Below, piece by piece: positions 1 through 64,000 of a stretch of DNA of 64,000 nucleotides; the first letter of the stretch is position 1; each line of letters opens with the position of its first letter. Source of the stretch: an uncultured delta proteobacterium (GTDB lineage: Bacteria > Desulfobacterota > Syntrophorhabdia > Syntrophorhabdales > WCHB1-27); assembly GCA_963810935.1 (NCBI GenBank), contig CAWEPK010000010.1:32001-96000 (forward strand), given 5' to 3'. The position numbers and the translations under genes are program-made. The notes under the pieces are model-generated. The model searched no databases. It was not told the DNA's origin and saw only the letters and a program-made list of their open reading frames with translations.

Positions 1-250
1 AGATGTAGCGACAATACGAGCTTTATGGCGGACTCCCCTATCCCCCTGTACACTGTATCAACTTAAACAATAAATCAATAAAAATGGGTAAGTCAAGAAG
101 AATTTTGCGCGGCGGGTATTTTCGCGGGTAATTGCCCGAGCATTCGGGACAACAGGATGGAACAAGCCCGAATGCGGCTAAACCGCACGCAAAGGGGCGG
201 GATCTATACAGCCCTTTTGCGTGCGATAAAGCCTGATTCCATGGAAAAAC

Positions 251-979
251 TTATTCTTTCACGGGGGGCTGCATGGTCTGGGACTCGCCTGCGCCCATGG
301 GCCGCTCCATCGTATCGGGCGGCATCCCCTCGCCCATCATCTTATGGCCGCCCGTCCCCGGGCCCATGCCCATGCCGCCGCGGCCCACCGTACCCTGGCT
401 CATGCAGCCGCATCCTCCGCCTTTTTCCTCATGCCGGTCCATCTTTTTCCAGCCCGTCTTGTGGTGGAGCATAATCAGGAAATCGAGCTTCTCTATCTGC
501 TCGGGCGTCAGTATTGACCTCCATTCTATCAGGGCCATCGTCCGCCTGTCCGCAATCTGCTGCTTCAGGGCGCTCATCTCTTTTTCGCGGGCAATGAGCG
601 TTGCTGCGTCCACCTTCGGGTCGGTAAAGAGCTTCTCCATCTCGACCCGCTTTGCCATGATGTCATACCTCAAGTTGTGGGTCTCCATGAAGTAGCGGCG
701 CCATACCTCGCGGCTTTTCGCTACCTGCTCCTTCGACAGGTTAAGGAAATGGGCCATGCGGGCCATCTTCCCGTGATGGAACTGGCCTTTCCATTCGGGC
801 GCAGCCTGCTGCCCGGCCGGGGCCGTACCTTTAGCAGCCGGCGGGTCGGCGGGGTCCGTGTCAGCCACCAGCATAATTATCTCTTCATCGCCTACTGCCG
901 CCTCTTGCGCAAGCAGAGGGGCGGTCAGGAAAAGAACAAAGATTGCTGTGCACGCCAGAGCCAGATATCCCCTCTTCAT
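251..979 (-). CDS. Spy/CpxP-family periplasmic protein (heavy-metal/stress chaperone-like)
   Basis: Signal peptide (MKRGYLALACTAIFVLFLTAPLLA); LNLSKEQ and ILTPEQ (LTxxQ) motifs; Gly/Met-rich tail; RBS GGAGG upstream. Confidence 0.7.
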   Translation of the reverse strand: MKRGYLALACTAIFVLFLTAPLLAQEAAVGDEEIIMLVADTDPADPPAAKGTAPAGQQAAPEWKGQFHHGKMARMAHFLNLSKEQVAKSREVWRRYFMETHNLRYDIMAKRVEMEKLFTDPKVDAATLIAREKEMSALKQQIADRRTMALIEWRSILTPEQIEKLDFLIMLHHKTGWKKMDRHEEKGGGCGCMSQGTVGRGGMGMGPGTGGHKMMGEGMPPDTMERPMGAGESQTMQPPVKE

Positions 980-1149
980 ACCAACCTCCTGTGATGGGTT
1001 TTTTGTTCGATCTTATTTATATGATACACCTCTTGCCTGCCTGACGAAACTTAATAACGCATTGCGACTCAGACAAGGGAGAGGCATTAGGAAGGGGCCG
1101 GCCGTAGATGCCCGTTGACACAGCCTCTCGCCGGAAGCATCATATCCTC

Positions 1150-1830
1150 ATGCTCGACCTGTTGGGACCGTTCCTGTTCGGGCTGGCCGGCAGCGCCCAC
1201 TGCCTCGGCATGTGCGGCCCCATCATAGTGGCCTACGCTATCCATATTGGCCCTCCCGCATCTTCAGGCACGTCCCGGCTTGTGCTGCCCGCAGGCGCGC
1301 TGTTGCACCTCGCCTTCCATGCGGGCCGCCTTTTCACCTATGGCCTTTTAGGCGCAACGGCGGCGGCCCTCGCCGGGACCGGTGCCGTTTCCGGCCTGAG
1401 GGCCCCCATTTCTGCCGGCGCAGGGGCGATCATGGTCCTTTTGGGCGCCGGGCTGGCAGTCGGCCCGTCTTTTCATCTCATCCCTCATTCCGGATCGGGC
1501 GGGGCCACGGCTGCTGCGGCTAAGCGCCTCTCCCCGCTTTTCTCATCGGGCCGCCTGGCGTCAAAGCTGGCCCTTGGGTGCGCCGCAGGCTTCCTACCGT
1601 GCATGTTTTCGGCTGCCATGGTCATCAAGGCGGCCTCGACCGGGAGGCCGGCTTCCGGGCTTTTTACCATGCTCTCCTTCGGCATGGGCACCGTCCCCGC
1701 CCTGTTCGTTACCGGTCTTTCGACGTCGCTTTTTACTTATAGGGTAAGGCTCGCGGGCAAGCGCGCGGCCGCACTGATGTTGGCCGTGATGGGCTTGTTT
1801 CTCCTGTATAAGGGGGTCGCGGCGCACTAA
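1150..1830 (+). CDS. Sulfite exporter TauE/SafE / DsbD_2-family membrane protein
   Basis: HCLGMCGP N-terminal motif, GRLFTY, GFLPC, FGMGTVP; multiple hydrophobic segments; start chosen at MLDLLG. Confidence 0.75.
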   Translation: MLDLLGPFLFGLAGSAHCLGMCGPIIVAYAIHIGPPASSGTSRLVLPAGALLHLAFHAGRLFTYGLLGATAAALAGTGAVSGLRAPISAGAGAIMVLLGAGLAVGPSFHLIPHSGSGGATAAAAKRLSPLFSSGRLASKLALGCAAGFLPCMFSAAMVIKAASTGRPASGLFTMLSFGMGTVPALFVTGLSTSLFTYRVRLAGKRAAALMLAVMGLFLLYKGVAAH

Positions 1831-1864
1831 CTAAGGCCCAAAAAAGGAGACTCCCGGCCGGCCT

Positions 1865-2998
1865 CTACGCCTCGGTCGGCTCCATGTCCATCTTGATCGC
1901 AAGGAACTTCAGGAGGTCGCGCAGGGCGAGGATGCCCACGAGCTTGCCCCGGTCTATGACCATAAGGCGGCTGGTGCCCGCCCTGTTCATCTTCTCAATC
2001 GCCTGGGTGGCGTCGGCTTCCGGATCAATGGTATTGCCTTCCGTGCAGGTCTCTGCGATCTCCTTCACCGTGTGGCTGCCCCATTCTCCACGCGGCACTT
2101 CTTTGAGTTGGTTGATCGTGACCACGCCCATGAGCTTCTCGCGGTCCACGACGGGGAACATCTTGTAGTGATAGCGGTAAATGTAATCTTCCATGAGCTG
2201 CGCCAGGGTCACGGAGGGATTGACCGTGATCAACTCGGGCTTCATGAAGCGCTTTACGTGCTCCCCCTGGAGCGCCCGCTTGACGAGCAACTGGCGATAC
2301 GAGGCCTGCGAGGCGTTACGCAGGAACATGCCGATGAGGAACCACCATATGCCGCTGATAATGCTCGAATAAATGAAGGAGACGATCCCCATTATCATCA
2401 TCGCCGCGCCGAAGCCCTCGCCGATTTTGGAGGCTATGCGCGTGGCCCACTGGAGCTGCCCCTTCGCCCGCCAGAGGATCGACCGGAGCACCCTTCCGCC
2501 GTCCAGCGGGAAGGCAGGCAGCAGGTTGAAGATACCCAGAAGGACGTTAAGGTAGGCAAGGTAAAGCAGGACGGCCGTATATGGCGGCGGCACGTACGAT
2601 GCGGCTGAAAGCGCGACCAGGTAGAAAATGCCGGCCAGGACGAAGCTCGATACAGGCCCGGCGACAGCCATAAAGAATTCCACGGTCGGGCTGTTCGGCT
2701 CTTCCGTCATCTGGGAGACCCCGCCGAAGATAAAGAGCGTGATGCCGCTGATCTTGAGGCCGTAACGGCGGGCTATCAGGGAGTGCCAGAACTCATGGAA
2801 AATTATCGACACGAAGAGCCCGAGCGCGCCGGCCACCCCCATCCACCAGTAGGTGCTTTTTTCCAGTCCTTTGTAATATGCCGGGAAAACACCGGAGGCC
2901 AGCGACCAGACGATCAAGAATGCTATGATGAGCCAGCTCGCGTCCGCGCTCACCGTAAAGCCGAATAGCCTGAAGAGCTTTATCTGTCGGCCGAACAT
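1865..2998 (-). CDS. Site-2 protease (M50 family) with C-terminal CBS domains
   Basis: HEFWH (HExxH), FNLLPAFPLDGG motif, tandem CBS domains; AGGAGG RBS ahead of ATG 2998. Confidence 0.9.
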   Translation of the reverse strand: MFGRQIKLFRLFGFTVSADASWLIIAFLIVWSLASGVFPAYYKGLEKSTYWWMGVAGALGLFVSIIFHEFWHSLIARRYGLKISGITLFIFGGVSQMTEEPNSPTVEFFMAVAGPVSSFVLAGIFYLVALSAASYVPPPYTAVLLYLAYLNVLLGIFNLLPAFPLDGGRVLRSILWRAKGQLQWATRIASKIGEGFGAAMMIMGIVSFIYSSIISGIWWFLIGMFLRNASQASYRQLLVKRALQGEHVKRFMKPELITVNPSVTLAQLMEDYIYRYHYKMFPVVDREKLMGVVTINQLKEVPRGEWGSHTVKEIAETCTEGNTIDPEADATQAIEKMNRAGTSRLMVIDRGKLVGILALRDLLKFLAIKMDMEPTEA

Positions 2999-3264
2999 AT
3001 TGTATAGCCTCCTTGAGCGGGTCCTTCGAGGCAAACCGCTTTTTAAGCTTATATGCATATATATAATGCCGGGAAGACCCAAAGAAAAGCATGTTTACCG
3101 CCCTGCCCTTCAAGGACCCGCGGCAGCGGACGGTGGAAAGAAGAGAGGTATTCGTAACTGCTCTTTAATGAAAGCAGACCGTGACGAAACCGGAAACAGC
3201 CGGCTCGTACCCGTCTGTATACAAACGGACCGCAAGGCCCTTTCTTCTTTACATTTTTTTTGTC

Positions 3265-3300
3265 TTGACAATCCGGAGCGCCTTGTGCATATTATCACAA
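3265..3300 (+). promoter_or_regulatory. Sigma70-like promoter (-35 TTGACA) overlapped by a Rex/CRP-like palindromic operator
   Basis: TTGACA at 3265-3270; 18-bp imperfect palindrome TTGTGCATATTATCACAA at 3283-3300 covers the -10 region and resembles Rex (TTGTGAA-N4-TTCACAA) and CRP (TGTGA-N6-TCACA) boxes. Confidence 0.55.
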
Positions 3301-3577
3301 GGGCTTTACAGCATAAATGTTTCAGTGTAGGATGTGGTGTGGTCGTTGGGGTGGAACGGGGGTACATGCGGCCGGCAAGCTCGAGGTATATTATCTCCAT
3401 ACCGGTAAGCGAAGCGCCTGGCGGGCACACATCCGCCGGGTGTCCCTCAATCGAACTCCGATAGAACAGCATGAGCAGGCAGTCTATAGGTATTCCATCT
3501 CCTGAGACATCAGGCGAAGGACGGCCGGTAAGGATGCGCCGGGCAGGTTTGCGGAAAATCGAAACTCTGGAGGAGAA

Positions 3578-3985
3578 ATGGACAGAAAGCCAACGATCTT
3601 GCTTGTCGATGACGACATTGATTTTGTCGATCTGAACAAAGCCGTCCTGGAGAACCAGGGGTTCGCCGTCGTGCCCGCTTACTCCGGTAGAGAGGGGCTC
3701 GGCAAGGTGAGGTTCGAGCAGCCCGACCTTATCATTCTCGATCTGATAATGGAGAAGCACGATTCGGGCTTTACGTTCGCAAGGACCGTAAAGGCCGACC
3801 CTATCTATAAGAAAATCCCCATCCTCATGCTGACGGCCGTAGGGGGGACTACGGGATGTGAGTTCTCCCAGGAAGCCGACGGGTACTGGATGAAAACGGA
3901 TGATTACGCCTGCAAGCCGCTCGAGCCGGAAGAACTGGTCCAGCGGGTAAAGAGCCTGCTCGCAAAAAGCAGGGGCGAGGCATAG
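3578..3985 (+). CDS. Single-domain response regulator (REC)
   Basis: ILLVDDD, PDLIILDLIM, IPILMLTA, KP motifs; GGAGG RBS. Confidence 0.9.
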   Translation: MDRKPTILLVDDDIDFVDLNKAVLENQGFAVVPAYSGREGLGKVRFEQPDLIILDLIMEKHDSGFTFARTVKADPIYKKIPILMLTAVGGTTGCEFSQEADGYWMKTDDYACKPLEPEELVQRVKSLLAKSRGEA

Positions 3986-4019
3986 GAAGGCACGAAAAGG
4001 CGGGCAAAGGCCCCGGCCG

Positions 4020-4853
4020 ATGAAAACGATGGACAGGAGTAAGCATAAACCCACCGTTGACGGTAAACAAAAACAAGCCGATAAGGGCAAAGCTGCGACC
4101 GGCCGGGTGAAGGTGCCCTACGTTGCAGTGGCAGCCCACGAGCTGCGCTCACCGCTCGCCGCTATTTACGGCTACCTTTCAGCGTATCTTTCCGGCGCCG
4201 CCGGGACAGACCCGAAAACGAACCGTAACATGCTTGAGCGGGCCAAAGTCAGGACGCGCACGCTCCTCGACCTCGTAGACGACCTTCTCCGGATAGAAAC
4301 GCTCAACTCCAAAAAAACAGCCGGGAAGGAGGCGGTGGAACTGGGCGGCGCGATCAGGAATGCGGTGGAGTTGATCCTGCCCCAGTGCGATGCCGGGAAC
4401 ATACGCGTCGAGATCGATATCGCCGGCCCCCTGCCCCCCGTTAAGGCCGACCGCGTGCAGATGGAGGAGCTTTTCACCAACCTCGTCTCGAACGCGGTCA
4501 AGTACAATGTAAGCAACGGCCGGGTGATAATACGGGCGAAACCGGTGCGGGGCTTCGTAGAAGTGCAGGTAACGGATACGGGCGTTGGCATGGACCGGGA
4601 AAGCCTGCGCCACGTATTCGAGCCGTTCTACAGGGTATCGGACCCGCAGACGCGGCGGGTGCCCGGGACCGGGTTGGGCCTCTCCATCGTCAAGAAGATC
4701 GTGGAGTCCCATTCCGGCCGGATAACAATCAAGAGCGAGCCGGGCAAGGGTACAACCGTAATCGTAAAGCTTCCCATGAAAGATCATGACAGGCATGACC
4801 CCGAATCGGGGAGAAAGTCAAAAAAGGAGAAAATATGGCCAAAAGAGCGCTAG
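4020..4853 (+). CDS. Cytoplasmic histidine kinase (HisKA + HATPase) with no evident sensor domain
   Basis: H-box HELRSPL, N-box NLVSNAVKY, DTGVG and GTGLGL G-boxes. Confidence 0.85.
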   Translation: MKTMDRSKHKPTVDGKQKQADKGKAATGRVKVPYVAVAAHELRSPLAAIYGYLSAYLSGAAGTDPKTNRNMLERAKVRTRTLLDLVDDLLRIETLNSKKTAGKEAVELGGAIRNAVELILPQCDAGNIRVEIDIAGPLPPVKADRVQMEELFTNLVSNAVKYNVSNGRVIIRAKPVRGFVEVQVTDTGVGMDRESLRHVFEPFYRVSDPQTRRVPGTGLGLSIVKKIVESHSGRITIKSEPGKGTTVIVKLPMKDHDRHDPESGRKSKKEKIWPKER

Positions 4854-7111
4854 ATGTGAGCAAAGAGCAAAGACATAACGAGATTGTCGAGAAACGGCAG
4901 CTTGCGCCCTCCCTCGTCATGTGGAAGCTCTACGTCCCGGATATAGCCAAGCGCGTCAAGCCAGGCCAGTTCGTGGTGTTGAGAGCCGATGACACGGGCG
5001 AGCGGATACCGCTCACGGTAGCCGATTTCGACCGTGAGAAGGGGCAGATAACGGTCATCTTCCAGGAGGTGGGCGCTTCCACGAAGAAGCTTTCCCGGCT
5101 GGACGCAGGCGGTATAGTCCTCGACGTCGTGGGACCGCTGGGCAAGGCAAGCCATATAGAGAAGTTCGGGACGGTAGTCTGCGTAGGCGGCGGCGTCGGC
5201 GTAGCGCCTGTCTATCCGATAGCCAAGGCGCTTTACCAGGCCGGCAACAAAATCTTCTCGATTATAGGCGCAAGGAACAAGGAGATGCTCATCCTCGAAG
5301 ACGAGATGAGGGCGGTCAGCAACGAGCTGCTGGTCACTACCGACGACGGCTCGTACGGCCGTCACGGCTTCGTTACCGACGAGCTGACGCGGCTCATCCA
5401 GGAAGGAAATCAAATCGATCTCGTCCTCGCTATAGGCCCGGTCGTCATGATGAGGGCGGTAGCCGAAGTAACGAGGCCCTACAACCTCAAGACCGTCGTA
5501 AGCCTCAACTCGATCATGATCGACGGCACGGGCATGTGCGGTGGGTGCCGGACGACCGTCGGGGACGATACGAAATTCGTCTGCGTGGACGGCCCGGAGT
5601 TCGATGCGCACAAGGTGAACTTCAAGGAGCTGATGCAGCGCCAGCAGATGTACGGGAGGGAAGAACGGCGCGCCATGTGGGACCACCAGTGCAAGCTGGA
5701 GGCCCAGGTGGCGGTGAAAAAAAGCAAGAGGCGGGAGAGGATGCCGGAGCAGGAACCGAAGCTCAGGATCCAGAACTTCAACGAGGTGGCGCTGGGATAC
5801 ACGCGCGAAAACGCGCTCCGGGAGGCTGCGCGCTGCTTGACATGCAAGAAACCCGCCTGTGTCGAGGGGTGCCCTGTGGCAGTCCAGATACCCGAATTCA
5901 TAGGCAAGATGAAGGAAGGCGACTTCATGGCCGCTATCCGCATAATAAAGGAGACAAACAGCTTGCCTGCTGTCTGCGGCCGCGTCTGTCCCCAGGAGTC
6001 GCAGTGTGAGAGCAAGTGTATACTGGGCAAGAAGGGTGACCCGATTGCGGTCGGCCGGCTCGAAAGGTACGCGGCCGACTACGAGCTTGCCGCAGGCGAT
6101 GTAAGGGTGCCCCCTAAGCCTAAGCCCACCGGCAAACGCGTGGCCGTCATAGGCGGCGGGCCTGCCGGGCTTACCGTTGCAGGCGAGCTCTCCAAGAAAG
6201 GACATGAAGTGACGGTCTTCGAGGCGCTCCATAAGGCGGGAGGCGTCCTCGTTTACGGCATCCCCGAATTCCGTTTGCCTAAGGCCATCGTCCAGCGCGA
6301 GGTCGATTACGTGCAGAAGCTGGGCGCGGAGATGAAGCCGAACACCATCATAGGTCAGACTGCGACGGTGGACGAGTTGTTCGCCGAGGGCTACGACGCC
6401 ATCTTCATCGGCACCGGCGCCGGACTCCCCTACTTCCTCAACATACCGGGCGAGAACCTGAACGGCGTTTACTCGGCAAACGAGTTCCTCACGCGCGCCA
6501 ACCTGATGAAGGCATACCTGTTCCCCGAATATGACACGCCGATAAGAATGGCCAGGAAGGTCGCGGTCGTCGGCGGCGGCAACGTGGCAATGGACTCGGC
6601 CAGGGTGGCAAAGAGGCTGGGCGCAGACCACGTCTACCTCGTCTACCGGAGGTCGCGCGCCGAGATGCCCGCCAGGGCGGAGGAGGCCCACCACGCCGAA
6701 GAGGAAGGCATCGATTTCAGGATGCTGACCAACCCCATAAGGATAGTCGGGGACGACAAGAACTGGGTCAAGGGGATAGAGTGCGTTAAGATGGACCTGG
6801 GCGAGCCGGACGCCTCCGGCAGGCGCAGACCAGTCGAGATAAAGGGGTCCGAGCACATCATTGACGTAGAGGTGGTCGTCGTCGCCATCGGCCAGGGACC
6901 GAACCCGATACTTACCCAGAGTACAGAAGGCCTGGCGCTCCGGCGGTCGGGCAACATCGAGGCCGACCCGGAGACGGGCAAGACGAGCCGCAAGGGCGTA
7001 TTTGCCGGTGGAGACATCGTGACCGGCGCAGCGACGGTTATTCTGGCGATGGGTGCCGGGCGGAAGGCGGCGGCGGCGATAGACGAGTACCTGAAAACCG
7101 GCCAATGGTAA
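4835..7111 (+). CDS. nfnAB: Fused NfnA-NfnB (SudB/SudA-type) NADH-dependent reduced ferredoxin:NADP+ oxidoreductase
   Basis: N-terminal PyrK/NfnA domain (GERIPLT, GPLG, GGGVG, DGTGMCGGC..CVDGPEF) fused to a GltD/NfnB domain (EAARCLTC..CP, CGRVCPQE, GGGPAGL, YGIPEFRLPK, GGGNVAMD, FAGGD). Confidence 0.85.
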   Translation: MAKRALDVSKEQRHNEIVEKRQLAPSLVMWKLYVPDIAKRVKPGQFVVLRADDTGERIPLTVADFDREKGQITVIFQEVGASTKKLSRLDAGGIVLDVVGPLGKASHIEKFGTVVCVGGGVGVAPVYPIAKALYQAGNKIFSIIGARNKEMLILEDEMRAVSNELLVTTDDGSYGRHGFVTDELTRLIQEGNQIDLVLAIGPVVMMRAVAEVTRPYNLKTVVSLNSIMIDGTGMCGGCRTTVGDDTKFVCVDGPEFDAHKVNFKELMQRQQMYGREERRAMWDHQCKLEAQVAVKKSKRRERMPEQEPKLRIQNFNEVALGYTRENALREAARCLTCKKPACVEGCPVAVQIPEFIGKMKEGDFMAAIRIIKETNSLPAVCGRVCPQESQCESKCILGKKGDPIAVGRLERYAADYELAAGDVRVPPKPKPTGKRVAVIGGGPAGLTVAGELSKKGHEVTVFEALHKAGGVLVYGIPEFRLPKAIVQREVDYVQKLGAEMKPNTIIGQTATVDELFAEGYDAIFIGTGAGLPYFLNIPGENLNGVYSANEFLTRANLMKAYLFPEYDTPIRMARKVAVVGGGNVAMDSARVAKRLGADHVYLVYRRSRAEMPARAEEAHHAEEEGIDFRMLTNPIRIVGDDKNWVKGIECVKMDLGEPDASGRRRPVEIKGSEHIIDVEVVVVAIGQGPNPILTQSTEGLALRRSGNIEADPETGKTSRKGVFAGGDIVTGAATVILAMGAGRKAAAAIDEYLKTGQW

Positions 7112-7170
7112 GCAATAAATGAATGAGGGCAACGCGGCCGGGCATTACGCCTAGCCGCGTTGCGACAGTA

Positions 7171-7202
7171 AAAGGGCCTGCGGATTACTCCGCAGGCCCT
7201 TT
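7171..7202. terminator. Bidirectional rho-independent terminator
   Basis: AAAGGGCCTGCGGA-TTAC-TCCGCAGGCCCTTT perfect 14-bp inverted repeat between convergent genes. Confidence 0.75.
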
Positions 7203-7225
7203 CGTTTGTAAAGCTCAGTTCGCGG

Positions 7226-7678
7226 TTATACGATAGCCTTCAGCTTGGCCTGGAGGTTTTTGACGAACTCTTTCTCAACCTCAGTAGCCTTGCTTCTCAT
7301 TACCCTGTCACCGAACATGGCCAGCTTGCCGACCATATTCACGTCCATTTTGTAGGCGATCTCGACGTCTCCGCCGCCCAGCTCCTTCAGGTCCATCGTG
7401 ATCTTGTCCTTCATCTGGCCGAGCTTCGTCTTGTCGACAGCCTCTCCCTCCATCTCAAGGTGCGTGGGCGCCTCGACCTTCGTGAGCACCTGCCGGCCTG
7501 ACATCGTGACCTTGATGATGCCGACGCGCTGCTTCATGGTGACGTCATACGTCTTCTCGTCGATCTTGTCGATCTTCTCGGCGCCCGGCAGGCAGGCGGC
7601 TAGGGCTTCCACGTCAAAAAGTGTATCCCAAAGCTTCTGGATGGGTGCGTTCACCGTGAACTTTCCTTCTATGATCAT
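7226..7678 (-). CDS. CoxG / SRPBCC-family protein
   Basis: N-terminal ..VNAPIQKLWDTL..LAACLPG and GKLAMFG pattern; last gene of a molybdo-hydroxylase operon. Confidence 0.8.
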   Translation of the reverse strand: MIIEGKFTVNAPIQKLWDTLFDVEALAACLPGAEKIDKIDEKTYDVTMKQRVGIIKVTMSGRQVLTKVEAPTHLEMEGEAVDKTKLGQMKDKITMDLKELGGGDVEIAYKMDVNMVGKLAMFGDRVMRSKATEVEKEFVKNLQAKLKAIV

Positions 7679-7718
7679 CTATCTATTCCTCCTGTCTTTC
7701 GGGCCGTGCGCCCGTTCG

Positions 7719-7985
7719 CTATTTCTTTCCCTTCTCAACCTCTTTCTTCTCGGCGTCCTTCTGGATGACTTCGCCGAGAAGGACGTAGCTGGCGTTTCCG
7801 GGCTTCGTGGCCTGCTCGATCATGAGATCGATGAACGACGTACCCTGAGGGGCAACAGCCTCATCGACCCATTTCCGGTGCGGCTGGTCGCCGGTGCCGA
7901 ACATGTGACGTGCACAATCTATAGCACTGCCCGTTTTTGCCTTCTTACCGCAGACGGGGCATAATATAGGACCGCTTACGCTCAT
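7719..7985 (-). CDS. Small hypothetical protein with possible Zn-finger (CPVC..H..H)
   Basis: 88 aa, GGAGG RBS, embedded in operon. Confidence 0.6.
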   Translation of the reverse strand: MSVSGPILCPVCGKKAKTGSAIDCARHMFGTGDQPHRKWVDEAVAPQGTSFIDLMIEQATKPGNASYVLLGEVIQKDAEKKEVEKGKK

Positions 7986-8000
7986 TGTATCCTCCTTTCG

Positions 8001-10316
8001 TTATTTCTTCTGTTCTGCTTCTTTCTTTTCCCTGAGCGCCTCCAGGACCATGTGCGGCCTGATCGGGCATTCCTTCATCTGGACGCCGAAGCGATGGAAC
8101 AATGCATTTCCAATCGCAGCCGCAGTCGGGTTCGTAAGGCCTTCGCCCGCTTCCTTCGCGCCGTAAGGACCCTCCGGCTCGTAGGTGTCGATCTCTGCAA
8201 TGTTCGCCTGAGGCATCTCGGGCGCCTTTATCATCTTGTAGTCGACGAGGTTCGGGTTCATCAGCTTGCCGTCTTCGTACGGCATATATTCCAGGTAACC
8301 GTAGCCCGCCGCCATTGAGAAGGCGCCTTCGAGCTGGCCGATGAGGCCCAGGTGGTTGATAGGCTGGCCGCAGTCGTGGGCGGTGAGGCTGTCGATGAGC
8401 GTGATCTTGCCCGTCTCCTCATCCACGTCGACCTCGACCCCCTGAAGCATGTAGCTGTATGCAGGCGAGATCATGCCCTTGCGATGAGGCGTATAGTAGC
8501 CGCGGCCCATGATCTTCTGGCCGTCTTTTCCGCGCAGGGCCTTCCTTACGAGCTTTACGAAATCTTCGCCCCTCTCCGGACGGGCGATGGCGTGCACCCA
8601 CCTGTCCTTGATGTCGAGGTCGTAGACGATGTTGAGACCCGACTGGGCGTAGGCGAACTCCAGAAGCTGTTTCTTCGCGTTTTCCGACGCCATCTTCACG
8701 GCATTGCCCGACATGAGGGTCTGCCTGGAGCCCCATGCACCGAGGTCCGGCGGGCAGTGGTCGGTGTCGCCCGAATGTACCTTGATGTCCTCGACCTTCA
8801 CGCCGAGGGTCTCTGCGCAGATGATGGCCATCGTCGTGTTGGAGCCCTGGCCGATGTCATGTGCGCCGATGTGCAGCTCGACCGTCCCGTCCTGGTTGAT
8901 AGTGACGATCGCCGACGAGAAGGAGTACGGCGTGTCGAACCAGTTGAAGATGCCGCCCGACATGAACCCGCAGGCCGAGAGGCCGAGGGAGTGGTTCTTC
9001 GGCATCGTCTTCTTCTTATCATCCTGCCATTTCTTGATCTCGGTTAATGCCTGATCGATGCCGCAGCTTGCGATCGTCGCCTGGCCGGGCAGTATCGTGC
9101 CTTCCTTGTGGGCGTTCTTCCGCCTCATCTCGATCGGGTCGAGGCCGAGGTCGGCCGCGATCCACTCGATCTGCTGTTCGGAGCACCACATAGCCTGGGG
9201 TGCGCCGAAACCGCGCATCGATGTTGACGGCAGGGTGTTCGTGTAGACGCGGTAGCCGTCATAGCGGTAGCCTTTCTTCCACTCGTAGGGGAAAGAGTGG
9301 AAAAAGCCGGTCAGGTAGAGGGCCGTTGCGCCCATGCCTGTGTATGCACCGCCGTTCGTGAAGACCTTCGCCTCGCGCGCGAGGAACGTCCCGTCCTTCT
9401 TCACGCCTGTCCGGGTGTAGTAGAACATCGGAGTCCGCCGCTTCGTGGCGATGAAATCTTCTTCCCTGGTATAGACGATCTTGACCGGCCTGTAGCATTT
9501 CATCGAAAGGATGGCGGTGCAGAAGATCGCGCCGTCCAGCTCGAACTTGCCGCCGAAGCCGCCGCCCGTGTACGCGCCGATAACCCTGATGTCGCCTTCC
9601 CTCATGCCGAGGACGCCGGCCATGAGGCCCTGCATGTAGTAGCAGCCCTGGTTGGAGTGGTAGATGGTCATCTTCTTGTCGGGCGTGTAGCTCGACACCG
9701 CGCAGCGCGTCTCCATGCACATATGTGCCTGGCCGCCGCAGCGGAACCAGTCTTCCCTGATGTACTCGGCTTCCTCGAAACCCTCGTCCACCTCGCCCCA
9801 CTCGATGTGGCGCGTGACGTTGATGTTCCGCTCGAAACCCTCATGGATATCGGGAGCGCCCTTCTTAATAGCTTCCAGGGGCTCAAAGACCGCGGGAAGG
9901 ACTTCGTAGTCGACTTCGATCAGGTCGAGGGCTTTCTCCGCTATCTCTTCCGTGACTGCGGCAACGCATGCGACGGGCTCGCCGATGTACCGGACTTTGT
10001 CGACCGGCAGTATCTGCTCATCGCAAAGGTCCTTATAGCGCCGCCAGATGCCCTGCTTCATGCCGAGGGTGTCCAGCTTTCCGCAGGCCGCTGCGACCAC
10101 GCCGGGGTATTCCAGGGCCTTCGAGTAGTCTATGTTCTTGATGATAGCGTGGGCGTGGGGGCTTCTCAATATTTTGCCGTAGAGCATCCCGGGGAGCTTG
10201 ACGTCGAATGTATAGGTGGCCCGGCCCGTGACCTTTGCCCAGCCGTCTACGTTATGGACATGGGTGTTAAGTACCCTGAACGGCTCGTGTGGGTTGATTA
10301 CTGTATATTTGTTCAT
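8001..10316 (-). CDS. Xanthine-oxidase-family molybdopterin-binding large subunit, 4-hydroxybenzoyl-CoA reductase alpha-like
   Basis: GGGFGGK, SMRGFG, DIGQG, GQLEGA motifs; C-terminal GPYGAKEAGEG resembles HcrA more than the XDH-type GAKGxGE. Confidence 0.8.
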   Translation of the reverse strand: MNKYTVINPHEPFRVLNTHVHNVDGWAKVTGRATYTFDVKLPGMLYGKILRSPHAHAIIKNIDYSKALEYPGVVAAACGKLDTLGMKQGIWRRYKDLCDEQILPVDKVRYIGEPVACVAAVTEEIAEKALDLIEVDYEVLPAVFEPLEAIKKGAPDIHEGFERNINVTRHIEWGEVDEGFEEAEYIREDWFRCGGQAHMCMETRCAVSSYTPDKKMTIYHSNQGCYYMQGLMAGVLGMREGDIRVIGAYTGGGFGGKFELDGAIFCTAILSMKCYRPVKIVYTREEDFIATKRRTPMFYYTRTGVKKDGTFLAREAKVFTNGGAYTGMGATALYLTGFFHSFPYEWKKGYRYDGYRVYTNTLPSTSMRGFGAPQAMWCSEQQIEWIAADLGLDPIEMRRKNAHKEGTILPGQATIASCGIDQALTEIKKWQDDKKKTMPKNHSLGLSACGFMSGGIFNWFDTPYSFSSAIVTINQDGTVELHIGAHDIGQGSNTTMAIICAETLGVKVEDIKVHSGDTDHCPPDLGAWGSRQTLMSGNAVKMASENAKKQLLEFAYAQSGLNIVYDLDIKDRWVHAIARPERGEDFVKLVRKALRGKDGQKIMGRGYYTPHRKGMISPAYSYMLQGVEVDVDEETGKITLIDSLTAHDCGQPINHLGLIGQLEGAFSMAAGYGYLEYMPYEDGKLMNPNLVDYKMIKAPEMPQANIAEIDTYEPEGPYGAKEAGEGLTNPTAAAIGNALFHRFGVQMKECPIRPHMVLEALREKKEAEQKK

Positions 10317-10798
10317 GACTTTGCCTCCGTGTATTTGCCCTTTGCCACTGAATCGATGGCGCGGACAATGCTGTTGTAGCCGGTGCAGCGGCAGATATGG
10401 CCCTCGATCCCTTCTCTGATCTGTTTATCCGTAGGGTTCTTGGTTTCCATCAAAAAGGCCGTTGCCGACATCAGCATCCCGGATGTGCAGAAACCGCACT
10501 GGAATGCGCCTTCATCGAGGAATGCCTTCTGGATCGGCGCAAGCTCGCCGTCCTTTTCAAGGCCCTCGACCGTGAGGATCTTCTTTCCCTGGGCCTGGGC
10601 TGCGAGCACGGAGCAGCCCTTGACGGACATGCCGTCAACGACGACGGTGCAGGCGCCGCAGGATACCGTATCGCAGCCCCTCTTGGTGCCCGTAAGCTCC
10701 AATGCGTCCCTTATCGCTTCGACCAGAAGGGTCTTCGTGCTTATATAAACCTCGTAATCCCGGTCGTTTACATTAAAATGCATCAATTGTTTGTCCAT
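10313..10798 (-). CDS. 2x[2Fe-2S] small subunit (CoxS/HcrC family)
   Basis: GTKRGC..SCGACTV..C and QCGFC..CRCTGY motifs. Confidence 0.9.
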   Translation of the reverse strand: MDKQLMHFNVNDRDYEVYISTKTLLVEAIRDALELTGTKRGCDTVSCGACTVVVDGMSVKGCSVLAAQAQGKKILTVEGLEKDGELAPIQKAFLDEGAFQCGFCTSGMLMSATAFLMETKNPTDKQIREGIEGHICRCTGYNSIVRAIDSVAKGKYTEAKS

Positions 10799-10812
10799 TA
10801 GGGCCTCCCTGT

Positions 10813-11685
10813 TCAGCTGATCTTAGCCTTTTCAAAGGCTGCTTTCGCCATCCTCTTGGTGAGGATCTTTATAAGATGGCGCCGGTATTCCTCGGATGCG
10901 TGGATGTCGGCCACCGGCTCGCAATCCTCAGCCGCAACCTCTCCCGCCTTCTCGAAAACCGCATCGGTCAGCTTTGCGCCGATCAGGACCTTTTCTGCCT
11001 CTTTAGCCCTGACTGTCGTCGCCGCCCCGTTGCCGAGCACTACTCTCGCGTCCTTGCACGTGCCTCCGCCGTTGAGCGTGATGGTGACTGCCACGGCCAC
11101 GATGCCCTGGTCTGAGTCGAGGAGGTTGAATTTCTGGTACTTCGTCGCCGATTTCTTCGGAGGGGGCGGCACAATCACCTCGACGATGATCTCGTCATGG
11201 TTCATTGCCGTCTCAAAGAGGTCCGTGTAGAAATCGTCAAGGGATATAACCCGCTCGCCGGAAGCCGAGGCGACCTTTACGGACGCGTTCAGAGCGGTAA
11301 GCACGGGGGCCGGGTCGCCCGCTGCGTCTGCGTGGGCCAGGTTCCCGCCGATCGTCCCCCAGTTACGCACCTGGATGGATGCCAGCTTCTCTTCCATCTC
11401 CACCAGGACAGGGTATTTCTCTTTCAGGAGCGCCGATTTCTCGATCGTGCGATGGGTTGTGGTGGCGCCCATCTTGAGACCCTCTTTCTCATCGAACTTG
11501 ATGTAGCTCAGCTCATCCAGCCCCTTGATGTCGATAACATACTCCGGCGTCACGAGGCCCTGACGCAGGATTATCAGCAGTGACTGGCCTCCGCAGATAA
11601 CCTTGCAGTCTTCCTCGTGCTCCGAGAGCATTTGGAGCGCCTCTTTGGCGCTGCCGGGTTTGAGGTAAGTGAAATCATAGATCAT
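10813..11685 (-). CDS. FAD-binding medium subunit (CoxM/HcrB family) without the [4Fe-4S] insertion
   Basis: GGQSL, QVRNWGTIGGNLAHAD, DIHASEEYR motifs; 290 aa. Confidence 0.9.
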   Translation of the reverse strand: MIYDFTYLKPGSAKEALQMLSEHEEDCKVICGGQSLLIILRQGLVTPEYVIDIKGLDELSYIKFDEKEGLKMGATTTHRTIEKSALLKEKYPVLVEMEEKLASIQVRNWGTIGGNLAHADAAGDPAPVLTALNASVKVASASGERVISLDDFYTDLFETAMNHDEIIVEVIVPPPPKKSATKYQKFNLLDSDQGIVAVAVTITLNGGGTCKDARVVLGNGAATTVRAKEAEKVLIGAKLTDAVFEKAGEVAAEDCEPVADIHASEEYRRHLIKILTKRMAKAAFEKAKIS

Positions 11686-11924
11686 AAGCCTCTCCTTTCA
11701 ATGAAGTCTTCGATGTTCACCATCGTACCCGGATTGTCCCCTATGTCTGTCGGGAACTCCCAGTAGGTGAACACTGCGCTGCTCTTGACACTCGGCCTCT
11801 CCGCGTCCGCCTCTTCCCGATTCCTCGAAGCCCCGCACGTTTCCATGTGGCGGCCCCGGTAGACCGCGCATTCCCTGCACGGAATCTTCGAAAACGGACA
11901 TACTCCTACTGCTTTTGACGACAT
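11682..11924 (-). CDS. Small Cys-rich hypothetical protein, first gene of the molybdoenzyme operon
   Basis: CPFSKIPCRECAVYRGRHMETC; GGAGG RBS; stop overlaps the next ATG (ATGA). Confidence 0.65.
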   Translation of the reverse strand: MSSKAVGVCPFSKIPCRECAVYRGRHMETCGASRNREEADAERPSVKSSAVFTYWEFPTDIGDNPGTMVNIEDFIERRGL

Positions 11925-12087
11925 ACTACCTCCAACAATTATAACTCCACTTTGTTGACGGGTCCAAGATTTTCCCGAGGTCCGGTCACATTATTCATCT
12001 TAGCGATTGATTGTTTCCTATGCTGACCGGGCCACCTGTTCAATCCAGTGGATTGTGGTTAGTTTCATTGTTATGAACCCATACGCG

Positions 12088-12117
12088 AATATACGATTAA
12101 TTACATACGCTTGTCAA
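12088..12117 (-). promoter_or_regulatory. Candidate sigma70 promoter for the molybdoenzyme operon
   Basis: Minus-strand TTGACA-N18-TATATT in AT-rich intergenic DNA. Confidence 0.4.
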
Positions 12118-12201
12118 GGAGAATTTTGTGTGAGAGAAGGGAATGCCAGATTTTTTGTTCACTATAGAAAACCTTATGCCCTATGCACGCGGTTAAGGGA
12201 C

Positions 12202-13224
12202 TTAAGGCTCGTCTCTCCCTATGCTGACCCCGCTGCCCTGACTCGTGCCTATGCGTTTAAGGAAGGCGTCTTTCTTCTCGAACGGCACATAAACGTGATA
12301 AACGCCCCTTGGGAGCTTGTACTTGCGGATGTGCAGGTTGTACTGGCGGAACGTCCTGTACGGAAGCTCCATGGCGGCGGCGAGGAACGCAGTGTGCGTC
12401 TCCCGCTCGACATCGATGGTCAGCTCCGCGACGGCATAAGGCTTGTAGTAGTCGGACTTTTCTATCGGCAGGCCGTATTTGCGGGCATTGGACAGTATCT
12501 CCTTCAAGGCCGCTATCCGGTAGACATACCTCTCGGTCTCCTCAGGCAGGAACATCTCGAAGAAATCGCGCGTGTTCTGGTTCTGCATCACCTCCCTGAT
12601 GCGCGCCTCGCCCGCGTTGTAGGCGGCCATGGAGACCAGCCAGTCGCCGAACTCGCTGTGGAGCTTGTTCAGGTACCCCAGGGCGGACCGCGTTGACCTT
12701 TTTACGCTGTACCTTTCATCGACGGAATCGCTGATGAAGAGGCCTTCCCTCTTGCCCGTCTCCTTTATGAACTGCCACAGGCCGCCCGCGTTGGCCTTGG
12801 AGACCGCCCTAGGATTGAGATAGCTTTCCGCTATGCACAGATAGATGAGGTCCGGAGGCATGGCCATCCGGTCTATCTCCCCGGAAACGACGTCGAAGAA
12901 TTTGGCGTACCGCTTTACCAGGACAGTGAGGAGGCCCCTGTTGTCCAGAAAGTTGTAAAATTCACGCTCGAAGCCCTCCCTGGCCTCCGGGCTCGAAAGG
13001 GGTATTGCCCTGTCGCACAGGACCACCCGCTCCGGGACGGGGGCCATCCTGAGGAAGGTCACGTCCCGCTTGAGGACCTCCGCTTCTTTTTCCAGTTCTG
13101 CGATCCTTTTCTCCGGGGAAAGCAACCTTTTAGCGGGCTGTGTCGTCTGTGCGTGAAGAACGGCGGGGGCAAGGAAGGCGGCAGCGAGAAACGCCAGGCA
13201 GGCAAGAAGCGCCGTGCGTCTCAT
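12202..13224 (-). CDS. Lytic transglycosylase (SLT/MltD-like)
   Basis: Signal peptide; AES catalytic motif, GLWQF, AAYNAG, LPEETERYV. Confidence 0.85.
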   Translation of the reverse strand: MRRTALLACLAFLAAAFLAPAVLHAQTTQPAKRLLSPEKRIAELEKEAEVLKRDVTFLRMAPVPERVVLCDRAIPLSSPEAREGFEREFYNFLDNRGLLTVLVKRYAKFFDVVSGEIDRMAMPPDLIYLCIAESYLNPRAVSKANAGGLWQFIKETGKREGLFISDSVDERYSVKRSTRSALGYLNKLHSEFGDWLVSMAAYNAGEARIREVMQNQNTRDFFEMFLPEETERYVYRIAALKEILSNARKYGLPIEKSDYYKPYAVAELTIDVERETHTAFLAAAMELPYRTFRQYNLHIRKYKLPRGVYHVYVPFEKKDAFLKRIGTSQGSGVSIGRDEP

Positions 13225-13451
13225 TTCCGCGCCTCCTCCCTGATGATATCGGTCAGGGTCTTCACCCTGTTCTGCATGCGTTCCAGCAGCGCCTTAACGT
13301 CCAGAAGAATAGAAGCCATGCTGTCGTGCCTCTTCCTGTAAATGGCCTCCAGGTCTTTCCTCCAGTTCTCGGTGACCTCGGCCTCCCGCCTGTTGGTTTC
13401 CAGCTCGAACCTTTTTGTCAGCTCCCGGCGCAGTTTGGGATCAATCTCCAT
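13221..13451 (-). CDS. Hypothetical helical protein
   Basis: 76 aa, translationally coupled on both sides. Confidence 0.55.
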   Translation of the reverse strand: MEIDPKLRRELTKRFELETNRREAEVTENWRKDLEAIYRKRHDSMASILLDVKALLERMQNRVKTLTDIIREEARK

Positions 13452-14016
13452 CGAATCGCTCCTCTTCCTTTTCTCTTATAAAGTGCCGGTAGAAAAGTAT
13501 CGCCGCGACCGCCCCCATGACGGCCAGCGGCACTATGACTTTTTCGTAGCCCTTGGTATCGCTCACGAAGATGTAGACCACGTTAGCGAAGCTGTAGCCG
13601 ACTATGGAGATTATAACTGCCCATATTATGGAGGACGCCACATCGATGATGAGGAACCGGCCGGAAGCCATGTTGGCGCACCCCAGAAGAAGGAGGATGA
13701 TGGAGCGGAAGCCCGCCAGAAACCTCATTATAAAGAGGATCAGGTGGCCGTATTGGTGGATGATCTTGTTGGATGTTGCGGCCCTGCGGCGGAGGAAATC
13801 ATACCGCTCGATAATCTGCCTCCCGAAGAACTTGCCCAGGAAAAAGAAGGAGCAATCCCCGGCAAAGGTGCCGATAAAGGACCAGAAAATCACGTGCCGC
13901 AGCTTGAGGAACCCGAGCTTCGCGAATATCGCTGCAAGCAGAATGGTTGTCTCGCCTTCGATGAATGTTCCGATGGCTACGCCTACGTAACCCAAGCGGC
14001 TTATAGTTTCTTCCAC
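13441..14016 (-). CDS. DedA-family membrane protein
   Basis: GTFIEGET, GD..FFLG, RFLAGFR motifs; GTG start. Confidence 0.85.
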   Translation of the reverse strand: MEETISRLGYVGVAIGTFIEGETTILLAAIFAKLGFLKLRHVIFWSFIGTFAGDCSFFFLGKFFGRQIIERYDFLRRRAATSNKIIHQYGHLILFIMRFLAGFRSIILLLLGCANMASGRFLIIDVASSIIWAVIISIVGYSFANVVYIFVSDTKGYEKVIVPLAVMGAVAAILFYRHFIREKEEERFDGD

Positions 14017-14141
14017 GGGGTCAAATTGTACACAGATTGAAAGGCGGAATCAAGTCAGGGCACCTACAGGCGGCCGGACGCGTTCGACCCACGCACTAAG
14101 GTTGCGCGTGGGTGCCCCGGCCCGTCCCGCTCCCGGCGTTA

Positions 14142-14867
14142 TCACGCCCTGGCGGCTTTGGCCTGGTTCCTCTCACCTATGCGCATAAGAATGATGCCTA
14201 TCTCATAGAGGAGATAGAGGGGCACGGCGAGGAGCGACATGTTGTAGACGTCCGGCGTGGGCGTGATCACGCTCGCAGCGACAACTATTATCAGGACAGC
14301 GTAACGCCTGGTCTTCGACAGCTTTTTTGAAGTGACTACGCCCAGCTTCCCCAGCACGAGCAGTATGATGGGCAGCTCGAAGGCGGCGCCGAAGGCAAAG
14401 ACCATTGTGATGCAAAAGTGGACGAACCGTTCCGTGGATATCGTCGCCTTGAGGACGCCCCCCTGATAGCTCAGCAGGAAGCCGATGCCGGAAGGCAGCA
14501 CTATGAGATAACAGAAAACGCTCCCGACATAGAAAAGGAGCGCAGCGAAGACAACGTAGAGGTAGCCGTGGAGGAGCTTTTCCCGGAGCATCTCGCGGAA
14601 CTCGCGCCATATGAGGAAGACGATGATGGGTGTTGCGAAGAAAAGGCCCGTATAAATCGCCATCTCGACGGACGAGAAAAAGACCTCCGAAAGGTTGAAA
14701 TAGTAGAGAGTGACGTGCACGTGCCGGGTTAGTAAGATTATGAGTTTCTTCGAGAAGATAAAGCTGGCGGCGCTGAAGCACGCAGCCACGAGCAGGCCCC
14801 TGAAAACGACGCGCCTCGCTCCGTAAAGTATGCGGAAAATCTTCTCCCTGTCTATTTTAGGCAGCAT
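14142..14867 (-). CDS. tatC: Twin-arginine translocase subunit TatC
   Basis: FGAAFELP, RRYA, ITPTPD, PLYLLYE motifs; start position uncertain. Confidence 0.85.
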   Translation of the reverse strand: MLPKIDREKIFRILYGARRVVFRGLLVAACFSAASFIFSKKLIILLTRHVHVTLYYFNLSEVFFSSVEMAIYTGLFFATPIIVFLIWREFREMLREKLLHGYLYVVFAALLFYVGSVFCYLIVLPSGIGFLLSYQGGVLKATISTERFVHFCITMVFAFGAAFELPIILLVLGKLGVVTSKKLSKTRRYAVLIIVVAASVITPTPDVYNMSLLAVPLYLLYEIGIILMRIGERNQAKAARA

Positions 14868-14937
14868 TTCCGGACTGCTGGGCGGTGCGTACCGCCGCAA
14901 CGGTTTGCGCGGCCGCGAGCGGCGGGGGAGTCAATAA

Positions 14938-15018
14938 ATTACCCTGCTGCTTGCAGCAGGGTAATAAAGCAAGCGTAGCGCCGCGCCGAGAGGGGTGGCT
15001 CCGCGAGCTTTGCTCGTG
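14938..15018. repeat. Intergenic palindromic (REP/PATE-like) element
   Basis: ATTACCCTGCTGC-TT-GCAGCAGGGTAAT (13-bp perfect IR, 14938-14965) and CGCGAGC-TTT-GCTCGTG (15002-15018) between divergent genes. Confidence 0.45.
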
Positions 15019-15200
15019 TAGGGGGCGCTGAGCCCCAGTAATTGCCTGTCGTAAAGCGTGCGGATACCCCGGAGAACGATCGGCACCTACTGGAATCATT
15101 GCAAGCATAGGCTTAATGTATTATTAAAGAAGAATAAAGTCAAACGCTTGCGGACATTACGGGCAAAGGGCCCTACTGGAATAACACCAAGGAGGTAATC

Positions 15201-15671
15201 ATGTTGGACGTGCGCCGCGTACTCGTGACCGTGCAGGCCGCTCCCGATTGCATTAACGTAGTCGGATACGCGGCGAACCTGGCCGAGAGGCTGCACGCCA
15301 AGCTCTACATACTCGATATTATTTATAATCCCTTTGCCTACACGGGCTGGAACCTGCCGATGCCTTTCCTGGAGCAAAATTACGAGAGCCTGCTTGCCTC
15401 CGTGAAGGAACGGCTGAAGGCAATGACGGAAGGCGACCTCAACGGGCGCATCGATATAGAGACGCTTGTGCGTGAAGGGGAGCCGGCCGGCCAGATATCC
15501 GCCGTCGTCGAAGAGGAGAATATCGACCTGTTGGTCCTGCCCGCCCATGAAGAGACCCGCATCGAACATTTCCTGTCCGCGAAGATGACCGCAAAAATCG
15601 TCAGGACTTTACCGTGTTCCGTGCTCCTCGTAAAACAGGACCTGGACGTCCTCTGCGACGCCGCGCCTTAA
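15201..15671 (+). CDS. Universal stress protein (UspA family)
   Basis: EGEPA..I, IDLLVL, LPCSVLLVK; AAGGAGG RBS. Confidence 0.85.
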   Translation: MLDVRRVLVTVQAAPDCINVVGYAANLAERLHAKLYILDIIYNPFAYTGWNLPMPFLEQNYESLLASVKERLKAMTEGDLNGRIDIETLVREGEPAGQISAVVEEENIDLLVLPAHEETRIEHFLSAKMTAKIVRTLPCSVLLVKQDLDVLCDAAP

Positions 15672-15706
15672 AACGGGCATCAACGCCCCTGAAGGAGGCG
15701 CTTTCG

Positions 15707-16633
15707 ATGAATGACCCGGAGCAGTGGCCGGCCCTGCCCCTCGACGCATGGAAGGAGACGTACGAGACGGTGCGCCTCTGGACGCAGGTCGTTGGAAAGG
15801 TACGGCTGAAACTCGCGCCCCTTGTCAACCACTGGTGGAACGTGGCGCTTTACGTAACGCCGACGGGCCTTACGACGTCCATGGTGCCATACGGCAGCGG
15901 CGGGTTCGAGGTGCGGTTCGATTTCGTGAGGCACCTGCTCACCGTCGACGTCTGCGGCCGCACGGAAGGCAGCGGCAAGATGTCCCTTGCGGCCGGTCCG
16001 GTGGCGGACTTCTACCAACGGTTCATGGAGCTCCTCCATTCCCTCGGGATCGACGTCAAAATATGGACGATGCCGCAGGAGATGGAGACGTCCATCCCTT
16101 TTGAGGAGGACCGCGACCACACCGCCTACGACCCGGAGTACGCCCGGCGCTTCTGGCGCGTGCTTGTCCAGTCGGACAGGGTGCTGCAAATCTTCCGCTC
16201 CCGCTTCACAGGCAAATGCAGCCCGGTCCATTTTTTCTGGGGCGGCTTCGACATGGCGGTCACGCGCTTCTCGGGCCGGGGCGCTCCTTTGCACCCCCCG
16301 GTGCCGCATATAGCCGACTTCGTAGTGCTCGAAGCATATTCGCACGAGGTGAGCAGTTGCGGGTTCTGGCCGGGGGGAGGCCCTATCGCGGAGGCGGTTT
16401 ATTACGCTTACGCATATCCCGAGCCGGCAGGCTTCAGGGAATATCCGATAAGCCCGGATGACGCCTTCTACTCCCGCGATATGGGTGAATTCATCCTGCC
16501 TTATGAGAAGGTGCGTACTGCGTCCGACCCGGACAACGAGCTACTCGCTTTCCTTCAAAGCACTTACGTTGCGGCAGCAGAAACGGGACATTGGGACATG
16601 TCAAGGCTTGAGCGCCCCTCGCCTGAAGGGTGA
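15707..16633 (+). CDS. DUF5996-family protein
   Basis: WPALP..WKET, QVVGKVRL, NHWWNV, GKCSPVHFFWG, EAYSHEVSSCGFWPGG. Confidence 0.75.
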   Translation: MNDPEQWPALPLDAWKETYETVRLWTQVVGKVRLKLAPLVNHWWNVALYVTPTGLTTSMVPYGSGGFEVRFDFVRHLLTVDVCGRTEGSGKMSLAAGPVADFYQRFMELLHSLGIDVKIWTMPQEMETSIPFEEDRDHTAYDPEYARRFWRVLVQSDRVLQIFRSRFTGKCSPVHFFWGGFDMAVTRFSGRGAPLHPPVPHIADFVVLEAYSHEVSSCGFWPGGGPIAEAVYYAYAYPEPAGFREYPISPDDAFYSRDMGEFILPYEKVRTASDPDNELLAFLQSTYVAAAETGHWDMSRLERPSPEG

Positions 16634-16716
16634 TGAGGCGGCGGCTTAAGGCGCTAAGGGTAACAGGAGCTACCCCGCGCCGCCCTCCCCGTGGTACAAT
16701 ATGGGAGGGAGCCGTG

Positions 16717-17124
16717 ATGGAGCACTGCAAAGGTAAGATCGTAAAGCTGCTGGTCGACCATTTCGGGAGCGATTTCCGCAGGATAACACACGCCCTCGAA
16801 GTCCTGAAATACTCCGAAAACATCATGGAAGAATACGAAGGGTGCGACTACGAGGTACTTATAGCCTGCGCCCTACTGCACGACGCCGGTATAAAACCGT
16901 CGGAAGAAGCGCTCGGGTACAACAACGGCAAGACGCAGGAGCAGTACGGTCCCCCGGTTGTGCGGGCGCTGCTCGAAAGCATCGGATTCCCGGACGCGAA
17001 GACGGCCAAAGTCTGTGAAATCGTCGGCAACCACCATTCACCCTCGCGGTACGATTACGTGGAGTCGAAGATACTGAAGGAAGCCGACAGGATAGTCAAC
17101 AGGCGGGAGGCGGCCAACTCGTGA
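16717..17124 (+). CDS. HD-domain protein
   Basis: RRITHAL, ALLHDAG, GNHHS, EAD motifs. Confidence 0.8.
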   Translation: MEHCKGKIVKLLVDHFGSDFRRITHALEVLKYSENIMEEYEGCDYEVLIACALLHDAGIKPSEEALGYNNGKTQEQYGPPVVRALLESIGFPDAKTAKVCEIVGNHHSPSRYDYVESKILKEADRIVNRREAANS

Positions 17125-17573
17125 GGTACGAATCGGGCAGGATAGGCCGGTGCTTTGTCGTCAGGTTCGAGCACGGCGACGATATCCTCGAGGGGCTGTC
17201 GGCGCTCGCCCAGAAGGAGGAAGTCGCAGCGGCCGTCTTCTATCTTCTGGGCGGCCTAAAGGAGGGCCGCATCGTAGCCGGGCCGGAAAGGGAAGAGATG
17301 CCGCCCGAGCCTGTCTGGCGCGAGATCGCAGAGAGTCACGAAACGGTGGGGGTAGGCACCATCTTCCTGCACAACGGCAAGCCTGCCATCCACTTCCACG
17401 GCGCCTACGGGAAGCGGGATACGGTGAAGGCGGGCTGCCTGAGAGAAAATGCAAAGGCGTTCATAGTAATGGAGGCGGTGGTTCTGGAGATGGAAGGGAT
17501 AGCGGCAAAGCGCGAGCGCGACCCCCTCTCCGGCATGGTGCTTCTCGATCTGAAGGGCAGCGGCGCCTATTAA
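17121..17573 (+). CDS. PPC/DUF296-domain protein
   Basis: RFEHGDDI, PAIHFHG, GCL motifs; GTGA overlap with the upstream gene. Confidence 0.8.
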   Translation: MRYESGRIGRCFVVRFEHGDDILEGLSALAQKEEVAAAVFYLLGGLKEGRIVAGPEREEMPPEPVWREIAESHETVGVGTIFLHNGKPAIHFHGAYGKRDTVKAGCLRENAKAFIVMEAVVLEMEGIAAKRERDPLSGMVLLDLKGSGAY

Positions 17574-17609
17574 GTCCCGATAATCCTCGATTTTTCTTGC
17601 ATTAAGCCG

Positions 17610-18833
17610 TTGTTAAATGGTAATTCTCCCATATTATCCCAAGAATCTAACCGGGAAGAGGAGAAGATCGTCATATCCGTGCACCGGCAATCCCTTTCGT
17701 CTAAGAAACGGCTAATCCTGAAAAAGGGGCCTGCAATCCGCTCGGGCCGGGCGGCATTCTTTATGGCTATGTTCCTCCTGGTTCCGGCTTCCGCGTGGGC
17801 GGCGCCCGAGCCGCAGGACCACCGCCATGCAGAGCAGCTCCTGGTGAAGAACATCGCGCCGGGTCAGGACGTCACAGACCATGAGTGGGGGGTTGTACGG
17901 CTCGAGCTGGGAGTGGAGAAGAAGGGTGCGCCGGAGACCGGCAAGAAGACCAGGGTGCGCCACAGCCCGCTCAGAGTCAAGGTAGACGATAATGAAGCGG
18001 CCTGCTATGTCGTCGATTCAACGACGGGATACGACGGCAAAAAAACGTATGCATACAGGACCCTCGCTATCCGGCTCGGCGCACAGCCGGGGCCCAGGGT
18101 CATCACGGTCCTTTACGACGGCCTCGTCAGAAGCGTCCACGTGACGTACAACCCGTCGGGGCAGCTCGAATTCGCCGACCTTTACGACCACCAGGCTATC
18201 TTCGGAAAAAAGCCCGTGACGATACACTGGTTCGGCTGCTACCTGCAGAAAGAGAGCGTCAAGGTCGGCCTCAACGGGCAACCCTTCCCGCCGGACATGG
18301 AAATCACCCAGGACGCGCCTGAGATTATCGCAGGTCGCATATCGGCCGGCGAGAAGCTAAAACCGGGAACGAACAGGGTGCGGATAGAGGCCCTGGACAT
18401 CAAGGGCGTCAAATGCGTGAGGGAGCTGGTCCTCCACTATTACCCGGACAACAGGATACCTTTAGGCGATGAGTTCTCCCTCAACCTAGGCCTGGAAGAA
18501 CCGAAAAACGGCCCCTTCTACGACACGGTCGTCAAGGGCAGGGCCGTCGAGAAAATGCGCAGGTCCGGGCAGCGGCCGGCACCCGAGCGCATGGGCGGCC
18601 GGATGATCGTCCCCCCTGGAAAGGCCGTCATTGCATGGTTCAGGGCTGCGTGGCCGGGCGAGAGCACGATCGCAACCACGATGAAGCAATATGCGACCGA
18701 CGAGCCCATGGAAGTCGAGAAGGCCCGCGTCGCAGTTTACCAGGCGGCGTCTCAACCCGGCGCCGGGCAGGGCGGTCTCGATAAATACCTCAAGCACCTG
18801 CCCTTCTGGCCTACTCAGCGCACAGGCAAGTGA
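17610..18833 (+). CDS. Hypothetical exported protein (start uncertain)
   Basis: Long ORF with a signal-peptide-like segment AFFMAMFLLVPASAWA; beta-rich; no family recognised. Confidence 0.55.
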   Translation: MLNGNSPILSQESNREEEKIVISVHRQSLSSKKRLILKKGPAIRSGRAAFFMAMFLLVPASAWAAPEPQDHRHAEQLLVKNIAPGQDVTDHEWGVVRLELGVEKKGAPETGKKTRVRHSPLRVKVDDNEAACYVVDSTTGYDGKKTYAYRTLAIRLGAQPGPRVITVLYDGLVRSVHVTYNPSGQLEFADLYDHQAIFGKKPVTIHWFGCYLQKESVKVGLNGQPFPPDMEITQDAPEIIAGRISAGEKLKPGTNRVRIEALDIKGVKCVRELVLHYYPDNRIPLGDEFSLNLGLEEPKNGPFYDTVVKGRAVEKMRRSGQRPAPERMGGRMIVPPGKAVIAWFRAAWPGESTIATTMKQYATDEPMEVEKARVAVYQAASQPGAGQGGLDKYLKHLPFWPTQRTGK

Positions 18834-18839
18834 CCGCTT

Positions 18840-20246
18840 CTATTCAATTTCGCTGTGATTGATGTGATGCTTTCTCATGAGGGCGTGGAAATTAGGGCGG
18901 AGCAGTCCCACTTGTTCGGCCGCCCTTGTCACGTTCCCGTGGCTTCTCTTGAGCGCGGCCATGATAAAGGCCCTTTCTATCTCATCGACGATTTTTTGTG
19001 TCGCCTCCCTGCGGATCTGCTTCAGCTCCTCGGCCGTTTTCGGCACCGGCGCCGGGCCCTTGCCGGCCTTCCTGCCGCCTAAGGCGAAGGCCACCTCCCG
19101 CGAGTCCGCCACCGGCTCGTCGATCATTATGACGAGCCTCTCGACCATGTTCTTCATCTCCCTGATGTTGCCGGGCCAATCGTAAACCTCCAGCAGCCGG
19201 AGGGCCTCCGGCGAAAAGCCTTCCACGTCTTTGTGCATGGTGCGGCTGTAATAATCGAGGAAGTAGCGGGCAAGCAGGGGTATGTCCTCTCTGCGCTCCC
19301 GCAACGGCGGCAGGTAGATGCGGAAGACGTCCAGCCGATAGAAAAGGTCCTCCCTGAAAAGGTTCTCGCCTATCATCTTTTCGAGGTCGCGGTTGGTCGC
19401 CGCCACGAAGCGGATATTGACTTTGCGGCTCCTGGAATCGCCCACCCTTTTGAATTCCTGCTCCTGGATCACCCGAAGCAGCTTGGCCTGAATATCGAGG
19501 TTTATATTGGAGACTTCGTCGAGGAAGAGCGTGCCGCCGTCGGCGATCTCGAGGAGCCCCTGTTTTGTCTCCGCCGCCCCCGTGAAGGCGCCTTTCACGT
19601 AGCCGAACAGCTCGCTCTCTATAACGCTCTGGGCAAGGCTGGCGCAATCGACAACGACGAAATTCTTCTCTTGTCTCCGGCTGTTGCTGTGGATCGCGCG
19701 CGCCACCAGCTCTTTGCCGGTGCCGCTTTCCCCGTTTATGAGCACGGTGGAATCGGTGGGCGCGACGCGCTTCACCAGCCCGGAGACCTCCTTCATCGCC
19801 GGACTTTCGCCGATCATGTTGTCGATCTCGAACTTGCGGCTCAGCTCTTCACGCAGGTATCTGTTCTCCGACACCAGCCGCCTGTGGTCGAACGCCCTTC
19901 CCACGGTCGTCGTAAGCTCGTCGGGGGTGAAAGGCTTGGAGACGTAATCAAAGGCGCCAAGTTTCAGGCAGGCGACTGCGGATTCGACCGTCCCATAGCC
20001 GGTTGCGATTATGACGGTCGTCTCCTGCCTCTGCTGTTTGATCTTCTTAAGGACGGAGATGCCGTCGAGCTCCGGCATCTTAAGGTCGAGGAGAACGAGG
20101 TCCGGGGGATCTTCGGCATGCCGGTCGAGCGCGTCGCGCGGACTGGTGAACGTCCTCACCTCGTAGCCCTCTTCCCGAAGCGCCTCGGCGCAGCTCCTGC
20201 ATATATTTTCCTCGTCGTCTATGACGAATATCTTCCCTTCGGCCAT
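18840..20246 (-). CDS. Sigma54-dependent response regulator (NtrC family)
   Basis: REC + GESGTGKE, GAFTGA, FREDLFYRL, WPGNIRE + HTH. Confidence 0.95.
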   Translation of the reverse strand: MAEGKIFVIDDEENICRSCAEALREEGYEVRTFTSPRDALDRHAEDPPDLVLLDLKMPELDGISVLKKIKQQRQETTVIIATGYGTVESAVACLKLGAFDYVSKPFTPDELTTTVGRAFDHRRLVSENRYLREELSRKFEIDNMIGESPAMKEVSGLVKRVAPTDSTVLINGESGTGKELVARAIHSNSRRQEKNFVVVDCASLAQSVIESELFGYVKGAFTGAAETKQGLLEIADGGTLFLDEVSNINLDIQAKLLRVIQEQEFKRVGDSRSRKVNIRFVAATNRDLEKMIGENLFREDLFYRLDVFRIYLPPLRERREDIPLLARYFLDYYSRTMHKDVEGFSPEALRLLEVYDWPGNIREMKNMVERLVIMIDEPVADSREVAFALGGRKAGKGPAPVPKTAEELKQIRREATQKIVDEIERAFIMAALKRSHGNVTRAAEQVGLLRPNFHALMRKHHINHSEIE

Positions 20247-20276
20247 CTTACCTTCCGGGCGCCCCGGCGAAACAGG

Positions 20277-21398
20277 TTATCCCAGGGGCAGCCTTATGGT
20301 GAAGGTCGTCCCTTTCCCCGGCTCGCTCTCCACGTCGATGGTGCCGTTATGCTTGTCTATAATGCCGTAGGAGACGGCAAGCCCCAGGCCCGTGCCCTTA
20401 CCCGGCTCCTTCGTAGTGAAAAACGGGTCGAACACCCTGGCCAGGTTCTCTTTGGGTATCCCGTAGCCAGTGTCCGAGACCTTGATCTCGACTGTCATGC
20501 CCCGGTCCGCGAGCCGCGTGCCTATGCTCAACTGCCCGCCCGTCGACATGGCGTCGAGGGCGTTTATGATGATATTGACGAAGACCTCCAGCATCTGGTT
20601 CGGGTCGAGCTGTAAGGAAGGGACGTCTTCGAGCGCCTTAACCACCGTTATCCGGTTCTCAGCCACCTTAAGCTGGTTCTTCGTCAGCGAGAAGGCTGCT
20701 TCTATGATTTTGTTGATATCGCACTCTTCCTTCCTCGGCTCGCTCTGTCTCGCGAAGTTGAGGAGGCCCCTGACGATCTCCCTGCAACGGGTCGTTTCAT
20801 TCACGATAATCTCAAGCTTTTCTCTTTGCTCGCCTTCCGCTTTCTTCAGCATGAGGGAGCTGAAGGTGAGGACCGATGTCAGAGGGTTGTTGATCTCGTG
20901 CGCGATGCCCGCCGCGAGCCTGCCTATCGACGCCAGTTTTTCGGACCGCATCAGGCGCTGTTCGTTCAGGCGCCGCTTCTCCTCGAGCTGCCTCCTGTTC
21001 TCGAACGCCCTCCCCACCGCCATAGACAATTCATCCGGCGTAAACGGCTTCGAGACGTAGTCGAAAGCCCCGAGCTTCAGGGAGGCAACCGCCGTTTCGG
21101 CAGTTGCGTAGCCGGTAATGATGACCACCATCGTGGCGGGGTGGACCTTTTTGATGTGCCTCAGGACGTCTATCCCGTCCGCCTCGGTCATCTTGAGGTC
21201 GAGGAGAACCAGGTCGGTGGACTGGTCGTCCAGGTACCGCAGCGCGTCATTAGCCGCGGTGAACGCCTTCACCTCATAACCGTCGTCCTGGAGCACCTCG
21301 ATGCAGCTCATGCATATGTACTCCTCGTCGTCGACGACGACGACCTTACCTCGCGAAAACTGCCCGGCACGATTAACGGACTGAAACTCTGGGCACAT
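20277..21398 (-). CDS. Hybrid REC-histidine kinase
   Basis: N-terminal REC joined directly to [22 protein letters not shown] and HATPase. Confidence 0.9.
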
Positions 21399-21422
21399 AT
21401 TTAACAGCTCCTTGACAAGAAT

Positions 21423-23348
21423 CTAATCAAACTCGCTCCCGGCTTTCCTTTCGGGGTGGCCGGTCATTGGAAGCCTTATGAGAAAGGTCGTGCCTTTCCC
21501 GACTTCGCTTTCCACGTCGATAGTGCCGTTATGCCTCTCAACGATCCCGTAGACGACGGCCAGCCCCAGGCCCGTGCCTTTTCCGGGCTCCTTAGTGGTG
21601 AAGAAAGGCTCGAACACCTTCTCAAGATCGTCTTTGGCGATCCCCTGTCCGGTATCGGCCACCCTGATCTCGACCCATTTCCCGTCCTGCGAAACTCCGG
21701 TGGAGATGTTCAGCTCGCCGCCCTCGGTCAGCGCATCGAGGGCGTTGATTATAAGGTTGACGAATACCTCCGTCATCTGGCTCGGGTCGAGGTACAGGGC
21801 CGGTATCTCCCCGAGGTCCTTCTTCACGGCGATCGGCTTTTCCTTGACCCTCAATTGATTTCCCATAAGGGCAAGGGCGCTCTCGACGACCGGGTTGAGG
21901 TCGCAGCTCGTCTTGCTCAACTGGCCCTGTCTCGCGAAGCAGAGCAGCCCTTTTACAATCTCCCGGCAGCGGGTTGCCTCCTTAACTATTATGTCCAGCT
22001 TTTCCTTCTGGCTTTCATGGCCTTTTCTCAAAAGCAGGCTGCTGAATGTAAGCACCGAGGTCAGCGGGTTGTTGATCTCGTGCGCTATGCCCGCCGCGAG
22101 CCTGCCGATGGAAGCCAGCTTTTCCGAGCGCATCATGCGCTGCTCGTTGAGCCTGGCGATCTCGCGGTCCCTCGATTCGAGCGAGGACGCCATAAGGTTG
22201 AACATGATCTCAAGCTCGCCCACCTCCGCCGTCGAGTGTGTGCTTACGCGCGCGGAAAAATCGCCTTTCGCGATCTTGTGCGAAGCGTGCACGAGGGCAT
22301 TGATGGGCTTGACGATCGAGCCGGAAAAGAAAGTGGCCATGACAATGGCGAGGGCCACGCCGAATAAGCTGATGCCGAGGAATATTGCGATTGTCTTCGT
22401 CCGCATGTCCGCGAACTTCTGCTCCAGCGTAGCCACGGCTATCATGCCTATGATCTGTCCGCCCATGTTGCTTAAAGCCTCATAGGCAGCCACGTACCCC
22501 TGGTGGATGACGGGGGCCTCGCCGACCCACCGGCTTCCCTGGCCGAGCACCGTGCGGGAGACTTCACCGGACAGGCTGGAGCCGAAACCCCTAGTCCCGT
22601 CATCGTTAGTAAACGTTGTCGATATCCGGACGTTACCCAGGAACAGGGTCGCGCCCCCCACCTGTTTTCCGCCGTACTTCTCGTTCTGGAAAAGGACGTC
22701 CCTGATCCTGTCCACAAGCTCGTCGTTCCGGTTCAAAAGTTCGGCGCCGCAGAGCACGCCCAGGACGCGCCCTTCTGGGGATATGATAGGCGACGCAGCC
22801 ACGAGGACCATGGCTGCCGGCTCGGAAGGGGACGATGTTACCGAGCATCGGGACTCGGCATCCCGCCCTTCCCTGGCAACGGCTTCGCGCGACCATGCCT
22901 CAAGCGACGAAACAGCCTTGCCCGAGGTGAGGGCCCGGCCGACGACGGCGTCGCCGGCGAGATTATCTCCCGATTGGCCGGGGTTCCCGGCCCTGAGCAT
23001 CACGTTCCCTTTCGCATCGGTGACATTCAGTATGTCCAGCCCGCCCTCTTTCCGGACCTCTTCGAGATACCGCTGCAAACCGGCGCGGTCCCCTTTCGAT
23101 AAGGCGGCATGAAGCTTATTCTGGCTGGACGAGAATTGAACCGTGTTCAGGATGTTTTCGAGGCGATGGTACAGGACGTACCTTGCCGAGTTCAGCGCGT
23201 TCCTTACGTTGCTCTCCGCCTGCCCCATGGTCCATTTGTTGATAAGCAGCGTACCCACGAAGCAGGAAATGAGGGTGGTGATGGCGATAACCGCAATGAA
23301 CTTAATGACTAATTCCGACTTCAGACCACGCTGCCAAAATTGTAGCAT
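21423..23348 (-). CDS. Membrane sensor histidine kinase (Cache + HAMP)
   Basis: Two TM helices flanking a Cache-like domain ([13 protein letters not shown]), HAMP, HEINNPL, GTGLGL. Confidence 0.9.
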
Positions 23349-23582
23349 GCAATTATACCTTCATAAAAAACGCCGGGGTGGACTAAGCCGGCCCAACGGG
23401 CCTGCCACCCCACCCCCCGCAATATATTAGCACAAAACGAGCCACAATAGGCATGGGCGGTTTGCTTCCTGCCGTCACTTTATGCTTGAACAGGAAAGGG
23501 CTCCTGGCATAAGCTTCTTCTTTCGGCATTGCCCGTTACCACGTGGGGCCTTCCGCCGATTATTCCTATAAGCGAGACTAAA

Positions 23583-24785
23583 ATGGCGATCGAGAAGAAG
23601 CAGCGCGGCTTTGTTATGCTTATCCTCGGCGGGTTGGCAGCCGTGGGGCCGCTGACTACCGATATGTACCTGCCGGGCTTTCCTTCGATAGCCAAAAGCC
23701 TGCATACCGACATCGCCCATGTGGGCTTTACCCTTACAAGTTATTTTTTCGGCTTCGCCATAGGCCAGCTCTGCGTCGGCCCTGTCCTCGACCGGTACGG
23801 CCGGAAGAAACCGATGAAGCTCAGCATGATCCTCTATATAGTCGCCGCCCTCGGATGTGCCCTCGCCGCCTCCATCGAACAACTGGTGACCTTGAGGCTG
23901 CTGCTCGCTATAGGCGGGTGCGGGGGGATAGTGGGCAGCAGGGCCGTCGTCCGTGACCTCTTTTCGGGAAACGAGATGGCCCGCGCCCTTTCCCTGCTCA
24001 TGATGATCTTCGGCGTCGCCCCGATCGTCGGCCCGACTATAGGCGGCATAGTAGTCACGCTGTTCGGCTGGAGGTTCATCTTCGTTGCCCTCGCCATTTT
24101 TGCCGTCATGGTGCTCGCCGCCGCGCAGTACCTGCTGCGTGAGACAAAGGAGGAAGACCTTTCGATCTCGTTACGCCCGGCAAGCGTGGTACGGGAGTAC
24201 ATCTCGGTACTGAAAAACAGGGAGTTCGCCATCCATGCGGGCGCCGCCGCGGGTGTCACGGGCTGCCTTTTCGCCTACATCGCTGGCTCTCCGTTTGTCC
24301 TGATCGACCTTTTCGGCTTTTCGGCAACGCAGTTCGGCTGGATTTACGGGGTCAACGCATGTTCTCTCGTGGCGGCCAACCAGGTCAACAGGATGCTCCT
24401 GCGAAGGCATGACAGCAGGTCGGTGCTCCTCGCGTGCGCCGTGTTCCAGACTTCGACCGCCCTTGCCCTGACTGCCGGAACGTACATGAAGGTCCTGCCC
24501 GTAATCGCGTCGCTGGTACTCATATTATGCGTGCTCTTCTGCTTCGGTCTCGCGTTGCCCAACGCGACGGCCCTTGCGCTTGCGCCTTTCTCCCGGAACG
24601 CAGGCAGCGCGTCCGCGCTGCTCGGCAGCGCTCAGATGATCGCAGGCGTTGTCTGCACGGCCATGGTGAGCTTCCTGTTCGACGGGACGCCGTTCCCCAT
24701 GTCGCTGATGATCTCCGTCTCCGCTGTCTATGCCCTGGTGCTGGCCGTCTCTTCTGTGCTCCGCTTTCGCCGGTTGCGTCCGTAA
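23583..24785 (+). CDS. Bcr/CflA-family MFS efflux transporter
   Basis: TDMYLP, GPVLDRYGRK, AVVRD, AGSASAL motifs. Confidence 0.9.
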   Translation: MAIEKKQRGFVMLILGGLAAVGPLTTDMYLPGFPSIAKSLHTDIAHVGFTLTSYFFGFAIGQLCVGPVLDRYGRKKPMKLSMILYIVAALGCALAASIEQLVTLRLLLAIGGCGGIVGSRAVVRDLFSGNEMARALSLLMMIFGVAPIVGPTIGGIVVTLFGWRFIFVALAIFAVMVLAAAQYLLRETKEEDLSISLRPASVVREYISVLKNREFAIHAGAAAGVTGCLFAYIAGSPFVLIDLFGFSATQFGWIYGVNACSLVAANQVNRMLLRRHDSRSVLLACAVFQTSTALALTAGTYMKVLPVIASLVLILCVLFCFGLALPNATALALAPFSRNAGSASALLGSAQMIAGVVCTAMVSFLFDGTPFPMSLMISVSAVYALVLAVSSVLRFRRLRP

Positions 24786-25178
24786 GGGATGCTTACGGTG
24801 CGGTAGACGGCCAAGGCGGAAAAGTCTTCCGCGCCCGGTGTTAACCTGGTTTTTCCCGTTAAAAGCACCCCTGTCCTACGATACGGCTTGCTGACGCCGT
24901 TTCTTCAGCCGCACCGTGCTTTCGCCTTGAACTGTCCATAAGATTTATTTTAGAATCGAAGATCGAAAGGGTCCGGGCGTTGCTCTCGTAAGCAACTCCG
25001 CTGTCTTTGAGTGGAAAGTGTAGTCCGTTGGCTCGCAGCAAAAGGCAAGAGGAGGATCCGGAAATGGATGAGAACCTTTTCACAGGTGTATGGATCGGCT
25101 GCATCGCCTTTATCGTAAGCTGTCTTGTCAATTATTTGTTTGTCCGCCTGAACCAGAGCGGGTAGGCCCGGAAAGGAC

Positions 25179-25961
25179 CTATTCGTCCACTATCGGGTTC
25201 GAAAGGGTGCCTATGCCCCAGATGGAGCATTCGACCATCTGTCCGGCTTTAAGGAACACCGGGGGCTTTCTTGTATAGCCCACGCCCTGCGGTGTGCCGG
25301 TGAGTATGATCGTGCCCGGTAAGAGCGTCATGCACTCGGACAGGTAGGAGACGATCCGGCGGCATGGGAAGATCATATCCGACGTGTTCGACGCCTGCAT
25401 GGCCACCCCGTCGATCCGGCAGGTGATGTCGAGGTTATCGCCGTCCACGTCCGTCTCTATCGCCGGCCCGATAGGGCAGAAGGCGTCATAGCTCTTGCCT
25501 CTCGCCCATTGGCCGTCCTTGAACTGGGCCGCCCGGTTCGATACGTCGTTTCCGACGGTATATCCCAGGACCACGCCCGGCACGCCGTCTTCACTTATGT
25601 TTTTGGCGCGCTTCCCTATAACGATAACCAGCTCGGCCTCGTAGTCTATGCTGTCACGGTAAGCGCGGGGAAGCACGATTGGGTCGCCCGGACCGCACAG
25701 GGCCGTCGTCGTTTTAAGGAATATCAGGGGCGCAGGAGGGTATGCCATCCTGGCCTCGTCGGCGTGCTTCTTGTAATTGAGGCCCAGGCAGATGATATTG
25801 GGCGGGGAGACCGGGGCAAGGAGCCTGACCGCGTCGGGCTTCACCGTATCGGCCGTCTTGTTGAGACCGGCGAACGGGTCTCCCTTGCACCTGTATATAA
25901 GGCCCTCTTCGACGATGCCGTATTCCTGCCGTCCTTCATAAAGAAATCGAATGATCTTCAT
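25179..25961 (-). CDS. Fumarylacetoacetate hydrolase family protein
   Basis: CLGLNY, DYEAEL, NDVS, RGKSYD, TGTP motifs. Confidence 0.9.
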   Translation of the reverse strand: MKIIRFLYEGRQEYGIVEEGLIYRCKGDPFAGLNKTADTVKPDAVRLLAPVSPPNIICLGLNYKKHADEARMAYPPAPLIFLKTTTALCGPGDPIVLPRAYRDSIDYEAELVIVIGKRAKNISEDGVPGVVLGYTVGNDVSNRAAQFKDGQWARGKSYDAFCPIGPAIETDVDGDNLDITCRIDGVAMQASNTSDMIFPCRRIVSYLSECMTLLPGTIILTGTPQGVGYTRKPPVFLKAGQMVECSIWGIGTLSNPIVDE

Positions 25962-26002
25962 ATCCCGTCCTCCGCGTGCGATTATTAGAATAGAGTGGCG
26001 CC

Positions 26003-26884
26003 TTACGTGTCGCGGCCGAAGCGCCTGTGCGCCAGGAACCACTCGTCGGGTCTATCCCTGACGATCTCTTCCAGGAACGCGTTGACCCTCCTCGCGTTCC
26101 GCACGATAAGCTCGTCGAGGGGCGCGCCGTGCCGCTCTATGAGAAGCGGCTCGTTGTAAACAATAGTGTACCGGAGGAAACCTTCCCTCCTGGCGTAGAC
26201 CGGCACGACCGGCACGCCCGTCTTCATGGCAACCGCCACAACGCCCTTCGATGTGGGCACCCTTTGCCCGAAAAGGTCTACCCAGACGGCCCTCGACCGC
26301 TTCTCCCTCTGGTCTCCCAGAAAGGCCACGATGCGGTCTTCGGCCAGGAGCCGGGCTACGTCGCGTGCCGTATCCCTGTTCGGAATGATCGTAAGCCCCG
26401 TCGAGCCCCGCAGGCCGTTAATAAAATCGTTCAGCCTGGCATGCCCCTTCAGGGGGCGCGCCAGCGCGACGATCTCACGGCCGAGCAAAATCGAGCTCAG
26501 ACCCGTTATCTCCCAGTTCGAATAGTGGAACCCCAGGGCGAGGACGCCCCGGCCGCCGTTAAGGGCTTCATCGACCCGCCCCCTCTTCTCCAGCTTGAAC
26601 CTGGCGCCATATTCCTTTCTCGGGACAAACTGGAAGAGCAGGCTTTCTATGAAATTGACGCCCAGCTTCCGAAAGCAACTCTGCGCGACAGCCCTGGCAT
26701 CGCCCGGGGCACGGTCCGCCATTATCCTGCGGGCGTTCGCTACGGCCACGTGCCGCCTTTTGCCGAGGCAAAGAAAAGCTATGCTTCCCATTCCTGCACC
26801 TACGGAGGTGCACGCTTTTTCGGGAAGGACGCGCAACGATTGCCGGAAGGCCTTTAGAAACCAGATGAGGAGAAAATCGATCAT
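26003..26884 (-). CDS. Lipid A biosynthesis acyltransferase (LpxL/HtrB family)
   Basis: HYSNWE, FLGDQ, PDEWFLAHRRF motifs. Confidence 0.85.
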   Translation of the reverse strand: MIDFLLIWFLKAFRQSLRVLPEKACTSVGAGMGSIAFLCLGKRRHVAVANARRIMADRAPGDARAVAQSCFRKLGVNFIESLLFQFVPRKEYGARFKLEKRGRVDEALNGGRGVLALGFHYSNWEITGLSSILLGREIVALARPLKGHARLNDFINGLRGSTGLTIIPNRDTARDVARLLAEDRIVAFLGDQREKRSRAVWVDLFGQRVPTSKGVVAVAMKTGVPVVPVYARREGFLRYTIVYNEPLLIERHGAPLDELIVRNARRVNAFLEEIVRDRPDEWFLAHRRFGRDT

Positions 26885-27010
26885 AAACAAGGTCGGGTTG
26901 CCCTAAAGCGCCGCGTGCGCTGCTTGATCGCGCACTACCGGCCGCCTTTCTTTCTTGGTGCCCGAAAAGCGGTTTCTTAGTCTTATGCGCGGTCGGCGCG
27001 CCCGTCCATC

Positions 27011-27184
27011 CTACTCCTTGGCGGGGATTGCTTCGTCGATGAGCATGATGGGTATGTCATCCTTTATGGGGTAAAGGAGCTTGCAGTTGCGGCAAACCAG
27101 ACCGTCCCCCGCGCTGTTTAACGTGATGTCGCCTTTGCATTTTGGGCAGCAGAGAATGTCAAGCAACTCCTTCTTCAACGGCAT
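27011..27184 (-). CDS. Trm112/YcaR-family protein (57 aa, not in the ORF track)
   Basis: Hand translation: MPLKKELLDILCCPKCKGD..LVCRNCKLLYPIKDDIPIMLIDEA. Confidence 0.9.
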   Translation of the reverse strand: MPLKKELLDILCCPKCKGDITLNSAGDGLVCRNCKLLYPIKDDIPIMLIDEAIPAKE

Positions 27185-28927
27185 TTAAGCCTCCTGGTCG
27201 GTCTCCCGTTTCGTTAATTCGCTTTCCCTGTTGGCATTCTTCATGGCCGGCTCAAGCAGGTCCCCGAGGGTGGAAAAGGCCCGCGTCTCTTCCCGCGGGA
27301 AGCTTGCGACATCTTTCTTCTCCTCGGCCCTCCTCTGCATCTTTGTAGAGAGCCCTATCCTCTTGTCCCTCTCATCGACATTGATGACTGTGGCCTTGAC
27401 CATGTCGTCGATAGCAAAAAGCTCGGAAGGGTGCTTCCCCTTGCCGCTCTCTATCTCGGACAGATGTATCAGCCCTTCGATGCCTTCTTCTATCTCCACA
27501 AAAACGCCGAAGTCGGTAATGCTCGTGACGTAGCCCTCGACGATGTCACCCACGTGGTAGCGCTCCAGAAGCCCCTTCCACGGGTCTTCCTTGAGCCTCT
27601 TGATGGAGAGCGAGAATTTCTTCTGCTCGCCGTCGATGTTAAGCACGAGGGCCTCGACAAGGGCTCCTTTCTTGTAGCTTTCGGCGATGACGTTCTTCCT
27701 GCGCGACCACGATATCTCCGATATGTGGACCAGCCCGTCGATGCCGTCTTCCATGCCGACAAAAAGCCCGAAGTCGGTAAAGTTCTTTATCTTGCCCTTC
27801 ACTATGGAGCCGGGCGGGTATTTCTGCGCAAGCTCTTTCCAGGGGTCGGCCTTGAGCTGTTTGAGCCCAAGGGAGACCCTTTTTTTCTCCTTATCGACGT
27901 CGAGGATCTGGAGATCGAGCATGTCGCCTTTGGTCACGAGCTTCGACGGGTTCCGCATCTTCTTGTCCCAGCTCATCTCGCTGACGTGGAGGAGCCCTTC
28001 CAGCCCGGGCTCCAGCTCGACGAAGACGCCGTACTCCACTACGCCCACCGCCTTCCCCTTCACGCGGGAGCCGACGGGGTATTTCTCGTCGATGTTGAGC
28101 CACGGGTCTCCCTTTAGGTCCTTGATGCTGACCGAGACCTTGTGCTTCTCAAAATCGATCGTCATTATCTTGACCTTGACCTCGTCGCCGATCTTCAGTT
28201 GTTCCTTGGGGTGGGTGATCCTGCCCCACGTTATGTCGTTCACGTATAGGAAGCCGTCCACACCGCCCAGGTCGATGAACGCGCCGTAATCGGTGATGCT
28301 CTTCACGAAGCCGTAAACTACCTGGCCGTCTTTGACGTTATTCCAGAATTCCTTGCGCTTGCGCTCCTTTTCCTCCTCGATAAGCATGCGCCTCGAGACG
28401 ATGACGTTCGCCTTCTTCTGGTTGACCTTGATTACCTTGTACTTAAGGTTGCGGCCGATAAAAGATGCGGGGTTCTTGACCGGCTTGATGTCGACCTGCG
28501 ATATGGGCAGGAAGGCAGTCACGCCTATATCGACCATGAACCCGCCCTTAACCTCCGATACTATCGTTCCCTCGACGGCCGTCCCCTCCTGGAGCGATTT
28601 ATCGATTGTCTGCCACAACTTGACCCCGTCAACACGCTGCTTCGAGAGCGTGAGAAGTCCGTCCCTCACCTCCCTGCCCGCTATCATCACTTCCACTTCG
28701 TCGCCTACGCTGACCGTTACTCCGCCCGACTTATCGAGGAACTCGCTTAACGAAACCCTGCCTTCGGATTTCAGCCCGACGTCAACGATTACCGAGTCCC
28801 CGTTTATATCTATAACTATCCCCGTTATTATGTTCCCTTCCTGGAGGTTTCGCATGGAGGTTTCATAGAGCTCCTCCATCTCCTCCTCGGTGTCTTTTTG
28901 TGCGATGGTATCGACCGTCTCTACCAT
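27185..28927 (-). CDS. rpsA: 30S ribosomal protein S1
   Basis: Six S1 repeats (DVGLKSEG, DYGAFIDLGG, GLLHVSEMSW ...). Confidence 0.97.
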   Translation of the reverse strand: MVETVDTIAQKDTEEEMEELYETSMRNLQEGNIITGIVIDINGDSVIVDVGLKSEGRVSLSEFLDKSGGVTVSVGDEVEVMIAGREVRDGLLTLSKQRVDGVKLWQTIDKSLQEGTAVEGTIVSEVKGGFMVDIGVTAFLPISQVDIKPVKNPASFIGRNLKYKVIKVNQKKANVIVSRRMLIEEEKERKRKEFWNNVKDGQVVYGFVKSITDYGAFIDLGGVDGFLYVNDITWGRITHPKEQLKIGDEVKVKIMTIDFEKHKVSVSIKDLKGDPWLNIDEKYPVGSRVKGKAVGVVEYGVFVELEPGLEGLLHVSEMSWDKKMRNPSKLVTKGDMLDLQILDVDKEKKRVSLGLKQLKADPWKELAQKYPPGSIVKGKIKNFTDFGLFVGMEDGIDGLVHISEISWSRRKNVIAESYKKGALVEALVLNIDGEQKKFSLSIKRLKEDPWKGLLERYHVGDIVEGYVTSITDFGVFVEIEEGIEGLIHLSEIESGKGKHPSELFAIDDMVKATVINVDERDKRIGLSTKMQRRAEEKKDVASFPREETRAFSTLGDLLEPAMKNANRESELTKRETDQEA

Positions 28928-28937
28928 GCGTTTCCCC

Positions 28938-29762
28938 CTAAAGATTTTTTACACGCCTCTCCACTTTTTCTATTATGAAGTCGGGTGTCGAGGCTCCCCC
29001 CGCTATCCCGACTTTTTTCACGTCTTTTAGCCAATCGGGCTGCACCTCGTCCTCCGTCTCGATATGATAGGCCCGCGGCTGGATGCGCTTTACGGCGGAA
29101 AAGAGCTTCGTTGTATTCGAGCTGTTTTTTCCGCCGACAATCAGCATGGCGTCGACCTTTCCTGCCACGTCGATCGACTCGTCCCTTCTTACGCTCGTGC
29201 TCTCACAAATTGTGTTGTAAACCCGCAACTCTTTAGCTCCGCATGCCAGCGAGCTTACCACCCTTGCGAACGTCTCCTCGTCGAGTGTAGTCTGGCTGAC
29301 TACGCCGACCTTTTTGGCTTCAATCGAGAACGAATTATGCAATACAATACCATCGTTCCCCAAATAACTCAACACACTTTTTACCTCCGGGTGGCGCTCA
29401 TCCCCTGCAATTACAACCTTATAGCCGTTCCTGAGAAGGAACAATCCGCAGTTCCTGACCCTCTTCACATACGGGCAAGTCGTGTCGATGGCAACAAGGC
29501 CCTTCGCCCTTATATACTCCTCTTCTTCCTTCATGATGCCGTGCGACCTGTACGCGACCACGCCCGCATCGAGGCTGTAGACGTCGTCGATGGGCACAAT
29601 GCCCTTCTCCCGCAGCGACTCGACTACCTGCGGATTGTGCAGAAGGGGCCCGAGGGTGTAGACCGTCTCGTTCCTGCGCGCGGCCTCCTTCAGCACCCGC
29701 GACACGGCCCTGTTGACGCCGAAGCAGAACCCGACATGCGCAGTTTTGATTACTTCTATCAT
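28938..29762 (-). CDS. ispH: 4-hydroxy-3-methylbut-2-enyl diphosphate reductase
   Basis: GFCFGV, TCPYV, NTIC, SSNT, GASTP motifs. Confidence 0.95.
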   Translation of the reverse strand: MIEVIKTAHVGFCFGVNRAVSRVLKEAARRNETVYTLGPLLHNPQVVESLREKGIVPIDDVYSLDAGVVAYRSHGIMKEEEEYIRAKGLVAIDTTCPYVKRVRNCGLFLLRNGYKVVIAGDERHPEVKSVLSYLGNDGIVLHNSFSIEAKKVGVVSQTTLDEETFARVVSSLACGAKELRVYNTICESTSVRRDESIDVAGKVDAMLIVGGKNSSNTTKLFSAVKRIQPRAYHIETEDEVQPDWLKDVKKVGIAGGASTPDFIIEKVERRVKNL

Positions 29763-30418
29763 TTCAGTGCCTGCCTGACGTGGGCTTCCATAACGGCCAC
29801 CACCTCCTCGACGGTCATGCCCGTCGTATCCACGGAGATGGCGCCTTCAGGGCGGACGAGCGGCGCTATGTCACGCTCGGAGTCGGCCCTGTCCCTCCGC
29901 TCCATCTCTCCTTTCACCTTCTCCATGTCTGCTGCGCCCATCCGCCCGGATGATTCCAGGTGCCTCCTTTTCGCCCGCTCGGCGAGGTCGGCATCCAGGT
30001 AGAATTTCACCTCAGCGCCCGGGAAGACCACGGACCCCGTGTCCCTGCCTTCGGCCACTATCCTGCCCGCTTCCCCTATCCGCCGCTGCATGCCTGTGCA
30101 ATACGCCCTGATCCGGGCATCCTGGGAAAGGGCCGAGGCAAGCATTGAGATCTCGGGCGTCCTTATGCCCTGCGTGATGTCCCGGCCGGAAAGAAGGACG
30201 ACGGTCGTCCCGTCGAACGAGAATTCGAGGGCGAGGCCGGCAAGGAAAGCGTCCAAGTCTTCGGGCGGGCGCTCCGTGTACGCATAGGCTACGGCGCGGT
30301 ACATGGCGCCCGTGTCGAGGTACCTGTAACCGATTAACCGGGCGAGCTGCCTCGCGACAGTGCTCTTGCCCGCCCCTCCCGGCCCGTCGATAGTGATTAT
30401 AAGGTCTTTTCTTTTCAG
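29759..30418 (-). CDS. cmk: Cytidylate kinase; probable CTG start
   Basis: Frame extends upstream of the ORF-track ATG to LKRKDLIITIDGPGGAGKSTVA..YLDTGAMYR; also AEGRDTGSVVFP; first codon after the hisC stop is CTG. Confidence 0.9.
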   Translation of the reverse strand: MKRKDLIITIDGPGGAGKSTVARQLARLIGYRYLDTGAMYRAVAYAYTERPPEDLDAFLAGLALEFSFDGTTVVLLSGRDITQGIRTPEISMLASALSQDARIRAYCTGMQRRIGEAGRIVAEGRDTGSVVFPGAEVKFYLDADLAERAKRRHLESSGRMGAADMEKVKGEMERRDRADSERDIAPLVRPEGAISVDTTGMTVEEVVAVMEAHVRQALK

Positions 30419-31483
30419 CTAAGCCAGCCTTTTCAGCGCCTCTATAAATACCTTGTTCTCGTCCATGGTCCCCACCGTCACCCGTATATAGTCGGGAAGC
30501 CCGTATCCGCCGAGCCAGCGCACCAGGACCTTCTTATCGAAGAACCTGTCCGTCAGACCTTTGGCGTCGGGCCCTATCTTGATGAGGATGAAATTCGCCT
30601 CTGACGGCCGCGCGTCCAGGCCGAGGCCTTTAATGGATTCATACAGGTATTTTTTTCCGTTCCGGATGTTTTCCAGGACGGAAGCCAGATGGCCCTCGTC
30701 GCTAAGAGCGGCCCTTGCCGCCACAAGGGCCATCATATTCACGCTGAACGGCTGTTTGGTGCGCTCCAGGAAGGAAACGAGCGACTTCTCGGCTATGCCG
30801 TAGCCGGCGCGAAGGCCTGCCAGCCCGTATGCCTTCGAGAAAGTCCTCATAATCAGGACTGGGCGCCGGTCGATATAAGCTAAAGACCGGGGAAAATGCT
30901 TGTTGTCCGAAAATTCGGCATACGCCTCGTCCACTACGACGAGCGCTTCTGCCGGGAGCTTGTCGAGAAAGGCGCCGAAGGCCCGATCCTCGAAGATCGT
31001 GCCGGTAGGGTTATTGGGGTTGCAGAGGAAAACGAGCCTGGTTTTCTCGCCCGCCATGGCAGCCATGGCCTCAAGGTCGTAATAGAGAGAATCGAGGGGT
31101 GCGGCCGCCACTTCGTAACCGTAAATATTGGCGGCTATGCGGTAGAAGGCAAAGCTCGGCTCGGAGATGAGGGCCTCCCTCCGGCCGTCCGTCCGCAGGG
31201 CCCTGCAGGCGGTCTCGATCAATTCATTGGAGCCGTTTCCGATAATGATGTTCTCCGGCGCCAGGCCGTACTTTTTGGCGATCAGCGACTTCAGCTCGGC
31301 CTCGCTCTCCGGGTACCTGTTGACGTCGAAAATGGCGTCTGCTATCGCCTGGACAACTGCAGGAGACGGTGGATAGGGGTTCTCGTTCGAGGAAAGGCGG
31401 ACCCAGCCCGCGTCCGCCCCGTAAAGCGCAGCCTTCGGATAGAACGGCACGCGCCGGATCGATGCGTCTATAGACAGCTTCAT
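30419..31483 (-). CDS. hisC: Histidinol-phosphate aminotransferase
   Basis: SSNENP, GNGSNE, NPNNPTG, DEAY, RTFSKAYGLAGLR. Confidence 0.92.
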   Translation of the reverse strand: MKLSIDASIRRVPFYPKAALYGADAGWVRLSSNENPYPPSPAVVQAIADAIFDVNRYPESEAELKSLIAKKYGLAPENIIIGNGSNELIETACRALRTDGRREALISEPSFAFYRIAANIYGYEVAAAPLDSLYYDLEAMAAMAGEKTRLVFLCNPNNPTGTIFEDRAFGAFLDKLPAEALVVVDEAYAEFSDNKHFPRSLAYIDRRPVLIMRTFSKAYGLAGLRAGYGIAEKSLVSFLERTKQPFSVNMMALVAARAALSDEGHLASVLENIRNGKKYLYESIKGLGLDARPSEANFILIKIGPDAKGLTDRFFDKKVLVRWLGGYGLPDYIRVTVGTMDENKVFIEALKRLA

Positions 31484-31506
31484 CCCTTCGCCCCCACCCG
31501 GTATTC

Positions 31507-32004
31507 TTACATCTTATATTTGCCGAAATCGTCGGGCGAGAGGTTTTCGAGGATCTCTTCCCATTCCTGTGTATCGACGACTACCTTGTCCTCTTTCTTC
31601 GACAGCTCGACCTTGGCCGATTTCTTTATCACCTGCTCGTCCACGAATATCGTTGCGCCGACCCGGAGGGCCAGCGCTATGGCGTCCGAAGGCCGCGCGT
31701 CTATGACGAGCCGCCTGTTTTCGACTTCAAGGTGTATCATGGCAAAATACGTATTGTCCTTCAGGTCGTTGACCTCGATCTTTACTACCCTCGCGTCGAG
31801 CTTATCGAGGACGTTTTTAAGGAGGTCGTGGGTCATCGGCCTGGGCGTCTGCACGTTTTCCAGCGCGGTCGCGATGCTCGACGCCTCCAAGAGGCCGATC
31901 CAGATGGGAAGGACTTCCTGTTCTTCCAAGTCCTTCAGGATCACTATCGGCGTATTCGTAAACGGGTCGACGGTGATGCCTGCGACTTTCATTTCCTTCA
32001 ACAT
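31507..32004 (-). CDS. Bifunctional nuclease / DUF151 protein
   Basis: LPIWIG, RPMTHDL, DARPSDAIALA. Confidence 0.9.
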   Translation of the reverse strand: MLKEMKVAGITVDPFTNTPIVILKDLEEQEVLPIWIGLLEASSIATALENVQTPRPMTHDLLKNVLDKLDARVVKIEVNDLKDNTYFAMIHLEVENRRLVIDARPSDAIALALRVGATIFVDEQVIKKSAKVELSKKEDKVVVDTQEWEEILENLSPDDFGKYKM

Positions 32005-32022
32005 GTTATGCCTCCTTAAACC

Positions 32023-33338
32023 TCAGGCGTCCGCGCCTCGAAGGGAATTGGCGTACCCTTTTACGATCTCCACTTCTGTCAGCTTGCCCTTCATGCTACC
32101 CGGACCGCGGAAATTTACGATGCGGTTCGTCCTCGTCCTGCCGGTAAGCTCTTCCCGTGAGTTTTTGCTGAACCGCTCCACCAGCACCTCTACCTTCTCG
32201 CCTTCCATTCCCTCGAATATCTCACGGGTGATCCCCTTCTGCACCGCCTGCAACTCCCGCAGCCTGCCACGCGCCACTTCCTCCGGCACCCTGTCCGGCA
32301 GCGCCGACGCCGTGGTGCCTTTGCGCGGTGAAAAGCAGAAAGAAAATATACCATCAAAACGGGTCCGTTCCACAAGCTCCATCGTCGACCTGAAGTCCCC
32401 TTCGTCCTCCCCGGGGAAGCCGACGATGCAATCGGTCGTTATCGCGATGTCAGGGCGCCTTCTTTTCAGCTTCGATATCTTTTCTTCGTATTCGTCCCTG
32501 GTATAGCCCCTGTTCATGGAGCGCAGCACCTTGTCCGATCCCGACTGGACGGGCAGGTGGATGTTCTCACAGAGTTTCCGGAGCCGGCCGAAGCAGCCTA
32601 TCAGCTCGTCGGAAAGGTCCTTGGGGTGGGAGGTGACGAAGCGTATCCTCTCGACCCCCGCCATGCCGTCTATCCGCTCCAAAAGCTCGCTGAAAGACAG
32701 GTCTTTCGTCCCTTTGTTGTACGAGTTGACGTTCTGGCCGAGGAGCACCACTTCCCTCGTCCCCACAGCCGTCAGCTCTTCTATCTCCTCTAGTATGTCA
32801 GCACTTTTCCTGCTCGCCTCCCGGCCCCGCACGTAAGGGACCACGCAATAGGCGCAGAAATTGTCGCAGCCTTTCATGATGGTAACGTAAGCCTTTACCT
32901 TAGCTTGCGCGTTCCCCGGCCTTACATAAAGGGAAGACAGACAGCCGTTTTCGGAGAAGTCGAGAAAGCGCTCCCTTTTCAGACCTGCGTTGACGGCCTC
33001 GCACACGAGATGGACGCTCGCGGGCCCCAAGGAGAAATCGACGAAAGGAAGGCGCTCGACGATCGCCTCCTTCTCCATCTGGGCGATACAGCCCGTCACG
33101 CCCAGGAGAAGGGGCTGCCTTTCTTTCAGCTCCTTGAGCCTCCCCATCATGCTGTAAAACTTCTGCTCGGCCTTCTGACGGATGCAGCAGGTGTTGACGA
33201 TCACGACGCCGGCCGCCTCCGGGCGGGGCGCGGCTTCGAAGCCCGCCGCCCGGAGAAGGCCGGCCATCTTCTCAACGTCGTGCTCGTTCATCTGGCACCC
33301 GAAATTCTCTATATAGTATTTCGGTCCGACCTTTTCAC
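32023..33338 (-). CDS. miaB: tRNA-i6A37 methylthiotransferase MiaB (apparent 1-nt deletion near the start)
   Basis: FGCQMNEHD, GCDNFCAYC, TSHP, IVGFPGE, TRAM domain; GTG at 33338 is out of frame with the rest by one base in an A4 run. Confidence 0.92.
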
Positions 33339-34432
33339 CTCACCGCGAATTTTGGCGCAAGCCTGTCCATCTTCTTTACGATGCCGCCGTACTCCAGCTC
33401 GGAATACGGAAGCATTGCGGAGCCGGAAAAGCCCTGCCGCCGCAGCTCCGTCGCCTTCCTCGACACCTGCATACGCACGTAGTCCCAGTACGGATGGGCA
33501 AAGGCGTCGGCCGGCTCGGTAAGTATGCCGTTGTGCACGCAGAAGGCAAGGGCACAAACGACCGGAGGACCGTCGAAGAAAGACGTACCCGAATTCATCG
33601 GGACGGGCATAAGGGGACCGGTATGGCTGCCCCTCATGAACCCGGCCACGTAATGGCCGATGTTGAAGGGCGATAAGACCTCGCCCGTCGCCGGGAACGG
33701 TCCCTGGCACCTGACGAGCATGACAGGGTCGTCTTTTCCCGTGTATTTGCCGGCGATATTATGGAGCCTTGTCGTGCTGACGGAGGCGGCTATCTCGCCC
33801 GTCTCCCTGGAGAAGATCGCCTCGACCACGAACCTCTCATTGTCACGCAGCAGCGCCGCGATGTCGTAGAGGTCCTCGGGAGCGTTAAGCTCTATTACGC
33901 TGTCGCCTTCCGTATGCTCCACGTCCATTATGACGAATTTAAAGCCCTTCGACATGCCGGGCGCAAGGATCAGGCCCGAGTTGTACATGGGGTCGGCAAA
34001 AGCCAGATAAAGGGGCAAATTGTAGGCGCCGGGGTCGGTCTTGTCCGCGGCAAAAAACAGGAACGGCTCGTTCGGCCTCTCCTCGATCTCCATCTCGGCG
34101 ACTGCGGGCCCCATGCCCTTGACGTTGCCCGAAAAAGAGTCCTTCAGCAAGTCCTGGCCCGCCCCGTAGAGGCCCTGCTCCCTGGCGCATTCGGTGCCTG
34201 CCACGAAGGCGTCCCACGCCAGCTTGTGCACCTCTTCGTTTTCCACGCCCTTGTTGTGCGTGGCCAGTATGGCTATATCGTCCCCTGTATGTGAAACAAA
34301 ACAATCGCGCAAGAGATTGCCGCGACTTTCCTCAACAAACCCTTCCACACGTTGCAGCAATTGCCTGCTAGGGCAAAGATGCCCGCCAACGCTGCCAATG
34401 TCTGCTTTGAGGATCGATACCGTCGTCTTCAT
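33335..34432 (-). CDS. fbp: Bifunctional fructose-1,6-bisphosphate aldolase/phosphatase (class V FBPase)
   Basis: KADIGSVGGH, GDD, GLYGAGQDLL, DKTDPGAYN, GKYTGKDDPV, GFMRGSH. Confidence 0.92.
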   Translation of the reverse strand: MKTTVSILKADIGSVGGHLCPSRQLLQRVEGFVEESRGNLLRDCFVSHTGDDIAILATHNKGVENEEVHKLAWDAFVAGTECAREQGLYGAGQDLLKDSFSGNVKGMGPAVAEMEIEERPNEPFLFFAADKTDPGAYNLPLYLAFADPMYNSGLILAPGMSKGFKFVIMDVEHTEGDSVIELNAPEDLYDIAALLRDNERFVVEAIFSRETGEIAASVSTTRLHNIAGKYTGKDDPVMLVRCQGPFPATGEVLSPFNIGHYVAGFMRGSHTGPLMPVPMNSGTSFFDGPPVVCALAFCVHNGILTEPADAFAHPYWDYVRMQVSRKATELRRQGFSGSAMLPYSELEYGGIVKKMDRLAPKFAVR

Positions 34433-35181
34433 GTGCCGTCCTCCTGGAATAGTTTTTTGTACGCGCTCATGGTTACATAACTCGTCAAATCCCAGTGAAG
34501 AGGGGTGAGAGAAAGAAACCCCTTATCGACTGCCTGGAGGTCGGTGCCTTCGATGGCCTCGAACCGCTCGCCATCGCCGCCGATCCAGTAGTACGTTCCG
34601 CCCCTTGGGTCTATTCTCTCAATAATATTACCATTATAAATCCTTTTTCCAAGGCCTGTCACCTTAAAACCTCGTAAGGAATCGTAAGGGATATTCGGTA
34701 TATTCACGTTCAGGAGCGTACGGGGAGGCAGCTCGGCCGAGCGCAGCCTTTCCACTATATCGAGGACGGACCGGCAGGCGTCGTGGAAGAGAAAGTCGCT
34801 CCTGGCGTTGAGGGAAACGGCCATCGAGGTAATCCCCGTGAAGGCGCCTTCCTTCGCCGCTGCGACGGTCCCCGAATAGCTCACGTCCTGGCCCATGTTC
34901 GGCCCCTTGTTGATGCCTGCGATCACCATGTCCGGTTTCCGGGGAAGGATGACCCGCAGCGCCAGGAGGACGGAGTCGGCCGGAGTGCCGTTCGTGGAGA
35001 AGACGCGCTCCCCCAGGTCCTTGATGCGCAGCGGCTTATGCAGCGTTATCGCGTGGGCGATGCAGGTGCGCTCCGAATCCGGGCCGACAACCCATACCTC
35101 ATTGCCGGGCGCCAAAGCGTCCCTCAGCGCAAGAATGCCGTGAGAGTCAACACCGTCGTCATTTGATAGGAGGATAAGCAA
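34429..35181 (-). CDS. surE: 5'/3'-nucleotidase SurE
   Basis: SNDDG, GTPAD, GIN.GPN, YSGTVAAA.EG. Confidence 0.95.
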   Translation of the reverse strand: MLILLSNDDGVDSHGILALRDALAPGNEVWVVGPDSERTCIAHAITLHKPLRIKDLGERVFSTNGTPADSVLLALRVILPRKPDMVIAGINKGPNMGQDVSYSGTVAAAKEGAFTGITSMAVSLNARSDFLFHDACRSVLDIVERLRSAELPPRTLLNVNIPNIPYDSLRGFKVTGLGKRIYNGNIIERIDPRGGTYYWIGGDGERFEAIEGTDLQAVDKGFLSLTPLHWDLTSYVTMSAYKKLFQEDGT

Positions 35182-35208
35182 GAGGTGTCACCAGGTACGA
35201 AAAAGCAA

Positions 35209-35283
35209 TCGGGGCGACTGGATTTGAACCAGCGGCCACCAGCACCCCATACTGGTGCGCTAACCAAGCTGCGCTACGCCCCG
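35209..35283 (-). tRNA. tRNA-Pro(GGG), CCA not encoded
   Basis: CGGGGCGTAGCGCAGCTTGGTTAGCGCA..anticodon loop ATGGGGT..GGTTCAAATCC..CGCCCCGA cloverleaf. Confidence 0.95.
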
Positions 35284-35424
35284 ATAGTTAGTTTCCTATT
35301 ATATGTCATTTCTCCAAATTCCTCAACCTTTACTGTTAAGGGGCCGGCGAAAACAGCCAGGCCGGCGCCACAGTACATATATTTGTAGAAAAGGGGGGTA
35401 AATTCTGCTATTAATATTCATCGC

Positions 35425-35497
35425 GGTCCCATCGTCTAGGGGTCTAGGACGTCGGCCTCTCACGCCGAAAACCGGAGTTCGAATCTCCGTGGGACCA
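35425..35497 (+). tRNA. tRNA-Glu(CTC), CCA not encoded
   Basis: GGTCCCATCGTCTAG..TCGGC-CTCTCAC-GCCGA..GTTCGAATC..TGGGACCA. Confidence 0.95.
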
Positions 35498-35571
35498 TTT
35501 TTCTTAAAACACGGGCCACCGCATTATCTTTTAATTGTAATTAAAAACCTGATTTCAGGGAGGATTTCCCT

Positions 35572-36111
35572 ATGATGGCCGTTGCCCCTTTGATGATAGA
35601 GCACAGGCTGATCGAGCGCATGATAAAGGTAATGAAGGCCGAAGCCGCCTCCATCGGCAAGACAGGCACGGTGAGGCCCGAGTTCATCGACGAGGCGGTT
35701 GACTTCATAAGGGTCTATGCGGACCGATGCCATCACGGCAAAGAAGAGGACATCCTGTTCAAGCAGCTTGCCGAAAAAGAGATGTCGGGAGCATACCGGG
35801 AGACTATGGAGGAGCTGGTGCAGGAGCACGCCAGGTCGCGCCGGATGACGGGGCAGCTCCTTGCAGCCAAAGACCGCTACGTCAGGGGCGACCGGGACGC
35901 GCTTGCCGAGATACTCTCCATTATGGAGACGCTCGCCGCCTTCTATCCCGTGCACATCGAGAAAGAAGATAAGCACTTCTTCATCCCCTGCATGGCCTAC
36001 TTCAGCACCCACGAGCAGGACATCATGCTCGAGGCGTTCGCGGAGTTCGACAGGAGGCTCATCCACGAAAAGTACAGGTCGGTGATCGAAAAATTCGAAG
36101 GTAAAGTATAG
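35572..36111 (+). CDS. Hemerythrin/HHE cation-binding domain protein
   Basis: EHRLI, CHHGKEEDILF, EH, HIEKED motifs. Confidence 0.85.
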   Translation: MMAVAPLMIEHRLIERMIKVMKAEAASIGKTGTVRPEFIDEAVDFIRVYADRCHHGKEEDILFKQLAEKEMSGAYRETMEELVQEHARSRRMTGQLLAAKDRYVRGDRDALAEILSIMETLAAFYPVHIEKEDKHFFIPCMAYFSTHEQDIMLEAFAEFDRRLIHEKYRSVIEKFEGKV

Positions 36112-36118
36112 CGCGCCG

Positions 36119-38128
36119 CTACTTCATCGAATCGAGCAGCCTGGCCAACAATTGCGCCGATGCGTCGGGGCCACCGTCCGGATAGGCTTCCCGGGCACAG
36201 TTGTCCCGATAGGGCACAGACAGGTCCGTAAGATCGAGGCAGGCCATGACGTTCTCCGGCTCGATGAAGCGGGAGAGGCGGTTGAATGTGTGTATGCCAT
36301 TGTCGCGCCCCTCGTGGTGGACCAGTATGGTCAAGGTCTCCCTGGCCCTCGTGACGGCTACGTAAAGCAGGCGCTGCTCCTCTTCGAGCGCCTCTGCGTC
36401 GCGCGTCGTATAGCTCGACGGCAGCACGCCGTCTACTGCGCCGATCAGGAAGACGTTCCGCCATTCGAGTCCCTTTGCCGAATGGATGGTGGACATGATG
36501 AGCGGGCGCTCCCAAACGGTGTCGTGGAAGTCCCTGACTCCGCGCTGCGGCGGCTCGATGGCGAGGTCCACCAGGATGTCGCGCAGCGACTCATACCGCT
36601 CGGCGATCTGGGCGAGCGCCTCCAGGTCGTTCTTCCGGAGCTTCCAGTCGAGGTCGAAGCGTTCCCTTAGCAGGGGCGAATAGTACTCTACGACTGCCGC
36701 GCACTGCTCGCCCGGCCCCGTCATCCTCGCTGCCGCGCCCATGACGGCTGCAAGCCGCCGCAGACCCTCCCGGCTGCCCTGCCTTTCGTCCATGTAAGCC
36801 AGCATCGCTTCGAGGTCTTCGAGGCCGGCAATCTCGTCGATCAGCCTTTCGGCAGTTTTCGGCCCTATGCCTTCCACCAGAAGCAGCACGCGGCTCCAGG
36901 AGAGCACATCGTGCGGGTTGACGAGTATCTTCATATGGGCGAGCACGTCCTTGACGTGCGCCGCCTCATAGAACTTGAGGCCGCCCCATACCGCAAAAGG
37001 GATGTTCCGCTTCGTCAGCTCCGCCTGCATCGGAAGGGTGATATAGGCGGACCGGAAGAGGATGCACTGATGGGAAAGCTCCATGCCTTCATCGTACAGC
37101 TCCTTGATGCGGTCGGCGACCCAGGCGGCCTCCTCGTACGCGTCCTTCAGGAATACTAGGCGCGGCTTGGTCCCGCGCCCTTTGGCGGCCGCGTGCAGGC
37201 ATTTCTCGTACCGTCCCGGCATGTCGTCGAGGACTGCGTTGGCAAGGTCCAGGATCGCCTGCGTGCTCCTGTAGTTATCCTCCAGCTTGACGATTTTGCA
37301 TCCATGAAACAGCTCCGGGAACCGCATGATGTTCCGGTGGTCCGCTCCCCTGAAGGAATAGATAGACTGGGCGTCGTCTCCGACCACGAGGACGTTCCTG
37401 TGTCTCTCGGCAAGGCGAAATGCGATCTGCCCCTGCACCGCGTTCGTGTCCTGGAACTCGTCGATCATGATGTATCGGTATCGCTTCGATAACTGTCCGG
37501 CTACCCCTTCGTCCTGGAGCAGCAGCTTCATATATATGAGCAGGTCGTCATAGTCGAGGCATTTGGAGCGCACTTTATACTCCGTATAGGCCTCCCTGAC
37601 TGCCTTTATCTCATCAAGGAATTCCATGAACGGCGCATAATACTTCTCCAGGACCGAGGCGATGGGCACCTCTTTATTGGCGGCCATGCTGATTATCTTC
37701 CTCAGCATCTCTTTCCTCGGCCGCCTCCCCTTCTTGCTGAAAAGCCCTAGCTTTGCCGCGCACCGCTGCACGGCCTCCTCTGCGTCCGCCTCGTCGTAAA
37801 TCGTAAAGCCCGGGGGCAATCCGAAGAAGCTACAGTACTTCCGCAGCACCCTGTTCGCAAAGGAATGGAACGTGCCGCCTTCTACCCCCCTGCACCTGGT
37901 GTCGAGGGCCGCCGCCCGCGATATCATCTCTGCCGCGCTCCGGCGTGTGAACGTGAGAAGGAGAATCGACGCCGGGTCGATGCCCGCCTCGACCAGATGC
38001 AGCACGCGGAACTCGATCACCCTGGTCTTCCCGCTGCCCGCACCGGCAATGACGAGCACCGGCCCTTCCATGGCCGTCACCGCCTCGTACTGCCGGTCAT
38101 TGAGCTGCTCCCTGATAGCCTGATCCAT
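36119..38128 (-). CDS. UvrD/REP-family ATP-dependent helicase
   Basis: AGAGSGKT, DEFQD, GDDAQSIYSFRGA, NYRS, TIHSAKGLE, YVAVTRA. Confidence 0.92.
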   Translation of the reverse strand: MDQAIREQLNDRQYEAVTAMEGPVLVIAGAGSGKTRVIEFRVLHLVEAGIDPASILLLTFTRRSAAEMISRAAALDTRCRGVEGGTFHSFANRVLRKYCSFFGLPPGFTIYDEADAEEAVQRCAAKLGLFSKKGRRPRKEMLRKIISMAANKEVPIASVLEKYYAPFMEFLDEIKAVREAYTEYKVRSKCLDYDDLLIYMKLLLQDEGVAGQLSKRYRYIMIDEFQDTNAVQGQIAFRLAERHRNVLVVGDDAQSIYSFRGADHRNIMRFPELFHGCKIVKLEDNYRSTQAILDLANAVLDDMPGRYEKCLHAAAKGRGTKPRLVFLKDAYEEAAWVADRIKELYDEGMELSHQCILFRSAYITLPMQAELTKRNIPFAVWGGLKFYEAAHVKDVLAHMKILVNPHDVLSWSRVLLLVEGIGPKTAERLIDEIAGLEDLEAMLAYMDERQGSREGLRRLAAVMGAAARMTGPGEQCAAVVEYYSPLLRERFDLDWKLRKNDLEALAQIAERYESLRDILVDLAIEPPQRGVRDFHDTVWERPLIMSTIHSAKGLEWRNVFLIGAVDGVLPSSYTTRDAEALEEEQRLLYVAVTRARETLTILVHHEGRDNGIHTFNRLSRFIEPENVMACLDLTDLSVPYRDNCAREAYPDGGPDASAQLLARLLDSMK

Positions 38129-38181
38129 ACCGGCGATAGTATAAAATAGTTGTTACAAGGTTGTATAGGTGGTTTACGGCC

Positions 38182-39720
38182 CTATCTCAGGTGGTAGGCT
38201 TTTTGGGTGAACAAGCAGATGCAAGCATCGACCACTTCCGCATCATACAGGATCCCTTTGTTGCTCTGCACTTCGAGGAGCGCTACTTCTATGCCCTGCG
38301 CGGGCCTGTAGGGACGATGGGAGGCAATCGCCTCTATGACGTCTGCAACGGTGATGATCCTGGCCTCCAGCAGCACCTCGTCCCCTTTGAGCCCCTGGGG
38401 ATAGCCTGACCCGTCAAGCTTCTCGTGGTGCTGGAGGATGATCTGGGCAATGGGCCAGGGGAACTCGACATCTTTCAGGACATCGTGCCCGGTCTGCGGA
38501 TGGTCCTTGATAAGCTCGAATTCCTTCGCCGACAGCTTTCCCGGCTTGCTGAGGATCTCGGCGGGCACGGATATCTTCCCGATGTCGTGGATGACCCCCG
38601 CCATGCGTATGCCCTCTATTGTGTTGGATGGAAGCTCCATCTCTTCCGCTATGGCGGTGGCAAGGTGCGCCACGCGGTGCTGATGGCCGGCCGTGTAAGG
38701 GTCCCTGGTCTCGACCACGTGCATTATCGCCTCTATCGTACCCCCCATGGCCTTTCTCAGGTTGGCAAGCGTCGCCTCCAGCTTCTCTTCGGCCTGTTTA
38801 CGGTCGGTTACGTCGCGCACCATCGATTGGATGAAGACCTCTTTGCCTACCTCTACGCGGTTGAGGCTCATCTCCGCGTCGAAGGACGTGCCGTCAAGCC
38901 TAGTCAGGCGCCATTCGCAGAACTGCGGGGTACCCGAAAGGGCAAGTCGACCGTCCTGCCTGAACCTCTCCTTCGACGGCGCGCCGTCCGGCTGGACGGG
39001 AGGGCAGAAATCGAGGGGCGACTTCCCGATAATCCATTCCCGCGTACAGCCGAGCATTTCCAGGCCCCTGGTATTGCAATCGACCAACGCGCCTTCCTTA
39101 ATGAGAAATATGGCGTCGTTTGCGTTTTCGAAGAGCATCTTGTATTTCGATTCACTCTCCGCCAGCGCCTCCGTGATGCGCTTCCTCGACAAAGCGAAGG
39201 CAAAAATCTCGCCGACTATCTTGATGAGTGACAGGACGTTCTCCGACCACTTGTTGGCGGACTTGTAGTTTTCGAAGCCGATGAACCCCATCACGGAATA
39301 GCCCGATACAATCGGCATGGCAACGCAGGAGCGGATTCCCGCCGACCGGAGATAGACTTTTTCGTTCTCCGCTTCGGGGGGCATCGCCTCGACGTCCGGT
39401 ATACAGACAACTTCGCAGCCCTTGATCCTCTCATAGAACCACGGCTGCATCTCGGCCGATAGCCGGTTTACTTGGCCGCCCTGCCCGTTTGCGCGCCATT
39501 CATGCGTCTTGTCGAGCACGCCCCCGCTGCCGTCGAATTGAAAAACGCAGCTCCTGTCGACGCCCCCGAACATGCCCACCGCCTTAAGCACGTCGTTGAT
39601 GCCGTCATCGACGTCTTCCGGCGGAAGGCTGATGAAGTTCGTGGATAGCCCGAAAATCATCTTTAACAGGCTTTCCGCGTCTCTGTACTGCTCTGCCGGT
39701 CTGATATCGGCCTCCTTCAA
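38182..39720 (-). CDS. GAF-PAS-HD-GYP cyclic di-GMP phosphodiesterase
   Basis: RDPYTAGH, HDIGK, HHEKLDGSGYP, HRPYR; GAF and PAS N-terminal; start uncertain. Confidence 0.9.
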   Translation of the reverse strand: MKEADIRPAEQYRDAESLLKMIFGLSTNFISLPPEDVDDGINDVLKAVGMFGGVDRSCVFQFDGSGGVLDKTHEWRANGQGGQVNRLSAEMQPWFYERIKGCEVVCIPDVEAMPPEAENEKVYLRSAGIRSCVAMPIVSGYSVMGFIGFENYKSANKWSENVLSLIKIVGEIFAFALSRKRITEALAESESKYKMLFENANDAIFLIKEGALVDCNTRGLEMLGCTREWIIGKSPLDFCPPVQPDGAPSKERFRQDGRLALSGTPQFCEWRLTRLDGTSFDAEMSLNRVEVGKEVFIQSMVRDVTDRKQAEEKLEATLANLRKAMGGTIEAIMHVVETRDPYTAGHQHRVAHLATAIAEEMELPSNTIEGIRMAGVIHDIGKISVPAEILSKPGKLSAKEFELIKDHPQTGHDVLKDVEFPWPIAQIILQHHEKLDGSGYPQGLKGDEVLLEARIITVADVIEAIASHRPYRPAQGIEVALLEVQSNKGILYDAEVVDACICLFTQKAYHLR

Positions 39721-39923
39721 CGCAAAGGGGCACGAGCCGCCTGACTTCCCCCTTATGCCGTGCCGCTTCCTTCGTAGAGATTATCGGCAGAAAATGCGAA
39801 TATTTAAGGCTGCGTGAACTTTTCTGCACATTCTCGGTTAAGTTTCGTTCGAGCATGTTTGACATAGCCCACTCTGCTGGGGTAGTCTTCCAACGCGAGA
39901 AAGGAAATAAAAAGGTAAGTAAC

Positions 39924-40340
39924 ATGGATACACTATCGGCAATACTTCTCGCCGCGCTCAACATTCCCGTTTTTCTCTTGTTTTGCCGGCTTTTCCAGAA
40001 GGTCCTCTTCAGGAAGCACCCCGACTTCTGGCGCTCGCTCCTTGCCTGGAGCTTCGACCCCCACGCCTTCTTCGATAAGGATTCGCGCCACAACCACCTG
40101 GCGGTGCTTTTTCTGTCGCTTTCGGCTGCCTGCTGCGTGCTTCTCGTGCTCGCCGAATACGAGCTTGCTTACAGGTTCGTCGATAGCCTGCGGACCAACA
40201 GACTCCTTCCAGGCGTTGATGAACCTGTAAATGGCTCGACAGGCGGAATAGGCCGCCGGCCGCTTATGAGGGCAGGGGCGGGCTGTACCCGCTCCTCAAC
40301 CGGTGCTATAATATTGCAAATTATCGGCTCTTCTCTTTAG
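39924..40340 (+). CDS. Hypothetical small membrane protein
   Basis: Two hydrophobic segments; C-terminal extent doubtful. Confidence 0.4.
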   Translation: MDTLSAILLAALNIPVFLLFCRLFQKVLFRKHPDFWRSLLAWSFDPHAFFDKDSRHNHLAVLFLSLSAACCVLLVLAEYELAYRFVDSLRTNRLLPGVDEPVNGSTGGIGRRPLMRAGAGCTRSSTGAIILQIIGSSL

Positions 40341-40380
40341 TCTTCACAATTTACACGAGACGAGCGAAAAAGGGGGAGAC

Positions 40381-41368
40381 ATGGGATTTCCCGAATACAG
40401 GCCGAGGCGCCTTCGGAAAAGCGGGAAGCTCCGGGGGCTGATACAGGAAAACGACCTGACGGCGCGTCATTTAGTCTATCCCCTCTTTGTAAAAGAGGGC
40501 GGCCAGGCGCGCACGCCTATTCCGTCCATGCCCGGCATCTGCCAGCTAACTATTGAGGCTGCGCTTCCGGAGATAGAGGAAGCTGCAAGCCTTTCCGTCC
40601 CGGCCGTGCTGCTTTTCGGCATCCCGGACCGCAAGGACGAGATGGGCAGCGGCGCATACGACGAGAACGGCGTGATCCAGAAAGCCGTCAGAGAGATCAA
40701 GGAAAGGTTCGGCGACGATGTGGTCGTCATAACGGACCTTTGCCTGTGCGAATATACCAGCCACGGCCATTGCGGCCCAGTTAAGGACGGCGATGTGGAC
40801 AACGACGAGACGCTGAAGCTCCTCGCCAGGGCAGGAATTGCCCAGGCGGCGGCCGGGGCGGACATCGTCGCTCCGTCCGATATGATGGACGGCAGAGTAA
40901 AGGCGGTAAGAAGCGCCCTCGACGCCTCCGGTTTCTCCCGCGTCCCCATCATGAGCTATGCGGCCAAATACGCCTCCGCCTTCTACGGCCCTTTCCGGGA
41001 CGCGGCCGAATCGACGCCGCAGTTCGGCGACCGCAGGAGCTATCAGATGGACCCGCCGAACCAGCGGGAGGCCTTGCGGGAAATGGAGCTCGACGTTGAA
41101 GAGGGGGCCGACATCATCATGGTAAAGCCCGCCCTCCTATATCTCGACATCCTCGCCCTTGCCAGGCAGCGCATCAACAGGCCGCTCGCCGCCTATTCCG
41201 TGAGCGGGGAATACACGATGATGCAGTGCGCGGCGGCTCAAGGGTTCCTCGACTACAAAAGATCGGTCGTCGAGTCTGAATACGGGCATCAAAAGGGCCG
41301 GCGCGGACATCATTATCACCTATTTTGCCAAGGACCTTGCGCGATGGATGAAAGAAGCTCCCCTCTGA
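40381..41368 (+). CDS. hemB: Porphobilinogen synthase (apparent +1 frameshift near 41278)
   Basis: CLCEYTSHGHC, APSDMMDG, SAFYGPFR, MVKP; the canonical C-terminus IKRAGADIIITYFAKD continues in another frame to TGA 41366-41368. Confidence 0.93.
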
Positions 41369-42375
41369 GAATGGTTGCATGGGAGCTGACGAGGAGCTGC
41401 AACCTCAACTGCATCCACTGCAGGGCGAGGGCAAGCGCAGGGCCTCACGAAGGCGAGCTTTCCCTGGCCGAATGCAGGCGCATCATCGACGACATTGCCT
41501 CGTTTGCATCGCCGACCCTGATTCTTACAGGCGGCGAGCCGCTCCTTCGACCTGATATTTACGACATCGCCGATTATGCGGCATCGAAAGGCATCCGGGC
41601 GGTGATGGCGGTCAACGGCACGCTCGTCGACGACGAGGCGGCGGCACGGCTCAAGAAAGCGGGTATCCTCAGGGTAAGCATGAGCATCGACGGCAAGGAT
41701 GCCGGGGAGCATGACAGGTTCCGCGGCGTCCCGGGTGCATACGATGACGTCATGCGGGCGGCAGAATGCCTGCGAAAGGCGGGCCTGCCTTTCCAGATCA
41801 ACACGACGATCGCCCGCCTCAACGCGAACGACCTGTGGGCCATCTACGACCTGGTGCGGGCGATGGGGGCCGTAGCCTGGCACGTTTTTCTGCTCGTCCC
41901 GGTCGGCAGGGGCGAGGGTTTGAAAGGCGAGGAGCTGAGCGCCGCCATGTATGAAGAGGTGCTGGGCAGGCTGTACGGGCTGGAAGAAGAAGGGCTCATC
42001 GAGATGAAGGTGACGTGCGCGCCGCACTATTACAGGATAGTTAAAGAAAGGGGCGGAACGCCGAAGAGCGCGGGCTGCCTCGCAGGCAAGAGCTTCCTTT
42101 TTATATCGCATAAGGGCATCGCCCAGCCGTGCGGCTACCTGGAGCTCGACTGCGGCAACGTGCGCGCCGACGGGGTAAGGAAGGTCTGGGAGGGCTCGCG
42201 TGAGCTTGCCTCTATCCGCGACCTCAGGCTCTATAAAGGCAAATGCGGGCAGTGCCGGTACCTGCGCATCTGCGGGGGGTGCAGGGCCAGGGCCGCAGAG
42301 CTGAAGGGAGATTTCCTCGAGGCCGAGCCTTACTGCACCTACATCGAGGGAGCGAAAGGAAGGGACAGCGCATGA
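41344..42375 (+). CDS. ahbD: Radical SAM/SPASM heme b synthase AhbD (alternative heme pathway)
   Basis: LRMVAWELTRSCNLNCIHC, TGGEPL, KVTCAPHYYR, SPASM cysteines; adjacent to hemB. Confidence 0.8.
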   Translation: MDERSSPLRMVAWELTRSCNLNCIHCRARASAGPHEGELSLAECRRIIDDIASFASPTLILTGGEPLLRPDIYDIADYAASKGIRAVMAVNGTLVDDEAAARLKKAGILRVSMSIDGKDAGEHDRFRGVPGAYDDVMRAAECLRKAGLPFQINTTIARLNANDLWAIYDLVRAMGAVAWHVFLLVPVGRGEGLKGEELSAAMYEEVLGRLYGLEEEGLIEMKVTCAPHYYRIVKERGGTPKSAGCLAGKSFLFISHKGIAQPCGYLELDCGNVRADGVRKVWEGSRELASIRDLRLYKGKCGQCRYLRICGGCRARAAELKGDFLEAEPYCTYIEGAKGRDSA

Positions 42376-44891
42376 GCCGGATTTTCCTCGTTGACGGCAA
42401 TTCATACGTATACAGGGCCTTTTTCGCAACGCCCTACCTCTCCAACTCCAAAGGGATGCCGACTAACGCTATCTATGCCTTCATCAACATGATGAAGAAG
42501 CTCGTTAACGATCAGAAGCCCGATTACATGATGGTCGTCTGGGACTCGAGGGGGCCATCCTTCCGCGCACAGATATCGGCGGAGTACAAGGCGACAAGGC
42601 CGCCCATGCCGGGGAACCTGAGCCTCCAGTTCCCGTACGTTAAGGCAATAGTCGAAAAAATGGGCATCCCGACGATAGAGAAGGAGGGTTTCGAGGCAGA
42701 CGACGTGATCGCCACGCTGGTGCGGCGCCTCTCGACAGGCGAAGATGCCGAGGTCTACGTAGTGACGAGCGACAAGGACCTTATGCAGCTCGTCGGCGAT
42801 AACGTGACGATAGTCGATACGATGAAGAACGCAGTCATGAAAAGGGCCGAGGTGGCGGAAAAATTCGGCATCGAGCCCTCCTTCATCTCCGATTTCCTGG
42901 CCCTTTCCGGCGACACCTCCGACAATATACCGGGCGTCCCCGGCATAGGCGATAAGACGGCGCGGGAGCTTATCTGCGCCTTCGGGAACATTGACGCCAT
43001 CTATGCGAACCTGGACGAGATAAAGAAACCTTCCGTCCGGCAGAAGCTTTCAGAAAACCGCGACAGGGCGGAGATGAGCAGGCAGCTTGCGACGCTGCGC
43101 TTCGACGCGCCGGTCGACGCCGGACTGGAAGAGATGCGCATGCGGGAGCCGGACCTTGCCGAGCTGCGCCAGTTGTTCAGGGAGCTCGAATTCACGTCGC
43201 TCGCAAAAGAAATCAAGGTTGACGACGAGGCACAGCCGCTCGTACAGGCAGCATCGCTCGGGGACGTGATGGGTGATACACTCTCGCTCGTCGCCCGCAT
43301 CGATGGCCGCTGTCCTTATGACATGAACCTGCAAAACATGGCCGTATCGGACGGCCACAGCGTTTTCTCGTCGCAGCGAACGGAAGACCTTTTTGCAGCG
43401 GTGAACGGGGCAAAACACGTAACCATCCATAACCTTAAGCCCCTCTTCCTCGCTGCAACCCGGGCCGGAATAGACCTTGCCCCCTCGTTTTTCGACACCA
43501 TGCTCGCCGTCTACCTCATAAGCCCGGGCAGGAAGGACTTTGCCATCGACAGCATCCTGAACGAGTTCCTGGGCAGGGAGACGGGCAACGGCGACACCAT
43601 GGCCCGGTCTGCCCTCTACCTCGGTCACCTGAAGGACGCCCTGGTGGAGCAGCTCGATGCCCTGGGGCTGCGCCGCCTGTTCGATGAAATAGAGATGCCC
43701 CTCGTCGAGGTGCTCGCGCGGATGGAATGCTTGGGCGTGCGGGTAGACCGCTCGGCCTTCGCCGCACTCTCCCGCGATTTCGACTCGAGGATCAACACCA
43801 TCGTGAGCCGCATATACGAAGAGGCAGGGGAAACGTTCAACATCAACTCGCCGCAGCAGCTCGTGCGGATCCTTTTCGAAAAGCTCAACCTGCCGGCGCT
43901 CAAGAAGACAAAGAAGTCCCTCTCGACCGACAACGAGGTGCTCCAGGCCCTCTCCAACCTCCATCCGCTGCCTGCGCAAATACTGGAATACCGGTCGCTC
44001 GCAAAACTGAAGGGCACGTATATTGACAGCCTGCCCGGCCTCATCCACGCGTCCACCGGGCGTATCCACGCCTCCTTCAACCAGATGGTCGTGGCAACGG
44101 GCCGCCTGTCTTCGAGCGACCCCAACCTCCAGAACATACCGATAAAGGGGGTGGAGGGCAAAAAGATACGCGAGGCCTTCGTGCCGGAAGACGGGTTTAC
44201 GATCGTCTCGTCCGACTATTCGCAGATCGAGCTGCGTGTCCTTGCGCACGTATCCGGGGACGAGCTGCTGGTCGATGCCTTCAGGAACGACCAGGACATC
44301 CACAGCAGGGTCGCCCAGGAGGTCTTCCAGGTAGGTGCAGAGAACGTCACCGCCTCCATGCGCCGGACTGCGAAGGTGATAAACTTCGGCATCGTTTACG
44401 GCATAAGCGGCTACGGGCTGTCGAAGGAGCTGGGCGTAGGCCCCAGGGAGGCGCAAGCGTATATCGACGCGTATTTCGAGCGCCACCGGGGCATTAAGGC
44501 GTATATCGAGTCTACCCTGGAGGAAGCGCGGGCCACCGGCCTCGTGCGCACGCTATTCGGCAGGATCAGGTATATCCCGGAGCTTTCGAACGCAGATGCG
44601 AACGTCAGGCAGTTCGGGGAAAGGACGGCGGCCAACACGCCGATCCAGGGGACGGCCGCAGATATCATCAAGATGGCGATGGTCTCCATCTATCGGAAAA
44701 TGAAAGATAAAAAACTCCGCTCGCGCCTCATCATGCAGATCCACGACGAGCTTGTCTTCGAAGTCGCCTCCGGCGAGGAAGAAGAGATGGAGGCGCTCAT
44801 CAGGCGCGGGATGGAACACGCGTGCGAGCTTTCAGTGCCGCTTAAGGTGACGGTAGGGAAGGGGCGGAACTGGGCTGAGGCTCACGATTAG
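42372..44891 (+). CDS. polA: DNA polymerase I
   Basis: 5'-3' exonuclease (FEADD, GDTSDNIPGVPGIG) and TGRLSSSDPNLQNIP, DYSQIELR, QIHDEL. Confidence 0.97.
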   Translation: MSRIFLVDGNSYVYRAFFATPYLSNSKGMPTNAIYAFINMMKKLVNDQKPDYMMVVWDSRGPSFRAQISAEYKATRPPMPGNLSLQFPYVKAIVEKMGIPTIEKEGFEADDVIATLVRRLSTGEDAEVYVVTSDKDLMQLVGDNVTIVDTMKNAVMKRAEVAEKFGIEPSFISDFLALSGDTSDNIPGVPGIGDKTARELICAFGNIDAIYANLDEIKKPSVRQKLSENRDRAEMSRQLATLRFDAPVDAGLEEMRMREPDLAELRQLFRELEFTSLAKEIKVDDEAQPLVQAASLGDVMGDTLSLVARIDGRCPYDMNLQNMAVSDGHSVFSSQRTEDLFAAVNGAKHVTIHNLKPLFLAATRAGIDLAPSFFDTMLAVYLISPGRKDFAIDSILNEFLGRETGNGDTMARSALYLGHLKDALVEQLDALGLRRLFDEIEMPLVEVLARMECLGVRVDRSAFAALSRDFDSRINTIVSRIYEEAGETFNINSPQQLVRILFEKLNLPALKKTKKSLSTDNEVLQALSNLHPLPAQILEYRSLAKLKGTYIDSLPGLIHASTGRIHASFNQMVVATGRLSSSDPNLQNIPIKGVEGKKIREAFVPEDGFTIVSSDYSQIELRVLAHVSGDELLVDAFRNDQDIHSRVAQEVFQVGAENVTASMRRTAKVINFGIVYGISGYGLSKELGVGPREAQAYIDAYFERHRGIKAYIESTLEEARATGLVRTLFGRIRYIPELSNADANVRQFGERTAANTPIQGTAADIIKMAMVSIYRKMKDKKLRSRLIMQIHDELVFEVASGEEEEMEALIRRGMEHACELSVPLKVTVGKGRNWAEAHD

Positions 44892-45729
44892 TCCGCTGGA
44901 GCAGGACCGACTGGAGATCGGCGCAGACTATGAAAACGAATACCGAATAGTAGAGCCAGAATAAAAAAGCGATGAACATCCCGTAGGCCCCGAAAACCGC
45001 GGTAAGCTTCACCAGCCGCAGCGCATAGAACTTGAAAAGGTTCTTGCCGGCCCCCCAGAGGAGCGTGGCGAGAAGGGTGGTCGAGAGCATCAGCATCGAC
45101 CGCTTCTTCAGCGGCGTCAGCACATAATACAATAGATAGAACATGGCAAAGATGCATGCCCCGTCTATCGCCATGAACAGATAGGCGAAGAAAGTCCCTT
45201 CCATCGGGTGATGCCTGGCCGAGATCGTTCCAACCACCTTCGTAGCCGTTACGAACATAATTACGGTGACGAAGAAGATAACTGCCTGAAGCAGCGCGAA
45301 GAGCATCGTGAACAAGAACTCTTTCCCCTTTTTCCTGAAGAACCCCTCGACCTTCTTGCCAAAGATGACCTGGAACGACGGAATCAGCATCGAGAAAAGC
45401 TTCGACGTGAAAAAGAAGAGGAAATAGAGCCCCAGAGGTCCGGAAAAGCGCTTCCATATTTCCAGGACGCGTATGTTTTTCGCCATCAGGGCCGTCACCG
45501 TGTCGTTGAAGGGCTCCGGTATCACGTTCGCCGTATAAGAGATAAGGTGCGCGTCGAGGTCCGACAGGTCGACCAGATAGCCCAGTATGGCAATGGAGAG
45601 AAGGGTGAACGGTATGAAGGTAAGGAGGATATAAAAAGCGATGGCCGCAACCATCATCGGCGCGTTGTCGCTTTGATACTTGCGGAAAAGCTCCTTGATT
45701 GTGGTCCAGACCAGCCTGATCCCGTCCAA
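44842..45729 (-). CDS. YihY/virulence factor BrkB-family membrane protein
   Basis: AAIAFY..P N-terminus, FLFWLYYS C-terminus, multiple TM segments. Confidence 0.8.
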   Translation of the reverse strand: MDGIRLVWTTIKELFRKYQSDNAPMMVAAIAFYILLTFIPFTLLSIAILGYLVDLSDLDAHLISYTANVIPEPFNDTVTALMAKNIRVLEIWKRFSGPLGLYFLFFFTSKLFSMLIPSFQVIFGKKVEGFFRKKGKEFLFTMLFALLQAVIFFVTVIMFVTATKVVGTISARHHPMEGTFFAYLFMAIDGACIFAMFYLLYYVLTPLKKRSMLMLSTTLLATLLWGAGKNLFKFYALRLVKLTAVFGAYGMFIAFLFWLYYSVFVFIVCADLQSVLLQRTNREPQPSSAPSLPSP

Positions 45730-45851
45730 GTCTTTATCATAGTGCGTTGCTGACCTGTTTTCAATGCGTTAGCAACGACTCGAGGTTGAAACCCGTTAAA
45801 TTAACCCGGCCCGTATAGAAATGAATAGCCCGCTATGGTAGAATATAAGCC

Positions 45852-48459
45852 ATGATAGGCGATTTCTTAAAGAAAATTGTAGGTACGAAGAACGAGCGCG
45901 AGATAAAGCGCATAGGCCCTGTTATCGACCAGATCAACACGTTCGAAGAACGGATGCGGTCCCTTTCCGACGACGAGCTTAAAGCGGTCACACCCGCCTT
46001 CAAAAAGCGCATTGCCGACGGGGAAACGCTCGACGCCCTCCTCCCGGAGGCCTTTGCCGCGGTAAGGGAGGCGGCGAGGCGGACGGTCAACATGCGCCAC
46101 TTCGACGTCCAGCTCATCGGAGGCGTGGTGCTCCACGAGGGCAAGATCGCGGAAATGGCCACGGGCGAGGGCAAAACCCTTGTGGCCACCCTTCCCGTCT
46201 ACCTCAACGCGCTTTCCGGAGACGGCGTCCACGTCGTAACGGTGAACGACTACCTGGCAAAGCGCGACTCGGAGTGGATGGGGCCGATCTATGCCTTCCT
46301 CGGCATTTCCGTAGGCGTCGTCGTTCACGGCCTCGAGGACGAGGACCGCAAAGAGATGTACGGACGGGACGTCACTTACGGCACGAACAACGAGTTCGGC
46401 TTCGACTATCTCCGGGACAACATGAAATACTCCGTGGAAGAATTCGTCCAGCGCGGGTTCAACTACGCGATAGTCGACGAGGTTGACAGCATACTGATCG
46501 ACGAGGCCAGGACTCCGCTGATTATATCGGGTCCCGCCGAGGAATCGACCGACAAGTACTACAAGATCAACAGGCTCATCTATCAACTGAAGAAAGAGGT
46601 CGACTTTAAGGTCGATGAGAAGGCAAAGAGCGCATACCTGACGGAAGAGGGCGTCGCGAAGATCGAGAAGCTGCTGAAGGTCGATAACCTTTATGACCCG
46701 AAATACGTCGAGTTCCTCCATCACATCAACCAGGCCCTGAAGGCGCACCAGCTCTTCGCGAGGGACGTCGACTACATCGTGAAAGACGGCCAGGTCATCA
46801 TCGTAGACGAGTTCACCGGCAGGCTCATGCCCGGCAGGCGGTTCAGCGACGGCCTCCACCAGGCCTTGGAGGCGAGGGAGAACGTCAAGATCGAGCGCGA
46901 GAACCAGACCCTCGCAACGGTCACGTTCCAGAACTATTTCCGCATGTACAAGAAGCTCGCCGGCATGACGGGCACGGCCGATACCGAGGCGATGGAGTTC
47001 AGGAAGATCTATAACCTGGACGTCATCGTCATCCCCACGAACCGGTCCCTCATAAGGACGAACTACCCGGACGTCGTCTACAGGACGGAGAAGGAGAAGT
47101 TCAAGGCCGTTGTGGGCGAGATCGAAGAGCTCGTATAAGAGAGGAAAGCCCGTGCTCGTCGGCACCTTCTCCATCGACAAATCGGAGAAGCTCGCCGAGA
47201 TGCTTAAGCGCAAGGGCATACCCCATCACGTGCTGAACGCAAAGATTCACGAGCGGGAGGCGGAGATCGTGGCCCAGGCGGGCAGGTACAAGGCCGTCAC
47301 GATATCGACGAACATGGCCGGGAGAGGCACCGATATTCTTCTGGGGGGCAACCCTAATTTTCTGGCGCGCGTGCTTGCGAAAGGCAAGGACGACGAGGAG
47401 TCCAGGCAGGCCGCGCTTGATGAAGCGAAGCGCATCTGCGAAAAAGAAAAAGAACAGGTCATCGCGGAGGGAGGGCTGCACATCCTGGGCACGGAGCGGC
47501 ACGAATCACGCAGGATCGACAACCAGCTCCGCGGCCGCTCCGGCAGGCAGGGCGACCCCGGCTCGTCGCGATTCTATGTCTCCCTCGAAGACGAGATCAT
47601 GCGCATCTTCGGCTCTGACCGGATCTCTCCGATCCTCGGAAAGATGGGGATGGAAGAGGACATGCCCATAGAGCACCGCCTTATCTCGAAGGCCATCGAG
47701 AACGCCCAGACAAGGGTAGAGGCGCACAACTTCGACATCAGGAAGTACCTCCTCGAATATGACAACGTGATGAACAAGCAGCGCGAGACCATCTACGGGA
47801 TGCGCAAGGAGATCATTGAAGACGGCGACATGCGGGAACGCACGGTCGAGCTGGTCGACGAGATCGTCGAAGCCTTCGTGGACGAGTACGCGCCCGAAAA
47901 AGTCTATCCTGAGGAATGGGACATCGAGTCCCTGAAAAACCGCATCTACGAGACGTTTTTCTTCCGCATCGACCTCGGCGCGATAGATTTCAAGTCGATA
48001 ACGAAGGCGGGGCTTCTCGACAAGGTCAAGGCCGCCGTTATGGCCGTGTACGAGGCTAAGGAGAAGGAATTCGGCGAGACGATGCGCAACATCGAGCAGT
48101 ATATCGCCTTAAGCTCGCTTGACGCGCATTGGAAAGAGCACCTCCTTTCCCTCGACCACCTGCGGGAGGGCATCGGCCTGCGCGGTTACGGGCAGAAAGA
48201 CCCCTTGCGGGAGTATCAGAGGGAGAGCTTCGATCTTTTCCTCGATATGCTCGACAGGGTCAACACGGACACGGTGCAGAAGGTCTTCGCCATCCAGCCG
48301 GCGCGGAATGAGGAAGAGATGAAGATGGAAGGACCGGCAATCTTCTTCAACAGGGGCGAAGAGGAAACGCCCATACAGTCGGGGGGCAAGATAGGCAGGA
48401 ACGACCCCTGCCCGTGCGGAAGCGGTAAAAAATACAAAAGGTGCTGCGGCAAGGGGTAA
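45852..48459 (+). CDS. secA: Preprotein translocase SecA (apparent +1 frameshift near 47133)
   Basis: [49 protein letters not shown] motif; split into ORFs 45852-47138 and 47110-48459. Confidence 0.95.
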
Positions 48460-48462
48460 ACC

Positions 48463-49635
48463 GTGATAAAGGGCGTCCAATTCGCAGGCATCGCTTCGGG
48501 TATCAAGGCAGAAGGGCTCGATTTGGGCCTGGTCCGCTTCAGCGCCCCGGTGCCGGTCGCCGCCATCTACACGCGCAACAAGGTCAAGGCCGCGCATATC
48601 CTTTACAACAAAAGTAAGGCCGCCCCTAAAGTCCGGGCGCTCCTTGTGAACAGCGGGTGCGCCAACGCCTGCACCGGCGCGGAAGGGATTAAGGACCTTG
48701 CCTCAATCGCGGCCCGCCTCGCAGACCTTCTGGACATCAAAAAGGAAGAGATACTTTTCGCATCGACGGGCGTCATCGGCAAGCGGCTTCCTGTCGAAAC
48801 GATCAAAACCGCGCTGCCCGGTCTTGTCGCAGGCCTGGGAGAGAAGAACCTCGATACCTTTGCCCGCGCGATAATGACGACCGACACATACCCTAAGATT
48901 GTGGAGGAAATACTGCCGGGCGGCACGCACCAGGTGGCGGGCGTAGCGAAAGGCGCAGGCATGATGAACCCTTTATTTGCCACCATGCTCGCCTTCGTAT
49001 TCACCGATTACCCCATCGAACGCATGCAGCTCAAGCGCATGCTCCCCGGTCTCGGAAAACAGAGCTTCGAGCGCATCAGCGTAGACGGCGACACGAGCAC
49101 GAACGACACGGTCCTGCTCTTCTCGACAGGCGGCACGAACGATGCGGGCAAAAGCCCGGTCACTGCAGGGGGCCGCAAGGCAACGGTTGTGGAGGCCGCG
49201 ATCGGCCGCGTAATGAAGGCCCTCGCCCTACTTGTCGTCAAAGACGGCGAAGGCGCCACGAAGGTCGTCCACCTGACGGTGAAAGGGGCAGGCACCGCTG
49301 CCCTCGCGGAGCGGATCGCAAGGAGGATCGCCGCCTCACCCCTCGTCAAGACTGCGTTTTTCGGGTGCGACCCTAACTGGGGACGCATCATCGCAGCCGC
49401 TGGCGATGCGGGGGTGCCGCTCGACCCCGATAAAGTCGAGATCGCGATCCAGAATGAGGTGCTGGCGCGGCGGGGAGTAGAAGTACCTTTTTCGGAAGAA
49501 AAGATGAAAAAACTGATGGGCGGCCGTGAGATCGAGCTCGTCGTCAACCTGCACAACGGCAGGGCCGCATACGATCTGTACACCTGCGACCTGACCTACG
49601 ACTACATCAAGATAAACGCCTCTTACCGCTCGTAG
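48463..49635 (+). CDS. argJ: Bifunctional ornithine acetyltransferase/N-acetylglutamate synthase
   Basis: ANACTG, STGVIG, KGAGM..ATML, DGDTSTND, DGEGATK, INASYRS. Confidence 0.95.
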   Translation: MIKGVQFAGIASGIKAEGLDLGLVRFSAPVPVAAIYTRNKVKAAHILYNKSKAAPKVRALLVNSGCANACTGAEGIKDLASIAARLADLLDIKKEEILFASTGVIGKRLPVETIKTALPGLVAGLGEKNLDTFARAIMTTDTYPKIVEEILPGGTHQVAGVAKGAGMMNPLFATMLAFVFTDYPIERMQLKRMLPGLGKQSFERISVDGDTSTNDTVLLFSTGGTNDAGKSPVTAGGRKATVVEAAIGRVMKALALLVVKDGEGATKVVHLTVKGAGTAALAERIARRIAASPLVKTAFFGCDPNWGRIIAAAGDAGVPLDPDKVEIAIQNEVLARRGVEVPFSEEKMKKLMGGREIELVVNLHNGRAAYDLYTCDLTYDYIKINASYRS

Positions 49636-50354
49636 CGCGCCCGCTGGCGCACCGCCTCGTATGCCGATGCGGCAAAAGCAGAGGCTACGTTGAGTGACGG
49701 GAACGCCTTCGAGGCAGGTATCTTCAGAAGCAAATCGCACCGCTCGGCCGTCAGCCTCCTGAGACCCTCTTCGCCGCCCAAAACGAGGCACAGGGGGACT
49801 GTCAGGTCAGCTTCGTAAATCTCCATTTCCGCCCTCTCGTCGAGACCGAAGCAGAAAACGTTCCTTTTCTTCATCTCCTCGATGTGGCGCGCCATGTTCG
49901 CCACACGGCTTATCCTGACGTGCTCCGTCCCTCCCCTGGAGACGTTTATCACCGTATCGGTTACCCCGCACGCCTTGTCGCGGGGGATGAAGATACCGTC
50001 GAGGCCGAAGCAGGCGGCCGTCCTGACCGCGTTCCCGAGGTTCTGCGGGTCGTAGACTGCGTCGAAGGCCACAAATAAGGGCGTCTTCAAGGCGGCTATC
50101 TCTGCGAGCACGCTGTCCGCATCGGCGTAAGCGAACTCTTCGACCTCCAGGCAGATATGCGACCTTATGTCCTTGAACCGCCGCGCCATCTGCTCTGCAG
50201 GGACAACGCGCACGGAGACGCCGGCACGCCTCGCCTCTTCGATGATATCTGCGGACACCCGCTCGCGGCCCGCCTCTACCCACAGCCTTGCGGCCTTGTC
50301 CGGGTGGGCCCGCAGGTGCTCGATGATGCTGTTTCTATTTGCCAGCCAGGGCAT
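49623..50354 (-). CDS. rlmB: 23S rRNA Gm2251 methyltransferase (SpoU/TrmH family)
   Basis: DPQNLG..RTA, GGEEGLR, SLNVASA. Confidence 0.85.
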   Translation of the reverse strand: MPWLANRNSIIEHLRAHPDKAARLWVEAGRERVSADIIEEARRAGVSVRVVPAEQMARRFKDIRSHICLEVEEFAYADADSVLAEIAALKTPLFVAFDAVYDPQNLGNAVRTAACFGLDGIFIPRDKACGVTDTVINVSRGGTEHVRISRVANMARHIEEMKKRNVFCFGLDERAEMEIYEADLTVPLCLVLGGEEGLRRLTAERCDLLLKIPASKAFPSLNVASAFAASAYEAVRQRARYER

Positions 50355-51069
50355 CGGTTATCTGCTCCTCTACGAGGGCAAGCGTAGCCATCGGGTCGGC
50401 CGCAGCCGTGACCGTGCGGCCGAGCACGAGATAGGTCGCCCCTTTTCGGATGGCATCGGCCGGCCCGGCTGTCCTTTTCTGGTCGTCCTTTGTCTCGGTG
50501 ACCCTGACGCCCGGCGTCACGATTACGAAATCCTTCCCGCAAGACTCGCGGATCAGCTCGAGCTCCTGTCCCGACGCGACCACGCCGTCCAGCCCCGCCT
50601 CCTTCGTCAGCACGGCGAGGCGCTTCGTCAGCTCCCTGGGCGACATCCCTATGCCCATCCTCGCAAGCTCCGCGTCGTCGATGCTCGTAAGCACGGTGAC
50701 GGCGATGATGGTGGGCCGGGTTATACCTTCTTTCCGGGCCGCCTCATCCACCGCCTCCCTGGTCGCAGCCATCATTGTGCAGCCGCCCGAGGCGTGGACG
50801 TTGAACATATCGACGCCGAGGCGCGCAGCCTCCACCCCGGCCTTCGAGACCGTATTGGGTATATCGTGATACTTCAGGTCAAGGAAGACCTTCGCGCCCC
50901 GCTCCTTCAGGAAGCTGACTATCTTCGGGCCGCATTTGGTGAAAAGCTGCTTGCCCACCTTGAACATCCCCACGCGCCCGACGAACTTCCCGGCCAGCGC
51001 GGCGGCCTCGTCGAAGCTCTCTACGTCGAGGGCGAGGATCATCCTTTCCTTCGCGTCCATACATTCCAC
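50335..51069 (-). CDS. pyrF: Orotidine-5'-phosphate decarboxylase
   Basis: FLDLKYHDIPNTV, VTVLTS, VTPGVR; start may be ATG 51060. Confidence 0.95.
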   Translation of the reverse strand: MECMDAKERMILALDVESFDEAAALAGKFVGRVGMFKVGKQLFTKCGPKIVSFLKERGAKVFLDLKYHDIPNTVSKAGVEAARLGVDMFNVHASGGCTMMAATREAVDEAARKEGITRPTIIAVTVLTSIDDAELARMGIGMSPRELTKRLAVLTKEAGLDGVVASGQELELIRESCGKDFVIVTPGVRVTETKDDQKRTAGPADAIRKGATYLVLGRTVTAAADPMATLALVEEQITDALAGK

Positions 51070-51199
51070 CTCAAGTCTGGTTTTGGTTTCTTCGACCTTT
51101 ATCTGTTTTACTTCTTTTTGGTTCCCTTGTAAAGAAACCTCCGCGCCCGTTATGGAATTCGCTTCGCGGATGTTGTATTTTCTTGGGCGGATCTAAAGA

Positions 51200-52600
51200 A
51201 TGCAAAAAACAACGGCATTTGGGAAAGACCTGACCGAGGGGAGCATACCCAGGCACCTGCTCCTTTTTTCCATACCCATGCTCGCGGGCAACGCGATGCA
51301 GATAGGATACAGCCTCATAAATACCATATGGGTGGGGCACCTCGTCGGAGAAAACGCAGTCGGCGCCGTCGGCGTCAGCCTGCCGGTCTTATACGTGCTC
51401 TTCGGGGTCGCCATGGGCATGTCGGTGGCGACTACCATAGTCATTTCACAGTATTATGGAGCGAAGGACTATGCCGGCGTGGAAAGGGCGGTCGGATGCG
51501 CGTTTTCCCTGTCCCTGATCATTGCTTTGGTGCTGACCGTGGGCGGGTTGCTTTCGAGCGACCATCTCCTGCGGCTTGTGGCGACGCCGCCCGAAATCTT
51601 CGCGATGGCCTCTTCATACCTGCGAATAACACTGGCCGGGTTCACCCTGTTCTATTTCGGGATGCTCATAAACTTCATGCTGCGGGGCATAGGCGACACG
51701 ATCACGCCCCTGGTTTTTATGTCCGTGGCGCTCGGTCTCAATGCCGTCCTTGACCCGTTTTTCATCGGTGGCTTCGGACCGTTCCCCCGCCTGGGCCTCA
51801 ACGGGGCCGCTTATGCCACACTGGTCTCGCAGGCCACGGCAATAGCGGTAAACGTTATTTACCTCAACCGCAAAAGGCATTTCATAGCCTTCAACCCCCG
51901 TAAGCTTATCCTGGACAGGCGCCTTACCCTGCTTCTCTTCAAGATAGGGCTCCCCTCCATCGTGCAGCAATCGCTCGTCTCCATCGGCAGCCTCTTCATA
52001 TCGGCCTTCGTCAACGGGTTCGGCGCCCCGGCGGCCAACGCCTTTGGGGCGGCAGGCAGGGTGGACATGGTCGCCTTCATGCCTGCCCTGTCTATGAGCA
52101 TGGCCGTCTCTGCGCTTACCGGCCAGAATATCGGCGCCAGGAAAACGGCGAGGGTGAGGGAGGTATTCCGGTGGGGCATACTGATGACCTCGTCGATCAC
52201 CATCGTCATATCGCTTGTCGTCGTCTTCTTTTCAAGGCTGATACTCACGATGTTCGGCCTCGGGGACGACCCGAAGGTAATGGAGATAGGAATGGGCTAC
52301 ATGCGGATCGTCGGCGCCTCTTACCTGTTTTTCGGCATTATGTTCATATCTAACGGGGTTATAAACGGCGCAGGCCATACGATGATCACGATGATATTTA
52401 CGCTGCTCTCGCAATGGCTGGTGAGGGTGCCCGGCTCATGGCTGCTGTCCAGGACCGGCCTAGGGCTGTCCGGTATATGGATCGCCGTAGCGCTGAGCTT
52501 CGTTGTTACCATGACCATCAGCCTCCTTTATTATTTTTCTGGGAAGTGGAAAACATCGGCCGTCATCAGGGCGCCCGCCCTTCTCCCACTTATCGAATAA
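51200..52600 (+). CDS. MATE-family efflux transporter
   Basis: DLTEGSI, RGIGDT.TP, NAVLDP, GQNIGA motifs. Confidence 0.9.
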   Translation: MQKTTAFGKDLTEGSIPRHLLLFSIPMLAGNAMQIGYSLINTIWVGHLVGENAVGAVGVSLPVLYVLFGVAMGMSVATTIVISQYYGAKDYAGVERAVGCAFSLSLIIALVLTVGGLLSSDHLLRLVATPPEIFAMASSYLRITLAGFTLFYFGMLINFMLRGIGDTITPLVFMSVALGLNAVLDPFFIGGFGPFPRLGLNGAAYATLVSQATAIAVNVIYLNRKRHFIAFNPRKLILDRRLTLLLFKIGLPSIVQQSLVSIGSLFISAFVNGFGAPAANAFGAAGRVDMVAFMPALSMSMAVSALTGQNIGARKTARVREVFRWGILMTSSITIVISLVVVFFSRLILTMFGLGDDPKVMEIGMGYMRIVGASYLFFGIMFISNGVINGAGHTMITMIFTLLSQWLVRVPGSWLLSRTGLGLSGIWIAVALSFVVTMTISLLYYFSGKWKTSAVIRAPALLPLIE

Positions 52601-52696
52601 AAATGGGGCCGCAACGCGGCCCTTCCCTTTCTCATCGCCTTGTCGTACCATATAGTTAGTCCGCGCCCGGCTGGACACAAACCTAAGGAGGTTGTC

Positions 52697-53785
52697 ATGA
52701 CAGGATCGGGCCTTATCTCCTCTCTTGCCTTTGTGTTGCTCCTCGGCATGGCAGTCTCGGCCGGCGCTGCGGACAACGTCCGCCCTTTCCCCGACCGCCG
52801 CGAAGGGGTTTTTATTGCCCGCGATTTCAAGTTCCAGACCGGGGAGGTATTGCCCGAGCTTAAGCTGGGCTACACGACGCTCGGCTTGCCCCGGCGTGAC
52901 GCCTCCGGCGCGATTACGAACGCGGTGCTTCTCCTTCACGGGACAACGGGCACGGGCGGCAACTGGCTTGCGCCGTCCCTTGCAGAGGCCCTTTTCAGGG
53001 AAGGCCAGGCCCTCGATGCAGGCAAGTATTACCTGATCCTGGCAGACAGCATCGGACTGGGCCGCTCATCGAAACCGAGCGACGGCCTGAAGATCGCCTT
53101 TCCCCGATACGGGTACAAGGACATGGTCGAGGCACAGTATCGCCTGGTCACGGAGGGCCTGGGCGTCAAACACCTCCACCTGGTACTGGGGACATCGATG
53201 GGCGGGATGCAGACGTGGCTCTGGGCCGAAAGGCACCCCTATATGATGGACGGCGCAGTCGCCCTGACGAGCACGCCCGCGCAGATCTCCGGCCGCAATT
53301 TCATCTGGCGGCAGGTAATCGTGGAAGCGATCCGCAACGACCCGGACTGGAACGGGGGCAACTATACAATCCCGAAACCCACCCGGTTCATTTATGCAGT
53401 CCCGGTCTTCGCGGCAATGACCGATAGCGCGACCCACCTGCAGGAAATCGCCCCCACGCGCGAGGCGTCCGTTGCATATTACTACAAGCTCGTCATGGGC
53501 GCGAAAGGGCTCGACGCGAACGACTATCTCTATCGCTGGGAGGCATCGGCCGACTACGACCCGTGGCCGGACCTCGATAAGATCAAGACCAGGTTCCTCG
53601 CCATCAATTTTGCCGACGACCTCCTCAACCCGGCCGAGCTTAAGGTGGTGGAAAACTCCATGGAGAAGATCAAAAGCGGCAAATCGGTGCTGATCTCGCC
53701 GGCGAAGTCGATCGGTCACCAGAACCAGTCCCGGGGGGACGTATGGGGACCCTATCTGGCCGAGTTCATGAAGGGGCTGCCGTGA
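52697..53785 (+). CDS. Exported alpha/beta hydrolase (homoserine acetyltransferase-like fold)
   Basis: Signal peptide; LLLHGT, GTSMGG nucleophile elbow, DAND, GH. Confidence 0.8.
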   Translation: MTGSGLISSLAFVLLLGMAVSAGAADNVRPFPDRREGVFIARDFKFQTGEVLPELKLGYTTLGLPRRDASGAITNAVLLLHGTTGTGGNWLAPSLAEALFREGQALDAGKYYLILADSIGLGRSSKPSDGLKIAFPRYGYKDMVEAQYRLVTEGLGVKHLHLVLGTSMGGMQTWLWAERHPYMMDGAVALTSTPAQISGRNFIWRQVIVEAIRNDPDWNGGNYTIPKPTRFIYAVPVFAAMTDSATHLQEIAPTREASVAYYYKLVMGAKGLDANDYLYRWEASADYDPWPDLDKIKTRFLAINFADDLLNPAELKVVENSMEKIKSGKSVLISPAKSIGHQNQSRGDVWGPYLAEFMKGLP

Positions 53786-53828
53786 CAAAAACTGTCCGGT
53801 ATAAGCCCGAGCCGCAGGGGGTTGAACT

Positions 53829-54713
53829 ATGAGGATAGGCTGCTTTACTCTGAACGATCCCGTACCGGAGCTTAACGAGCCCTACGTAATGGCGTGCCTC
53901 CGTCCATGGATAGACGTCAACAGCGTAGGGAGCCTCGTGATAGGCGAGTTGGAGACACGGCTGGGCGCCACGGAGATGGGGGCACTGACCAGGCCCGGCC
54001 GGTTCTATGATTTCACGCGGTACCGCCCGATCATCCACCTCGAGGACGGCATCCGCGATTTCTCCATCCCCAACACACCGGTCCACTACGCAAAAAGAGA
54101 GGGGCTCAACGATGTCGTCCTGCTTCGACTCCTTGAGCCGCATGCCGAGTCAGAGCTATACATTGAGTCCATCCTGAAGCTCTTCAAAGCCATAGGGGCA
54201 AAGAAATACATACTTCTGGGAAGCATGCACGACATGGTGCCGCACACGAGGCCCCTGCTGGTCAGCGGGTACGGCATGGGGAAGGACGCGCGCAAGGACG
54301 TGAAAAAAGCGGGCGCCCTGCCGGTCATCCATCACGGCCCGTCGACCATCGTCAACCTCGTGACGCAAAAGGCAGCGCAGGTAGGCATAGAGACGGTTTC
54401 GTTCATCGTCTCCCTGCCCCAGTATGTCGCGCTTGAAGAAGACTACGTGGGAAAAGTAAGACTCATGGAAGTGCTCAATTTTCTATATGATATTCCCGTC
54501 GACAGGGAGGACTTCGAAAAAGCACTTGAGCAGCGAAGGCTCGTCAGTCAAAGGGTCGATGACACCCCGGCGGTAAAGGCCCTCCTGCCCGAGCTGGAAA
54601 AAGCCTACGACCTGCGCGTCAAAACAGCCGGTACGGCCGGGACCTCCCAGATGACGTCCGAAATGGAAGAAATCTTCTGGAGTATCTTGGGGAAAGACAT
54701 AGGCAAAGCATAG
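53829..54713 (+). CDS. PAC2 (proteasome assembly chaperone-like) family protein
   Basis: W.D..S.G, FYDFTRYRP, EPH, VPHTRP, PQY motifs. Confidence 0.75.
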   Translation: MRIGCFTLNDPVPELNEPYVMACLRPWIDVNSVGSLVIGELETRLGATEMGALTRPGRFYDFTRYRPIIHLEDGIRDFSIPNTPVHYAKREGLNDVVLLRLLEPHAESELYIESILKLFKAIGAKKYILLGSMHDMVPHTRPLLVSGYGMGKDARKDVKKAGALPVIHHGPSTIVNLVTQKAAQVGIETVSFIVSLPQYVALEEDYVGKVRLMEVLNFLYDIPVDREDFEKALEQRRLVSQRVDDTPAVKALLPELEKAYDLRVKTAGTAGTSQMTSEMEEIFWSILGKDIGKA

Positions 54714-54990
54714 CCGGCATCACCCTATCATCTGCCTGCCCAGATCGAACGCCCGCAGGTTCACCTCGGCCTTCTCCGCTCAATGTGTTTTTCGAACAGC
54801 CGGTCCCGCTGGCCGGCTTGCGGCGGGAAGGGCCGGCACCGAGTACTCTTCGGCCGGACGGTCTTTCAGGAGAGCCGTTTTCTGTTGAAATGGCACACCG
54901 GCCGTGATAATGAATGTAAGACGGAGCTGCTTGAGGTGCGTTCAGGCCGGGCGGCCAGGGGGCAATTCCAGGGATGCAAGAGGAGGCGTT

Positions 54991-56826
54991 ATGAAACGAA
55001 GAGCGATTTGTTTGTTTGTAAGCATAGTCATGCTCGGTTTTTTCATCGGTACCTTTCACATCCGCGCTGCACTCGCGGAAGTAACCATCGAGGTCCTCAA
55101 TCCGAGGGGCGAAGTAGATCCGGCCCCCATTATTGCCCCATCCGCCAGGGTCCCCGACCTCGTGGGAAAGAAAGTGGGCGTTTACTGGAACAACAAAGCA
55201 GGGGGAGAGCATTTCTGGGATGTAATCGAGGCAGAGCTGAAAGTTAAGATGCCGGCCTTGAAGATCGTCCGCTACAACGGCGGCTTCGAGCCAAGCGACG
55301 CGCAGATTGCAGCTATGACAAAGGAGGTGGACGCCTTTTTCTACGGCGTCGGCGATTGAGGCTCCTGCACTTGGGCCGGCGTGTCCGGATCCGTGAGGAT
55401 CGATAAAACAGGAAAACCCGTAATATACGTAGTTACCGACAATTTCATCCACGATGCCAAATCGGCCGCCGAGGATACGGGGATGCCCCGCTTGCGGATG
55501 ATCACCGTCCCGGCGGATGAATACTATAAGAGGCGTTACAGCCTGGAGGATATCAAACCGGTCGCACTGGCCGCGATTAACGGATTGATAGACGGCCTCA
55601 CGCGGCCTTTGACCGCCGAAGAGGCGAGCACGAAGCCGAAACAGGCGCAAGCTGCGGGCACGATAAAATTTACGGCCGCGACATATGCGGAAGCCCTCGA
55701 GAAATTCAACCAGGAATTCCTCGATAACCACTGGGGCAGCGGCCTTCCGCTCGTGCCTCCGACGGCCGAGCGCGTAAAATGGATGCTCGCGGGGACTACG
55801 CGCTCCCCGAACGAAGTCATCGGGACCGTCGAGCCGAAGAGAGGTAAGGCGACGATAGAGAAGATCGCGATCAATGCAGTCATGGCCGGGGCAAAACCTG
55901 AGTACCTGCCCGTGATCATCGCCGCGATGGAGGGATTGACCGACAAGAATTACGACCTGCTCCACGTCATGGCATCGACCGGCTCGTTCACGCTCCAGGT
56001 CGTCGTCGATGGGCCGATCGCGGAAGAGATAGGCATGAACTCCGGGATCGGCCTTCTCGGGTATGGCTTCCGGGCGAACAATGCGATAGGCTACGCCTTG
56101 CGGCTCTGTCTTATTAATACGGGTCTGCTTTGGCCCGCAGTGAACGACATGGCCCTCGTCGGAAGGCCTTCCTCCCATACGTTCTACGTCTTCGCGGAGA
56201 ACCAGCGGAACAATCCATGGGGGCCCTATCACGTTTCGGAAGGCTATAAAAAGGAAGAGAGCTGCGTGACCGTAATGACGGTAGGCAGCTACAGCGCCTC
56301 GTCTGCCGGGCTGGTCGCCTTCGGCGGCGGAGCGGTCTTTCCGTGGACCCCGCAGCAGCTACTCGACAACATGGTGAAAACCATTATGGTAGGGCGCAAC
56401 ATGGACACCGTCTGGAAGCTGGGCACGGCCATACCTGCCCCCCAGAAGCACTTCCTCGTGCTCCACCCCGAATTCGTCATGGAGCTTGACCGCCTCGGCT
56501 ATACACGGAAGAAGATGCAGCAATACCTTTACGGCCGGAGCCGCGTGCCTTATGAAGAGCTGAGCGCCAAGGAGGTGGCGGCCTTCAAACGCAGGCTTGC
56601 CGATAAGGAGATACCGGCCGACCGGGTGGCCGTCTTTGAGGAGTCGCTCAAGGCGGGAGGAAAAGTGCCCATGCTCCTCAGGCCGGAGGATTGCGTTATC
56701 TTCGTGGCGGGCGGCATACCGGGTTACTCCTTCGGTGATTCCTATTTCTCGATACCGCCGCACGGAACTGCCGCGTTTATGACCAGAACGATCCACGGCG
56801 CGGCCCTGACAAAGGCAGGCAAATAA
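54991..56826 (+). CDS. Putative exported selenoprotein: UGSC domain fused to a large uncharacterised domain (611 aa, Sec123)
   Basis: AGGAGG RBS + ATG 54991; in-frame TGA 55357-55359 gives GVGD-U-GSCTW and continues into ORF 55381-56826 (GLPLVPPT, ATIEKIAINAVMAG..PEYLPV); signal peptide. Confidence 0.82.
55364..55398 (+). promoter_or_regulatory. Candidate bacterial SECIS hairpin
   Basis: CCTGCAC-TT-GGG-CCGG[CGTGT]CCGG-A-TCC-GTG-AGG folds into a bulged stem; loop begins 20 nt after the TGA. Confidence 0.5.
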
Positions 56827-56837
56827 AGCACCGGAGG

Positions 56838-57323
56838 GTGATATTGGGACCCGCAGGCGGCCGCGGAAAACTTCTTTGGCCGACGGCCGCGCTTTTCCTC
56901 TTTTCCTTGCTCTTGTTGCCGGCCCTTCGCGCATCGACCGAAGGGGCGCCCGGCTACACCGGCTGGAAAAAATGTGAGGCATGCCATTCGAAAATAGCCG
57001 CGGAATGGAAAACAACGAGACATGCGGACGCATTCGAGCACCTGAAGAAAACGGGGCAGGAGGAGTTGCCGAATTGCGTCCGCTGCCACAGTACGGGATA
57101 TGACCGGGCGGGCGGTTTTATCGACGCCGAGATTACGCCGGGACTTGCAGGGGTCCAGTGCGAGGCATGCCATGGACCGGGCAGGCAGCACGCGGTTGCT
57201 CCGGCTAAAGAGAGCATCGCCGGCGCACCGGGAATAGAGACGTGCAGGCGGTGCCACACTCCGGGTCAGGACCCGGGGTTTGACTACGGGCGGAAAGTGA
57301 AGGGAGTCCATCGGGTGCGGTAG
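56838..57323 (+). CDS. Periplasmic tetraheme cytochrome c (c554-like)
   Basis: Four CxxCH motifs (CEACH, CVRCH, CEACH, CRRCH); GVQCEACHGPG; signal peptide. Confidence 0.9.
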   Translation: MILGPAGGRGKLLWPTAALFLFSLLLLPALRASTEGAPGYTGWKKCEACHSKIAAEWKTTRHADAFEHLKKTGQEELPNCVRCHSTGYDRAGGFIDAEITPGLAGVQCEACHGPGRQHAVAPAKESIAGAPGIETCRRCHTPGQDPGFDYGRKVKGVHRVR

Positions 57324-57376
57324 CGGCCCTCGGTCCAAAACCGGCTCCGAGCAATTAACAAAGGAGGACGCATCGA

Positions 57377-58132
57377 ATGATGCAGGGCAAAAAACGCATA
57401 ATGATGCTTCCGGTCGTATCGCTCCTCGCCCTCCTTGCGGCAACCGCATTTATAGCGGCGGATGCGGCAGGGGCGGCGGGCATCAGGGTCACGCCGGACC
57501 GGACCGACGCCGGCACGGTAGACGAAGGGGTAATGTTAAACACCGCCTTTACTGTCGAGAATACGGGTAATGTGCCCCTGACGATTACGAACGTTCGCAC
57601 TAACTGAGCCTGCACAACCGGTGTGCTTGGCAAGCACACGCTAAAGCCGGGAGAAAAAACCGCGCTCAAGGTCGTATTCGACACGGCGGGCAACCCCGGG
57701 CCTTTCCGCAAGACGGCGACACTCACGACGGACGTCCCCGGACAGGAGGAGGTGGAAGTCGCCGTGACCGGGATGGTCAGGGAGGCGCCGGCCGCGAAGA
57801 TACGGGTAGAGCCGCGAAGGATAAGGCCGGTCCCGGCGGGGTCTCAAGGCGGGATGAAAGGGGAATTTACAATATTCAATAATGGGAGCCTGCCCCTCGT
57901 CATAGGGCGGGTTCATTCCAAAGAAAGCGCCAGGGTCTATTTCGACAGTAAAAAGGAAGGCAGCATTGTCGTCGAGCCGGGAGGCGCGAGAAAAATAGAG
58001 ATAGTTCTGGGCGAGGACAAACAGGCGGACCGGGCCGGGCAGGAGCTTGTCGCTATCGAGTCGAACGCGAGGAACGCGCCGCAAACCGGTTATGTTATAA
58101 TTATCGAGCATGGCGATCCTTCTAAGAAATAG
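57377..58132 (+). CDS. Putative exported selenoprotein, DUF1573-like Ig-fold (251 aa, Sec77)
   Basis: AAGGAGG RBS; F.VENTGNVPLTITNVRTN-U-ACTT..LKPGE matches the DUF1573 pattern NxGxxPLxIxxVxxSCGCT..PGE; TGA 57605-57607 is in frame with ORF 57623-58132. Confidence 0.8.
57621..57639 (+). promoter_or_regulatory. Candidate bacterial SECIS hairpin
   Basis: Perfect 8-bp stem GTGTGCTT-GGC-AAGCACAC; loop begins 21 nt after the TGA. Confidence 0.55.
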
Positions 58133-58148
58133 GGCAAGGAGGAAAAAA

Positions 58149-58562
58149 ATGGTCAAGACCGCATCCCTGCTTTCCGTCATTATGGTGCTTGCGCTGCTCT
58201 ACGGTGTCACGGGCCGGGCGGCGGCCCAGGAAGAGGTCCCGCGCATCACCATCGAGGAACTGAAAGGCATAATGGACCGAAAAACGGATGTGGTGATCCT
58301 CGATACCCAGCCGAAGGCCCTCTATGACAAAGAGCATATCAAGGGGGCCATATCCTTCCCGTGGAAGCGGAAAATTGCGGCGCAGGACGTACAAAGCCTG
58401 CCCCGCGACAAGCTCATTGTCACGTATTGCGACTGCGGGCCGGGGGAATCAGACTCGGCCGGTGTCGCCTCCCAGTTGCTATCCTTCGGTTTCAGCGACG
58501 TAAAGGTGCTGAAAGACCCGTCGATACGGGGATGGAAAAAGGCCGGCTATCCTGTGGAGTAG
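58149..58562 (+). CDS. Exported rhodanese-like domain protein with a CxC active-site loop
   Basis: Signal peptide; VILDTQ, HIKGAISFP, IVTYCDCGPGE, GWKKAGYPVE; AAGGAGG RBS. Confidence 0.85.
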   Translation: MVKTASLLSVIMVLALLYGVTGRAAAQEEVPRITIEELKGIMDRKTDVVILDTQPKALYDKEHIKGAISFPWKRKIAAQDVQSLPRDKLIVTYCDCGPGESDSAGVASQLLSFGFSDVKVLKDPSIRGWKKAGYPVE

Positions 58563-58805
58563 CCCCCCCGAGCCGGTCGCTTGCGGCTTTTATTGACAGG
58601 ACCTCGAAGAACGATGTAATCTTGATACTACCACTGCTTGCCAGTGACCATGCACATACATCGGATTGGCTATATTCCCTTTTCAAGCGAAACAACCGAC
58701 TGCAAAATTATGCCGACAGCCGGCCGGGTGCGCCGCCGCAAGCAGGCCCACGCCTGTGACGGAGGAACCGACCCCGCGACAAAACAGTGAAAGGTTGAGG
58801 AACCA

Positions 58806-61800
58806 ATGCTACACTTTTTCCTGCAAAAAGATAAAAGCCTGGAATACTGCTTCAACGTCGAGACTTCGGGCGAGCTGGATGCGAACGAGCTTTCCATCCT
58901 GCAACACCTGCTGGCCGACGGTTTCGTAGCCCGGACCATATCGACGCGGCCCGAAGGCGGCGATGGCGGCAAAGTTGTCGAGCTAGGCCCGCGAATGAAC
59001 TTCGCCACCGCCTACTCGACAAATATCGTCGCCATATGCCAGACCATCGGGCTCGAAAAGGTCTCCCGCATAGAACGCTCAAGGAGATACGCGGTCGCCG
59101 CCGGTGCTGACGCGGAAGAGTTCGTCCGGGAACACTATGACCGGATGACCGAGTGCCCATATAACGAGCCGCTGCAAACGTTCGAGACCGGGGCAAAGCC
59201 GGAGCCCGTCTTCAATGTCCCTTTGACGGTGAAAGGCGTCAGCGCCTTCCTCGACGTGCCGGGCCTTGCCATGGACGACTGGGACAAGAACCTCTATTAC
59301 AACTACTTCGTAAAGGAAGAAGGCCGGGACCCGACCATAGTTGAGATAAGGGACCTGGACAACGCCAACAGCGAGCACTCAAGGCACGGCTACTTCAGGG
59401 GAAAACAGGTGATCGACGGCGCCCCCATGCCCGAAACGCTCATGGAGATAGTCAAATCGACTCTGAAGGCCAACCCGTCGAACAGCATCATAGCCTTCAA
59501 AGACAACTCGAGCGGGATCATGGGATACGACTGCTGGACGATCCTGCCCGAGCAGCCGGGCAAACCCGCGCCTTTCGGGAAAAAGAAGGTTACGTACCAT
59601 ATTATTTTTACGGCCGAGACGCACAACTTCCCGACGGGTGTCGCACCCTTCCCCGGCGCGGAAACGGGCACGGGCGGGAGGATCCGCGACGTCCAGGCAA
59701 CGGGTAAAGGCGGGCTGGTCCTGGCCGGCACTGCCGGCTATTGCACGGGCAACCTGCTCATCCCCGGATACGAGCTTCCCTGGGAAGACCCCGGCCTCGC
59801 CTATCCCTCGAACCTCGCCCCTTCCCTGGATATGGAGATAGAGGCAAGCAACGGCGCGAGCGATTACGGGAACAAGTTCGGCGAGCCGGTCGTGGCGGGC
59901 TTCACCCGGTCTTTCGACCAGAAGCTCCCCGGCGGAGAACGGTGGGGATGGGTCAAAAAAGTCATGTTCACTGGCGGCCTGGGCCAGATCGATGGCAGGC
60001 ACGTCGAGAAGGATGAAGCCGAGAAAGGGATGCTCATCGTACAGATAGGCGGTCCCGCGTACGGAATAGGCGTCGGCGGAGGCTCGGCCTCAAGCAAGCT
60101 CCAGGGCGAGAACGAGGCGGAGCTTGATTTTAACGCAGTGCAACGCGGCGACGCGGAGATGGAACAGAAGATGAACCGCGTCATTCGGGCCTGCATCGAG
60201 ATGGGTGATAATAACCCGATCGTGAGCATCCACGACCAGGGGGCGGGCGGCCCTGCCAACGTCCTCAAGGAGCTCGTCGAGAAATCGGGCGGCAAAATCG
60301 AGCTGCGGCGGATCAAGCTGGGGGACCCTACTCTCCCCGTACTCAAGATATGGATAGCGGAATACCAGGAGCGTTGCGGCGTTCTCATCACCCCCGAGCG
60401 GATCGAAGATTTCAAAAACATATGCGACAGGGAAAAGGTGACGTGCGAGTTACTGGGGGAAGTCACGGGCGACGGCCGCTTCGTGGTACACGACGAGAGC
60501 GACAACAGCACGCCTGTTAACCTCAACCTGGGCAAGGTCCTGGGCGACATGCCTCAGAAGACATTCAACGACCGCAGACTCCCTTCCTCGCTCGAGCCCG
60601 TGCAGCTTCCGGACAAGCTGTCCGTAGACCAGGCCCTTTCCCGCGTGCTCCGCGACCTCGCGGTCGGCTCCAAGCGGTTCCTCACCAACAAAGTGGACCG
60701 CAGCGTTACAGGCCTGATCGCGCGGCAGCAGTGCTGCGGTCCGCTCCAATTAGCAGTCGCCGACGTCGCCGTTTTGGCCCAGAGCCATTTCGGCCTTACG
60801 GGGGCGGCAACGTCTATCGGCGAGCAGCCGATCAAAATGCTGGTAGACGCGAAAGCCGGCGCGCGGATGGCGGTCGGCGAGGCGCTTACGAATATCGTGT
60901 GGGCCGGGATCGACGGCCTGTCCTCCGTCAAGTGCTCCGCCAACTGGATGTGGGCGCCCAAGCTGCCCGGAGAAGGGGCAGCCTTTTACGACGCAGCGTG
61001 CGCCATGCGCGATTTGATGGTCAACCTCGGCATCGCGGTCGACGGAGGCAAAGACAGCCTTTCAATGGCAACCATGGTAGGGGAAGAAGTAGTGAAGTCG
61101 CCGCGCCAGTTAGTCGTCTCCGCCTATGCGACCGTACCCGACATCACGAAAGTCGTAACACCGGACATAAAGGAAGCCGGAAAAAGCAAGCTGATCTTCA
61201 TCGATATGTCCGTGGGCAAGTGCCGGCTCGGTGCATCCGCGCTCGCGCAGGTTTACGGTCAGATGGGGGACGAATGTCCGGACGTTGACGACCCCGGCAG
61301 CCTCAAGTCCGCGTTCGACGCAATTCAGAATTTGATCTCGAAAAACCTGCTCCTTGCGGGGCACGACGTAAGCGACGGCGGCCTCATAACTACGCTTCTG
61401 GAGATGGCCTTTGCCGGGAACTGCGGCTTGAGCATAACGATGGACGGGCCGTGGACCGCACTCGAAAGGCTCTTCGCGGAAGAATTGGGGGCGGTCATCG
61501 AGTGCAGGGCCGGTGATTTCCCAGCCGTAACGGAAGCACTCGCCGCGGCCGGCGCCAAGGCATCGGTCATAGGGGAGACCGCGCAGGAGAAGAGGATCAC
61601 CGTCAGGTACAACGGCCGGGCTGTCCTCCAATCCGACATGCCTGTTCTCAGGCAGTTGTGGGAAGATACGTCCTACCAACTGGAGCGACTCCAAGTTAAC
61701 ACCGCCTGCGCCGAGATGGAAAGACGAAATATTTTCGACCGCAAGGGGCCGGACTATAAAGTCACGTTCAAGCCGGAGCCGACACCGGCCCGTCTGATGG

Positions 61801-62627
61801 AGCTTAAAGAAAAACCGAAGGTCGCCATCCTCAGGGAAGAGGGGAGCAACGGCGACCGCGAGATGACGTCGGCCTTCTTCCAGGCGGGGTTTGAGCCGTG
61901 GGACGTTTCGATGACCGACATGATCGCAGGGCGGGTCAGTCTGGAGGGTTTCAGAGGGCTGGTTGCAGTAGGCGGCTTCTCGTATGCCGACGTCCCGGAG
62001 AGCGCCAAGGGCTGGGCCGCGACTATTCGATATAACGAAAAGCTCAGGAAGATGTTCGAAGATTTTTACAAAAGGCCGGATACCTTCTCCTTGGGCGTCT
62101 GCAACGGCTGCCAGCTTTTCGGGCTCCTCGGATTGGTGCCCTGGCTTGGCATCCCCGACGACAGGCAGCCGCGCTTTATCCGGAATGTGTCGGGACGTTT
62201 CGAGTCACGCTGGGTGACCGTCAGGATCACGGAGAGCCCGGCTATCATGTTCAGGGAAATGGCAGGCTCGGACTTGGGCGTCTGGGTGGCCCACGGCGAA
62301 GGCAAGCTGCTGTTCCCGGACAAATCCCTTCTGGACGAGGTCGTCCGCAAGAAGCTCGTCTCCGTTGTCTTTATCGACGATGAAGGCAAGGTGGACGGCA
62401 GTGAGGTTTCACAAAGCTACCCGTTCAACCCGAACGGCTCACCTTACGGCATTACCGGACTTTGCACGGAAGACGGGCGCCACCTGGCGATGATGCCTCA
62501 CCCGGAGCGGACGTTCCTCAAGTGGCAATGGGCGTGGATGCCCGGCGACATGGAGCGCTCGCTGGAGGCGTCGCCGTGGATCAGGATGTTCCAGAACGCA
62601 AGGGCCTGGTGCGACGAGGTCAAGTAA
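58806..62627 (+). CDS. purL: Phosphoribosylformylglycinamidine synthase, large single-chain type
   Basis: NSEHSRH, ETHNFPT, HDQGAGG, LGVCNGCQ, AMMPHPER; 1273 aa. Confidence 0.97.
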   Translation: MLHFFLQKDKSLEYCFNVETSGELDANELSILQHLLADGFVARTISTRPEGGDGGKVVELGPRMNFATAYSTNIVAICQTIGLEKVSRIERSRRYAVAAGADAEEFVREHYDRMTECPYNEPLQTFETGAKPEPVFNVPLTVKGVSAFLDVPGLAMDDWDKNLYYNYFVKEEGRDPTIVEIRDLDNANSEHSRHGYFRGKQVIDGAPMPETLMEIVKSTLKANPSNSIIAFKDNSSGIMGYDCWTILPEQPGKPAPFGKKKVTYHIIFTAETHNFPTGVAPFPGAETGTGGRIRDVQATGKGGLVLAGTAGYCTGNLLIPGYELPWEDPGLAYPSNLAPSLDMEIEASNGASDYGNKFGEPVVAGFTRSFDQKLPGGERWGWVKKVMFTGGLGQIDGRHVEKDEAEKGMLIVQIGGPAYGIGVGGGSASSKLQGENEAELDFNAVQRGDAEMEQKMNRVIRACIEMGDNNPIVSIHDQGAGGPANVLKELVEKSGGKIELRRIKLGDPTLPVLKIWIAEYQERCGVLITPERIEDFKNICDREKVTCELLGEVTGDGRFVVHDESDNSTPVNLNLGKVLGDMPQKTFNDRRLPSSLEPVQLPDKLSVDQALSRVLRDLAVGSKRFLTNKVDRSVTGLIARQQCCGPLQLAVADVAVLAQSHFGLTGAATSIGEQPIKMLVDAKAGARMAVGEALTNIVWAGIDGLSSVKCSANWMWAPKLPGEGAAFYDAACAMRDLMVNLGIAVDGGKDSLSMATMVGEEVVKSPRQLVVSAYATVPDITKVVTPDIKEAGKSKLIFIDMSVGKCRLGASALAQVYGQMGDECPDVDDPGSLKSAFDAIQNLISKNLLLAGHDVSDGGLITTLLEMAFAGNCGLSITMDGPWTALERLFAEELGAVIECRAGDFPAVTEALAAAGAKASVIGETAQEKRITVRYNGRAVLQSDMPVLRQLWEDTSYQLERLQVNTACAEMERRNIFDRKGPDYKVTFKPEPTPARLMELKEKPKVAILREEGSNGDREMTSAFFQAGFEPWDVSMTDMIAGRVSLEGFRGLVAVGGFSYADVPESAKGWAATIRYNEKLRKMFEDFYKRPDTFSLGVCNGCQLFGLLGLVPWLGIPDDRQPRFIRNVSGRFESRWVTVRITESPAIMFREMAGSDLGVWVAHGEGKLLFPDKSLLDEVVRKKLVSVVFIDDEGKVDGSEVSQSYPFNPNGSPYGITGLCTEDGRHLAMMPHPERTFLKWQWAWMPGDMERSLEASPWIRMFQNARAWCDEVK

Positions 62628-62660
62628 GGCTTAAGCGCGGCGCGAGACGCGCGGCGCGTG

Positions 62661-63527
62661 TCATCTTATGCTTGGGGCGAAGCCGTATTTATCGATTTGC
62701 CATCCTTCGTCCGGCATTTGCACGCCGTCGATGTATACCGTCCGGCCGTCCAGGGCGACCCTGCCTTTGCCTATCAGGTCGTGCACTGCGAAAGGATATA
62801 TCCGCCAGTCCCCTTCTTCCCGTAAGGCCATCTGGATAAGCGTGCATACGTCTTTGAGCGACTCGTAAAGATTGCCGCCCTCTCTTTGCGCGGCCGTCCG
62901 GAATTCTTCGAGGGTCCGGGCGCCGGAGCGCTCGATGAGCTTCCTTATATTGCGCAGTTCGCTGTCCCACCTCGAAAACTGCAACGATTCCGACTGGACC
63001 AATATCGGCCCTCCATCATCGCTTGCATCGACGAAGAAGACGGTAGATTTTACGCTTCTTTCGCCTGCCAGGAGCGCCTTGGCCGTGGGTATCCACCCCA
63101 GGCCCGCGTACTTCCTTGCATCCCCCGGATGGACGTTCAGGATTTTGGGGAAGTATTTGCCCGGCATCCAATCGCCTATCCACAGGTCGTAACCGGCCAG
63201 GCATATCACGTCCGGCGGACCGGAAAGGGTCTGCTCTACAAGCGTCATGATCGCCATATCGTACGCGTTTCTCTCTACGCCGTACCTCGGGACTTTCTGG
63301 AGCCCCCACATCTGCCGGAAGTAGATAGCAGAATCGAGCGCCGCCACCGGGGCGCCGTTCTTCCTTGCCTTCCCGGCGCCGGAGCAGCCGGGTGCGTTGG
63401 TGAAGACGACATGGTGTATTCCCGGGTCTCTCTCGTATATCCTTTCGTAGTTGGTGCCGGAGCCCGATACTCCACAGGCGTACACCATCGGTTTTGATGC
63501 CGGATCGTAAATCAACGTTGCCGCCAT
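62661..63527 (-). CDS. PurN-like formyltransferase (divergent)
   Basis: SGSGTN, LAGY, ILNVHP, D.GPI motifs with insertions. Confidence 0.75.
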   Translation of the reverse strand: MAATLIYDPASKPMVYACGVSGSGTNYERIYERDPGIHHVVFTNAPGCSGAGKARKNGAPVAALDSAIYFRQMWGLQKVPRYGVERNAYDMAIMTLVEQTLSGPPDVICLAGYDLWIGDWMPGKYFPKILNVHPGDARKYAGLGWIPTAKALLAGERSVKSTVFFVDASDDGGPILVQSESLQFSRWDSELRNIRKLIERSGARTLEEFRTAAQREGGNLYESLKDVCTLIQMALREEGDWRIYPFAVHDLIGKGRVALDGRTVYIDGVQMPDEGWQIDKYGFAPSIR

Positions 63528-63657
63528 TGTTCGCACCTGCCTCGGAAACATTATGCCGCGTGTGCCTATTTGATAACAAAAAGGGCGCTGTCTGTCAAGG
63601 CGGAAGGCCGAGGAGATAATGCCTTTGAAGTAAATCCGCCTGCTAACGGCGGTATCG

Positions 63658-63686
63658 TTGACACGTGGCCGGAACGCGGCTAAAAT
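63658..63686 (+). promoter_or_regulatory. Sigma70 promoter of tRNA-Leu
   Basis: TTGACA-N17-TAAAAT ending 8 nt before the tRNA 5' end. Confidence 0.75.
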
Positions 63687-63693
63687 AAGGCAG

Positions 63694-63782
63694 GCCGAAG
63701 TGGTGGAACAGGCAGACGCGCCGGACTCAAAATCCGGTGGGGCTTACACCCCGTGCGGGTTCGATTCCCGTCTTCGGCACCA
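63694..63782 (+). tRNA. tRNA-Leu(CAA) with encoded CCA
   Basis: GCCGAAG..CCGGA-CTCAAAA-TCCGG, long variable arm, GGTTCGATTCC, CTTCGGC-A-CCA. Confidence 0.97.
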
Positions 63783-63817
63783 GTGATTTAGAGGACTTAC
63801 CGCTCATCCTTTTCTGC

Positions 63818-64000
63818 TTATCTGCGACTATTAATTGAAATTGTGCCCGGAATTGTGCCCACCTGCGCCTGTTCGGTAGTTTCTCGACTCTCTTCATGAA
63901 GAGCCGCAACTCGCTCACAGGCCCGCTTGAGGTCTTCCTCGTTGGTGATGTTGTACCTATCAAATACGGCCCGCGTCTTATGGCCGCTGATCTTCATGGC
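63818..64000 (-). mobile_element. C-terminus of a tyrosine recombinase/integrase (partial, runs off the window)
   Basis: Hand translation from 64000: [29 protein letters not shown], containing the box II GH..Y catalytic motif; converges on the tRNA-Leu 3' end. Confidence 0.85.
63839..63860. repeat. Tandem 10-bp direct repeat, candidate integrase arm-type sites
   Basis: AATTGTGCCC-GG-AATTGTGCCC about 57 nt downstream of the tRNA 3' end. Confidence 0.55.

What the first reader, a model, noticed from the sequence alone, without database searches (positions are those of the whole stretch)
54991..58562. Four-gene periplasmic redox operon with two hidden selenoproteins, a tetraheme cytochrome c and a rhodanese
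Seen in sequence: four co-oriented genes with gaps of 11, 53 and 16 nt. Each has an N-terminal signal-peptide-like segment and a redox/thiol motif: UxxC (UGSC fusion), 4x CxxCH, UxC (DUF1573-like) and CxC (rhodanese). Two of them contain an in-frame TGA exactly where homologous families carry Cys, each followed by a hairpin. Established: UGA plus a downstream SECIS encodes Sec in bacteria, rhodaneses carry S/Se, and c554-like tetrahemes shuttle electrons. Inference: a dedicated extracytoplasmic Se-dependent system for sulfur/selenium or thiol-substrate redox chemistry, coupled to electron transfer through the cytochrome. Standard gene callers would break it into six ORFs, four of them unrecognisable fragments. 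I know of no characterised system with this composition but cannot verify novelty.
Basis: partly seen in the sequence, partly recalled or inferred. Interest (0 to 1): 0.88.

Follow-up and report, generated by a model that had tools for sequence, protein, structure and literature searches.

The report
Exported selenium-haem redox gene module
Four neighbouring genes, two of them selenium proteins hidden by an internal stop codon, form a real, conserved set of exported redox proteins. Its core, a four-haem cytochrome often fused to a selenium-bearing domain, probably passes electrons between haem and sulfur or selenium groups outside the cytoplasm.

Summary
Observation confirmed. The genes encode a UGSC fusion (Sec123), a c554-like tetrahaem, a two-Ig DUF1573 protein (Sec77) and a CxC rhodanese. 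The DUF1573 site is TGA in 35 of 37 related loci and Cys in 2, with a covarying hairpin. The genome has selA, selD and tRNA-Sec; selB is frameshifted, probably an assembly error.

All four genes lie together in 20 of 37 loci, in several orders, across three phyla; 0 of 25 distant DUF1573 loci have the partners. The core is cytochrome plus DUF1573: adjacent in 29 of 37 loci, fused in 9, and also found in arylsulfotransferase operons without UGSC or rhodanese.

The cytochrome keeps seven His for four haems, so one haem site is open. This parallels the unrelated polysulfide reductase MccSep (haems plus a Sec-bearing Ig domain). The UGSC Sec site is homologous to GrdB/PrdB.

Best reading (0.5): a haem-to-Se/S relay serving the UGSC enzyme; substrate and direction untested. 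UGSC and DUF1573 are known selenoprotein families, and this scan reported UGSC fusions before on other DNA. The module and fusion were not found in my searches; two key papers were unavailable.

The parts
54991..56826 (+). UGSC-fusion selenoprotein, 611 aa: signal-like N-terminus, flavodoxin-like UGSC domain (about res. 55-212) with U123-x-x-C126, and a ~390-aa C-terminal domain without Pfam/NCBIfam match
   Evidence: orthologues at 57-87% identity with TGA kept
55357..55359 (+). in-frame TGA, Sec123 (predicted)
55373..55391 (+). SECIS-like hairpin of the UGSC gene (6 of 8 pairs here, 8 of 8 in close orthologues)
   Evidence: not significant alone
56838..57323 (+). c554-like tetrahaem cytochrome c, 161 aa: 4 CxxCH plus 3 invariant further His (H62, H118, H158), no conserved Met
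57377..58132 (+). DUF1573 (OS_HP2-like) selenoprotein, 251 aa: two ASH/PapD-like Ig domains, U77-x-C79; fused behind the cytochrome in many relatives
57605..57607 (+). in-frame TGA, Sec77 (predicted)
57621..57639 (+). SECIS-like hairpin of the DUF1573 gene, 8 bp stem with 3-nt loop
   Evidence: covariation in 29 sequences; Cys forms change the stem
58149..58562 (+). single-domain rhodanese-fold protein, 137 aa, signal-like N-terminus, C94-D-C96
58569..58592 (+). terminator-like hairpin and T-run after the last gene (weak)
   Evidence: 8 such sites found in the region against 5.2 expected from shuffles

Best explanation
An exported redox module built around a cytochrome-DUF1573 core.

Shown: the genes are linked; cytochrome and DUF1573 are often one polypeptide; the cytochrome has one more haem than it has distal His ligands; DUF1573 carries an invariant Sec/Cys-x-Cys on an Ig domain; the UGSC Sec site is homologous to the catalytic site of GrdB/PrdB.

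Inferred: the open haem (haem 2 by alignment to c554) exchanges electrons with the U-x-C of DUF1573. The small CxC rhodanese-fold protein relays the dithiol or persulfide. The large UGSC selenoenzyme is the client: its selenolate attacks a substrate outside the cytoplasm, as GrdB/PrdB do, and is regenerated through the relay, most likely in the reducing direction. In a sister clade the same core serves another client set: a small helix-hairpin-helix protein with a C-terminal CxC and a ~970-aa exported CGHC protein in arylsulfotransferase operons. The substrate is unknown; a sulfur compound is favoured. The electron source lies outside the operon.
For: Cytochrome within 4 kb of DUF1573 in 29 of 37 loci, rhodanese 26, UGSC 25, all three 20 (two pairs are near-identical). 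At least four gene orders. Complete fusion in 9 of 37 loci, and 15 database proteins that end exactly before the Sec codon (some are the same loci). 0 of 25 distant DUF1573 loci have these neighbours. Seven invariant His in 35 of 35 rows and 25 of 25. c554 match E 5e-14; haem 2 is named the active site of c554 and OcwA. UGSC vs GrdB/PrdB profile probability 91.9, E 7e-7, UxxC in register. Module UGSCs are not one clade: at least 2 label changes are forced by starred branches. The pattern small CxC protein plus large CxxC protein repeats in L166-L168. Sulfur context: YeeE next to DUF1573 in L060 and L062, ASST and YeiH in L166-L169, dsrA in this genome.
Against: No biochemical or expression data. 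Only 4 of 20 fetched UGSC-fusion loci carry the whole module, and 11 carry no partner in the stretch held, so UGSC does not need it. DUF1573 orthologues occur without the cytochrome in L060, L075 and L081 despite long flanks. The operon has no membrane electron donor. The cytochrome part of the fusion model is low-confidence (pLDDT about 47-67, pTM 0.56), so the geometry between haem and Sec is not known. The direction of electron flow is a guess. selB has three 1-nt indels in this assembly.
Confidence: 0.5

Rival explanations
1. The cytochrome-DUF1573 pair is itself the catalyst: an independently built counterpart of MccSep that reduces polysulfide, persulfide or selenite at a Cys-ligated haem with a neighbouring Sec. 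The rhodanese delivers sulfane sulfur and UGSC is an accessory or parallel enzyme.
For: MccSep has a multihaem cap plus an Ig-like domain from which Sec reaches a His/Cys haem (PMC13510729). The fusion here has the same domain logic, with one open haem and U-x-C. Sulfur-transport and dsr context. No MccSep family match in this genome (93% complete).
Against: No sequence match to NF040886; four haems, not five; MccSep's haem-ligating Cys lies far from its Sec in sequence. The distant DUF1573 proteins examined keep the same C-G-C motif without a cytochrome nearby. Reuse of the core in sulfotransferase operons fits a service role better.
Confidence: 0.25
2. A disulfide or selenylsulfide forming or repairing system for exported enzymes in anaerobes, with electrons flowing from thiols to the haems, analogous to DsbL/DsbI for arylsulfate sulfotransferase.
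For: The sister clade sits in or beside ASST operons; E. coli AST is co-encoded with DsbL/DsbI and needs its disulfide (PMC13426309 passages). Partners are exchangeable.
Against: The one ASST read in full (L169) has a single Cys after its signal peptide, so it has no disulfide to form. No thioredoxin fold in DUF1573. A Sec nucleophile usually works reduced (general knowledge).
Confidence: 0.13
3. A co-regulated neighbourhood of exported thiol/selenol proteins with no shared pathway; only cytochrome and DUF1573 are true partners.
For: UGSC and rhodanese partners come from different subfamilies; UGSC also pairs with UshA-like selenoproteins carrying a c554 tail (L046, L047).
Against: The same four families persist through several gene orders and three phyla, and flanking genes are not conserved.
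Confidence: 0.08
4. In this strain the TGAs are real stops because selB is broken, so the two selenoprotein genes are not read through.
For: selB is in pieces with three 1-nt indels against G001; seven other GTPase hits show long open frames.
Against: 12 of 80 orthologous genes tested are frameshifted in this assembly, including two selB neighbours. selB passes the cut-off in 5 of 5 module-bearing relatives, one hit covering only model positions 1-263. selA, selD and tRNA-Sec are present, and other TGA-redox genes are kept.
Confidence: 0.04

Closest known systems
UGSC family (seleno)protein (PF24696, NF041046), including the UGSC/Unknown_1 fusion noted in the GOS survey (PMC2398784)
   Same: UxxC motif, PF24696 at 90 bits, fusion to a large unassigned domain.
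   Different: Below the NF041046 cut-off (69 of 125 bits); exported; the model is flavodoxin-like, whereas that paper called the fold likely Trx-like; linked to a cytochrome module.
DUF1573 / OS_HP2 selenoprotein (PF07610, NF041425)
   Same: Ig-like domain with U-x-C; listed as a known selenoprotein family with motif UGC.
   Different: Two Ig domains, U-A-C, below the NF041425 cut-off (74 of 100), and tied or fused to a c554-like cytochrome.
MccSep / ExtKL polysulfide reductase (NF040886; PMC13510729)
   Same: Periplasmic multihaem cytochrome plus an Ig-like domain bearing Sec; one haem without a second His.
   Different: No sequence match; four haems; Sec and Cys two residues apart; often split in two genes; activity untested.
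Cytochrome c554 (PF13435; 1BVB) and the c554 tail of UshA-like selenoproteins (NF041198)
   Same: Four CxxCH; His spacing aligns over c554 residues 5-130; NF041198 positions 399-518 at 128 bits.
   Different: About 125 mature residues against 211; no sign of an ammonia-oxidiser context; no UshA domain.
GrdB/PrdB, selenoprotein B of glycine/proline reductases (PF07355)
   Same: Profile homology over 68 columns with UxxC in register.
   Different: Only the Sec-bearing region matches; no GrdE/PrdA-like partner domain; PF07355 itself does not hit this genome; exported.
Rhodanese-related (seleno)protein LYCAU (NF041203)
   Same: Exported single rhodanese domain with CxC at the position of CxU.
   Different: 73 of 115 bits; Cys only in all 21 module loci where the motif was read; longer loop C-D-C-G-P-G-E.

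Membership tests
Bacterial selenoprotein (UGA recoding) | in-frame TGA aligned to Cys in homologues | tested here: met
   DUF1573: 35 TGA and 2 TGT of 37 loci; 49 of 52 full-length database homologues have CxC, 3 have W. UGSC: C in 31 of 65 full-length rows, other residues in the rest; TGA in the loci read.
Bacterial selenoprotein (UGA recoding) | SECIS hairpin just downstream | tested here: met
   DUF1573 hairpin covaries; UGSC hairpin is weaker here, 6 of 8 pairs; neither is significant alone.
Bacterial selenoprotein (UGA recoding) | selA, selB, selC, selD in the genome | tested here: inconclusive
   selA, selD, tRNA-Sec present; selB frameshifted in an assembly with 12 of 80 genes frameshifted.
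Bacterial selenoprotein (UGA recoding) | Se incorporated in the protein | not testable with these tools
   needs 75Se labelling or MS
UGSC family (PF24696) | Pfam score over gathering cut-off and UxxC | tested here: met
   90.2 bits vs 25
UGSC equivalog NF041046 | score of 125 bits | tested here: not met
   69.3 bits
DUF1573 (PF07610) | Pfam score over cut-off; Ig-like fold | tested here: met
   89.7 vs 26.1 bits; PapD/ASH-like matches, e.g. 2e6j Z 11.9, rmsd 2.0, 103 aligned, on the fused orthologue
OS_HP2 NF041425 | score of 100 bits | tested here: not met
   73.8 bits
Cytochrome c554 domain (PF13435) | Pfam score; four CxxCH with three further His | tested here: met
   68 vs 20.8 bits
Nitrosomonas c554 equivalog NF043010 | score of 400 bits | tested here: not met
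   55.5 bits
MccSep/ExtKL (NF040886) | five haems and family match | tested here: not met
   four CxxCH; no NF040886 hit
MccSep/ExtKL (works like) | His/Cys haem next to Sec; polysulfide reduction | not testable with these tools
   the models gave no coordinates or contacts
GrdB/PrdB (PF07355) | family HMM match | tested here: not met
   no PF07355 hit in the protein or genome
GrdB/PrdB (remote homology) | UxxC region homologous | tested here: met
   hhalign probability 91.9, E 7e-7; HMM domain score 27.8 bits on L098
GrdB/PrdB systems | pyruvoyl partner subunit (GrdE/PrdA) | tested here: inconclusive
   C-domain does not match a 4-sequence GrdE profile (probability 2.7); shallow profile
Rhodanese (PF00581) | fold match and Cys at the catalytic loop | tested here: met
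   46.5 vs 22.2 bits; invariant Y-C-D-C
Rhodanese (PF00581) | sulfurtransferase activity | not testable with these tools
   needs an assay

The most novel reading that the evidence does not exclude
The c554-DUF1573 pair or fusion is a second, independently assembled class of multihaem selenoenzyme: a portable haem-to-selenol junction that anaerobes attach to different exported enzymes. Here it powers an extracytoplasmic relative of glycine/proline reductase selenoprotein B, which would give the abundant, function-unknown UGSC family its first pathway.
Probability: 0.35. Interest if true: 0.85.

Novelty: new variant of a known kind. Interest (0 to 1): 0.64.

Why it matters
[quoted passage not shown] DUF1573 has no function either. 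The module supplies candidate partners and a direct test for both: a natural single-chain cytochrome-DUF1573 fusion and all-Cys natural variants that can be expressed without Sec machinery. After MccSep, a second haem-plus-Sec-Ig design would show that this chemistry is more general. Gene callers cut the fusion at the TGA, which would explain why it is easy to miss.

Tried and rejected
Complex prediction of cytochrome plus DUF1573 (natural Cys pair from L169, four haems): no answer, score 0.08, controls not folded. It counts neither for nor against binding.

Fold searches with the 611-aa UGSC model gave only generic flavodoxin/Rossmann-like matches to residues 55-212 (best Z 10.2, rmsd 2.9, 123 aligned). 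The C-domain was not folded alone, so its fold is untested, not shown new. Sequence search of the PDB with the UGSC fusion found nothing; with the GrdB/PrdB profile only two designed proteins at weak E. The fusion model's searches were filled by Ig matches; no MccSep chain appeared among the rows shown. No atlas look-alike search exists for the UGSC fusion; the atlas returned only DUF1573 clusters for a Cys-form homologue.

GrdE/PrdA identity of the C-domain was not supported. Single-strand folding did not separate the hairpins from shuffles. Promoter and terminator scans were near chance. No RNA holder was listed among public runs.

Three homologues with W at the Sec site (P0336-P0338, all JGI) were considered as a refutation. 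They carry the downstream residues typical of TGA forms, so I infer a TGA translated as W by the pipeline; their DNA was not seen. L087 has U-A-S instead of U-A-C.

My script gene caller missed genes in distant genomes, so synteny counts rest on tblastn. That count missed a UGSC gene at the contig end of L172 and divergent UGSC paralogues in L060. One search was an uninformative 20-residue query.

Literature searches found no description of the operon or fusion. Haft & Gwadz 2023 and Haft & Tolstoy 2025 were not held. No supplements were read.
Full report
1. Observation. The four frames are present as described, with gaps of 11, 53 and 16 nt and purine-rich stretches before each start. Table 11 gives six ORFs; the database's own entry for the first gene is a 447-aa fragment. 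Both TGAs have coding-like sequence on each side. Short-read contigs cover TGA1 in 2 of 4 runs and TGA2 in 4 of 4, with no other letter listed (one study, possibly the source). All four proteins have signal-like N-termini by hydropathy only.

2. Sec recoding. The genome has selA, two selD, one with its own TGA, and three tRNA-Sec copies. selB is in pieces, with three single-base indels against the intact, 84% identical gene of G001. 12 of 80 orthologous genes tested against G001 are frameshifted in this assembly, two of them beside selB, so an assembly error is the likelier cause. Five of 5 module-bearing relatives have selB over the cut-off, one as a partial hit. The DUF1573 site is TGA in 35 of 37 loci and TGT in 2. 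Among 52 full-length database homologues of a Cys form, 49 have CxC and 3 have W; 60 further hits are fragments, nearly all starting after the motif. The hairpin 13 nt after that TGA covaries but is not significant as a single fold. For UGSC, TGA stands at the motif in the module loci read. Among 65 full-length database rows 31 have Cys there and the rest other residues, so Sec-free members exist.

3. Families. Pfam: UGSC, Cytochrome_C554, DUF1573, Rhodanese, all over cut-off. NCBIfam: best hits are four (seleno)protein models, all below cut-off. Reviews list UGSC, DUF1573, rhodanese CxU and UshA-like as known selenoprotein families and call UGSC uncharacterised (PMC13188914 passages; PMC9312934 passages; PMC1976440 passages). 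A UGSC fusion to an unknown domain was noted in 2008 (PMC2398784 passages).

4. Synteny. DUF1573 orthologues were collected from relatives, genome contigs, metagenomes and a phylum sample. Of 37 loci, the cytochrome lies within 4 kb on the same strand in 29, the rhodanese in 26, UGSC in 25 and all three in 20; of the 21 with long flanks, all three in 13. Two pairs are near-identical, and kin are not independent. Orders include UGSC-Cyt-DUF-Rhod (here), Rhod-Cyt-DUF-UGSC, UGSC-Rhod-Cyt-DUF and Cyt-DUF-Rhod-UGSC. Record titles name Syntrophorhabdaceae, Syntrophaceae, Nitrospiraceae and Acidobacteriota. The module is patchy: 5 of 22 genomes of the family and 5 of 401 in the phylum sample at E below 1e-30. 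Controls: 0 of 10 and 0 of 15 distant DUF1573 loci have these neighbours. In reverse, of 20 UGSC-fusion loci fetched, 4 have the module, 3 a rhodanese only, 2 a UshA-like selenoprotein with a c554 tail and 11 none in the stretch held. A tree of 45 UGSC C-domain rows needs at least 2 label changes on well-supported branches, 5 in the best tree, so the module pairs with more than one UGSC clade, by recruitment or loss.

5. The core. Cytochrome and DUF1573 are one open frame in 9 of 37 loci. 15 database proteins consist of the cytochrome plus the first Ig strands and stop just before the Sec codon. In four loci (L166-L169; three Sec, one Cys) the pair occurs without UGSC or rhodanese. There it follows a small helix-hairpin-helix protein ending in CxC, in or beside operons with an arylsulfotransferase (3 of 4 seen), a YeiH-type membrane protein and a ~970-aa protein with conserved CGHC (3 of 4). 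In L060 and L062 a YeeE sulfur transporter precedes DUF1573.

6. Anatomy. The cytochrome has seven invariant His and no conserved Met. It aligns to c554 with two of the distal His in register. Haem 2 is called the active site in c554 and OcwA (bioRxiv 10.1101/641308 passages); that it is five-coordinate in c554 is recalled. The assignment of the open site to haem 2 here is an inference. The fused orthologue folds as two confident PapD/ASH-like Ig domains and a poorly modelled apo-cytochrome. The UGSC fusion models at pLDDT 94.6, pTM 0.93, with a flavodoxin-like N-domain and Sec at the start of a helix. Its Sec region aligns with GrdB/PrdB-like proteins at probability 91.9. MccSep (PMC13510729; parts 1, 2 and 4 of 8 read) uses a multihaem cap and an Ig domain whose Sec reaches a His/Cys haem to reduce polysulfide. 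The pair here shares that layout but not its sequence.

7. Host context. The genome has cytochrome c assembly genes, dsrA over cut-off within a cluster that looks like dsrABC-MKJOP by my reading of the sequences (labels recalled, not HMM-tested), one UGSC gene only, and no PF07355 or MccSep match.

8. Mechanism. Shown: linkage, fusion, motif conservation, His count, GrdB/PrdB homology. Inferred: electrons pass between the open haem and U-x-C, then through the CxC rhodanese-fold protein to the UGSC selenoenzyme, most likely to re-reduce it after attack on an outside substrate (0.5). Rivals: the pair is itself a polysulfide or selenite reductase (0.25); a Dsb-like oxidase, suggested by AST-DsbL-DsbI (PMC13426309 passages) but weakened by the single mature Cys of the L169 ASST (0.13); mere co-regulation (0.08); no readthrough in this strain (0.04).

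9. Novelty. The parts are known families; the kind (periplasmic multihaem selenoenzyme) is known from MccSep. The four-gene module, the c554-DUF1573 selenoprotein fusion and the UGSC-GrdB link were not found in nine literature searches. Two Haft papers on selenoprotein families and neighbourhoods could not be read, BSepDB was seen only as a listing, and no supplements were read. Earlier scan notes cover UGSC fusions in other genomes but returned nothing for this module or for DUF1573. Verdict: new variant of a known kind, interest 0.64.

Noticed in passing
L166:1205-4120, L167:771-3674, L168:1473-4385: An exported ~970-aa protein with no Pfam hit (3 of 3; no NCBIfam hit for L166) and a conserved CGHC motif, between a helix-hairpin-helix gene and a YeiH gene, upstream of the cytochrome-DUF1573 pair; an arylsulfotransferase gene precedes it in L166 and L168.
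   Followed up: partly
L046:4400-5780, L047:5750-7125: UGSC fusion directly followed by a UshA-like selenoprotein (P-C-G-U) with a c554-like tail: a second way of pairing UGSC with the same cytochrome domain.
   Followed up: partly
L048, L064-L066, L089-L092 (next to the UGSC gene): A second exported gene holding only the C-terminal partner domain of the UGSC fusion, without the Sec domain; these rows form their own clade.
   Followed up: partly
G000 C4:30323-30418, C6:4921-5016, C11:126660-126755: Three near-identical tRNA-Sec copies with the same upstream but different downstream DNA; strain mixing or an element integrating at selC.
   Followed up: no
G000 C8:663471-664640 and C10:306073-307242: Two dsrA copies with identical scores, each match spanning one TAA; the C10 copy lies in a dsr-like cluster.
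   Followed up: no
G000 C17:146888-147298, C9:278967, C10:340194, C12:3836, C12:220923, C16:144269: Other likely selenoproteins: LYCAU-type rhodanese, thioredoxin-like, peroxiredoxin-like, two HdrA-like, OsmC-like (labels recalled from motifs).
   Followed up: no
L101-L126: Many short PrdB-like UxxC selenoproteins across the phylum that hit PF07355 only in its C-terminal part; in the loci examined no GrdE-like neighbour was seen.
   Followed up: partly
L052:2372-2938, L061:538-1068: A small exported protein with no Pfam hit (motif I-I-E-C-G) next to UGSC genes in two distant genomes.
   Followed up: no
window 63694-64000: tRNA-Leu followed by the end of an integrase-like frame on the minus strand, suggesting an integrated element beyond the window (label recalled).
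   Followed up: no
window 53829-54713: PAC2-family gene upstream of the module, not conserved beside it in relatives.
   Followed up: yes
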